A DNA stretch of 64,000 bases from Hydrolagus colliei (taxonomy: Eukaryota). The stretch lies in contig CM068758.1 in assembly GCA_035084275.1 (NCBI GenBank), positions 10,540,001 through 10,604,000 of the forward strand, in the 5' to 3' direction. Of the stretch, positions 1 to 64,000 are shown piece by piece (the first letter of the stretch is position 1; the number at the start of each line of letters is the position of its first letter). The translations under genes were made by a program, and so were the position numbers. The notes under the pieces are model-generated. The model made no database searches, had not been told where the DNA came from, and worked only from the letters and a program-made list of their open reading frames with translations.

Positions 1-61
1 TGACAAAGCTTGGAGATGTTTGACGCTGTAGGCATCATAAATGTGATACTCACCATATTCA

Positions 62-360
62 TGGAGTGCTGCAGCTCAGTGGTTAGAGCGCTCACCTCAC
101 AAGCGAGAGATTTGGGTTCGATTTCCAGGCAGGGCAAAACCTTGGGCAAGTTTCCTTACTCCACACGCCTGATAATAATCCCTCAAGAAAAAACAATCAT
201 AAAGTTGGTCATTTTAATCCACGACTGTTTGTGGGACGCTGCTGTGTGCCACTGTGTTTCACCCACAAATATTCAGTTCACTTAGCAGCATATTCTATGA
301 AGCGCTTTGAGACGCCTAGAAGATGTGAAAAGCGCTATATCAAAGGCAAGGGTTTTATTT
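62..360 (+). mobile_element. tRNA-derived Deu-domain SINE (SINE2-1_CM-like), full length
   Basis: A-box-like AGCTCAGTGGTTAGAGC and B-box-like GGTTCGATT head; body GACTGTTTGTGGGACGCTGCTGTGTG; L2-type tail GCGCTTTGAGACG...GTGAAAAGCGCTATATCAAA. Same layout recurs more than 20 times in the window. Confidence 0.9.
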
Positions 361-389
361 AAATAATAACAACACTCATATTTGATAGA

Positions 390-690
390 GTGGCTTATCA
401 AGCTTTGAAACGTCTCAAAGTGCATCACAGAATGTTTAGCAAAGTGAATTGACTGTATATTGGTGAGCGAGACGGGGCAGCCAATTGTGCACAGCAGAGT
501 CCCACCAACAGCCATGGATGGACTGACCAAATAATTTGGGGGGGAAGTTTCCTACTTACCGCTATGTAAACAGAGGCCGTGTGAAATAAGCAAATTTAGG
601 AAACTTGCCTAGGATTTTGTCCCATTCGGGAATCAAACCTGGGCCCTCTCACTTGCGAGGTGAGTGCAATAACTATGGTGCTCTAGGAAT
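390..690 (-). mobile_element. Diverged Deu-domain SINE copy, tail-to-tail with the 62-360 copy
   Basis: Reverse-complement tail (ACGTCTCAAAGTGC), body (GCAGCCAATTGTGCACAGCAG) and head (GGAAACTTGCCTAGG...GGGAATCAAACC). Confidence 0.75.
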
Positions 691-2449
691 GCACGGTTAG
701 ACTCCAACAGTTACCTCAACGCACACTCTGGTTATATCAGATAGATGCAAGGATTATTATTTTATGAATCCGAACTCGCATAATGAAGATCATGAACTAA
801 ATGCAGCCATTTAAATGCTCTCAACCTTCATCATGCTAATGAAAGCACTCACGTCGTGCTTTAAAAGGTTCCGAGCCACTGATACATGATCATTTGTGTC
901 AAAAGGACAACCTGAAAATTTATCTGCTGAGGAATTATTTCAAATCAGAAACCACTTCTAAAATCATGGATTTTCCACGAGTTCAAAAACGGAAGGCAGG
1001 GGATCTAAAGTTCATTCTTTGAATTATTCAAACCCCTATCGAATGAATAGTGTTTTATTAAGGAGTGCTGAGACCTCGCACCCCATAAAAATTGCACTCA
1101 ATTTTAATTGTGCATATTATTAAATATTTACTTCATGGACTTTTACCCGTCTGTGCTTTGTTGCAGGCTCTCTGAGTGGCAGCTTTAACAATGCACACAA
1201 ACAGAAACCAGTCAGCGAACAAGGCACAAATAGGCTAATTTCAATTAATAACATAACGCAGCTTCCTTGACAGATACAAATTCACCTGTTGTATTATTTA
1301 CACAACCCGGCCTTCTGCAAATGCACCCTGGTCTGAGTCAGAGCTGGTAATTTTGATGCAAATTGAAACTAAAATATTTGCCTGACTGCCGTGTTTTACG
1401 ATGCTATCCCGGAAGGCAGAATTTACAGCTATCCTCATCAGAATTCCTAAATAAGAAGCCCGTTAGAATTTCTGCTGACCTGTCCAGTTGTTCATCGACT
1501 GGCGGAGTGCAATCCGGGTGGTAGCATTCCCTTCAATAAAATAACTAAATGATAATAATTTGGCGCGCGACTGTTTGCAGGACACTGCTGCGCGCAATCG
1601 GCTGCCGCATTTCACCCAACAACAGCAGCAAAATGACACTTGTATAGCGCCTTTCATGTCAGGAGGGCATCACAAGGGGCATACAAAACAGACAGCCAAT
1701 TGACTTTACTGTATGTTCTGTGAAACGCTTTGAGAATGTGTGAGGGGTTATTGCTGATACTGTTACGGTTACCAGAAAGAGCCTCCAATTTGCACACCCA
1801 CAGATTTCTTATTCAGGAATAATGTTAAGAAAGGATTTATCTCTCTCGCTGGCCATCTAGGCCAAACAAGTTCTCGCTTTGAGCAGCTTGTTTGCGATCA
1901 GAACGCGGAGAATCACACAATTATAGATCCACATTATTTCTGCTTTCAGGATTTGGGCCACGAGGTAGGTTGTATATGTTATCATGCGGCAGCTACACAA
2001 CCCAGAGTACACGCGCAATCCACACACAAGTATTTTATCAAAGAAATTGGCTCCTATCTCGCTGTGACCTGCGGGAATGTTTATAGGTAATGGAAATGGT
2101 GCAGGCTACCTGGTCTGGAAGGGAAGTGATAAAGCCGCAATGAGGCATGTTCTGTCTAACAAATGGGCTGCTCTACAGTACGAACTAGAAATTAGAATTA
2201 ATTCACTTAAATATTACAATCTGTAGTTAACAGGTCCTATTAGCATTTAATGGGAAACTGTAATTAATGTCCTTAAAGGTTTGCAATGGAGTTTTCTGAA
2301 TACCTTTATACCTCAGGGCAAGAGTAAGCCAGGTCAGTTCGACGGGTAAATGATTATACAAACGATGTTTTTATATTTATCCCTCTGGGTGTTTTTAAAC
2401 ACAAACAAAATTTTCTTTCCTAAAATATGGTTTGGAAAAAAAAGGTGTG

Positions 2450-2765
2450 AACGATAGTCCCTCAAGAAAAGAAACAAAATATAAAATAATAAATTGGTCA
2501 CCTAATCTACGTCTTGTTTATAATAATAATAATAATCCTTGCATTTGATATAGCGCTTTTCACATCTCATCAATGCCTCAAAGCGCTTCACAGGATATAT
2601 TGTAAAGTGAATTGACTGTATGTTTGTGGGCAAATGTTTGTGGCAATGCTGCTGTGCGCAATTGCCTGCCGAGTTTCACCCACAAAATATACAGTCAATT
2701 CATTTGACAGTTTATTCCGTGAAGCGCTTTGAGAAGTCTAGAAGACGTGAAAAGCACGGATTATT
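2450..2765. mobile_element. Nested SINE fragments (minus-strand tail inside a plus-strand SINE 3' half)
   Basis: (AAT)n-CCTTGCATTTGATATAGCGCTTTTCAC at about 2520-2635, followed by plus-strand TGTTTGTGGCAATGCTGCTGTGCGCAATTG...GTGAAAAGC. Confidence 0.75.
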
Positions 2766-3751
2766 TGTAACTGTAGGGGCTGTGGGAGTCACCTTCTTCA
2801 CCCTCCCCGTGGCTCGGCCCCGGGATCCGTTATTGGGAAGCGCTCTGTGACGCCGTCCGGCATGGAGTGAGGGAGGGTGCTATGTAAATCCAAGTTGTTG
2901 TTGTTGTTGATGCATCTTGAAGCGATTGACAGCGACAGAGTCGGAAATCACCTGTTAGTTAAGCGCTGAATATACAGGATTATATGTTCAGCTTCACAAG
3001 ATCTCACGATCAGTTCAGACGATGAATGCCCTTCTGCCCATCTGATCTCATTTCTCCTGGGTAGGTAGCCTCCCATCCTCCCATCACAGCATCAAGAGTC
3101 ATTTTAAATGAATCTAGTGCTGAATTTAGCATTTTTTGTTACTCTTTAACCCATGTCCTTTTGTTCAATCATCTGAACTAAAACCTGTTCTAGAAGCAAT
3201 GGACATGTTGCAGCCTAATTCTGCGGCTTATTTATGTATCGCTAAACAGCTCGGATTTCACACTGTAAAATTTTCAAAGCATGAAATCAGACACTGAAGC
3301 TGATCCAACTTTCTGTGGCGGTGAACACGCTATTAAACACCATCGGATCAGATTATATTTCAGAGAGAAAAGCAATGCCCTCTGGAGAGAGAAGGGTTCA
3401 TGCAATAAAACTTAAGAGGCACAGCATTTGAAAGAGGTCCTCTTTAACCAGGCTTTCTGATTTACATTATGAAAATAGAAGGAATGTAAAGTGCTCTGGG
3501 TTAAGGTGTGTGAGACGAGGAGAGATTTAATTTTGTCCTTTTCATTGTGAAAGACTTGCAAAATGGATTTGTGGAGTCTGTAGTGTTTTGGTTAGAGTCA
3601 TCGCCTCTCGGGCAAGAGGGCCTGGGTTCAATTCTCCGGCAAGGCGAAACTTTAGGTAAACCTGCTAACATCAGGTCGTACAGTTCAAACCTCTCTAAAT
3701 TAATTGCTTATTTTTCAATGCACTTTCTCTTCTGCAGAATTGTGCACATGA

Positions 3752-4075
3752 TTCCTCCCCTGCCCTCCATCCACTCCCCCCTCACCCCCGCCCCTCACGC
3801 ACTCCCCCATCACCCCAGCCCCCCGCCCACTCCCCCCTCACCCACTCCCCCTCACCTCCGCCCCCCGCCCACTCCCCCCTCACCCCCGCCCCTCACCCAC
3901 TCCCCCTCACCTCCGCCCCCCGCCCACTCCCCACAACCCCACCCCCCCACCCACTCCTCCCTCACCCACTCCCCCTCACCTCCGCCCCCTGCCCACTCCC
4001 CCCTCACCCCCCGCCCCTCACCCACTCCCCCCTCACCCCCACCCCCCCCCAGCCACTCCCCCCTCACCCACGCCT
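3752..4075. repeat. C-rich minisatellite (unit about CCCACTCCCCCTCACC), G-quadruplex-prone on the minus strand
   Basis: Degenerate tandem copies of CCCACTCCCC(C)TCACC(T)CCGCCCC read directly; explains the Pro-rich ORF 3547-4191. Confidence 0.9.
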
Positions 4076-4614
4076 CCTGGGCAGTGTTTACTAAAGAAGC
4101 TTGTAAAGATCTCAACTCGGAATTTTGTGACAAGTCCCCGAAAGATTCTTTTTTTTACCTGCTCGTCTCACAGTCAGAATTTCCTGAATAACCACTCGGT
4201 AATTATTTGGTACCAGAAAGGAACACGTGTAGACCATTCAGCCCCTCGAGCCTGTTTGGCTGCTCTATTAGATCATGGCTGATCATGATACAAACTCCTG
4301 AAATTCCACCCATGTTTACTTAGTGGATTGTTGCCTTTGTCATGACTGTACAGAGGAACGTCAGCTTTGATATTTCTGGTTTGGAAACTTTGAATAAAGA
4401 AAAGATCCAAGCAACCACATTAAAGTACAGTGCTCGGCGTTTCGCGACTGAATGAATTGGTTTGTTCCCTGCTCTTTGATACGCCTGCCTTAAGAATCAC
4501 TTTGAGTCTAGGGCAGGAGTCAAGGTCCTTAAAGTTGGTTTCCTGGCTGATTCAGGTTTAAGGCAAGCGTTTGTTGGTTGGAAAATGGCCAACATTGTTC
4601 AAGGGGTGCATTTT

Positions 4615-4942
4615 AGTAATAATAATAATAATTCTTGCATTTGATATAGCGCTTTTCACTTCTTCTAGACGTCTCAATGTGCTTCACAGAATATAATATA
4701 AAGTGAATTGACTATATGTTTGTGGGGGAAACGTGGCAGCCAATTGCGCACAGCAGCGTCCCCACAAACGGTTGTTGATTGAAATGACCAATTTTATTAT
4801 CGTGTTTTTTTTTGAGAGATTATTATTTGGTGTGTGGAGTAAGGAAGTTTGCCCAAGGTATCCCCTGATGTGCCTTGAATCGAATAAGGGTCTCACACTT
4901 GTAAGTGGTGAGTACTCTAACCACTGAGCTACAGGACTCCAT
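4615..4942 (-). mobile_element. tRNA-derived Deu-domain SINE, full length
   Basis: Reverse complement from the (AAT)n tail through to the head CTAACCACTGAGCTACAGGACTCCA. Confidence 0.9.
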
Positions 4943-5681
4943 GTAGAACTCAGTCGCTTGGTTTGAATGTTTTCCATGCAAGGCAGACGCCCGGCCTGTC
5001 ACAAGAAAACTAGCAGAGGTTACTCTTTGGGTTACTCTTTATATACATGAAGAGGCGAGAATCTTCAGCCCCCCAAGCCAAATCTTGCTCCAAACAGCAG
5101 CAACTGAGCTCAAATGATTTGACATGTCCCACGTCTGTGTCAAGCGAAGCTACTTCTGGGCTGTCCGCGTGTCTCGAGGGAATTAAACAACGCAGGCAAT
5201 GCTGTACTTTCATCTCCCGAGCAGTTTCGTATCGAATTGAATGCAGGCAGACACAACAAAATTGACTTCCCTCCACTTGTTGTTCTGCCTACTAAGTGAA
5301 ACGAGTCTGGGGATTTCAATCCGAACTGGTTTTAAAATTAATCTTTCAAAACACTGAGAACGATACAGAGCAAGCAATGTGGCACAGTCAGTCACAAAGA
5401 AAGCCGAGCGATGATCGTGCACGATCTCAAATCCTGCAATCATATTTCGCAGAGTTTATCACAGATCATAGCTATTTGCTCAGTACTTTTTCTCTCTCTG
5501 AATGCTGCCTGATTGACAATCCAAAGTCAGTTTGCAGCAAAGCTACCCCAACTTGGCTCACACAAATCACTGGCACCGTCACAATCTCCAGGTGGACCAA
5601 CATATTAAGAGACAAAAACACCAGAGACACCAGAGCTGAAATGTAATTTTGTATTGTATTGTAAACACACATCGAGCTGCT

Positions 5682-5865
5682 GATCTGAAACAGAAGGCAA
5701 GATACTGCGGATGCTGGTTGGGAACACTCAACAACAGCAACAACAACTTCAATTTATATAGCGCCCTTCACGCCGGACGGCATCTCAGAGCGCTTCAGGT
5801 CAGGCAGCATTTATGGAGAAAGGAAAGTGAGTTGAGGTTTCGGGTCGATGAGCTTTCGTCAGAAT
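5682..5865 (-). mobile_element. Penelope-like element terminal-repeat fragment with a degenerate hammerhead core, interrupted by an L2 3' tail (about 5729-5797)
   Basis: Minus strand reads CTGACGAAAGCTCATCGACCCGAAACCTCAACTCACTTTCCTTTCTCCATAAATGCTGCCTGACCTG, homologous to 9751-9858. Penelope assignment rests on the known PLE-hammerhead association. Confidence 0.6.
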
Positions 5866-6180
5866 GGATGAAAATTGCTGCACAAACATTGTTATTTTTG
5901 TTGTTGGACATTAAGAATCTCACAGCACTGATCAAGAGAGGAAGGAGTTTCTATTCCGGTGTCCTGCCCAACACGGCTTAGATAAAATTGGTTATTCACT
6001 TCATGGCTGATTGCGAGACGTTGCAATTGCTGTTTGCACCTACAAAATACTGTCCCTTCACTTGGCAATAAATTCTGTAAAGTCTTTGAGAGGTCCTCAC
6101 GATGTGAAAGGTGCTATATCAAATGCAAAGAATATTATTAGTAGTATTAGTAAAACAACAACAACAAAATTACATTTCAC

Positions 6181-6492
6181 GTGGAGCTCCTGTAGCTTAG
6201 TGGTTAGAGCACTTGTCTTGCAAGCTGGGGAGACCTGTGTTCGATTCCAGGCAGGTCAGGGCGAAATCTTGGGCACACACACGCCTAATAATAATCCATC
6301 CAACAAAAAAACACATTAAAAAAACACATTTCAATCCACGACTGTGTGTGGGACACTGCTGTACACAATTGGTTGCCGCGATTTGCCCACAAATATACAG
6401 TCAATTCACTTTACAGTATATTCTGTGAAGCTCTTTGGGACGTCGATAAGAGGTGAAAAGCGCTATATCAAATGCAAGGATTATTATTATTA
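6181..6492 (+). mobile_element. tRNA-derived Deu-domain SINE, full length, young-looking subfamily
   Basis: GGAGCTCCTGTAGCTTAGTGGTTAGAGC head to GCAAGG(ATT)n tail; shares diagnostic GGGACGTCGATAAGAGGTGAAAAG with the 13935-14275 copy. Confidence 0.9.
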
Positions 6493-7509
6493 TTTATAGA
6501 GCGCTTTTCACATCGGGTGGACGTCTCCAAGGCGCTGAATTCAGTATCATTATTATAAAACTTTAGGTTCTATTTAGTCTAAATTGAGAGTACAAGAGCC
6601 TGCCTATCTTTCGGAGAGAGAAGTGACAAAGCAGAATTTAAACCAGAAGAAATAAAACGTTTAGCGCAAAATTGTAGTATATGTGCCCATCTGGTGAAAT
6701 TCTGGATTGTGAAGGACAGGCAGCAGGAAGTATTTCTTTGCAAGGGGGCAATCAGCGAGAACAGATTACCTCATCAAGCAGACTAAGGGGACTCCTGCAT
6801 CCGAACGTCAATTCTTGTGAATTCAGTGAAACCTGAGTTTTAAAGACTAGCCTTTTTAAAAAAAAACTTTTAAGACTAGCCTCTGATGACCGCAACCTTT
6901 AAAACTCCAATTCTCTCTGCCTATCGCAGCCATACAGGACAGAAAGTATCCAAATATAGAGCCGGAAGTTAAATCGTTTGCATGCTATTAGTGAATCACT
7001 TGGAACTTAATTGATCACTTAGCGGGTCTATAATTATACCAGAATGTATTATTATTATTGTAATAAAAAGCCCGTTAAATGTTTTAGTAATGCAGCAACC
7101 CACACAAGATTGTGAAAATGAGCGAATGTATTATTCAAAGACACAATAGCGTGTTCTAGTATCGGGCCAATTCAATTGCTTGCTTTCAATCATGTTTTTC
7201 GCAACTGTTGGTCAGTGAATTATTTCTATCTTAATTTGATGGATTAATGTTCTCTCAATGGCAATCACAATCTAACCGCTCTTTGGAACAGACCTGTCTG
7301 CAATTCCATCCACCCCCTGATCTCTCCACTTTCCTCTTACTTTAGTACGTACTCGGCTGACTCTTATTGTGTTGCACTAAAATGGCTACGTACCAACTTT
7401 TGTCACACTGTACCTCAAGGGGAGATGAAGCTGAGTGGGGGGAGGGTGTGTGTATGAGTGTTTGCATGTGTGTGTGTGGTGGGGGGTGGGGGGAGGGTGG
7501 CTGAGTTTC

Positions 7510-7765
7510 AGTAATAATAATAATCCTTGCATTTGATATAGCGCTTTTCACATCTTATCCACGTCTCAAAGAGCTTCACAGGATATACTGTAAAGTGAAT
7601 TGACAGTGTCTCACAAACAGTCAAGGATTGAAACGACCAAGTTTTATTACTGTGTTTTTTGGGGACGGATTATTATCAGGCGTGTGGAGGAAGGCAGCTT
7701 GCCCAAGTTTTCGCCCTGATCCGCCTGGATTCGAACGCAGAACACAGGCAGTTAATCAATCTACC
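7510..7765 (-). mobile_element. Deu-domain SINE with internal deletion
   Basis: Tail, shortened body and head (GCCTGGATTCGAAC) on the minus strand. Confidence 0.8.
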
Positions 7766-8879
7766 AATCTGGACGACCTCCCTCCAGCCCCCTTTCTCCC
7801 CTTGCAGCCTGCGAACATTAAATGTGACTGAACAATTTCACCATCTGCAAGGAAACCAATCTCTTGTTTGCTTCTGCGCACAGGCCCACAACCGAGCCTG
7901 ACCTGTTGCTTGCACTGGTGTGACAAGTAGAAAATGAGCCCAGTGTGAATGTCAGGTCCTGGCAGCATGTTTAGCTACAACAAAGATGGCAGTGGACAGA
8001 TCACGTCAGCTGTAATTTTGCGCTGCACCTAATTTCATTGATGTTTATTGTAAAATCACAGCTTGTTGAGGTGCCTGCTGCTGTTATTTTTTTTACTATA
8101 ATTAAACATGTTGCCAGAATGTGCCGACATCTACTTTTTCTACTTCAAAGTCACCCAATCCGCAGGCTGTTTAGGAGGAGCTTCAGCCTCAAGACAATCC
8201 AGGCAAAATGATTCCGTCAATTTTAAAACGCTTTGAAATGGGTATTGTCATAAGCCTAGCCGCACGGAGAAATAATCAACATTTTAACACCGGTGAATTT
8301 ATATAGCGCCTTTTATGTAGGATGAACGTCTTGAAATGCTTCACAGAAACGTTATGACAGCCTCTGAGCCTATGGCAGTTTGTTTCAGAAGTGTGATTTT
8401 GAAGAGATCAAAGCCTGGTCCTCTTAAGAAAGGAATCATATGAAGATGGTAACTTCTACCAAACAACAGCATTGTTCAACCAAAAAATGACATGCAAAAG
8501 CTCTGTGGTCTATTTATCATTTATGAATGCCACCATCACTGTTAACAACCTTGGAGTATTCTGAAAAGTAATTGCTAATGTCTTCTCCTCCCAGTGAGAC
8601 CTTGGTACAACTTAAACAACTCTGTGAGGTTCTGTACCTCAGCGCTGCACTCTCTGTTTGGAGATATGCCCGCCCTCGTGAAGCGCTATTCTCACCTTCA
8701 TCTAAATTCTACACATTTCTAAAAAGCTTTTAAACACAAAAGGTTATTTCTGGGAAAGCAATCTGCTTTCTGGAGATGAATACTGTATTTTCCCCGTTAC
8801 GTCACAGGCGGCACACAGCATTACAGGGAAGGCTTTCAGAAGTCTTACAATATACAGTATTATCTTACCCCCCACGCAA

Positions 8880-9530
8880 TTATCTTACCCCCCACGCTGC
8901 CGAAACACTCGTGCACGCGTACATCACCTCACGGCTGGACTACGGAAACTCTCTCCTCGTCGGCCTCCCCAGTTCCTCCATTCCCAGGCTGCAGGCCATC
9001 CAAAACTCTGCAGCCCGTGTACTATCCCGCACCCGCCTCCGCGACCATATAACCCCCACCCTCGCCTGTCTCCACTGGCTCCCCATCCTCCAGAGGATCT
9101 AGTTCAAGATCCTCGTCCTCACCTTCAAGGCCTTACATGGCCTTGCCCCGCCCTATTTAACCAATTTACTCTCCCCCTACAAGCCCACCCGGACCCTCCG
9201 CTCAGCAGGACTTGGCCTGCTCCAAGCCCCCCGCCCGAACCACCCCACCATCGGAGGCCGGGCCTTCAGTTTTTCTGCTCCGACCCTATGGAATTCCATC
9301 CCCCAATCCCTCCGTCTCGTTTCTTCCCTTTCCTCTTTCAAGGCCGGTTTGAAGACTTTCCTCTTCGACCGTGCCTTTGTTCCACCCCAAATTTTTCGAC
9401 CTCCCCTATCTGTTTCACCCCTTCCCGTACACTCCCCTCCCAGCTCGGATCACACGCCCTGTGCAGCGCCTTGGGACGTCTTCCCGACGTGAAAGGCGCT
9501 TTATAAGTGTAATTTGTTGTTGTTGTTGTA
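8880..9530 (+). mobile_element. 5'-truncated L2-clade LINE (ORF2 C-terminus and 3' UTR)
   Basis: Translates AAETLVHAYITSRLDYGNSLL...RLQAIQNSAARVL...HITPTLACLHWLPI..RI*FKILVLTFKALHGLAP, the typical L2 ORF2 end; finishes with GTGAAAGGCGCTTTATAAG-(TTG)n. Confidence 0.92.
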
Positions 9531-9750
9531 TTTGGAATAAGTAAACTGGATGTGGCTGAGAAAATTAGTGACAGATGCTCTGAATGTAGCTTCCACTCTG
9601 ATGTTCTGTTTAACCTGGAACTCCAAATCACATTTTTTTTAAAAAGAAATACATTAGAATACACAGCACAGAAACAAGTCATTCGGCCCAACTGGTCTCT
9701 GACAACATTTGTGCTCAACATGAGTCTTCTCCTGCCCCTCCTCAACTGAG

Positions 9751-9858
9751 CTGACAAGCGAAGGGTCGTGGAACCGAAACGTTGACTCACTTTTCCTTTC
9801 TCCATAGATGCTGCCTGACCTGCTGAGTTTTCCCAGCAACTTCTGCTGTTGTTTCAGC
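9751..9858 (+). mobile_element. Penelope-like terminal-repeat fragment with a degenerate hammerhead core
   Basis: CTGAC(AAGC)GAAGGGTCGTGGAACCGAAACGTTGACTCAC...CTCCATAGATGCTGCCTGACCTGCTGAG; homologous to 5682-5865. Confidence 0.6.
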
Positions 9859-10156
9859 ATAACCTTCTATTCCTTTCTCCCTTATGTACCTACCTAGCTT
9901 CCCCTTAAATATATCTATGCTATCAGGTGCCCAATTTGGTTTTCAAATTGTTCTACGCATTGACAGGTGACCTAACCAAACGCCCTTTGTTCATAGGGAT
10001 CGGAAACAGGAACCTTTGCTGTTTTCCTCCAAGCTAACTCTGGGAAGGCTGGGGGCAAGGTAGCCTCCTTGTCTGGCCAATACACTGAAACAGCAATTTT
10101 TGAATGTGTGACACACATTAACAGATTAAGAATTGGGGGTAATCGTGTCACGCCAG

Positions 10157-10473
10157 TAATAATAATAATAATAATAATCCTTGCATTTGATGTAGCACTT
10201 TTCACATCTTCTAGACCTCTCAAAGCACTTCACAGAATATACTATAAAGTGAATTGACTACCTATTTGTGGGCGAAATGTGATAGCTATTTGCACACAGC
10301 AGCATTCCACAAACAGTTGAATTGAGTGACCAAATTATTATTGTTTTTTTGGAGGGATTATTATTAGGCATGTGGAGTAAGGAAACTTGCCCAAGGTTTC
10401 ACCCAGCCAGGAATTGAACCCAGGTCTCTTATTTATAAGGCAAGTGCTCTAACCACTGAGCTACAGGACTCCA
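10157..10473 (-). mobile_element. tRNA-derived Deu-domain SINE, full length
   Basis: Complete reverse-complement copy ending at CTAACCACTGAGCTACAGGACTCCA. Confidence 0.9.
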
Positions 10474-10951
10474 ATAGCAGTGAACTGAGAGATCGAACCA
10501 CTTTTCCCGACCATATGGGGTAAATGTCTTTTTCATTTTAGAGATTGAGCTATAACTACAACTTGCATTTAAAATTCCTTGTCAGAACCATAGCTTAAAT
10601 GCCTGCAAGAAACATCACTATTCAGATTTCACGGAACTCTTCTTTATACTGTATTCTGAGATTCTGAGAATCTTTTCCTGGGGGTAACAATTCCTTCAAA
10701 AATCTATTAAAAAATGATAATAATGATTTAACCACTCAATCCATGGCTGTTTGTGGAACACCACTGTGCGCAATAGTCTGCCACATTTCACTCACAAAAT
10801 ATACAGTCACTACACTTTACAATATATCCTGTGAAGCATTTTTAGGCATCTCAACGATGTGATAAGGTGCTATATCAAATGCAAAGATTATTATTATTCT
10901 TTACATAATTTTAGCAAATATGCTTTTGGCAGAGATCCTCCAGCCACATTT

Positions 10952-11265
10952 TACATAGGAACATAGGAACAGGAGTAGGCCATTCAGCCCTTCGAGCTAG
11001 TTAATTAGATCATGGCTGATCTGTACCTCTACTAAACCTTTCAATTCCAATTTCCTGCTTTCTCCCCGTATCCCTTAACACCCTGATCTACCAAACGTTT
11101 ATCAACCTCACTCTTGAAGACGTGGATGGATCCAGCATCCATGACCTTTTTCAAGAGAGAATTTCAGATTTCTACCACCCTTTGAGTGAAAAAACGCTTC
11201 CTGATTTCACTCTAAAATGGCCTTCAGAAAATGCTTTCTGATTTCACACTTAAATGGCCTACCAT
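10952..11265 (-). mobile_element. CR1-clade LINE 3' end
   Basis: ACATAGGAACATAGGAACAGGAGTAGGCCATTCAGCCC...AGATCATGGCTGATC; homologous to 54905-55200 and to the reverse complement of 63400-63650. Confidence 0.8.
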
Positions 11266-13269
11266 TTGAGACGAGAATCTACTCAATCCTAGCACCAATC
11301 TGAGCAATTTGTACTGCGACAATGATGACACTTTCCCCTCATCAAAACTCTCCTCTTGAAAGATCCTTTAGAAATGGCAGAAACGTCTGAAATACACGAC
11401 CCAGCCAGGATAACAAATGTTGATGTGTTGGGTTACCAACCGTTTCATCAGATCAGCAACCACAAATTACAGTCCAAAATCAGAGTTGAAAAGTTGGTAC
11501 TGTATTTATCAAAGATCTGCACAACTTTTATCTATGAAATGGACACAAAGTACAGTCAGATTATGACAAAAGAACAGGTGAAAGAAACATCAGACTGCAG
11601 CATCTCGGCACTACTCATAGCTCCAGGGTTCCTTACTGCTATATAAACAGAAGAATGTGGAGTCAGGAAACTTGCCCAACCTTTCGCCCCTGCACGGGAA
11701 TAGAACCAAGGTCGTTTCGCTTGCTCGGCGAGTGCTCTAACCACTAAGCTGCAGGACTCCACTTGTTAGTCATATGTGTGAGTCGCTTTGCAGAGGTCAA
11801 GTGACTCAGTTCCACCAGTTAAAACAATAAATTTGAATAATTTTGAGTTACTTCCAATTGGTGACTTTTTTTTTACTGCTGGTGGCGAGTTCGAGGAATC
11901 AGTGGAGTAGAAAATGGGTGTGTTCAGCTTGAACGCAGTTAGTGCTTTAATGTCTCCCAAATGGCTTAAAACGTGATATCTCGAGATCTTGAAATATGAA
12001 TAGATTCATATCCCAATAAACTGAAAATTCATTGCGTGGCAGTTTTTCTTCGAAAAAAAACACACAAAATTCGTGTTGAAATCTTCCACGAGGTTAAGAA
12101 GCAGAAGTAACCATACCAAGCTTTTTTTGAAAGGAGAGCCTTCACACGCCTGAAATCACAACAGATTCTATATGTGGCTTTGTCAAGGAGAGTTGAATCG
12201 AGCTTAATGAGCAGATATGAGTGCCAGATGCAGATTTCAATGGCCAGGTGTGTGTATAGACTGTGTAAAAAGGATTCCATTGTTTCCTTGCTCCTTGCCT
12301 CTTCTTGTTCTTCTTGCATTGGGTTGGGCCAGTCTATGAGGTTTTCTCTGAAGGTACCTTTCCGGGTTATTCAGTCCTCCCCACCCCCTTTATTTTCTAT
12401 TCGATGAATCGATCGCTAGATGCAAAGCGTCCTGACCAGTGAAGTATGAATGAAACGCATGGTCAATCATGTGCGATTGGATTCAGGAACAATCAGCATG
12501 CTCTCATGTTCTTTTCATGTTCCTTCCACTGCATTGTGTGTGAGTCATGGAACATGACACTGATCCAACAATAGATACCATCGAAAGACTAGAGGGGAAA
12601 CCGCAGTCCTGGCATTGTGTCAGAGAACTTATCCATTCATACCATCGCCATTATGTTCTCAGCAGGAAACGTTCCATAATGTTGTGTTGTCTATGTGCCC
12701 ATGATTATCTTATTCCACTGAAAGAAAACCAGGTCAGAGCAATTACTTATCAGCGAAATTACAATTTTGAAATTAGCAATTGCAAAAATAGTTCCAGAAA
12801 TAATTATTTCGAAATAATAATCTAAAATGAACCTTTCCTGCAGGATACATTAGGCTGAAGAAAGCACAGTGCAGATGATGAGCATATTAATTTGTTTCTC
12901 TGCACCTGAATCATCCATTACCAAACAGTGTAATTTTCTTTGTTCCTGGAATCAACCAGTATAGATCTTTGACCTCATGGCTTTGCTCCAGCTGTCTCTG
13001 GCCACAATTTTGTTCTTACAATCATAGAATCTTACAACACAGAAGTAGGTTATTCAGCCCATCACGCCTGTGCCAGCTCTTTGAAAGAGCTATCTAACCA
13101 GTCCCATCCCACCACCTCTTTTACTCCATTGTCCGGCAAATTATTTCCTTTTTTAAGTACCTATCCAATTCTCTCCCGTGCTCAGCATTTCAGAATTTTG
13201 TTGGGATTTTCCCAGCGTTGCTTTGATAATGATAATAATAGTATTATTATTGATGTGTTTTGACGTAAT

Positions 13270-13523
13270 TTAATCCTTGCATTTGGTATAGAACCTTCCA
13301 CGTCTTCTCAATGTCTCAAAGTGCTTCACAGAATATACTGAGGGCAAAACGCAGCATCCATTTACGCACAGTAGTGTCCACAAAGAGATGCAGATTGAAT
13401 TGACCACTTTATTATTATTGATTATTATCAGGCGCATGGAATAAGGAAACTCGCTGAACATTTTGGCCCTGCCGGGAATCGAACCCAAGTCTCCCACTTG
13501 CGAGGCGAGTATTCTAACCACTC
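13270..13523 (-). mobile_element. Deu-domain SINE
   Basis: Tail, body and head (CCGGGAATCGAACCC...CTAACCACT) on the minus strand. Confidence 0.85.
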
Positions 13524-13934
13524 TAAAATATCATCGAAGGGGTGTTACACCCATTAATAACAGCATGAGGAACCTAATGTAGAAGTTAGGGCCTGAAAAA
13601 ATGTCCGGATGACACTTTGATTTATTGTAGTGCCAATACAGAAAGATAGCCAGATGCCATTAACAAACTGGCCTCATATGAATCAAGTTTGAAAGAAAAG
13701 GAGTTCGTCAGACACTTGATTTAGCATTTTTTTACAATTGTGGAATTCAATTAAGTAAATTACGTCAAAACACATCAATACAGCGTCTGTGTGACAAAGA
13801 AGTCGCACTGCTCTGCGGGCTATTTCACTGCTTCACCAAACACTTTCTCATGAAGACTGTAGCTTTCTAAAGTCCCACTGTGCACAAATATACTTACAAT
13901 ACGGAAACCGACATGTCTAAATATTGGGCCAGTT

Positions 13935-14275
13935 TATAATAATAATCCTTGCATTTGATATAGCGCTTTTCACCTCTTATCGACGTCCCAAAGTGCTTCA
14001 CAGAATATACTGTAAAGTGAATTGACTGCATATATTTGTGGGCGAATCGTGGCAGCCAATTCCACACAGCAGTGTCCCACAAACAGTTCGTGGATTGAAA
14101 TGACCAGTTTTATTTTTGTGTTCTTTTTTGGAGGGATTATTATTAGGCGTGTGGAGTAAGGAAACTTGGTCAAGGTTTCGCCCTGAACTGCCTGGATTCG
14201 AACACAGGTCTCCCCAGCTTGGTCTCCCCAGCTTGGCAAGACGAGTGGTCTAACCACTGAGCCACAGGAGCTCCA
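13935..14275 (-). mobile_element. Deu-domain SINE, full length, with a 14-bp tandem duplication in the tRNA head
   Basis: Complete copy; GGTCTCCCCAGCTT occurs twice in tandem at about 14207-14234. Confidence 0.9.
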
Positions 14276-15519
14276 GATATAAGATATCCATGAGAGAAGG
14301 AGACACATTTTTTTCAATAAATTTTGTGGTGAACAGTCGCAAATTCTTCTCAATATAGTATATCAGCTAAAATTCATGATTACTTAATGTGATCAAAGTA
14401 ATTTCTTAGGATAAGTGGTAGACCACATGCCTTTGGAATGTTGTTTCTTTGTTGGAGAAGTAAATTATTGTTTGACTGTCACAAAGTGGCAGTCCTTCAG
14501 CGAAAGGCTTTTAGTAGCCATAGTAACAGGCCATTGGGGGTCAAGGCATAAGAAACAGAACTGGAATTAGTGTCTGTAAACAACCTGGATTCTACTAAAG
14601 TGATATATTCATGAGCTCTTATGCAAAGTCAATGTTAGTGGTTGATCGGCTTTTTATCTGGGACAAAATATTGGTCAGACCTTTGACAAATGGCTCATTA
14701 CCATGAATGATACCCAGAAATATTTTGAGAGAAAACAACAGAATCTAGATTTTTCTTTATACGGATAAAATGTGGGAAAGCTTTCCGATGGACGGAGCAA
14801 AGGCATGAAACAGGGTAGAAGGAACAGAAAACTTCTGGGGTGGAAGGAAATGGTGAATATAATAAAAGAAAAGCCTGGGAAGTAACCAGTTAACAAGATG
14901 TGGGACAGAAGAGGAAACATGATTCAGTGTCAAAATAAATTCCATGTAAATATTATTACCATTTCATATTGACAATAAGCCATTTGACAAAGGTCTCTGT
15001 ACTCTGTTTCCTCCATCACCTCTGATAATTATTAAAAGCTTTACGACTTGAATCATGTTGCTTCTAGGTTTTTCCTTTTATCTGTGTTGTATATTGGAGC
15101 TCTCTATGGAGCCTTATAAAATCCAAGGTATATTTTTTTTGAATGGTCAGTGAACAGGATGTAATGGGGATGGAATCCACAGGCATAGCATCCTCTTTGG
15201 CATTTCCAGTACACAGCATGAAGATTTCTGATTCCATATCCTCAGCTGTTCTCTGTACAGTAATTAGAACCTAAATCAATGGTGGCCAATATTTTTGGTC
15301 TGCCAACCAAATAATTTTTTCTTCCATGAATATTTCTTGATTAATAGTCACACCATAAGTATCACTACTCAGTAACTACCAGAAACAAAATATTGATTTT
15401 GTTTGATTTACCTAGACCGGTAAAAATGTTGGGCGAGTCACTTCTTAACACCCCCCCCAACGGACCACTTTTCACCCGTGGACTACGGGTTGGCCGTGAC
15501 TGACCAAAATGGACCTTGT

Positions 15520-15835
15520 CAAGTCCCGTAGCAGACAGAGTGGTAAGCGAGCTCACCTCGCAAGCAAGAGGACCCGGATAAGATTACTGGACGGGACAAA
15601 ACGTTCATCAAGTTTCCTATTTTCTAATGCTTCTATTTACCAGGCAGTTGGAACCCAGTTATTGGTCGACTGGAGGATCGTTTTCCGGAAGTAATAATAA
15701 TCCCTGCCCCAAAGACTGTAGGGGAGTAATTAGCTCCTGTGTTTCGCCCACATAATTCACTTTACAATATATTCTGCAAAGTGCTTTGAGGCATCTCAAC
15801 AATGTGATAAGGCACGGCTCATCATTATTATTATT
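15520..15835 (+). mobile_element. Diverged long-form SINE copy
   Basis: Head AGTCCCGTAGC...GTGGTAAGCGAGCTCACCTCGCAAGC, long-form segment CTATTTACCAGGCAG, and tail. Confidence 0.7.
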
Positions 15836-17264
15836 TCATCATAACCTTATGCTTTAATGTGAGGATCTAATTCGTAGTATTCCTTTCACTGAATTCTGAA
15901 GAAACACTGAAGAAATTTTGCATTTTAAACCCTTTTTTGTGAAGGAGAAAAACTGATATCAGTACGGATTTAAATGGCTCATCCTGCAAGCCTTAACAAT
16001 CCTACACAAGTCAGGTATCGAGAGACAAGCACACCAATGAGACAGAGTAGGTGAGAAAATGCAATCACAGCCTCCTGAATTGGCTCAGCTTCAAGAAACC
16101 AACTGAATATAGTAGACTGCAGACTGTACGCCGACCACTTTTGTTTCTCTGTAAACGACAGGTAGTTTAAAGAAACTACATGTAGTTAGGGCTATCAATA
16201 TCAGTACCCTCCCCCTAATCATTGAATCTTGCCAGCAAAGATCTTTTGAAATAAATAGCATGAAAGCTGAGACTTTTTCTGAGACTTTCTCCTTAATTAT
16301 AGAACGACAAAGGCTATAATTCCAGTTCATATAATTTAATCAAGTATTCCTATCATATTTGTACATTTTGTTGACTTTGGAAAAGGAAATTACTCTACGA
16401 CAGGAAATGAGAGATTCTTAAAATAGACTCTGGGTTCTTTCTGTTGCACTCCACTTTTAATTAACTTGGAAACAAATAGAGAGTTTTTAAAAAAAACTAT
16501 TTTAAGGGAATTATTTGCGACAGGGCATAAATGCTATCATTATATTAATCTTGACTAAACAAAAACAACTGTGTTTGCTTCACTCTCTTACTTTAATTAC
16601 ACTGTATATAGTTTATACTTAAAATTACATTACCCTTGATGTATATTACAGTGCCATCTAGTGCATACAAAAGCAAGGGTGTTTACTTCATATAATGTAC
16701 TGAATTTGTTTTAAAAAAGTAGAAAACTTTTCTAGTAGAAACAGAGTAGAAGCAATATTTGCTTACAAATAAAGTCATTACACCTTACATTATCATTATT
16801 TATGAAATGCTTGGCGGCATTATATCAAATGTAGGGATCACTAGCATTGATGGAGACACATACGACATTCACAATAGGTGGGAAGACCATGGTATTGGCA
16901 CAGTCTGACACCTTCAGAGTATGAAATATGAGTGCTGAATTAAGCTACACTGAGAACGTTTCACTGAGGCCTCCTCCCCAACATTAATATGACGGTGAGA
17001 AGTCAGCCAACGGCAAAGGTTCATACAGAACTGTATGTTGTGGGGGAAAAATGTCACAGCAATTGAGATGTGATAGCGGCTTCAGGAAGAACAATACAGT
17101 ACATTATTGTTTAGGAGAGTGAGGGCTTTGCAGAAAGGCTACTATTAGGGAAAACAATAGTGATGAATTTGGCCAATTGAACTCCAGGTGAGGGCATAGC
17201 TATATAGTTTGTAGATGCAACACAATCTGATGTTATTGGGAGAGCTGACACAAATATTGGAAAT

Positions 17265-17590
17265 CTTAGAATCATAGCACAAAAGGAAGCCATTCAGCCC
17301 ATCATGTCTGTGCCGGTTCTTTGAAGAGCGTTGTCCAAATCAATCCCACACGCCTGCTCTCTCCCCATAGCCCTGCCAACCTGTCTTCCCTATATAATTA
17401 TCTAATTCTCTCTTAAAAGTTGTTATTGAATCAGCTTCCACCATCCTTTCAGGCAACGCATTCCAGATCCCAACAAGTCGTAGTATGAAAATATTTCTCC
17501 TCACCTCCCCTTTGTTTCTTCTAACAATTATTTTAAATTGGTGTCCTCGGGTTACCGATCCATTCGCCAATGGAAATAGCTTCTCCGTGA
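17265..17590 (-). mobile_element. CR1-clade LINE 3' end (second family)
   Basis: Minus-strand ORF 17340-17570 reads TRGHQFKI...RRNIF..RLVGIWNALPERMVEADSITTFKRELD, the CR1 ORF2 C-terminus. Confidence 0.85.
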
Positions 17591-18354
17591 TTCTGTTTTT
17601 TTTTGGTCAGCCGAGTGTCTGACACAGGGAAAACATTGCTCTACTTAAGCGTATCTAACCCAGACTGAGAGTTGAGCTCAGGAGTATGATTGAACCTAGA
17701 TTACAATTTATATTTATATAGTGGATCATGTGGGTAGAATGCTGGAAAGCACTTGATATTTCTGGCTGGGCACTGAAGCTGAGGGTGGGAGATAAGGAGG
17801 GTGAAGATGGGAAAGATGAGACCACAAACATGATCAAACAGGTACAGTTTGAGACAGAAACATTTCTGTGTCTGGAATGGAGTGGCCATTCTCCATCTCC
17901 CTCCTCACACTACCACTACCGAATGAATGGGACACAATAATGCTACTATACAATTTATATTTATACAGTGCCTTTTGTATTGAGAATACATCTCAAAGTG
18001 CTTGACACTGGGCACCTAAACTGTGAAGTACCATGTTTGCTTACTCCAAAACTGATCACAGTTACCAAGATCCTGAAGGGGTCACTTTAAAGCATTCTGA
18101 AACGCCAACTGGCATGAGGGGCGCTATATAAATACAATACAAAAATACACATGTATAGTGACTTTCAAGACGGGAGGATGTCCCAAGGCGCTGGACAGTC
18201 AACAATTTGGACCCGAGATGTGGGAGAGGGTTTGGGTAAGGGAGGGTGGAGGGCAGGGAGGGTAGGAGGGTGGACAAAGGCACGGTCGCAGAGGAAAGTC
18301 TTGATTCAAGTTGTTGTTAAAATCCATACCGATGTGCAAGAGCAGTTTGGCTCG

Positions 18355-18662
18355 ATTATTATTATTGATAATAATAGTTCTTGCATTTGATACAGCACTT
18401 TTTCACATCTTCTAGACGTCTCAAAGCGCTTCACAGAATATACTGTAAAGTGAATTGAGTGTATGTTTGTGGGTGAAACGCCAATTGCACACAGCAGCGT
18501 TCCCACAAACAGTCAAGGATTGAAATGACCAATGCATTTTTTTTTAGGGATTATTATCAGGCGTGTGGAATAAGGAAACTTTGCCCAAGATTTCACCCTG
18601 GAGTACCAGGAATCAAACCTAGGTCTCTCACGTGCAAGGCGAGGGCTCTAACCACTGAGCTA
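18355..18662 (-). mobile_element. Deu-domain SINE, full length, just upstream of the promoter
   Basis: Complete reverse-complement copy. Confidence 0.9.
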
Positions 18663-18749
18663 ATTACAGTATTATTAATAATGTAAGTGATTGACTTTCA
18701 CTCAGGGTCTGTGTGTTTTCCTTGTTTCCTTCAGTTAGCAACACCCTTG

Positions 18750-19200
18750 CCCCTCATTGGCTGAGACCCATCGACGATGGGTGGGGCTCGTGCTTTGTGG
18801 ACCAATCAGAGTGGAGGCAACGTTGCGACCAATCGCCTTCTGCGGTGCGGACGGTCCAGCGGCTGTGAGCCAATGGGAGTGAGGCAGGTTCACCTGGTTG
18901 GGTCGATCGGTCGCCGATTGGCTCAAACAGCAGCGAACCCCTCCCCCCCCCCCCCGCCCCGCCGCCGCCGGAGTTGGACCAATGGTGTGCGCGGCTCCGG
19001 GAGGCGGGAGGTGCAGCCCGGCGCGCGGACAGACCAGTGGCGGAGGGGGCCGTTCGAACTGACTCGAGCCCAACTGTCAGGAGTTTGTCGAGCGGCGAGG
19101 AGAGGAGAGCAGAGCAGAGCAGAGCAGAGCGCTGCGGAACGAGTGAGTGAAACAGACAGAGAGAGAGAAGAGGAAAACCTCCCGTTTGAGGAGCCGCCAA
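18750..19200 (+). promoter_or_regulatory. CpG-island, TATA-less promoter with six CCAAT (NF-Y) boxes and a GC box; likely promoter of the Sidekick gene
   Basis: ATTGG 18756-18760, CCAAT 18802-18806, 18829-18833, 18870-18874, ATTGG 18917-18921, CCAAT 18979-18983; CCCCGCCCCGCC at about 18952-18963; dense CpG; lies 1.3-1.7 kb upstream of a first coding exon. The TSS cannot be read from sequence. Confidence 0.75.
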
Positions 19201-19210
19201 AGAAAACACG

Positions 19211-19240
19211 ATGAAAAACCGGAGGAAATTAGCAGAATAA
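19211..19240 (+). other. Candidate upstream ORF (MKNRRKLAE*) in the presumed 5' leader
   Basis: acgATGAAAAACCGGAGGAAATTAGCAGAATAA with A at -3; only meaningful if this stretch is in the mature mRNA. Confidence 0.3.
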
Positions 19241-20473
19241 GCGGGGGGTTACCTTATAGAATTGACTTTGACTTCTTGCCAGACGGTTTTATTTATTTTA
19301 TTTGTGTGGGGGTGAGGGGGGAGATTTATATTTCGCTCCTCGTCTTTTTCAAAAAAAATGATAAGTATATATTAGATGACATTTGGATACAGAGGTGGGA
19401 TGTCACTAAACTAGCGCATCTTGCTGTTGAAAGAAGGCAAACCTGGTAGCCCCCCCCCCCCCCCCCCCCCTCCCTCCCCACCCACCCTCTCGACTAGACC
19501 TGACAACTTTTGAACAAAAAGCTAACTTCAAAACTTTGATTCTGCTTAAAAACGTTCAAAACTCCTCGGGAGGTCTTCCCGTCTTCCCTCCACCGCACCC
19601 CCCCCCCCCACCTCCCCACGCCAGCCTTTCCTTCTGGACGAAGATTAAAATTTCCTTTTTGTTTGTTTGTTTGTTTGTTAGTTTGTTAGTCAACTTTGAA
19701 AAAACAACACTCTCGTCTCCATTCGCATCTTTAAGGAGGGACGAAGACGTACTTAATATTTTTAAAGAGAAATAAGTTCCCCCCTCCCTCACTCCCTCCC
19801 TCCCTTCCTCCATCCCCTTTTTATTTTTTTTCCCCCATCACCCTCCTGCCCCGGAATATCTAATCCCAAGTATCGCCCATTTAGGTGGCAAACTTTAGGT
19901 GATGGGTGTGGGAAGGAGGGAGAGATCGTAAAATCAACTCGATTCAAGTTTGTTTTCCGATGTGTCCCATTTGGTTTTAAGAGGAGGAGGGAAGAAGAAG
20001 AAGAACCCCCACCCCACACACACACAAAATAGTTAAGGATACGTCTGTAAGGAGTTCATTTGCAAAGACAGGAGTTTTGAAGGAACATAAAGACCCCCCC
20101 CCAAAAAAAAAGGGGGAAGTGGGGTGGAGAGAAGAGAGGGAGAGGAGAGAGAGTCAGAGGGATTTCATCTTTCCCCTGGATTGCACAACTTGGAATTTTT
20201 GTTCTTGAAGAAACGGTTAAGTGGCTGATTCCAGGAAATCGAGACTTTGCGAGTAGGATCCGACCCCTGACCCGGGAGAAGGTTAATCATTGATTCCCAA
20301 AGGCGGCAAGGGATTAACACCCTGCCCATTACAAGGCAGCAGGCAGGCAGGCGGTACACCAACCACTCGGCTCCCAAGTAAACCCGGTTGCTTTTTGCTG
20401 AACGTTTGGGAGATTGGAACAGAAAAGGTTTTTGGGGGGACACCGTTAGGATATCTGCAATTGAACGGCGAGG

Positions 20474-21107
20474 ATGGTGAAGAACGATGCAACTCCACTG
20501 ACCCACGATCAACAGATGAGGGGATCCGCGAGTTGCGGAGTGATCGATGAGCAAGTCACCGTGCTACATGTGGATGGTGACCGCCGCCTGGAAGTGATCG
20601 AGACCCGGCCGGGAAATGGGTTAAGAGAGGCGACCGGTAACCCGAGCAGAGGGACGACGGGGGAATCGCACTCTGGTTTGAGTCAGAAACTAATCGTGGA
20701 CCCGACGACATCGGCAATCAATCATCACCCGAAGGGTCGATACCAAAGGATAGTATTGCACGAACTGATCAGGCCCCTTCACCCAGGAGAGATCAGTGAG
20801 CAGAGGCTGGACCAGCGTCCAGCTCGAATCCATAATCAGGGGGGCAGAATTGCCAAAGGAAACCGGAGCACGGACTGCACAATCAATAACCAAAAGGAAA
20901 TAAACCAAGACCACTGTTTGAGAATCATTGATAACCAGGTAATCGGGAACAGACTCAATCAACTGATTATGGGACCGAAAACCGGAGTTTTCCAAAAAAC
21001 GATCGGGTATGCTGGTGCAAGAGGAAACTTTAATTTGTTTGGATGTTTGTGGCGATTGTGGACGTTTGTGTTGTTTCACATCCACGTGCTGCAGACCCTG
21101 GCTCAAG
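20474..21107 (+). CDS. sdk1: First coding exon of protein sidekick (Ig/FN3 cell adhesion molecule), most likely sidekick-1; encodes an N-terminal extension plus the signal peptide
   Basis: Open frame from aggATGG (strong Kozak) ending LWRLWTFVLFHIHVLQTLAQ, then a phase-1 consensus donor AAG|GTAAGC at 21107/21108. Matches the recalled SDK1 signal-peptide end WWALLALQLHLLRALAQ|DDVAPYF, and the leftover G fits the Asp codon. An alternative in-frame ATG lies at 20969. Confidence 0.8.
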
Positions 21108-24100
21108 GTAAGCTAAGATTGTAAAATTGAACTAGTTTTTAACGCCCTCCATCCTCCGACTTCAACTTTAATCCTCTGAGAAATTAAATGAGGTTTCGAA
21201 AGTAGAAGATATGTTTTAAAACGTTGTTAAAATTTTGCAACCTTCGTAATGGGCAGTTAAGAATGCAGCACTTGCTGTATTTTATTCCAGCACTTTATTT
21301 TAGCACGTTAGAAATCACGTTTGCTTCGTTTAACTGATTTAGGATTTGACTTAAATTTGGTATTCTGTAACTTGTAACTCAAACCGAGTGCTCAAAGGGT
21401 TAAATGTTGAACGTGGAATTCAGTAGTATTCTTGTGCTTATCAGTTTCCAAAGGATGTTTACTCCTCTCGCTGACTTTCCAGTGCTAACGAACAACCAAC
21501 CCGAATAAAACAAATACCTTGTGAGCGAGATAACGAGACTGCAGTCGATTTAGGATACTTGTACTATATGTTGAAAATTTAAAGTTAAATCGCAAACCCG
21601 CATAAATATGCACTGATAGGCACAACCCATTCCATTCTTCTAACATGTAATTCCTTACAAAATTGCAACGCTGAGCGGCAGTAAACTGTGGGTAATATCA
21701 TTTACCATACCTATCAAATACAAGTTCACAACTCTCGTATCTGTTGATCTAGATATTGTATAATCAACACTATGTAGTGGCTTCGTGTGCACTCGAATTT
21801 GTTTTGGTAAAATCTTAAGCCACGCTTGCACTGTATAAAAACAACATTGAATCTGAGGATCAATGATGCAAGTGATTTTTATCCCGCAGTGCCCTTAACA
21901 CCGTGTGTGCTAGATAGACATTGTCAACTGGTTTTGCCGGGTGGAAAAAAACGATTGTTTGTTGCAATTTAACCATAACCCTTATTCTATCCTGACAGTC
22001 CATTCATCACCCCTCCCAGTAATAGTACTCCAGTTTACTCGAATCCCTGAAGATGTATTGCTTCTTTCTGTTAGATGGTAAATCTCTTGACTCCCAAACC
22101 TTTTGATTTTAGTATTAAAAGATCATTTTTATCATTTAAATATTTAAATTTATATTATATAGTACCTAATTTTATTAAATTGACTTCTATTTAGTTCTCC
22201 TGAAATCTGAAATTAACTCAATGAACCTGGTCCACATTCTAAACTTTGCAATTCCAGTTTCAGATTGATTGCAGCTAAATCATAACTGTGTTATGATTAT
22301 TTTCAATTATCTCTAGGGATAGATCTTAATATTTATTCAAATTGATATCTACCATTTTAAGAAATATGCAGTTATTGAACAGCAAAATAATAAAAACTAA
22401 AATACTGAGGTAATCTGACAACAACAACAAAATTACATTTAAAGACCGCCTTTCATGTTGGGAAAACATCATTCAACACAGTTGTTTCAATCCATGTATG
22501 GGAGCCTCTCAGACCATTTCACCCTGTTCCAAAGTAAGTTCTCAAAATGAGTTGAGATTTGTGTTGTTGTGCCTCTCTGATCTTCACAGACCACTTACCA
22601 TCTGGTTAAGAGACTGGTATGGGCAGCTAAATCTTTCCAAGGGCTCTGTCAGTGTTGTTCTGGACTGCTGCCAGGATGTAACTTATATTAGACTAGGGCT
22701 GATTTGCCAACTGATTTGTGTTTTCCCCTTCTGTCTAAGTCAATACGTACCGGCCTACATTTGCCTGTGATGGTGTAGGAACTATGTATAGTGGGGAATT
22801 GAACCATCATACTTTCATTTCCATGCTACGGAAATATGTTTTCGCTTTTTTAACTTGTATTGAAAATTATATATAAGTTATAACTTAACAAGACTATTTT
22901 GGTTTAGAAAACCATGGAAAAATCCAAAATAAATCCCAGGGCAGGTCACTGAAATTACATTATTTTGCTCCCCAAAAATGTACCAGTACTAATATAGTTT
23001 TATAATGTATTGCTTGTTGCATATTTATATTTAATGATGTGGTAGCATTTATATATCCGTGTATCTGTCTGAGGGTACAAGTACCAAAGAAAATTAGTGT
23101 CCCCTGAACCAATTTTTATTTGTCCCAGGCAAATTAAGTTGCTATTTTCTCACTCCATTAAAATACTTTCTTTAAGTGTCAAGTTGTCACATTGAAGGTA
23201 AATTTTAGGAATAGGTGGCCGTTGTGCCCAGTAGTCTGATCTCTGCCACTGGATTTTGGTTTCCTTTGAACAATGGTGGTGGAGATGAAGGTTGTTGGAT
23301 CTTATGGACATGCAAACTGACACTGTGACTGAATCTATTATCCGATGTATGTTTGTGCTTTGCAAATGGATGAAAATCATTTCGAAAACTGTCTTCAAAT
23401 AAATCAGGAATTTCTATGCACTGCAGGTGCTAAAAACATTCTCAGTGTTCTTATTACGAGAACATGCAACACTTGCCAAGCCCAGTTTTTAATAAATAAA
23501 TAATCCTTGCAATTGATACAGCGCTTTTCACATCTCAAAGCAATTCACGGGACTCATTGGATAGTGTAGTCACTGTATATTGTGTAGACAAAAAGCTACT
23601 TCCACGTACATGTTTGTCACCTAAGAGTAATAATTCCAATTCTTACTGGGCCATCTTAACTCTTAGGAAACCAGATATACAATTTTAGGAATAATTTGAA
23701 ACATTGGACAGCATTTTCTTTAGTGATGGAGGCTATTTCATATACCGATCTGCTAGCAGCAAAATAAATCCTTTGCTATAATTTCATAAATGTGTTCCCC
23801 TTTCTATGACTTTAGATCTATGTAATGGACAGTTTTCAGTAATAAAGCTTTTTCATACCTTTCAGTTGCTGTCACACTATTAATGTATTGCGGCCTGAAA
23901 TGAGCTTTCAGGCCATTAAGAAAGGTTTGGGTATGAGGAAAAACCCTCCAGCAAAATTAGTTTTATAGGAGCAATTCAAGTAATTGCATCTATAAAGGTC
24001 AACTGACAAGGTGGAAATTTCTGCATAATTGTAAATGTGAGCAACAGGGATAATGATAAAGTTTGCATCCATTTTCTGTTGCAACTTGGTCCTGGCAGCA

Positions 24101-26729
24101 TTTTATCCAAACTACAATACTATGGAACAATGACACTTGCAATCTAGTTTCCTCTGGTGCCCCATCCAACCTTTAAGCCCTCCCTTTGCTAATGTTTTCT
24201 TTCCCAGTGTCTGGAATGGTGCATTGGAAACTACTGCAAAGCACCATGCACTTATTTCATGATTTTTTTCCTTTCACATTTTACAAGTTTAGTATAGTAC
24301 TTATCCAAATATCAGATTGATAAAATTGATGGTACAAATAGATTATTGAGATGGACAGGTAGTTTACACTAAATGAACCACAGAGTGACACAAATTGCAT
24401 AACTCACTTTAACCAAAGGTGCAAGTGAGTTATTATGTCACAACACTTGACAGTAATGACCGTTAAGCGTTTGAGACATTTTGACCTGATAAGATAAGTA
24501 TGCAAATTATTTCTTTATTTTCATTGTGGTTTATTTTGTGTAAACTGCTGGTATTTGGCATAGATCATCTGATTATAGCAGTGATAATTACGGTATTTAA
24601 GTCATGTATTGTGTTTGGGGTTTTTTCCTTCTTTCTCCTTTTCATTTTCTTCCCACAGAGCCCTCAACCAATGCGGGTGTGGTTCCACAGATACCAGCTG
24701 GCTGCTTTCATTTCCACTAAATGCTGTGGATTTACCAACTGTATATGTATTTGTGGCTATCTTAAACAAAATTCTAATCAGTTTGTGCCAGGAAATCAAT
24801 GCTTTCATACATTTAATGCTACAATCCATATCTCTAAGTTGATGTCACGGAGGTATTGTTTCTATGCTCACATCAAGGGAGTACCACAAAGAGAAAGGAG
24901 AAGTATGCTAGAGGGGGGGAAAAAACAAGTGCAAAGAGCATAGAATTAAGAAAGATAAATTTATGCAAAATAGATGAAGAAAGATTTGGATTGGAAATTG
25001 TAATAATCCTTGCAATCCTTGCTTTGATATAGTGTCTTAGCACACTGTTAAGACGTCTCCCAAGTGTTTCACAGGATATTTTGTAAAGGATTGACTATTT
25101 TTACACAAAATAATGTAATTAGGAAAAGTTTTTATGGATTGTTTTTGTACTGAAGCATAAGACCCATGCAAGACTCATGAATAATTGTTGACGAGACCGC
25201 ATTTGTGGGATAAATGTAGATTAATGGACATTTGGATATGCATTGCAAAGGCATTTGGTTTATTTAATGTAATATTTGAAAATTTAAAACTACACACTGA
25301 AAACTATTTAGCTTAATTGTTGACTGGAAAGTGACTATATACTCACTTGGTTTATATATTTAAAATCTATGAATTACAACAACAACAAAATTACATTTAT
25401 AGAGCGCATTTCATGTCAGGAGGATGTTCCAAGGTGCTGAAATGTCAGGTTGGGACCCGAGCAAGCGGGAGGAGCAGGGTAAGGGGGAGGGGAGGAAGAG
25501 AGTTAGGAGGGGAGGGAGGGAGAGAGTTAAGGAGCGGAGGGAGAGAGTTAGGAGTGGAGAGTTAGGAGTGTTTTTGCCTACACAAACAACCATAGGATAA
25601 TGAGCGATTAATCTGGATGCGTTTTGGCCACGTCACTGGAAGAAACACTACTTTTCTCAAATAGAGTAATAGGGTCTTTACCGACCATCTGAAAGGCCGA
25701 TGGGACTCTCTTCCAGAAAACCGGATATCTGACAAAACATAATTTCTCCCCGCCCTCACTGTATTGTTAATACTGGTTCTTATGGCTAAGGCAATAAAAA
25801 AAAGATGACTTGTATGTGACTTCAGATATCTTATCTTCTTTTTTTGTAGAGCAATAGAAAGAGATCTGTAACTAGAAACAAGGTTGATTGTTCAGGGAAT
25901 CCAGAAGATATTGGTGCACAAAGTAATTGCATTCATTAAATCTGAAGAGCACTACTTGGGGTGTATTGCTGAATACAGACAAAGAATATTTGGTGAAAAA
26001 AGATTTATATTGTGTAATTCAAAACCAGATTTGGGAAAGATTTCACTCAGAGATGTGATCAAAATTAGTTTTCATGTATATTGACTAAAGTTACTGGAAA
26101 AAAAAATGCAAAACTGGATCAGAATGGAACAATTCTTGTGCACATTTCATGATATTTATTTTGAACATTTGTTGGTAAAACATCTGCAGGATAGTCTACC
26201 TCTTCTTTCTGCATTTATGACATTACAATTTAGTAACACAATCTCAAATATTAGGTAAAACTATTTTAGTTTGCTCTCCTGCAGTCCTTGAAACACCTTC
26301 ATTAGTTAATTACAGCATATTATTCTTTGAGGGATTGAGTTCCAAGGTTTTTTGTGTTTTCAGTTATTTGAAGTACAAATACTTTAGGTCGCTCTCTTGG
26401 GCCTTGATACAGCTGCTTAAGGTTCAAAATAATAGAATGAAATGCCCTGATTTTTCTCTCCCCTTAACCCCCCACCCCCGGGCATCTCTTTCTTCTGAAG
26501 GGAGAAATGTAGATTGAGGAAAGAATTTCCATTTTTATAGTGACTATCATGACAAAATGTCTCAGTGCTTCACAATTAATTATTGTCAATTGTTGTGACT
26601 ATTTCTACCAAAGTGCCATTTGCACAAGCAAAGTCCCACAAATAGCCAAGAAATGAACGACTAATTAATCTGGAGGATTGTTGGCCATAACATTTTCTAT
26701 TTTCAAATAGTGTCTTTAATGCCCACCTA

Positions 26730-27422
26730 AGGAATCTGGAAGTCTAGTTCGACCCTCAACTGTCCTGTCCCCCCCCCCAATATCTACGGCATGACCTACT
26801 CTGCCTTCCCCCATCTCTGCAACATTGCCCAACTCCTCCACTGTTAGGCCGCCAAAACCCTCAAACATTAATTTGTCAATTCAAGGCTCGACTATGAAAA
26901 CTCCCTCTATGTCGGCCTCCACAACTCTTCCCTCCACGAGCTGCAGACTGTTCAGAAGTCTGCAGTTTGTGTCCTCTCCCACAACAAGCTGCATGACCCT
27001 AATCACCACTACCTTCGCCCGGATCCACCGGATAGAATTCAAAATCCTCGTCCTCACTTCCAAGGCCCTCTATGGCCTGCCCCCTCCTACATCTCTAACC
27101 TGCTGACCCCCTATCAACCTGTCCACTCCCTTCGCTCAGCAGTCTCCGGCCTGCTCCACGTCACCTGCCAGTCTTGCTCTACCATTGAGGACTAGACTTT
27201 CATCCTCTCTGCCCCCACCCTCTGAACTCCATCCCACAATCCCTTTGCCTTGCTCCATCTCTTGCCTCCTTCAAGACACAACTAATTTTTGACTGTGCCT
27301 TTCTGCCTCTCTCACCCCAACCCTGCTCCTGAAGGTGTGGGTCCTGATCCTCGACTGATCAGCGCCTTGGGATGTTCTCCCGATGTGAAAGGCTCTTTAC
27401 AAATGGAAATTTGTTGTTGTTT
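26730..27422 (+). mobile_element. Decayed 5'-truncated L2 LINE
   Basis: HRIEFKILVLTSKALYGLPP motif; homologous to 8880-9530; ends GTGAAAGGCTCTTTACAAATG-(TTG)n. Confidence 0.85.
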
Positions 27423-27784
27423 TAAGTTGATGTAGATTGAGTGCTTTCTTATCTGACAAACTGGCAATACTAAGCCTTATATTTGATATAGCACCTTATC
27501 ATGTCTTTGAGATGTCTCAAAGCCCTTCACCAAATATACTGTATATAGAACAAGACGTCAAGATAACTACTGGGTTTGATTCCCAATACTGTAGTTACTA
27601 CATTTTCAAAGACACTGGGCTACAGAATGGTGTGTGTGGAGCATACTACAGAATAATTAGAAAAAAATCAAAACATTCAGTAGTTTTAAGACCAATTTTA
27701 GCTTTTCATGAACAACAATGAGTGATTTAAAAAAAATGATTTATTGCCTTTTAATCTTGGGCAAATTCTAAACAATTGGGCAAA

Positions 27785-28120
27785 TTCGAATGTTACAGCA
27801 CAGCAAGAGGCCATGTGGCCCATTGTACTTTTGTCGGCTCTTTGGAAGAGCTACCCAATCAGTTCTACTCCTCTGCTCTTTCCAAATTTTTTCCTTTTCA
27901 AGTACCAATCCTTTTCCCTTTGAAAATGTTTATTGAATCTGTTTCTTCCACCCTTTCAAACAGTGCATTCCACTCCGTAACAGGTGTATGTTTAACAAAA
28001 CAGTATCCTCTCTCCCCTCTTCTTTTGCCAACTATCTTGACTTCGTGTCCTCTGGTTACCGACCCACCTGCCAGTGGAAACAGTTTCTCCTTATCTACTC
28101 TGTCAAAACTCCTCATCATT
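27785..28120 (-). mobile_element. CR1-clade LINE 3' end
   Basis: Minus ORF 27898-28119: FDRVDKEKLFPLAGGSVTRGH...WNALFERVEETDSINIFK. Confidence 0.85.
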
Positions 28121-28164
28121 TTATGTATAGTATACCTCTAATAATTCTCTTCTTAAGCGACTTC

Positions 28165-29190
28165 CACATCGGTAACACTTCACACGCTGGACAGTCAGTG
28201 TTTCGCACCCGAGCTAGCGTTGGGATCGGGGAGGTTCGAGGGAAGGGTGGTAACTGATGGTGCAGTCAAAGAGGAGAGTCTTGAGGACTGTAGAAAGTTA
28301 GCTCTCCAGGACTTGATGTCTGACAGACAGTCTGTGAGGACAGTAGTAGTCCTGAAGTTGAGGGTAGAGGCAGAAAGATAGAGTTGGTTGTCATCCGCAT
28401 ATATGTCTGTGAATAATGTCACTAGTGAGAGAGCATCTAAATGTTGAAAAGTAGGGGGCTGAGGACAGAGCTCTGGGGGATGCCACAGGTGATGATGTGG
28501 GGGTTGGACGAGAAGCTGTTGGTGGCGACAAAGTGGAGACAATGGGAGAGGTAAGAATCAAACCAGGTGAGGGCAGATCCGCGGAGATTGAGGAGATTGG
28601 AGGCCGGTGTAGGAAGATGGAATGATTAACAGTGTCAAAGGCGGTTGACAAGTCAAGCAGGACAAGAAGGCAAAGAGAACCCTGATCGCGGATGTTTAGA
28701 ATGTAGGTGGACCGAGAGATGAGAGCCACACCACCACCACAGTGGTTAGGGTTTGGTGAAAGGTGTAGCCGGGAAGTGTGGCCTTGGTCGGGCAAGGTGA
28801 GGTGTTGCCTGGGGTAACCCAGGTTTCAGTCAGGGCGAGGATGTCAATGTTTTCATCGACGATTAGGTCGTAGATTGTGAGGGTCTTGTTAGACAGGGAG
28901 TGGACATTTTGGAGACCGATGCAGAGGGGCAGTTGGTGGTGGGGGATTGGGTGAGATGAGGAGGGTTGACAGGGAGGGTGGGGATATGAATGAGTGAGGA
29001 GAGGTTGGCCCCCAAGGAAGGGGACTGATAAACTTTGTGGCGAGAATGGGGGATGGGGCAGTCAGGTGGGTGCGTCGGCCATAGTGTGCGCGACGGAGGA
29101 TGTGTAGAGTGGAGCAGAGGGAAGCTGTGGGAGGGTCCAGAAGGGATAGGATTCGGGGCGTTCGGAGGGAGAGGAGGGTTGATCGGGAAT
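28165..29190 (-). mobile_element. Internally deleted L2 LINE (endonuclease start fused to RT pieces)
   Basis: Minus strand encodes LQNVHSLSNKTLTIYDLIVDENIDILALTETW and GGGVAL (APE endonuclease), then directly LLVLLDLSTAFDTVNH and IYADDNQLYLS (RT). Confidence 0.85.
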
Positions 29191-30368
29191 TCATATGTGA
29201 TTAGTAACTTAATCTCTTAATAATGTGTATCATTGGTAGTGCACATGTTAAAACAATCATATTTGGCTTATTTTCAAGTAAAAAGCACCTGAAAATCGGG
29301 TTCCTCAGTTTTGTGTGCACTTAATACATTTGGATTACTATACTTTATGAATGATTCCTGGAACCTACTCCATCAACACCTTTCATGAGGCATTTATTTT
29401 CCTAGAAAATCAATTCCAATAAACCCAAATTGTAAAATGCTTTTACCACAGAAACTGATTTCATTTCTCTTTGACAGTATTAATCCCTTTTGTAGAATGT
29501 TTAAACTGGTGAAACGAGAGTCAGACAGATGATCTTTGGTCATTGGAGGTTAAAGCCTTTTTTGCACAGTATAATCCAGATTATTGAGAATAATTTATCA
29601 TATCCTAATTAGTTCTCAAAGAAAATAAACTTCTACAGTAAAATTTGTTTTTTGTTAGTATAATTTTCGGGCCATTTATATTGTAATGTTATCTTACAAA
29701 TGCTTAATTCTGGTAACTGACATTGTAGTATGGCCTGAATTAGAACGAGTTAAGCTGCAGGCATTGGCACATTTTGATCCAATGCCACTTTTCTTTGCCT
29801 TCCCATTGAGGGTTATATTGGCAAATTCATTTGTTTAATTCATGTGCAAGCATCTGTCATAGCCTGTTTAGTGCTATGTCTCCCTGTTGACTGTCTTACA
29901 TATGCACAAAAACATCAGATTTTAATTTGCAATTTTCATTATCGATGTATCGGTAACAGACGGTGGAAAATGTGCCAGAATTTTGTTCTCAGTTGCTTTA
30001 CTAGTTCTTCCACTGTTGGTTGGTTAGTGTAGATTGCTGAAATAAATTTATAATAGTTTGAAATAAATTTGCAATAGTTATGAATGCATCAGAGCATCAA
30101 CATCAGTTTTGCAAGATCTACTACCCGAGTGTGGTAATGAGGTAATCAAATATGTACTGGGCTGCCAAGTTTCACTATATTCAAATGAAGTTCAATGAAA
30201 TTACATGAAAGGGTTTACCCCTACAAAAACCTAAACTATTTTGTGGCCCACAAAATACACAGTCACTACACCTTTACATTGTATCCTTTACAGCACTTTT
30301 TTGCGATGTGGGAAGGTGCTGTATCGAATGCAAAGATTATTATTATAAAACTCCAATGTAACTTTCTA

Positions 30369-31228
30369 CAGTAAAAGCCTGTTTATCCGTGACCTGATCA
30401 ACCGTAACTTCTGTATAACTGGCACCTCAAAAAAGGTCCCCATTCGATTAACCGGATCTTATCCGGCACAATCGCGGTGGAGCATTTAATGAGTCAACTG
30501 TTGCATTAGAGTACTGAATGATTAGTTCTGAATACTGCCGGTAGTGGCACTTCTGGGTTTTCATCTTAAAGGGGCACTGTTTTTCTTCTCCCTCTCCTTT
30601 TTCTCTCTCCCTCTTTTTCTTTCTCTCTCCCTTTCCTTCCTTGCTTCCTCTCTATTCTCTCCCTCTCTCTTTCTATCTCTTCCCCTTTCTTTCTTTCCCT
30701 CTCTCTGATGGATACTACGTATTACCTGTGTAGCCTGACGGTATCGTGGGTTTATACACTGTTTTGGTGGGGGTGGGGTGGGAGAAGGAGAGAGAGGCAG
30801 GGGGAGAGGACCAAGGGTGGGGTGGGGGGGGGAAGAGTGGAAGGGGGTTGGGTTTGGAGCCATTGAGATGCCAGACTGACTGAGTGTGTGTATGTGTGTG
30901 TGTGAAAGAGAGAGTGTGGAGAGAAAGAAAAAAAGGAAAAATTGACAGTACAGTGTCCCTTTAAGAAGAAAAAAACTTCCGTCTGCCATTGTGGAAGTTT
31001 GCTTTGTGATTGTGTGCTGTGTTTATAGACTATCATCAATATTTATTGCTTTATTGGTAAGTATCCATACAATATTCTGTTATTATTTAGTCTAGTATGG
31101 TGTGTTTTAAAAAAAAAGTAAAAAAAATTTGTGTTGTGTTTTTGGCAGCTGGCCACCCGAATATCTGGCATGTGGTTTGACCGGCATTGGCCAGGTTCTG
31201 AGGGTGCCGGATAAACGGGCTTTTACTG
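30369..31228 (-). mobile_element. Non-autonomous Tc1/mariner-pogo (Tigger-like) MITE, copy with unique interior
   Basis: TA|CAGTAAAAGCCTGTTTATCCG ... CGGATAAACGGGCTTTTACTG|TA: 21-bp TIRs and TA TSD. Strand is relative to the 49321 copy. Confidence 0.9.
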
Positions 31229-31759
31229 TACTTTGTTTTGGTTATAATTTGTTCATCTTAAAATATCAGCATTGACTCTCATATTCAATGTTATCTTGTT
31301 GTTTGAATATTACAGCAAAGCAAACAGTGATTTTATTACAGCACAATCATTTTCCGGTGACTGCTTTTGTTTAGTTAATAGTTGTTACTCCCATGTGTGT
31401 AACGGGGCATTTTAGACATTCAGGGTGTGTTGTGTTGATTTATGTGTAATGGTGGAAAAGCTGGATCACTGAATCCCGATTATTGAAAAGCCAATTTGTG
31501 GAGTTGGTTAATGATTTGTGCTACACAACTATATGCAGTATAGTTGATCAACCTCAGAGATGCAACCTGTTAAGACTTTCCAGGTTGTGGCTGTACTTAG
31601 GAAAGGCATGAAAAATCATTCAGCCTGAAAATTAGTTGTGAAAGAATAGAGAGACGTTGGAATTTTTCCCCACCCTGCTTTCTATTGTTCTTCTGGAATT
31701 TACTGACCTACTACAGTAGTTGAAACAACAAGTAGAAGCCAAACAAGTAGAACCCCAAA

Positions 31760-32450
31760 AATAATAATAATACTCTTTGCATTTGATATAGTGCCTTATC
31801 ATATCTTCGAGAAGTCTCAAAGCACTTCACAGAATATACAGTACTGTGAAGTGAATAATAATAATCCTTGCATTTGATATAGCGCTTTTCACATGTTCTA
31901 GACATCTCAAAGCACTTCATAGAATATACATAGTCAAAGCAAATTGACTGTATTTGTGGGCGAAACAAAGCAGCCAATTGTGCACAGCAGTGACCTGGAA
32001 ACAGTGGTGGATTGAAATGACCAATTTATTATTTATTTGGGCTGTGGGGGGTTCCACTGGATATTGCATTTCTGCTTTTTGCACTGGATTTCCCATTTCT
32101 TCTTGTTTAACATCTGTATTTCCTGTTGAATTGATTGTATTATATTTTGTGCGATACACATGGCAGCTAATTAAGCACATCGGTATCCCACATACAGTCA
32201 TGGATTGAAGTAACCAATTTGTTTTGATTATTATCCCCGGAATAGCGATTGACTAACAACTATGTTTCTACTTACAACTAGATAAACAGAGGCATGTGGA
32301 GTAAGGAAACTTGCCCAACATTTCGCCCCTCCGGGAATTGAACCCAGATTTTTCAATGCCTTGGGCGTCCTCCCAACGTGAAAGGCGCTCTATAAATGTT
32401 TTCTTGTTGTTGTGTGGCAAGTGCTCCAACCACTGAGTTACAGGACTTCA
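31760..32450 (-). mobile_element. Composite of SINE tails and a long-form SINE, with an L2 tail inserted in the tRNA head (about 32355-32412)
   Basis: Two tandem tails, body, unrelated spacer, then the head split by GCCTTGGGCGTCCTCCCAACGTGAAAGGCGCTCTATAAATG. Confidence 0.75.
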
Positions 32451-32729
32451 ATAAGCTGAACATGGAACAAAAGTTTGGAGTGAGTCCCAAAACAACAGTA
32501 CAATGGAGTAACATGATTTTTCACTCTAATTGTTCAACTAGAGCTCTTTGTATTGTTTTCTCAGGACAATTGCTTTGTAGTGTTTTCCCTCTCTTTCCCA
32601 GTTTTTTTAGTTTTCCTTTGTCGAGAGGAAAAATAAATTATAGGCTGCAGACATTTCTTTTGTATCTGATGTGATACAAATTGCAGGTTTTGTTGGATGA
32701 AGACATTCATTATCAGACATTTTCTCTTG

Positions 32730-32965
32730 GGGGAGCACTGCATTGACAGAGGTGCTGTCCTTTAGATAAGATGTTGAACCAAAGTCCAGTTCAGGTGAAC
32801 ATTAAACATCTCATTGCACTATTTGAAACTTAATGGGAGTTTCTTCCGCTATCCCAGTCAACAATGCCCCATTGAATTCATCAAATGAATAAAAGTAATT
32901 TGTGTCATTGATGTTTCTGGGACACTGCAATGTGCAAATTAGAACATAAGAATATGCTTGCAGCC
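32730..32965 (+). mobile_element. Old Deu-domain SINE body (SacSINE1/AmnSINE1-like)
   Basis: GAGGTGCTGTCCTTTAGATAAGATGTTGAACC...CATTAAACATCTCATTGCACTATTTGAA...GGGACACTGCAATGTGCAAATT resembles the recalled Deu domain; similar pieces at about 33905-34010 (+), 35100-35310 (-) and 46765-46935 (-). Confidence 0.6.
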
Positions 32966-34999
32966 ATAGTCACTATAAATGCACAATTACTGCATGTTAC
33001 AGACAACCCTGAAGGGATTTAATTCTTTTTGATGTTGAAATTGGCTTTCTTTACCATTTTTTATCCTGTTTTTATTTTTTCATATTTACATACTAAATTT
33101 GAGATCCACTGCTGCTTTGGAGCTAAGATCAGTGAAGTAAAATTTGCACTGTACGGCAGAAATTGTATTGTAAAGATTAGTCTATGGGACAGAATTTGAT
33201 CTGGTCATATTTTCATATGACCAACTTGAATTTCTGACCTTTCTTTGTGGTGATTGGGGAGGAGAAAAACGACTTCGAGTGGTTGATAAAAATGTTCTCT
33301 GGGAGCGACAAATGTTAAAATGAGTTTAAAATTTTGGATGGTGGTAGTCGAAGGGTTAAAGGAAAACTGAGGGTTCCAAATGATTTCTTGCTATACCATA
33401 AAAAATTCCTTCAATATTTAGTCTGTTGCTGTAGTACAATTTCATTATCTCATTTGCACTAAAAACAACATTTAGAGCTTAATGGTGGCAGTCATCAACT
33501 GCTTGGGGAGATGATGTCAGGCAGCTTTTCGCCATCAGTTGATACTCAATTTGTTGACAGAAATTACAGTATCTGAGTTGTTTTGGTGTTTTTTCTTTCA
33601 CTGGGACTCAAAGTGATTACAAACAACTAGAAAACATATGTTCATTTTGATTTTAATCACTGGCACCACTTTTTAACAAAAAAATATTTTAATTAATCAA
33701 ATCCTGACAAGGTAAGGTTTACATTTATGGCATATATGTTGTATCTCATTTATAGCACCGGATAGCGAGATCAAAGCATAATCCAGTTCTTGTTTCTGCC
33801 AGTGTAGAGAATATAATTTACAATTTCACAAAACCTGCTGGAGGAGATTTCATGAATAGCCTTGAAAGCCATTTTGGATCGCAAGAAATAAACCACATTG
33901 AAACTATAATCCTTTGGATGAGACATTAAACCATCTTTCAATGTCTGCTTCTTCTGGTGTTAAAGATCCCATTGCATTGTTCAAAAAGTGACGGCAGAGT
34001 CTCCCAGCTAATAATAATAATAATACGAAGGAACAATACCCCAAATGAAAAAAGATCAGCAGGGTGTCAAAACCAAAATCAAACTTGTATGAATATGATA
34101 GGTTAAAATGATAAATCATATAATGGTTAGACAACATTCTTATTGAACACTATTATGGAACTCTTGCCAGAAATATACGGGATTGAAGATAATAACAAAA
34201 AATTACATGTGTATAGCACCTTTCACGTCAGGAGGGTGTCCCAAAGTACTGTGTGTTTTGCTTTGGAAGAGGAACTTTCATTCACAATTTTTATTTAGAA
34301 TGATAGGAACTGCAGCACGAAGGCCAATTGACATTATATTCTGGTTCTACTGGAACTATCTGTTCTAATTTCAGTTCTCTGCTCTTTGCCTTTTATATTG
34401 TACAAATAGCACTTTGAGACGTCTAGAAGTCGTGAAAAGCGCTATATCAAATGCAAGGATTAATATGATCTAAGTCATTTTTATATGTAGTGGCCTTAGC
34501 TTCAATGGTCACCTATGGCTATATAGTAATTTGAGGGAAAGATACTTTTGAAAAGTTGTTTCCTTTAATTTTCTGTTCTAGAAGTGTGCAAAGCTAGTGA
34601 CGTAAGCAAGTGTGCATGGAAGCTTGTAGAATGAGATAAAGGTCTACGTTTAAAACAAAATTACCTACTGAGCTCTTCAATCCAATATGATTTTATCTTG
34701 TGCATTACAAATCCTATTGAAATGTCACTTGAGAAGGAAAATGTCAGATTACAGCAACAATGTTGCATCTTCAGAATGAAAATATCTTTTATGTAGTTCT
34801 AAAGGAGCCATGGATTTGGCTTACATTTAAAATAAGAATTGTTTAGGTAGATCATGCCAAGGCATTTTAATAGTAATAATAATTTTATCAGCTAGAATAT
34901 ATGCACTAAAATATAATACATACAGTAGACACTCCGTAAACAATGAAGGTATATAAGGGCTCATCTGTTCCTGGAATTGTTTGAAGTTGATCAATAAGA

Positions 35000-35372
35000 A
35001 TAATAATAACACCCTTTGCATTTGGTATAGCATCTTTGATGTTGAGGAGGATATCCCAAAGTGCTTCACACAATTTACTATAGAGTGGTTGAGTATTTGT
35101 ATGTAGGTGAATGCGGCAGCCAATTCATGCATAGTAGTGTCCCACAAGCAGCAGCCATGAAGTGAATGGCCAATTTTATTTGGAGTATTGTTGGCCAAGA
35201 CACTAGGAGAAAGTCCCATTTTGAATAGTGCCATTAAGTCTTTAATGTCTATTTGAGCAGGCAAACGGGATTATTGTCTGAAGGAAGGCAGCTGCAATAA
35301 TGCAATGCATTCCCAGCAGCCAAGTCTCTTGCTTGCGAGGCAAATGCTTCAACCACTGAATTACAGGACTCC
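35000..35372 (-). mobile_element. Diverged SINE with extended Deu domain
   Basis: Tail, GCAGCCAATTCATGCATAGTAGTGTCCCACAA body and head AACCACTGAATTACAGGACTCCA. Confidence 0.75.
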
Positions 35373-38300
35373 AACCACTGAGCTTCCTCATCTATGATTT
35401 TATGGCTATGTCTCTTTTAATGGATCCCCTCTTTATCAGACTAATGCCAGCCTCTACCAAGTTGAGCAGTAAATGCTGTCAGAAGTGGGAGAGAGAAAGT
35501 GGGTACCGTAAGATACAATTGCAAGTAACTGAAACTGATTGGTCAACACTTAACTAACTTCTCGAAACCTAATGCGGGCCATGGAGAGGTAACTGTCTCT
35601 TGAAATGATTGGCATTTAGAGTACTTTATGGAAGAACCAATGTAATCTGTCATCTAGGCATCTTACCAGTTTCTGGTAAATCACTGTCACAAGAAGTCAA
35701 TAAGAAACGGCACTTTAGCAATTCATGGAATACTCTTAAGGTTTTTTTTCTCAATCAGTCAGAGGCTGGCAAGGTTGTCATATGTCATAGGCATCGTTAT
35801 GTCCATTACATTTTTGTATGATACCTTGTGTAACATTAGCAGGATCCCCAGGTGTGTGTTTATATGATTAAATGCACACCAATTTTTGTGTAAAATTGCA
35901 ACATATGACAAACTGAGTGATTTGAAATATACCTTCAATTTTGATTCCCTAGATACTGCTTTACCTTGAAAGTCTAGTTACTAAATTAAGTTGTTCTTAT
36001 CAACTTTCTGTGTCCTCACCTTTTTCGTCTTTCTGGTCTGCCCTTCTCTAATTATCTAGGAAAAGGCTGTTCTTTGGAATTGAATGCTATGTTATTGGCT
36101 CCCCCTTTTTTTTATTTCTTCTCTCCAAACTCACTGAGTTCAGATCTGGAACTTCTGGGAATTGAAAGCACAAATCTGTAACTACTACATCTGTAGCCCA
36201 GTGGGTTGGATCTCTATTACACTAACCCATGGAGAGAGCAGCCTTAATGAGAGTAAGCATTAAATCACTGAGTACCATGCATATTAGTACATTGATTCTC
36301 AATAGAATAATGCATAGTATAAAATGAACAAAGCATTTCTTGATGAACAACTTCATAAAAACTGGTTATAAAATCTATTTTGTTCAGCAATTTTAAAAGG
36401 AATAGGCATTGTTTTTTTATGGAAATGAAGCATAACATTGTATTTCACAGTGGCTTGTAACCACTTGTATATTTAACTTTCGCAGCTGAATAAAGTGCAG
36501 CTCTTGCTAAACATTGGTTAGAAATATTTCAGTTTGTTAGTGTTGCCTGCGTCACAAAAATGATTTTATGGCTTTCATCGTGTGCACAGTATTTCAAAGA
36601 CATTTCAAGTTTAAGCTCTCATTGTTTATACACATAATATAGTTGGAACTATTACATTGAGCTGCATGGTCTTTTAGTGGAAGCTTTTCATTGTACTCTC
36701 TCAGGCAGCCAAGCAATGCTTTCCTATTATTGGTGATGATTTAATCTGGGTAAATATAGCCAATGGGTGTTGTGATGAAAGACAATTACTATATGGTTAT
36801 ATAGTAGTAAGAAATTTTGTAATATTTAATCATCTGCAGTGTATTTTATTATTGCCGAAAGCCCAAATGTTGTTCTTTTGGTGTTTTGGCAGTTTTAAAT
36901 TAAACAATTTAAACAATTTTCTTCAGTAAGATAATGTTTTAATTTCAGTAACTGAAGCTGTGCTCTTGCAAGAGAATGAATACATGTAGGATTCTACGGT
37001 GCCAACCAATTTGGGCAATTGAACATTGAATTGATTATTAATTTAAATACACTACATTGAAACAATTAACATTGATGCAAAGACTAAAACCTGTGATAAA
37101 TATTAGATAGGGCAGTCATTGAGGGCACCGATTAGGAAAGTTGTTTGGGGTGAATAATTTTTAGAAGATAAAGAAAACCAGCGATTGCATTTTCACATTG
37201 AATACTTGATATAGAAATCATGTTCAGAGAAATTCCACCTGTGTCGACATTTATTCTATTTGAGAGCTTGACATTCTTTAATTCAGCCTTTAATTTTGAA
37301 ATTGCTTTTCTCCTAGTTCCTTTAAGCATTTGCCAAGTTCTAGACACTCTGGAAACCTAGGTAAACAGAGTAAATCTAGACCCAGGTGAAATTTTGACTC
37401 ATTTATTCATTGCTTCTTTCATTCAGGGCTGAGAATACATTTTTATCTGGTTAAAAGTGTGTACTAATTTATTGAATTACTCAGTTCTTTTAATTACAAA
37501 TAATACAGAATATCTGACACTAGAGTACCTGGAGTATGGTTAATGGATTAAATTCAAAAGATTTATTTGACAAAATTTGGAGTGGATTCCTTTCTAATCT
37601 CTCACATTAGGATTGCGGGCATATTATTTTTCCAGCTAATGATCTAAATGCAAAAACATTTAAAAGCTTTTATACCTTGGCAATGTTGCAGGAATAAATG
37701 CAGTCTTGTGTATAACCAGATCTGATAACCAAATAAAATGTGGGTATTGTACCATATCCAAAATGGATTGCTTGAGACAAGCTGATTTAAATTGTTCATT
37801 ATGATTTGTAATCAGTTAATTGATTCATTGGCTCAATCCTACCCTGGAGTGAAATGCTTAGTGTAAATACCGGATTATGTACTTAAAAGCGATAGCTATT
37901 TATTTCAGTAGTTTTTGTGCAAGTATTGTGTGAAAGTCATAGATTGTGTTGTATTCCATTTGTAGACTGTACCAATATATTCATACTGTGTTTATGCAGG
38001 ATAGGAATTCCACATTACATTCAAGATTGTGACCAAATACTGGAATAATATCGTGGGTAACTTAGAGCAGTACATTGGATGTCAAACTCTTATAATGAAC
38101 AATGGAGGCACTATTTTACTATTCAAAACAGCATGAATTAGACCCCTTAAGTCATTATTTGATTCCTCAGTATGTAGGAGTAATGTATTCATTTATTTTC
38201 ACCAGTTGCACTTGGTTCTCCACTTTTTATTTCATGTGTCATATTTGTCCCTGCATGTAGGCATTGGTGCCTCAGATTCCAGAGATGAGTATGCAACTGA

Positions 38301-39639
38301 TTGGAGTCATTGAGATGACATTATTGCATTAGTATGTTAGATATTACAAGGAGATTAATGAGTTCTTGCAGAATTAAAATAATACCCCAGTTATTTGCTC
38401 ATTTGGAATATAACCTGGTTTTGACTACAACTATTTTGAAAGTTGCTTTGGCCAATGCATCTTCTCTGATATCGATGGAGGATAAGATTGTTTTAAAATA
38501 TATCCTTCAATGTTCTTCCTAAAAACACTTCTGGGTTATATGTGAACCAATTTCTGATTAGTTGCTTTCGTTCCCTTGAAGAGTTTAATCTAGGATTTAG
38601 TGTTTCTATCTTGATACTGTAGTTACAAAATCTTTGTTCCAATGTGAATTAAAGTAAAACTCATTGTTTACCTCGCCAGCCCTTTTCCAGAAACAAAGGG
38701 CTTCTTTGACCCATCTCTAAGCAAAGAGCTAAATACTCTCTGAATGGTTGGTGAAATGTATTTCTCACAGTTGTCCTTCAGCCAGCAAATCTCAGCTTTA
38801 GTCAGATTTACTGTGGTGGGAAGAGCATGACACTTAGGTTTGAGCATTTAAATTTATCGATTTTAAGCATCTGTGTTCTTGAAACAAAACCTGTGGAGGA
38901 ATCTGGTTTCTTTAATGGTCTTTTTTCTAGATGGTTTGAACTTGGATTATCCCTTTATTGCTGATAGGATTGTATAGAATAGTTACATTTTGTAGCATTT
39001 CCTGTTGATGTTGAATACTTTTGTTATTGACTTTTGGACTTTACTGGGGAAGGAAGATAATGGGTATTTACTTGACCACAAAATTCCCTTAATTGTAGTA
39101 ACATTTCAATCAATTAATCAAAACTTACATTTATGTAGCACCTTTCATATCGAGAGGATGTCCCAAGGCGCTGTACAGTTAGGTAGGGACAAGAATGTCT
39201 TGCATATAAATTCTTACCGCTAGAGTGTTCCTTCCTGGAGAATCAAAGCTATGGTAATACATTATGTTCTACATTTACTAAAGAATATATTTTTTCTTTG
39301 ATTCTATCTAAACAAATCCATATCCTGTGACTAATGTACTCCTTTGTATTGACCTTGTTGAACTTTGAACGTTTTTTATTTCCCTGTTACTGATTGAGTT
39401 CCATATATCACATCTGGTTACCCTTTTGGAAATCTATATTCCAGGGTCATTCCCTCCTTAGTAAAGTGCCAGATGCCAATAATTGGTTCCAATCTGTTCT
39501 CCAGTCTTTTTTTCTGTCCTATGATGTGAGGAGGCGATGTTTGTCAAATTTAATCAGTACACATCTTTTTAATTGCCTGAGCTAACTCACCCAATGTAGT
39601 GGATCTGTAGACTTGCCATTCAAAACAAAATTTCATGGA

Positions 39640-40030
39640 CTGCTCTGTTGGTTCAGCAAATTCATCGAGGACAGAACTGACCCCTGAAAGATTCAAGACG
39701 GTTCTAATTTCATCTCCTAATCTGCTAAATTAGTTGATTTCATAACAAATTGCAATGTTGCAAGTGGTCACAGTTCCCTGGATTAAGGAGAAAATGCACC
39801 AGGTTAACGTTCCTGTTCAATGTCCAGTAACCCTACCAACTCCTCCACTGGAAAGTATGCATGTATGGACGTTGAATGAGGATATGAACTGTATTGGACG
39901 CATTAGCTCACCACTACTACCTGTAAGTGCAGTGATTAAATATAGCCTGCTGACATTCATTGTCAATTCGCACACAAATAGTGGCCACTTGTGTAAGGTA
40001 TTGGTGAGTGGCTGGCATTTGTGCAGGCAT
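39640..40030 (+). mobile_element. Ancient SINE resembling AmnSINE2
   Basis: Collinear blocks GCTAAATTAGTTGATTTCA, CTGGAAAGTATGCATGTATGGACGTTGAATGAGGA, AATATAGCCTGCTGACATTCATTGTC and TGGCCACTTGTGTAAGGTA match my recollection of the AmnSINE2 consensus with CpG decay; needs a Dfam check. Confidence 0.55.
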
Positions 40031-42079
40031 ATGACAGGAGATGGACGAAAATGAGTCAAGCAAAAGACAGAAAAATAATCCTGTGAATGAAGACTTGGCA
40101 AAACATGACAATAGCTGATGTATGGTTGTTTTGATGGGCAATGTATACAAATGTAATTTTGTTGTTGTTGTTGTTTACCCAATCAAACCTGCCTATCCTT
40201 GATGTTTTGGTATCTGATATCAGTTAAGCAAAGAATGAAAGTGTTACTAAACAGTGTTAAACAAAAGTTTCTTTCATCTGGAGAAGGACTGAAGGATACG
40301 AGACCTGCCATCAAGACATCCGTCTTCTGAAAAGCTAGTTTAAACGTTTTTTATAAAAGAAAATGAGTGAATTGTGGCTGCATTCTCCAAAGATGTTGAT
40401 CTCTTTTTGATACAAATTAACTGCATTTTATAACTATCAAAGCTACATGGCACAATCATTAATATATTCATGTTTTCTTCATTGCCGTGTGCTTTGAACT
40501 TTTGAAACAAATCTTAAGATTACATCCAGTTTCTTTTGGTGTAAATGGATTGGAGTTTGAAATTGCTTTCTCAACATGTCTTATTACAAAGCATTAATCC
40601 TGAGGGGAAAAAAAGGCTGTTTGGATTTTTTGTAAATAATACTTTTTGTTTGATAGTAAGCAAGTTTTAGATAAAGTAATAGAAAGTAACTAAATTGGGA
40701 CTCAATTGCTGAGTTTGATGGAATTTCTTAAGGCAGGCAATCTATTACAACAATACCAAAACACTTTTTAGATTCTAGATGTCTGTATGCCAGATGTTTC
40801 CTGCAGCCTACTAAATTATGCTTGTATTTTAACCAATATTGTTTTTGAGTAACTTAACTGTATATTTTTCAGTATACACAAGATTAAGAAAAGCATGGGA
40901 TTTATTAAACTACTAAATAATTGTAATAAAATTTCATAATTGTTAATTAGGTTTATATATGTATGATAAGTTATTTATAGTTTTTCTTTCCCTTCCAGAA
41001 GTAGGTTTAAAGCAATTATAGTGTCTCAGCACAGATTACGTTTTGAGTCTGCCTGACTCAGTGCCGCGTCTCTACCCAGTGCGATTTGGGGGGATTTATT
41101 TGTTCAGGTTTGAGGTGACTACAATGTACGTTGATTGTTTGTGTGTGAGTGTAAAATCACAGATTCTATTAAGCAACTATTTTTGGACAATGTCCTGATG
41201 TACTACTTCTACGGTTATAACTTTTGAGCCCTATTGATTTCAGAATCCATGTTGCAGGCAAAACTGCAACATATTATTAATTATTTGATATTAACTGCCC
41301 TTGTATATGGCACTGCAACAATGTCAATGGTGGTGACCTCAGAATGTGCTGCAGTAAAATGCATTCATCTAACTAACTCTGTGAAAGTATTAAACTGACT
41401 GTAATTTCATATCTAAAAATAGAGATGTCAAAGACTACCATGCATTTATTTAATTGTGCATTATGTGTATGAGTAGGCGAACTACTGTATTGCCACAAAT
41501 ATTTTATGTTTTAACTTGTTATTTGTTGTATAGGATACATTTGTATTCACATTATGCGATCAGGTCTGTACATATAGGTTTTTCGTATTGTAGGGAAGTA
41601 CATTAGAAATTCTAGAAACAATAGTTATAGTGATGATTTGTTATTGTTGAAATTAATAAAGCTTTGGACCAGGTTTTCTTGTGTTGTAATTTGGTAAATT
41701 TTATTTCCTCTGTGTCAATAATTTGATTTAAGTGCAAATTAAATTTACTGAAATGTAGTATTGGTAGCCTTTTTGAAAAACACAAGACAACTCAGCTTTG
41801 TGCTGACCGTGCACAAACCTTCCATAAAACAGAATGCATGTGAGGTGAGTTGGAGTTGTTACTAACTAAAATGGTACAAGCATCCTTAGGGTTAGGAGAA
41901 TTCTAATTACAGTATTGCAAAAAAAAACATTTCCAAATAATACTGTTAAATACTGTGTATATATTTAATGTCTATGCAAATTTTGTGGAATCTTTTAAAC
42001 TATGTTGCCAAATAAGAAAACACATACATAATGTTGTAATAAACACAACTAATTCTGTAATACTAGATATGGGTGGATA

Positions 42080-42550
42080 ATAATAATTCATGAGTTTGAT
42101 CCTTGTCTTATCATGTTGTTGATATGTCTCAAAGCGTTTCATAGGATATACTGTAAAGTGGAGTGACTATTTTTTTGGCAGAAATGGGGAGCCAATTGCG
42201 CACATTGATGTCTCACAAACAGTCGTGGAGTAAGTGATCAATCTTATTTGGGGGAAATTGTTGGCCTAGACACCACTACCTCTGTTTACCTAGCAGTAAG
42301 TAGGAAACAGGTGGTTACAATTGGAGGATCACTGTTACGGGCATAATAATCTTTTTTAAAAAAATGATAATTCTTTGATCACTCAATCCATGACAGTTTG
42401 TGGGACACTGCTGCGTGCAATCAGCTGCCGCATTCAGTCCACAAATATACAGTCAATTTACTTGACCGTATATTCTTTAAAACGCTACGAGGTGTGAAAA
42501 GAAGATGTGAAAAGGGCTATGGGCTATATCAAATGCAAGGATTATTATTA
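42080..42550. mobile_element. Two back-to-back SINE 3' halves (minus about 42080-42270, plus about 42275-42550)
   Basis: Outward-pointing tails with Deu bodies in opposite orientation. Confidence 0.75.
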
Positions 42551-45235
42551 ACCAGAATTTAGGATTGTATTGTGAAGGGTGGGGTAATCACCAGGAATAT
42601 TTTTGAACAATTAATTGTAACCAAAAGGAATATCCTTATATGATGTAGCTAGATTACAAGACGGTTTAGAAACCATTAACATTTGCAAATTAGTCAGAGA
42701 TCCTTCAGGAATATAATGCCATCTACAAAATGATCTATTGTCTGTAATTATGTTTAATCTTTGGATCATGTCTGTAGAGGTCATTCTCCTGCCTCATCAA
42801 TATCGAGTGGTAATTGCTTGAACTTTAGATATGGTGACAGAAAAAATGAATTATTAGGGTGCAAAATTGTTAGCTACATGTATCTTTTCACTCCTTACAA
42901 GCAGAAGTTCTCTTTCTAATGTTTCTCTTAATCACTAGAGATTCTGATACTGGAGTGAGCTTCTGGAATACTTGTTACCTTGTTACCTCCAAAACGTTTT
43001 GCAGTGAATGGAGTTCTAAATCTATCTTTGCATTGCAAAGATCTGGGATGATTTAAGTTATATAAAATTGCTAGGAACAGCTAGAGACTGGAGATGGCAA
43101 CATTATTTTTCACCTTGCACCCATAGCGCTTTGGGACGTCCTCCCGATGTGAATGGTGCTCTATAAATGTAATTTTATTTATAGTTGTTCTTGTAAAATG
43201 TGAGTTTTCCCCAGTTTACGTGCTGCAGAAGCAGGGTGTTTTTCTCTTTCTCCGCCCCACCTATTGGACAGAACTCGTAAATGGTAGTATCTGTACTGCT
43301 TTTGCATATTCTCAGTGTCACCGCAAGTTTAGTGATCCAGGGAAAGCGATCCACCAATTGACTATCATTTGGGTTCCGACTTACTGCTTGGTAATCAGGT
43401 GTGTGGAAGCGAGTGCTTTAACCACCAAGCTACAGGACTCCACTTGTAATATACACTATAACATATATTATATATATTTACAAATATTTCTTGATAAATA
43501 TTAACTTGTGAACAAAGGAGTTTACAGATTCTATATTTACCAGATGGTTGGCATTTGCGTTATAACTGAAATGTCAAAAGCCTGAGGCTGACTAAAAGCT
43601 TTACGCTCATTCTTCAAAGGTACTTAATAATCATATGGTATGGTATTCAGGATTTCATTTTTTTAAAACGAAAAAGCTATTGCTCTGGGACCTGTACAAG
43701 AATTAATCTTTAACCAAACACAAAAAGTGTAAAAAAAAATGAGTGAAAATGTATGTCAAGTAACCTTCAACCCATGTGGGCCTCAGATGCAATGAGTAGA
43801 ATATTTTTCCAAATACTTGGTTATTGATATTTGTGTCCAGTTTGATAGGATAATTTTTCAAATTACAATTTTTTTCCCCTCAGGACTTTAGTTTGTGTAG
43901 CATTGGATTAGTTTCAAACTGAAACTTAAGAGTTTCTTAGCCCCTAGTAAACCACTGCAGTGCAGTATGTACTAACCAAATGAACAGTAATTGAGATTCT
44001 TCTGAACAGGGCTGGTGTGCATGATCATATGGTTTTAATTGGTCTTTCAGTGCATTTTGATCTTGTTTATGCCTTGCTCTGTAAACACTTTATTTACACA
44101 AATAATATTGTTTTCCACTTTCTCAACTGTCTCTTGCGCACAGCAATGATGAAACTTGTTATCCTGCATATTTCAAATTGCCTGTCTTCAGCTGATATTG
44201 GTTGGAAACCGGTGCAGAGAGGTAAAATAAATCTTTTGAACTTCTGAGCCGAGACATCTGTGTAATATCTTATTCAGCAGCTTGACCAACAAAGTGTAAG
44301 TGGTTGAATATGTGCCCATCTATGCTGAAGTTTAAACCAGGATATGACGTAAGGTTTTTAGGCCTCTCTGCAAGAAAATAATTGATCAGGGTTCTGATCT
44401 ATGTCCTTTGTAATCTCTGCTGAAAAATATTCATATCAAGTCAATTCATGTCAACTAAAGGGCTGTTGGCCCTTTATGTAGTTATTAATAAATCTGAAAA
44501 AAATCACTGGAAGAGAAGCAAAAAAGAATAGTGTGGGGGGAAAAAGATTAAGAGTGAATTTCTGGCATTGTTTTATGTCTCTTCAGCACAGCATAGTTGC
44601 TATTAATGTGCTTTATGATTTTGCTCCATGGGCTGAATCAGACAGCACGGATCAGTTTCCTTTCTTGCACTTGAAAAACTAATAAGTACATTGATTAGTT
44701 TGACCTGGCCCAAGTTGTGTAAGGAGTCTAATGGCAATCACACTGCGTTCTTTGCAAAAATGTTTGGTTGTTAAGCATTTTCCCTCAAAATAGTGGCCTT
44801 CACCCATCATCTTATTAGGATAGTTTTGCAACTTGCATTATAAGCATTTTTCTATTGCAGTGTTCCATGCCAGAAAAAAAATCACTACCTAAAATAGTTT
44901 GAAAGTATTTAGGATGTTCAAGCAGTTTTTTCACTTTTTATTCAAGAACCATATTCACCCTTTTGAATTACCAATGCTTATATTGATAGAAACCAAATAT
45001 GCAAAATACTTTTACTTCATATAGTTTTACCTAATTGAGATTTCCTCATGTAAATAAACGTTTATATAATAATAGTACTAACCAGGTAGCACATTTTCTG
45101 CTTAGCAAAGACCATTTGAATTGACAGGATATTCCGGCAAATGACTCCTGATGGTTAAATTACTGTGCAGTTTCTCCCTTTGCAAATCATGACTAAAAAC
45201 ACTATGGCAAAACATTCAATTCAAACAATCAAAAT

Positions 45236-45605
45236 TGGATCATGTAGTGGTTAGAGCACTCACCTTGGAAGCGAGAGGGCCTAGGTTTGTATCCTGTGCA
45301 GGGCGAAACATTGGATTTGGAAATATAAAGTTTCCTTACTCCACATGCCTGCTTTCCTAGTACAGTAGTAAGTAGGAAATGTTAGTTGATTGGCGGATCA
45401 ATTTCTGGGGTAATAATCTCTTCAAATAAATCAATAAACAATGATAGTTTGATTACTCAACCCACGACTGTTTGTGGGATACTGCTGTGTGCAATTGGCT
45501 GCTAGATTTCATCCACAAAACAATTTACTTACAATATATTTACAATGTATTCTGTGAAGTGCTTTGAGGCGCTTTATCATATACAAGCATTATTTGTAAT
45601 ATTAT
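45236..45605 (+). mobile_element. Long-form Deu-domain SINE
   Basis: Head GTGGTTAGAGCACTCACC, long-form segment CTAGTACAGTAGTAAGTAGGAAA, body and tail. Confidence 0.85.
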
Positions 45606-48600
45606 CATTAAATAGAGGCTCCTGCTCTTATATTTCATGTTTCATAGAGCGGTTTGACCAAGATATAAATATATTATAACTACTCCATAATATCTTGTAA
45701 AATTTCACAAAACAATATTATTTTAAAAAATCTTGTTGGAAAGCATCAAACAGAAGCTTGTTCAGATTTGTGCTTGTTATAAAACAGAACTTTTCAGAAG
45801 CACAGAGTCCTAAATTCAATTATTGGTCTCTGCTGTTATTTGATTTCAGATGGCCTGAATTGGGCCCTTCAGCTGCTATAAATTGAGCACTTTGGTGAGG
45901 AATTTAGGGTAACTGGTGCCTGTGGAGCCATACACCAATGATTCATTGGCATAAGAGATATTTAAATTGTGAATAGCTATGAGTCTCTTTATACATTGAT
46001 TGCTAATATTTGCCGTTCGAAGTTCTATTTGTGGTACATTAAATTATTCTGTAGGTACTACTTTTTGGATTGACCTGTTTTAGTCAGTATTGATATGGAA
46101 TACAAAACACATCATATTCTGTTCCTGATGGATCTCCCAAGGGACACTTTCCCTGGAGAGTTCAATGTCCTCCTTGAAGTGAGCATATTTAGTATTAAAA
46201 AAAGCTTATGTTTATCAGAGTTATTTTTGAATTTATAATAGAGCTTCTGAAGTCTCCACTCTCCAGTGATTTCTCTCAATCTGTAATCTCACTAGATTTC
46301 CTATGTTAGCTCCTTGAGCTGGATAGTGTCGAGAGACAACCTGTTAATAATCAGAAAGTGAGAGGTACAGCAATTACAGAAGAGTTTACATATCTTTCTA
46401 GTGAAAAGTAATATTTTCAGCCATTTGTGTTCTCTCTCCAAGGAATGCAAAAAACAGAAGCTGCTCCTGATTCACCAGAGAATGTTACTGCATGTGCAGT
46501 AAGAAGCTGTGATTAATAGCTTGGTAGTATGGCATGTATATTCTACTACAGTGTAAGATATGGCCAATGCATTTGTTTAATATTCAGTCTGAAATATATT
46601 GTTTGCTATGGGATGAGGCTAAATAAAAGACCAATGAACTGTTCATATTAATAGATTTAACTTGCATGTTTTCTTATAGCAGTGATTGACCCAAACTAAG
46701 GTTAGGTTTTTTTGGGTGCATATTTAATGCGTTTTCACACATTTGCATTAACCAATTTTACTTGAGAGATTGTTGACCAGGATACCAGGAGAAACTCCTT
46801 TCTCTTTTCGAAATAGTGTTATAGGATTATAACGTCCACCTGAAACATGAGATAATGTCTCAGCCGAAGAACGACATCTCCAACAGCATATAATGCATTC
46901 GCAGCAATACATTAGAGTGTCATCCTAGACTATGGGAGTGGTAAATCCCAGTTAGGATAGTTATCAATGAAAATTGGTAAAAATTGACTAATAGTTCTAA
47001 GCTATCTTTAATTCCAATGTACAGTACCACACAGTTTCAACCATTGTGAGCTTTTTCACCACTAAAATATAGTATGACTCCAACACAACATGATCGCAAT
47101 AGTAATGTGGTACCCAGCTGCAGGTTTCATTCCATTGAATGCTCATTTTAGTTGTACAGCATATCATGATTGACCACAATAAATCCTTTACTTAATGAAA
47201 ACTGTTCAGATGAGCAACCAGTGAAGTCTACATTGTTACTGAATGAAATGGAAAAGATAACGCAGTAATTAAAAAATGACAGTTGTTTTTTGTCTCCAAT
47301 CATATCTGACCACAGTGAAATTGTGAAACAAAATGAAATGGTTCATTCTTTGTAGCTATTTTATGTAGGATTGATCCAGTACCACAATTTTACATTTATT
47401 TTGATGTTGAACCTGATCGCAATAGATACACATGAAGTCAAAATCATCTCTTTCTTGTCAAAGCATTGAACCAGAAAATGCTTCACTGATTACTTTTAAA
47501 ATTAAAACAAATCTCACGGTAGACATCTAGAACTGTGCTGAGGACAGCTGAGTTATTTTTAATAAGCAAAATAATCGCTTCCAAAAGAGAGTTTTATATG
47601 GTCCATAGTTCCTGCTTTTCATTTTATGCCACAAACTGCCACTCTCAAGCAGCCTACCTGTATTAGGTAGGTTTTATGAGATTGTTAGCCATTGTTACAG
47701 TGAATCAAAGAATTGGGCTAACACAAAGTTTTCTGTCGATAATCTGAAAATTCTAAGATTATAATTATCTGCTTTTGTGCAAAAGCGAAACTCGTTTGAT
47801 CTGTGTCATTCACTAAACCTAGGAAACATTCTGCATTTAGGAAAAATCCCATTATAAGTGCAGAAGGAAAATTGCTAGCATTAGTTAACTGTATCCGTTT
47901 TTTCCACCCTCACCTTCCGCTCCCTTCCCTTGCATTACCAATGGGTGTGATTATTGAACAACAGTATCTCTCATAACTTTTAAATATTTTTCTGAGGAAT
48001 ACAAAAATTGACAACTTATCTTTAATGTGTAGAGCAAAGTGTGTTTATGGATTTTCATTTTGACTCCTTTCTATAGTGCAGAGGGAAAGAAAATGTAACT
48101 CTTGTTGGCTGAAAATGCTTTTCAGCCAACTCTAAAATGTTGTGTCAATCTTATCATAAGGTCTCTGAAATTAATAAGAAAACAATCCACTGTGGGAAAA
48201 AAAAGTGGAGTCTGGGAAGAAGAGGAAGAGAGAGAATGTGTTTCCATTTTGGTCATTGGGAAATGTCAAATCAATAGATATACTACTTTTTATTGTCCTG
48301 CTGTGTGTTGCTGTTCTCTGTTTATTTAGGTATGGGCTGTAATGGAATCTGAGCTATTGGCCAATTCGAGAAGGTATTGTTCAGTAGAGAGACGATTATC
48401 CTCAGCAATCGGTAATTTACAGATAAGCAGACATTTTGGATAATTGGACATTATGCAGGATACAAATTGTCTACAGAGCCGAGTAAAAAAAATCTATCTG
48501 AGGTTTCATGTAAGTGAAGCAGCAAATAACATAAAATTGATTATTACCTGATTACCTGGTCTCCAGAGAGGGCCTCTTCATTAATACTGACGCTTAACAA

Positions 48601-48634
48601 ACACAGAATGAATGGTTGCATTATAAAATATAAT

Positions 48635-49230
48635 GTAAAATAACATTTGTATAGCGCCTTCATGTTGGGAGGATGTCCCAAGGTGCTGGACAGCCAGTCA
48701 GGGATTTCAACTTGAGTAGGGGGATGGGATCAGGGAGTGGTGGGGCCAAAAGGCTGAAGGCCTGACCGCTGATGGTGGGGTGGGGAGATGTGGAGCAGGG
48801 CACAGCCTTGTACGGGAGCGGACAGGTTGATATGGGATTAGTAGGTCACAGAGGTAGGAAGGAGCAAGGCCGTCGGAGGGAAGAGTTGAAAAGGTCAAGA
48901 AGCAGTCAGTTGGCATAGACAAGCCTATATGTACTGAATGCATGGATGAGGGTATCAGCGGCCTGAGGGGTGAATCAGTGGCGGAGCTGGGCGATTTTGC
49001 AGAGGTAGGGGATGGCAGTGTAGATCATGGCACAGATGTGCGGCAGAGATTACAGTATAGGGTAAAACAAGACACCAAGGTTCTGGACTGGCTTAGTGAG
49101 GTGGAGTGCGATTCCATGGATGGTAATAGTGCCAGTGCTTGAGGTATGGAGGCGCTGACAGGAGCCAATCAGGAGGGCCTCAGACATTTTAACATTCAAG
49201 TAAAGAAAGTTAGCTCTCATCCAGGACTTC
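48635..49230 (-). mobile_element. Decayed L2 LINE 3' fragment
   Basis: Minus ORF GLAPSYLCDLLIPYQPVRS; L2 tail ATAGCGCCTTCATGTTGGGAGGATGTCCCAAGG. Confidence 0.8.
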
Positions 49231-49320
49231 TCAGCACATGCAAGGATTATTATTATTATTAGTAGTATTATTATTATTATTGTTATTATTATCAGTTGGT
49301 CCCAGAGGCAAAGAGATATA

Positions 49321-50036
49321 CAGTAAAAGCCTGTTTATCCGGCACCCGCGGGACCTGGCCAATGCTAGTTAAAACGACTACCGGATATTCGGGCAGCCCA
49401 CGGCCGAAAATGCACTCCCAAATTTTTTTATTTCTTTTAACACACACCATACACACCAGACTAAATAATAACAGATAATAACAGAATATTGTATTGGTAC
49501 TTAATGTTAAAACTACTCTCTTGCGCTTCTCATATTTACTGATTGAGTTTTACGGTCCAATGATTCTGTTTTAAATGGAGGACGCCAAGCGGGTGATAAA
49601 AAACGGCAGCGCGATTTTAAAGGTCTTGCGACTTTACTAGCGGCAAGCCGATAGCCCTAGATAGTCCTAGACTCTACTAGCAGCAAATCGAAATACTGCA
49701 CCTGCGCGACAATGTGGGTTATCGGCTAGCGTTATCGGCTGGCTTACTATGGCTTTGCCGGCTTACTATGGCTTTAAAGTTGCGCTCCATTTTTTTCTCC
49801 GGCTTGGAGTCCTCCGTTTTAAAAATCGCTGGACTATAAACATCAACTGCAGCATCATGGCTTCAAGCGCAGCATCTACTAGTAAAGATTATTATGTTAT
49901 TATTTATGCATGTACAAATGCTCCACTGCTATTGTTCCAGATAAGTTCCGGTTTATCAAATGGGGACTTCTTTTTGGGCATGCCGGTTATATGGAAGTGC
50001 CGGTTCATCGAGTCACGGATAAACGGGCTTCTACTG
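49321..50036 (+). mobile_element. Tigger-like MITE
   Basis: TA|CAGTAAAAGCCTGTTTATCCG ... CGGATAAACGGGCTTCTACTG|TA; internal inverted repeat. Confidence 0.92.
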
Positions 50037-50773
50037 TAGTTGGGTGGTATCTGTATTCTTGTGGAAGTTGACCCATGTCATTGGATGATGTCATCAAGAG
50101 TATATACATGTTGAAGAACTAGAAATGAGGAAAGCAGAAGGAAAATGAGATACTAACATTTGGAGGTTTTTTTAAAAAAAAATCAGGAGAGAAGAAAGAA
50201 GCATGATTTAGGTCTTTAATACCATTTGAATCATAGGGAGTGAAGTTGGGTGGCTGTTTAATTTAGACTGGCAGAATAATATGGTTGTGGAGGAGCAGGC
50301 ATTGATGGCTGAATGATATTTTGTATTCCGAGCTTATTGCCAAGATCAGCAGAATCACTTCCCATTTACTGGAAAGGGCAGCCTGTGCAATAGGGATGGA
50401 ACTTCAATTTTTTCCAGTGTTGGGTGTAGAAATCTGCTTTGCTTAGTACAGTACTGTACCTAACCTAGTGACTTGTTAAGATCAATTTGGATACTGATAC
50501 ATTATTTCTTTAGCTCAGGGAACTGATGCAAAGTTTAAAATATGTTTTACCAAGAACAGTTGCATTAATTTGCTAGTGGCTAAATGTTTCGGTACTGAAG
50601 CCAAAGTACTGTATTTCCCATTTTATGAACCACATAGAACACGTATTAATTCCACTGTTTGAGGGGTTTCATGCATGGAAACATTTATCTTTTGTAATAG
50701 TTGTTATGATTATCTATTCATGATTATCAGATGGATTTACCTTGCTGCAAGTTAAGCGGAGAATTGTACAGTA

Positions 50774-51484
50774 CAGTAAAAGCCCGTTTATCCAGCACCC
50801 ACGGGATCTGGCCGATGCCAGTTAAAGCGCCTGCCGGATATTCAGGTGGCCCGCGGCCGAAAACCCACGACAAAAAAATTAAAGTTCTTTTAACACACAC
50901 CATACACACCAAACTAAATAATAACATTATATTGTAATGGTACTTATTGTTAAAACTACTCTCTTGCGCTTCTCACCTTTATTGATTGAGGTTTACAGTC
51001 CAGCAATTCGTTTTTAAATGGAGGACGCCAAGCGAGTGAAAAGAACGGCAGCGCGATTTTAAAGTCTTATCGACTTTACTAGCGGCAAGCCGATAGCCCT
51101 AGACTCTACTAGCGGCAAATCAAAATACTGCACTTGTGTGACAATGTGGGTTATCGGCTAGCGTTATCGGCTTGCTGCTAGTATGGCTTTAAAATCGCGC
51201 TGCGTTTTTTTCACTCGCTTAGCGTCCTCTATATTAAAAAGAATCGCTGGACTATGAACCTCAACCGCAGCATCATGGCTTCAAGCACAGCATCTATTAG
51301 TAAAGGTAACGGTGAGAAGCGCAAGAGAGAAGTTTTAACAATATTCTGTTATTATGTTATAATTATGCATTTACTGCTATTGTTCTGGATAAGTTCTGAT
51401 TTATTGAATGGGGACTTTTTTGGAGGCGTGCCAGTTATACGGAAGTGCCGGTTCCACGAGTCACGGATAAACGGGCTTCTATTG
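50774..51484 (+). mobile_element. Tigger-like MITE, second copy of the same family
   Basis: TA|CAGTAAAAGCCCGTTTATCC ... GGATAAACGGGCTTCTATTG|TA; collinear with 49321-50036. Confidence 0.92.
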
Positions 51485-51489
51485 TATAT

Positions 51490-52065
51490 TGTGAAATCCC
51501 CGGTGAGGAGGGGTTTGGAGTCAGAGACTCTCACTCTCTCTCCCTGTGTGAGGTCCTTCTTCACATCCCCAGGGAGGACCTCGCTTCTTCACATTCTCGT
51601 TCAGCCCCATTTTAACCCTGTTTTACCTCAGACCGTTTTGACCGTTTTAACTCATCCCACCTTTCCCTCCCTCTCCCCCCTTACCCTCTTTTCCCCCTTT
51701 CTCCCCTGGCCCCATTTTCGCAATTGTTTGTGGGGACACTGCTGAGCGCAATTTGGCTGCCGCGTTTTGCCCACAAGTATACTGTAGACTTTCCTGCTTT
51801 TCTTCCCCCTACCTCGACCCCTCCCCTTTTGCTTCTTTACCCCCTTTTGCCCCTAGTCCCACTTCCATGACTGATTGTGGGACACTGCTGTGCGCAATTT
51901 GGCTGCCACGTTTCGCCCACTAATATACAGTTACTTTTCCTACTATTCTTAATCCTGCCCTGATCCTTCCCACCCTGCTCTTGTCCTACCTAACTGTACA
52001 GCGCCTTGGGATGTCCTCTCGACGTGAAAGGCGCTATATAAATGTAAGTTTTGTTGTTGTTGTTG
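51490..52065 (+). mobile_element. Retroposon with two Deu-like cores and an L2 3' tail
   Basis: TTGTGGG(G)ACACTGCTG-GCGCAATTTGGCTGCC-CGTTT-GCCCAC occurs twice (about 51724-51785 and 51868-51930) in pyrimidine-rich spacers; ends CAGCGCCTTGGGATGTCC...GTGAAAGGCGCTATATAAATG-(TTG)n. Confidence 0.6.
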
Positions 52066-54904
52066 TATTGATAAAAGTAAATTATCCAAATTGTCAAACC
52101 ATTTATTTTAAAAATAGTTTTCAATATACCCTGGGCTGCTAGTTTACTATTAGATGCCCTCCCAACATGAAAGGCATAAGTGTAATTTTGTTGTTGTTGT
52201 TGTAGATAACAACCATACTCTGTGGAGAGTTGGAGAAACATGCTTTCCTCTCCTGTACCATGAATGTTAAATGTAGGTGGAAAAGAGTCAATTAGAGAGC
52301 GATTTAATACATATGAATGAACAGTGTGATGTCATTAGTTAATTAAGGGAGTGCTTCACAATTGGCAAAGCTATTCTTTTTGAATTCTTAGCTCTCCCAT
52401 ATATACTGTGGCATCATTTTAGAAGTAGTTTAGAGATGTATTGATAGTAGCCATCTTTTTGTGTTTCTCAACACTATCATATTCTTAAGAGCCAATGTCT
52501 ATTGTAATTTTTATTATAAGTTTAAAATTACAGTATTATTTAACTGTGCAATGTTTATAAAACAACTCCCCAAAAAGCAAGGAATCAAATATCTTTCAAT
52601 TATATTTTCCTATGCTATTTCCTTCATCCCTGCTGTGCTGGTCACCTACGATAACTCCTCTTTCTATACCCATTCCTTATTTTTTCAGCGATCCAGTAGC
52701 CAGGACAAATTAACTGAGCCTGAAAATGGAGTACTTAGAGTATTGGGAATAGAGATGAAATGACATAGAATGGAATTCAGTGCTTTAATGTGAGACATTT
52801 CAATCCATTAAATCCTTCAAAGATAAGATGATGCCAAAGGTGGTGATGGAAAAGCTTCCAAGTGAAACAGAAGTTTTCATATGAGATTATGTGTGAAATT
52901 GGCATGAAAAGTCTAGATTTTCCCCTCTAGTCACTTGTCTATTATTAGATCTTTTGTGGGAATTTGGAAAATGAAATAATTTGTTTTGTAACTTGTGGGA
53001 GACCATTGTCCAAACAGAATACTGTCATCTATAGTGGAGACATTGAAGTGCAGTGTTTAACCCTCTGGGCATTTTGACAAGGTGTCAAATATTTGTCTTA
53101 TGGATTTCTTACTTCTAAAGTACTTCTAAGACAGTAATATCTTTATGCAAAGAAAAATTAATTACTTATGAAACATTATCACTCAAAGCATGCCTGACAT
53201 TTAGACTTAATAAGAAAAGAAAAATATTCAAAATTGTTTCTCCCAGTGTCCTGGCCATCAGCCCTCCCCAAATAAAATTGGTGATTACTTCATAGCTGTC
53301 GAGGGTCATTGCTGTGTGCAAATTGGCTGTGGCTGCAAGAGACTACATCTACAGTGAATTTTGTGAAATGCTTTAAAGTGTTCTTCCGGTGTGAAAGCCG
53401 CTATCAAATGTAAGGATTATTATGATTTTAACACTGTTTGTATGTATGTATCATCACTAAGGCTGTGTAAATTGAGGTATGAGCACTTCATGGCAAATGC
53501 ATCTTATTACTGTTGTAATCATGTTTTCATTAAATGCACCGAAGACTACTTTTAAAAAGACACATTCAGTATCTGTTGATGCTGCCTGCAAACTGGCAGA
53601 AAATTAATGCAACCTTTTTAAAATATATGTATGAAATGGTGCAGTTTTATTATTTTGAAAGCACTGGCTGTTTGTACTTAATTTGCTTAAAATATCTAAT
53701 ATGTCTCCCACATTTTTGGTCGCCAATTTTCTCTCCTCTTCAAGCTGCTGCTGATTTTGCAGGGGTACTGTTTCAAGGGCGCCATTCGCCCTCAGGCAAT
53801 TTGCCCAAGTGGCTCTTCATGCATGACAGAAGTTACTGCTGATAATAATACTTTTGTACTTTTCAAGATTGAGGAAAATGAGAAGCTTACTTTGAATTAT
53901 TTATAAATTCATCACCTTTGGAATCTGAAGCTAATTATATTGAAGTATTGTTAGGAGTTTGAGGTGTGAAAATGTATTTTTAGGAAGATTTAAAATGTTA
54001 ATTTTTCTTTACCATGAGAAAAAGGGCTAATCCAGAATATAGTATTGCTAAGCAATACTGTAAGCAATACTTGGAAATTAACTGTGATACACTGAAGTTT
54101 GTTTTAATGTATTGACTTTATTCGAGATCAACTGATTGTTGCAAACGAGATTCGTCACTGGCAAAAATGTTCTCAAAACTTGGACTGTTAGCTTAATATT
54201 TGGGAGCCTAAACACTTATTCAGAAATTACACAAATATTTTGTAATTAACTTTTTGAAACTTATGTTGAAAAATTGTACCATGTTTACAGTTTGCACTGC
54301 AATGTTTGTGGACTTTAAGTGCCTCATCCTTTCTTGGTTATGGATCCAGCAAAAATAGAGTTGTGCCTTCCTGAAATGGAGAATAAGATGGCTAACTTGC
54401 CCTCTTGAATAGCAGATGTATTAGCAGAATTTGAAATCTTACAAATATTGGATTGCAAAAGAGTTGCTTTGGGTACATGTATCGTTTGTTGACATTATAT
54501 ATTTGCAGTGTTTTTTTTCTTGATTTACACTACCCTTGGAGTTTCAATACAGCTCTGAGGCATAGAACCATTGATAAACAACAACAACTTGCATTTATGC
54601 GGCACCCTCCACCAATGGTAGTGTCTCAAAGTACTTAGCAGTGGCAGAACCTCACTCTGAGCCACTGGGAGGTGAGAGGTGGCTGTGGACTATGGTTGAA
54701 GAGGAAAAGTTTCAGGCAGCATTTGAAAGGGGGCAAAAAGGAGAGATTGAGGGAATGTGTTCCAGAGTACTGGGGCGTAGTGGCTTGGTGGTTAATTTGA
54801 TATTGTGATAAGCATTTTTCATGAATTGTTGTGTACTTTCTGTTTCATTTCCATATCAAAATGCTAAGAAAACTACTATTAATAGTGAAACATAAAGGGA
54901 AACA

Positions 54905-56180
54905 AAAATAAGAACATAAGAATAAGGAGCAGAAGTAGGCTATTCGGCCCTTCGAGCCTGCTCCGCCATTCAATAAGATCATGGCTGATCTTCTCACCTA
55001 ACTCTAATTACCTGCCCCATCCCCATATCCCCTAATCCCTCTATTTAAAACAAATCTATCAGCCTCAGCCTTGAAAATGTTCAAGGACTGAGCATCTACA
55101 GCCTTCTGGGGTAATGAATTCCATAAATTCACTACCCTCTGAGTGAAGAAATGTTTCCTCAACTCTGTTCTAAGCGGCTGACCCTTAATTTTAAGACTGT
55201 GACCCCTGGTTATAGATTCTCCTACCAGGGGAAACAGTCCCTCAGTGCCTACTTTATCTAGCCCTTTAAGAATCTTATAGATTCATAGAATTTTACGGCA
55301 CAACAGGAGGCCATTCGGCCCATCTAGTCTGTGCCGGCTCTTTGAAAAGATATGTTTCAATAAGATCCCCCCCTAATTCTTCTGTACTCCAGAGAATACA
55401 GCCCTAGTTTATTCAACCTATCCTCATAGGTCAGTCCCCTCATTCCAGGAACTAACCTAGTGAATCTACACTGCACCGCCTCTAAGGCAAGGATGCCCTT
55501 TTTTAAATAAGGAGACCAAAACTGCACACAATACTCTTGCAGTTGCAGCAAGACTTCCCTCCTCTTGTACTCTAAACCTTTTGAAATGAACGCTAGCATG
55601 CCGTTTGCCTTCTTAGTTGCTTGCTGCACCTAACCTTTTGGGACTGGTGTACAAGGACACCCAAATCCCTTTGAACACCAACACTGTCTAACTTTGAACC
55701 TGGTTCAATTCCCAGGCAGGACAAACCCTGCCTAACCTTTTGAAATGAACGCTAGCATGCCGTTCGCCTTCTTAGTTGCTTGCTGCACCTGCAAACTAAC
55801 TTTTTGGGACTGGTGTACAAGGACACCCAAATCCCTTTGAATACTAACACTATCTAACTTTTCCCCCTCTAGAAAATAATCTATTCTTTTATTCTTGCTA
55901 CCTAGGTGAATAATTTCACACTTGCTAACATTGAATTCCATCTGCCACCTACTTGCCCACTGCCCTAGCCTATCTATATCTTGTTGCAATCTTTTGCATC
56001 ATCCTCAGAGCTCACTCTGCTACCTAGTTTAGTGTCATCCGCGAATTTAGACACGTTACATTCAATGTTCTCATCTAGGTCATTGATATAAATAGTAGAT
56101 AGCTGAGGCCCAAGCACTGATCCTTGTGGCACTCCACTAGTTACATCCTACCAATTCGAGAATGATCCGTTTATCGCTAC
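54905..56180 (-). mobile_element. 5'-truncated CR1 LINE with an internal duplication and small insertions
   Basis: Minus ORFs [23 protein letters not shown] and YCVQFWSPYLKK..LEAVQCRFTRLVPGM; 3' end AGAACATAAGAATAAGGAGCAGAAGTAGGC. Confidence 0.92.
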
Positions 56181-57234
56181 ATCTAAATGATACTTTCTAG
56201 ATGATACTTTCTGTTCTGTTTCCTCAAGTTCAAAATCATTCAGCTGCCTCCGCCCTCCGAACTGCCACCCTTCTCCATTTCCCTCCCAAACTCCAGGCCC
56301 GTACGCAGGGGGGGTGCGTACGCACCCCCCCCAAATTATAAAAGGTCCACATTTTCCGGGGTAGAGAATTGTATTTTTTATCAAATTTAAATACCAAGTA
56401 AATTTATTGAGCATTTGTGTAACAATCAGTTCTTCAAAACTATGTATAAATTATGAACACACATCTTTGAATGTTTTAGTATTAATATAAAATTATCGAG
56501 TCGCACACCAGAATCGGCGTCTACCCAAAACATACCGCGTCGATAGACGAGTCACGAGTCTGTGACTCGTGACTGGATAAACATAGGCGCGCGCCAAGAC
56601 TCAAATCCATCCTCGTTTGGAAATCATCCCGTATACAGCCACAAGTGTAGCACCACTACTGGAAGCTAAAATCATCTTTTCATCTGATCACCGTAAGTAA
56701 AAATTGCTCAAGTTTTGAGAGGTGTGACTGTAATGCTAGCAAACAATGACAACATATTTACAAGCTTCTGAGAAATTAAAGCTTTTGAGAACCCAACCAA
56801 AAAGTTATATGTGTCTGGACGGGAATGCCTATCTTTAAAAAAGATACTCATGGACGTAGGCCTATGCTTTAGCGCCTATGTCTACGTGGTGTGTCAATTG
56901 GAAATCATCCCGTATACAGTCACTACATAAAAAGGTAGCAACACTTTGTGGAAGCTGAAATCGTATTTTAATCTGATAAATGTAAGTAAAACTGACTTAA
57001 GTTTTGATAGGCGTGTTTCTGAAATATCACGTTTCTTGTTTTGACTTGATTATCACATTTGATTTATATTATTAAAAATGTATTCCTGTAATTAAAAATT
57101 GCTTTTAGAGACGTCCACTGGTATGCAAAAAAAATATGACCGCAAAGATAAACAGTGCGACTTTATTTCACATTCAGTTTTGTACCCAGAGTGAAAAAAC
57201 ATCAATGTCGCACGAATTTGGCATAAAAATAGTT

Positions 57235-57653
57235 TCACCATCATCTGATCGAGCGAACTCGGGCATTGACAACCACACTTCTCCACTGATCCCTTCTCTC
57301 CATGCAGCCTGACAACTCCCGCCTGCCAATACCCGAATCGCGCTCCAGAGTATCGATGTAGGTTAGGGTCGGTCTACCTCGTGTTCTGTGACCGTGCAAT
57401 GGTTCCCATATGATAGTAGGACTATGGACAGTTTCCTCCCGGCTTCTCCAGCTATGTCCGCTAAACCTAAGACGCCTCTGCAGTAATGTCTGTGATACCA
57501 GTGTGGTAGTGTACCATATAGCTCACTATTTGTCAGATGCTGTCGCCAGTAAAATTCAGGGCGTCTCTTAGAAGCCTGGTATATACCTCATGAGTCACCT
57601 AATCTCCTGGTCAAGGTTTGCGTAAGTGTCCAGCATTCTGCTCCATATAGGAG
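57235..57653 (-). mobile_element. 3' end of an RTE-clade LINE embedded antisense in the hAT element
   Basis: With frameshifts, the minus strand reads LLYGAECWTLTQTLTRRL..YTRLLRDALN.YWRQHLTNSELYGTLP.VSQTLLQRRLRFSGHSWRSREE...IIWEPLHGHRTRGRPTLTYIDTLERDSG...MERRDQWRSVVVNARVRSIR* followed by a TGA-TGG-TGA end. Confidence 0.85.
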
Positions 57654-57779
57654 CGACTTTCAGCACTCGCGTTAATGCACATTCATTATAATATGGAAAT
57701 CGATATTGGTAGAGTGGTTGACGTATTCGCTTCAAAGCGACCAAGGCGTCTCGAATATGGAACGCTATTAAATAATTAA
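57651..57779 (+). pseudogene. hAT transposase C-terminal remnant (end of the dimerisation domain, ZMYM1/THAP12-like)
   Basis: Translates ERLSALALMHIHYNMEIDIGRVVDVFASKRPRRLEYGTLLNN*, the ERLxxLALxHIH...IDxxxVxDxFAxxxPRRL motif. Confidence 0.85.
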
Positions 57780-60399
57780 TTTCCCCTCCCTTATTTTTTC
57801 AAGTATTTTTTCGTCAGATCAGTATTGCTTGATGGGTCACTTCCTTTAATTTTGATTCGAAATAAATAAATAAAAACTAACTGCACTATTGCTCACAGTT
57901 CAACGATATTTTCAGGATAATGCTGATAACAGGCTTGTAACACGTGTGAATTAACTGTTTTACACTGATTTTCAGTTTCTGTATATTTTCTTGTCTTTTA
58001 TAAAATTTGCTTTGCTGGAATATCTGAGCACATAATTCATACTTTACTCTTACATTATTGTTCATTACAGTCCGAAAGAAATTGAGTCTTAGGATAACAA
58101 TGCAGAACAACTTATTAATTACTGTCAATCTGTAGTTTATGATCATTTTCTCTTATACGCATACATTTATCAAGCATTCGTCATTGTACTGTTTTAATTG
58201 GATTGTAATTTACTTTATCGTTCACATTCCGTACATCATCGAGTCAATCATCGAGTCAACAATCGTGTTTGCTATTATCGGTGAACACATTCGACCTTCC
58301 CAAAAAATTTAGACACGGACCGGGGAAAATAAAAACACTGAATAAATAATGATGCTCTTAAACACCAAGGGCATGAAACATTTACCGTTCATATTGGATC
58401 TTCTGAACCGATTAAATAAAACCTCAAACTGAGTAAAACGTCGGAGCCTCGAGGGGGCTTCGGGGGCAGCCCGCAAGCCCCCGGCCATTGTTGGTCCCAT
58501 CACTAGCAATTCGCACCCCCCCATTAAAAATCCTGCGTACGGCCCTGAACTCCGACCCATACCTATCCCTTCTTCCTTCCATACTCTCAAACCTGTCTCT
58601 CCTCTATCATCACCACTGTATGATCTGTGAAGTCTACCACCTGCTCCCTTGACCCCATCCCCACCCCTCTCCTTACCTCCCAGCTCCACCTCCTCATTCC
58701 CCTACTCTCCAACACTATCAATCTCTCCCTATCATCTGGCACTGTTTGCATCCCTCTCAAAACAGCCACAATGAACCTCTCCTGAAGAAACCTTCCCTGG
58801 ACACATCCCTGCTTTCCAGTTATCTACCCATTTCCAACTTACCTTTTCTTTCCAAGGTCCTTGAAAAAGTTGTTACTTCCTAGCTTTACTCTTTACTCTT
58901 TCCTCTCCTCCCACTCTATCCAAGAGCCCTTCCAATCAGATTTCCATGCTGCTCAGAGCATGGAAACTGCTCTAGTCAAGATCACAAATGACATCTGTCC
59001 ATCTGTGACCAGGGTTCTCTCTGTCTCTTTGTCCTCCTCGACCTCTGCCGCCTTTGACACCATGGACCACTTGATCCTCCTCCACCGCCTCTCCTCTCAC
59101 CTCAACCTTCAAGGTTCTGACCTTGACTGGTTCAGGTCCTACCTCTCACACCATCTTCACTTTGTTTCCACCAACGGTCTCACTTCCATCGTCCGCACCG
59201 ACTCTACGGTGCTCCTCGAGGGTTCTGTCCTCGGTCCCCTACTCTTCAATCAATCAATCAATCAATCAAACATACATTTATATAGCGTCTTTCACGTCAA
59301 GAGGACACCTCTGCATGCTTCATTCAAATCATTCAAATCATTCAAAACTCTGCAGCTCATGTTCTCTCCCGCACTGGGCTCTGCGACCCCATTAGCCCCA
59401 CCCTTGCCCGGCTCCACTGGCTCCCCATCCCACAGAGTATAGAATTCAAGATTCTCATCCTCACTTTGGTGGCCCTCCATGGCCTTGTGCCCTCCTACCG
59501 TTCTGACCTGCTGACCCTCTATCAACCTGTCGCTACCATTGGTGGCCGAGCTTTCAGCCTTTTCTGCCTCCACACTTTGATATTCCATCCCACAGTCCTT
59601 TCGCTTTACTCCCTCCTTTGTCTCCTCTAAGGCTGGTTAGGTTAGCGGGCAGGTTGGTACGGGGTTAGGAGGTCTCAGAAATAGGAGGGTGCAAGGCCAT
59701 GGAGGCCTTTGAAGGTGAGGACCAGGATCTTGAACTGTATCCTCTGTGTGATGGGAAGCCAGTGGAGTCCATTTTAAACATTCAACAAATACACTTCCAC
59801 CTTTTTGTAGCATACCTAACTAACTCAAACGATTATGACTATTTCCTGAAAGCACTAAGTCATTGTGATGTAGTGATCAATTAAATATTGGGATACATTT
59901 TATAGGCAGGCATTTCAATGCAAGTTGAAATAACTAATTTCAGTCTTGCATAGATCATTGGTGATATTGCATTTGAAATACTGTAGCATTTGAATACCTT
60001 GTCATGACAAAAGAGATTTGGATAAAGCCATCTGATCTAATTTTTTCATAATATGACCCCTAGCATCTTTCCATAAATGGTAATGAGCTGATTCTTAAAT
60101 GACTTCAGTGTCATAGCTTCAACCATCTTTCCTGGTAACCTGTTCCCACTGTTGATTAACCTTTGTGTAAATAATGACTCCCTAATGTTTAGCCTAATCT
60201 TGCAATCTGAATAATATTCAGTCATTATGACTTGCTTTGAAAAGTGTAAGAAATGTTGAGAGAATGAGCTGTCGATGTATAAAAGATTGTTTAATCCTTT
60301 AGTCATTTCGTTTAGCGTGTTTATTTATAAAATATATTTCTTTAGGGATAAAATGTTTCAGTAAAAAAGTATCTCCCCCACAATTAAATACTAAGGATA

Positions 60400-60680
60400 T
60401 TAATTTCGTTGGGACAGATTCCTTTCACCATACGCCTCTGTTTACCCAGCAGTAAGTATGAACCTGGTTGTTAATCGATTGTGTTTCTGGGTGTAATAAT
60501 TTCTTAACAAAAATAAAAAGAAATTGGTCACTTAATCTGCGACTGAGGACACTGTTGTGCGTAATTAGCTGTTGCATTTTGCCTACAAAAATATTCAGTT
60601 ATTTCACTTTATAGTATATTCTGAAGGGGAGAGATGTCTCAAAGGCATGATATCAAATGCAAGCATTATTATTATTATTA
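60400..60680 (+). mobile_element. Diverged long-form SINE
   Basis: CGCCTCTGTTTACCCAGCAGTAAG segment, body and ATCAAATGCAAGC(ATT)n tail. Confidence 0.75.
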
Positions 60681-60989
60681 CAAACGTTAACTGTGTACAA
60701 TACAATGTAGACACAATTTGTTTGTTTTATTGTAAAATTCAGCATACCTCAAATGAACAAATGATGACCTTGCTTATGTTTTGTACCTGGATGTAGCCTA
60801 TACCTCTTTTCTTTCCCACATGTTTAGTTTTTAAAGTTGCTTTGAATGGTAATTTGTCAAACTTGTTTTATTTGTAGCTGTCGGTTAGGGTAGAAGTGTT
60901 GCTGAATCCTGTTCTTACTCCTTTACTAACCTGCCATCTAACTAGAGCAGTTAGGGAAAGTATAAAACTAAGAGAAAAGGCCTATAATA

Positions 60990-61433
60990 TAGGTTGAGCG
61001 TTCCAAATCCGGCAACCTCGGGACCGAGGCCGAACCGGTTTTTGTGTTTTTCCGGACTTTGGAACATGTTTCTGGTGTCCGAAGTCCGGAAACACCTGAG
61101 CCCAGGTTCGGATATTTCCATTCTTTGGATCACCAGAAGCACGTCACGAGTCCGGAAACGCCTGGGCCCAGGTTGCGATATTTTGGTGCGGTGACTATGA
61201 AGACCTAGTCTGGAACAAGTAGGATTGGCATTTTTATTCTTGCAATTTTTGTCACTGTACAGTAGTTGGATTTCATTTTTAACTTTTCACTGGGCTCGGC
61301 TGGCGGCGGAAACGGTTTGACAGGGTGTCCGGATTCCGGAACATTTTACGGACTCCGGACGACCCTGCCACCAATCATCCCGGATTCTGGAACATTCTGG
61401 ATTCCGGAACTCTGGATTTTGACGTTCGACCTG
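60990..61433. mobile_element. Second Tigger/pogo-like MITE family
   Basis: Imperfect TIRs TAGGTTGAGCGTTCCAAATCCGG / CTGGATTTTGACGTTCGACCTG; TA on the left only; many subterminal TCCGGA motifs. Confidence 0.7.
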
Positions 61434-63650
61434 CTGCCAAAAAGAGCAGTAAACTTGAGGATTGGGAGGACTTCGGGGACCAACAAAGAAAAACTAAGAA
61501 TTAGTACAGTACTAGGGAAACTGTTGGGATTGAAAAATGACAAATCCCCTGGACCTGATGGTCTGCATCCTAGGGTCTTAAAAGAGATGGCTGATGAGAT
61601 AGTGGATGCCTTGAGTTTGATCTCCCCAAATTCTCTGGTTTCTGGAACGGTTCCCATTGATTGGAAGATTGCAAACGCAACACCACTATTTAAGAAGGGT
61701 GGGAGAGAGAAGATGGCGAACCATAGACAAGTTAGTCTGACATCGGTGGTAGGGAAAATTCTAGAATCCTTAATTGAGGACGTCTTAGTGGGATACTTAT
61801 AAGACCAGAACATCATTAGGCAGAGTCAACATGGCTTTACAAAGCCAAATCATACTTAACAAATCTTTTAGAATTTTTTGAGGATGTAACTAGCAGGTTA
61901 GATAGGGGGAACCAGTAGATGTAGTATATTTAGATTTTCAGAAGGCATTCGACAAGGTGCCACATAAAAGGCTGATACACAAGATTAGGGCCCATGGAAT
62001 TAAAGGCAAAATATTAGCATGGATCGAAGAGTGGCTAACGGGAAGAAAACAGAGAAGGGATAAACGGGTCCTTCTCAGATTGGCAGGATGTGACTAGTGG
62101 AGCACCACAGGATCAGTGCTTGGCCTCAACTATTTACAATGTCTATCAATGATCTGGACGAGGACATAGAACTTAAAATATCTAAATTCGCGGATGATAC
62201 AAAGCTAGGTGGGAGACTAAGCTCTGAGAATGACACAAAAAGAATGCAACAGGATATAGATAGGCTAGGTAAATGGCACGAAGGTGGCAGATGGAATATA
62301 ATGTGGGGAATTGTGAAGTTATTCACCTCAGTCGTAAAAACAGAAAAGCAGATTGTTTCCTAGAAGGGGAGAGACTAGATACTGTTAAGTGTTCAGAGGG
62401 ATTCGGGTGTCCTTGTACACCAGTTGCAAAAAGTTAGTATGCAGGTACAGCAAACAACTAAGAAGACTAATGGCATATTGGCGTTCATTGCAAAAGGGTT
62501 AGAGTACAAGTACTGTACAGGGAAATCTTTCTGCAACTTTACGGGGCTTTGGTGAGGCACCTGGAACATTGTGTGCAGTTTTGGTCTCCTTATTTAAGAA
62601 AGGACGTGCTCGCCTTAGAGGGTGTGCAGCGTAGATTCACTAGGTTGGTTCCTGGGATGAGGGGATGACCTATAAGGATAGATTGAGTAAACTAGGCTTA
62701 CATTCTCTAGAATATAAAAGAATTAGAGGTGATCTTATAGAAACCTATAAGATTCTTAAGAGCATGACAGAAAACAGTAGAAGCCCGTTTATCCGTGACT
62801 CAATGAACTTCCGTATAACCGGCACGCCAAAAAAAAGTCCCCATTTGATAAACCAAAAGTTATCTGGAACAATACCGGTGGAGCATTTGTGATCAAAGTC
62901 GCACAGGTGCAGTATTTTGGTTTGCCACTAATAGAGTCAAGGGTTATCGGCTTGCCGCTATTAGAGTCCAGGGTTATTGGTTTGCTGCTAGTAGAGTGTA
63001 AGGTTATCGGCTTGCCGCTAGTAAGACTTTAAAGTCGCGCTGCCGTTTTTTTCACCCGCACGGCGTCCTTCATTTTAAAAAAAAATCGCTGTACTATAAA
63101 CCTCAACCAGTAAAGGTGAGAAGCACAAGAGAGTAGTTTTAACAATAAGTACCAATACAATATTCTGTTATTATCTGTTATTATTTAGTCTGGTGTGTAT
63201 GGTGTGTGTTAAAATAACTTAAATTTTTTGTATTGGGTTTTCGACAGCGGGCCACCCGAATATCCGGTTGGTGCTTTAACCAGCAATGATTGCCAGGTCC
63301 CACGGGTGCCGGATAAACGGCCTTTTACTGTTTCCCCTGGTAGGAGAAACTATACCTAGGGGGTTACAGTCTTAAAATTAAGGGTCAGCGTTTTTGAATA
63401 GAGTTGAGGAAACACTTCTTCACTCAGACGGTAGTGAATTTGTGGAATTCTCCACCGCAAAAGGCTGCAGATGCTCAGTCCTTGAATATATTCAAGACTG
63501 AGATTGTGATAGATGTCTTATGGATAGAGAGATTAAAGGATATGGGGATAAGGCGAGCAGATGGAGTTAGATTAGAAGATCAGCCGTGGACAGGCTCGAG
63601 GGGCCGAATGGCCTATCCCTTCTCCTTATTTTTATGTCCTTATGTTCTGC
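61434..63650 (+). mobile_element. 5'-truncated CR1 LINE (RT region), interrupted by a MITE at 62775-63330
   Basis: KSPGPDGLHPRVLKE, YLDFQKAFDKVPH and [11 protein letters not shown] motifs with stops and frameshifts; 3' end GGCTCGAGGGCCGAATGGCCTA...TCCTTATGTTCT. Confidence 0.93.
62775..63330 (-). mobile_element. Tigger-like MITE, fourth copy, lacking TA TSD
   Basis: CAGTAGAAGCCCGTTTATCCG ... CGGATAAACGGCCTTTTACTG; flanks are AAA and TTT; contains about 4 tandem 30-bp units GGGTTATCGGCTTGCCGCTA(G/T)TAGAGT. Confidence 0.88.
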
Positions 63651-64000
63651 TCCTTATCACTCACAAACCGTGCAAAAAAAAACATAAAGCAGATTGGGAT
63701 TGTTAATGTTCGCATAAATTGATTGAAAAAGTACTTCTTGTCAAAGATTAATGAATGTTCATGTTATGGGAATAATCTGCATGTTTTGTAAAAGAATAAA
63801 GTTGGGTAGATCACTTACAATGAATTTTAAAGCAGGAAGCATACATAATATGTGCATCATTTTATTGAAGTTCAGTTTAATCCCTATTGGAATGATTTCA
63901 TTGAATTGCCGTTTTATATATCTGATGCAATGATGACCAGTTGCAGATCATGAAAATAAATGAAATGAAATGGGAAAAAGCAGCCTTATTTGACTCTGAT

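Follow-up and report, generated by a model that had tools for sequence, protein, structure and literature searches.

The element at 56294-58547 of the window (the whole 64,000-nucleotide stretch analysed here) has no coding capacity and arose by internal deletion from a hAT transposon in which a remnant of an RTE-type LINE was already present, a remnant probably gained in an earlier host and brought into the present one by horizontal transfer. We hold the anatomy and the order of events to be close to certain, and the foreign origin of the LINE through transfer to be probable. The element is real, multicopy and explained by known processes.

Structure of the element and its insertion site

The features of the element, in the order in which they lie in the window, are as follows.

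56289..56293, plus strand: left 5-bp target-site duplication (TSD), AACTC
56294..56309, plus strand: left terminal inverted repeat (TIR), 16 bp, starting CAGG
56308..56331, no strand: perfect subterminal palindrome of 24 bp
56310..57226, plus strand: left non-coding arm of the hAT parent
57227..57235, minus strand: remaining copy of the 9-bp TSD of the RTE, AAACTATTT on the RTE strand
57236..57653, minus strand: dead 3' end of an RTE-type LINE, (TGA)n tail and ORF2 C-terminus, 418 bp
57653..57654, no strand: join of an internal deletion of about 2.6 kb
57654..57779, plus strand: final 41 codons and stop of the hAT transposase (846 aa)
57780..58531, plus strand: right non-coding arm of the hAT parent
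58532..58547, minus strand: right TIR, 16 bp
58548..58552, plus strand: right 5-bp TSD, AACTC
58553..59630, plus strand: decayed LINE ORF2, the insertion target of the element (RVT_1, E=1.8e-4)

The two TIRs are complementary at 15 of 16 positions and, among TSD lengths from 2 to 11 bp, only 5 bp matches at this locus, in agreement with the TIRs and the TSD reported in an earlier note on this DNA. The G-run/TGCG motif of the palindrome region is found again close to the right end of the element, and the left arm contains a direct repeat of about 110 bp (56617-56726 and 56898-57007, about 80%). The decayed ORF2 on the right, which we take to be L2-like, resumes on the left flank and is thus interrupted by the element, and one sequencing-run contig links the two flanks without it.

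The coding remnants were identified through their relatives. The plus-strand frame 57651-57779 had 159 relatives at E<=0.001 and matched the C-terminus of hAT transposases, with the Pfam domain Dimer_Tnp_hAT present in all six long matches tested. The minus strand at 57236-57653 is the end of a reverse transcriptase (RT)-encoding ORF, 83% identical to P0001 over 93 aa, which bears out the antisense RTE-type ORF2 end of about 420 bp described earlier. Pfam returned nothing relevant for the RTE and hAT fragments of the window (the 42-aa hAT remnant alone gave no hAT domain match) and no match for 18 window ORFs, and no host gene was found near the element as a divergence baseline. Elsewhere in the window, the element is bordered on its left (55004-56150) by a presumably CR1-like fragment whose overlapping duplications are 159 and 166 bp apart, and the regions 18700-19250 and 20165-21124 contain a promoter-like stretch rich in GC as well as long frames that overlap on the two strands and match nothing in Pfam.

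Copies in the genome

The window element is not alone. A genome search with it gave 1674 candidates and, among the 40 scored, 31 places near full length, window included, the others being 94-96% identical to the window element. In each of the 30 copies fetched, RTE and hAT tail are joined (one lacks a few more bases) and the flanks differ, the pattern for which the earlier note proposed a check. A 17-mer spanning the join has 611 exact occurrences in the genome, a lower bound on window-type copies, and its reversed control does not occur at all. With flanks and TSDs differing among copies, the proposal that the hybrid moved as a unit holds, as does the description of a DNA transposon carrying a retroelement fragment, since the RTE remnant sits inside a mobile hAT. 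A one-off event at the window locus is ruled out by the near-full-length copies and the 611 exact joins.

Among the 28 copies with both ends resolved (30 examined), TSDs were of 5 bp in 18, 6 bp in three, 7 bp in one and 4 bp in three, and three had none. The canonical hAT TSD of 8 bp was found in 0/28, which together with the TSD of the window element excludes an 8-bp reading. TSD length ranges from 4 to 7 bp within one subfamily (L007, L011, L017, L020, L025, L027, L029).

Copies diverge from their majority sequence by 1.3-2.4%, depending on the segment (RTE part 1.6%, left arm 2.1%, right arm 1.3%), and the window element appears to be a member of a young burst of deletion derivatives. The window type accounts for 6/30 sampled RTE 3' ends, and several deletion subfamilies of the parent exist. 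Other subfamilies have differing breakpoints (L112, L114-L116, L119, L121, L122, L125, L129-L132, L134-L136, L139), for instance parent 1219 to 4861 and 1476 to 4972, and a short RTE-free derivative, a MITE, joins window 56818-56927 to 58491; its depth is several-fold above that of the parent in sequencing runs X5, X9 and X10. The arms of the element are very deep in run X1. About ten hAT copies with near-identical scores at G000:C3:104.1-104.85 Mb and C111 were probably spread by segmental duplication rather than transposition.

The full-length parent and its LINE insertion

Searching the genome with the transposase gave 152 matches. In seven of 20 fetched loci (L061, L062, L064-L068; 4.65-5.3 kb) the left part of the window element including the RTE is followed by the transposase and then by the right part, the loci aligning to element positions 1-1369 and 1358-2254 with the transposase in between. 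The parent is a transposon of 4.9-5.1 kb, putatively of hAT5 type, with an 846-codon transposase, RTE piece included; one example lies at G000:C1:130836545-130841666. Locus L073 has an 851-codon open frame, 846 aa from Met, with the domains DUF4371 (PF14291, 66.5 bits; cut-off 32.1) and Dimer_Tnp_hAT (PF05699, 35.1 bits; cut-off 21.4). At the level of primary sequence the parent transposase contains ADEVT, GYDGA, HCSGH, TRW and CERS motifs, which may correspond to the hAT DDE catalytic motifs; PDB sequence searches gave nothing significant for it. Two further open frames 28-29% like the transposase query, one of 1467 codons (L080:3809-8209, G000:C6) and one of 742 codons (G000:C6:30826805), are presumably domesticated THAP12/PRKRIR-like genes.

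In every parent seen, the RTE insert lies antisense about 170 bp upstream of the transposase ATG. It extends 44 bp beyond the window join to a fixed 5' truncation, is flanked by its own 9-bp TSD, whose second copy falls within the segment deleted from the window element, and its (TGA)n tail begins at its stop codon. The TSD, the fixed truncation, the tail and the place upstream of the ATG therefore indicate a clean LINE insertion that spared the ORF. LINEs of the RTE clade have a very short 3' UTR, a tandem-repeat tail, 5' truncation and a TSD, a pattern that the cargo fits; we assume the label RTE from C-terminal motifs, the matches including no named RTE reference. As a first step, then, an RTE LINE would have retrotransposed into the hAT upstream of its untouched ORF. 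A stop and two frameshifts in the insert are common to the parents examined, so the insert had decayed before the family spread. Nor is the RTE piece of the earlier note a single open frame: the majority sequence of 30 copies already carries the two frameshifts.

The insert is 90% identical to P0011 (133 of 147 aa), a protein that carries RVT_1, that is a non-LTR RT, in the same ORF as the matching region. P0011 belongs to an 11-protein metagenome cluster, beyond which the next relatives are at most 60% identical, and the Atlas gave generic RT clusters only. A 90%-identical RTE family thus exists in metagenome assemblies; no donor RTE was found in the host. One upstream RTE query had no match in the host genome, a second gave at best 23-34% identity (92/92 candidates scored) and a third 26-30% (121 of 12568 candidates scored). 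These searches score top candidates only, which old broken copies could escape; the same tool recovered relatives of the hAT query down to 28%. Repeated 1058-codon RT frames on small contigs (L046-L054; C7, C8, C9, C12, C60, C188) and a tandem array that carries an RT and repeats about every 3.29 kb (G000:C6:81.49-81.53 Mb) are possibly site-specific LINEs.

In the samples examined, the RTE was seen only within the hAT. The first 30 of 516 exact genome matches to the RTE 3' end all lie in the hAT arm, 20/20 exact matches to the uncut RTE reading stop at the same truncation and TSD, and wherever the hAT segment that separates RTE and ATG was present in a fetched locus (30 fetched of 40 scored), RTE sequence was there too, 30 times out of 30; no RTE-free parent was found in the genome among the loci examined. 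Because its family was not found elsewhere in the host genome, the LINE piece likely came in with the hAT, which itself likely arrived from another species.

It could be argued instead that the RTE inserted within the host lineage, where a family with a short period of activity, or one transferred on its own, landed in an early hAT copy before it died out or became too rare to be seen. The ordinary retrotransposition hallmarks of the insert need no foreign host, the host RTE searches are lower bounds, and a contig of run X11, a relative of the host, which aligns to window 57474-57652 and 58250+, contains an RTE stretch 88% identical to ours (180 nt with 22 differences). Against this, none of the three host searches gave an RT-bearing relative above 34% identity, a single truncation is shared by all 20 uncut copies, a family active enough to reach so rare a target would be expected to survive in further copies only a few percent diverged, and the X11 stretch is itself joined to the hAT right arm, so that we regard an insertion within the host lineage as unlikely. 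The X11 stretch may be an older or separate derivative.

Probable horizontal transfer

The host encodes RAG2 and is therefore a jawed vertebrate; its CR1/L2/SINE landscape might point to a cartilaginous fish. The best transposase matches are an ENA protein and two proteins of the vent snail Gigantopelta aegis at 83-84% identity, followed by a cluster with Hydra members at 65% and by named teleosts at 45-48%; with the majority protein of the host copies the values are 82-86% for the former and 44-48% for the teleosts. The relatives, annotated as P52rIPK/ZMYM-like, come from fish and marine invertebrates. In a phylogeny of 44 transposases, drawn from the 120 listed and including every named one, the host, ENA and snail sequences form a clade with support 1.0, within a group with Hydra and Stylophora and apart from the teleost clade. 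Private changes in 19 transposase copies gave a pN/pS of 0.73, calculated with no mutation-bias correction on copies picked as best transposase matches, and 20 new stops overall, close to neutral decay. Taken together, the similarity, the tree and the near-neutral decay would favour horizontal arrival. At 82-86% protein identity, the snail would be a relative of the donor, not the donor, and no organism was found that has the donor RTE together with this hAT.

Twelve sequencing runs hold part of the stretch. Run X1 is not independent evidence, as the assembly may derive from it. Runs X5, X9 and X11 share the high-copy SINE and LINE repeats of the host, and one 192-nt flank piece of X11 has four base differences from it; because of these common repeats the three runs represent relatives of the host, not donors, and runs of other organisms are ruled out as proof of transfer. 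In the runs examined the parent is present in its fullest form, with parent sequence continuing on either side of the join, and no contig bridging a window-type join was found among the run contigs listed. Relative to the SINE, depth in X5, X9 and X11 is about 5 to 50 times lower than in X1 for the transposase and at least 100 times lower for the arms, a hint that the burst was confined to the host lineage, depth not being equal to copy number. As a third step, the loaded hAT would have reached an ancestor shared by the host and its near relatives. With somewhat less confidence than for the foreign origin itself, we lean towards a coding hAT5 that crossed between phyla with the LINE insertion on board, leaving an earlier host that was probably an invertebrate for a jawed vertebrate, where it spread the insertion to about a thousand sites.

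The RTE remnant as a probable passenger

The RTE remnant was most likely a neutral passenger. Had it been kept for a role in cis, as a promoter, a 5' UTR or an antisense regulator of the transposase, it might have helped the burst, and its constant place upstream of the ATG, together with a divergence slightly below that of the left arm, could be read in this way. The right arm is as conserved, however; many subfamilies lack part of the remnant, the near-intact-ORF copies L073 and L074 lack about 300 bp of it, an abundant short derivative lacks it entirely, and a founder effect suffices for its presence in all copies. A role in cis is accordingly improbable.

The internal deletion

The join in the window removes about 2.6 kb of the parent, namely the RTE 5' end, the 5' UTR and the first ~805 transposase codons, and cuts the RTE 44 bp short of its original truncation. 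It is recognised as a deletion because the hAT side of the parent reads CAAGAA before CGACTTTCAG, not TAGGAG. The comparison covers every transposase-bearing parent in which the motif was found, each reading CAAGAA or a one-base variant, and TAGGAG runs on as RTE. The TAGGAG overlap, formerly read as a microhomology junction, is thus not common to both parents, and of the 42 codons previously assigned to the hAT, 41 are hAT and the first Glu is encoded by RTE bases. That a LINE insertion with coupled deletion replaced the transposase through this microhomology, making the hybrid in one event, is scarcely credible: the frames do abut in the window and the hybrid did spread, but there are parents that combine the RTE insert with a long transposase frame, the RTE runs past the join to a TSD of its own upstream of the ORF, and the hAT side differs at the supposed overlap, the loss of the transposase being a separate, later deletion.

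Perfect microhomology at the exact join is 0 bp. Seven matching bases, ACTTTCA, adjoin both breakpoints (p~0.005 against 20,000 random breakpoint pairs), which would fit template switching during gap repair (cf. the available text of PMC8277862). In a fourth step, the observed deletion may thus have arisen when an excision gap was repaired with template switching, likely aided by this match; the deletion placed the RTE remnant beside the final 41 transposase codons. Finally, transposase from full-length parents would have moved the TIR-bearing derivative to the more than 600 sites at which its copies, with their TSDs, are found.

Comparison with known systems

There is nothing unusual in the mechanism itself, which combines a nested insertion with an internal deletion and mobilisation in trans. 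To our knowledge, donors of horizontal transposon transfers into vertebrates are seldom traceable. Where an insertion is nested and dated and the recipient lacks its family, the previous host can be tested for specifically and the sequence of events is settled: if our reading is true, the LINE fossil is a passport stamp, and the donor lineage holds the RTE family and an RTE-free copy of the hAT. It is also a warning for annotation, as about a thousand RTE matches in this genome would be counted as LINE activity though spread by a DNA transposase. A literature search, with Repbase Reports, Repbase and Dfam outside its scope, found no description of the family.

Members of the hAT superfamily have short TIRs starting with CA or TA, a pattern to which the 16-bp TIR starting CAGG conforms. 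Internal-deletion derivatives of the Ac/Ds type keep both ends, lose the transposase and outnumber their parent. Similarly, the window type keeps both ends without a transposase and has 611 exact motif matches against 20 for the uncut form; it differs in that the left breakpoint lies within a nested LINE, which gives it the look of a LINE/hAT fusion.

According to the accessible part of PMC12730594 (citing Kapitonov and Jurka 2007), the hAT5 group is defined by a 5-bp TSD. The family described here, a candidate member, resembles it in its hAT transposase and its mostly 5-bp TSDs, and differs in the RTE insert upstream of the ORF and in the TSDs of 4, 6 and 7 bp.

In mammals, the Mariner MITE MER6/MER6A spread a fragment of the fish V-SINE in genomes lacking that SINE (PMC6887750). 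As there, a DNA transposon here spreads a non-LTR fragment in a genome in which the donor family was not found. MER6 is 39% diverged from its SINE donors, and the portion of that paper available describes no loaded coding parent, whereas here a coding parent carries the cargo, the TSD and tail of the LINE survive, and a 90%-identical donor family exists.

Lastly, Pack-TIR elements, as presented in the available text of PMC8277862, capture their cargo through template switching or the filling of gaps, with neighbouring host DNA as a frequent source. Our element is likewise a multicopy TIR element with foreign sequence, but it falls outside the Pack-TIR definition given there, since its cargo arrived by its own retrotransposition and still bears its own TSD and tail.
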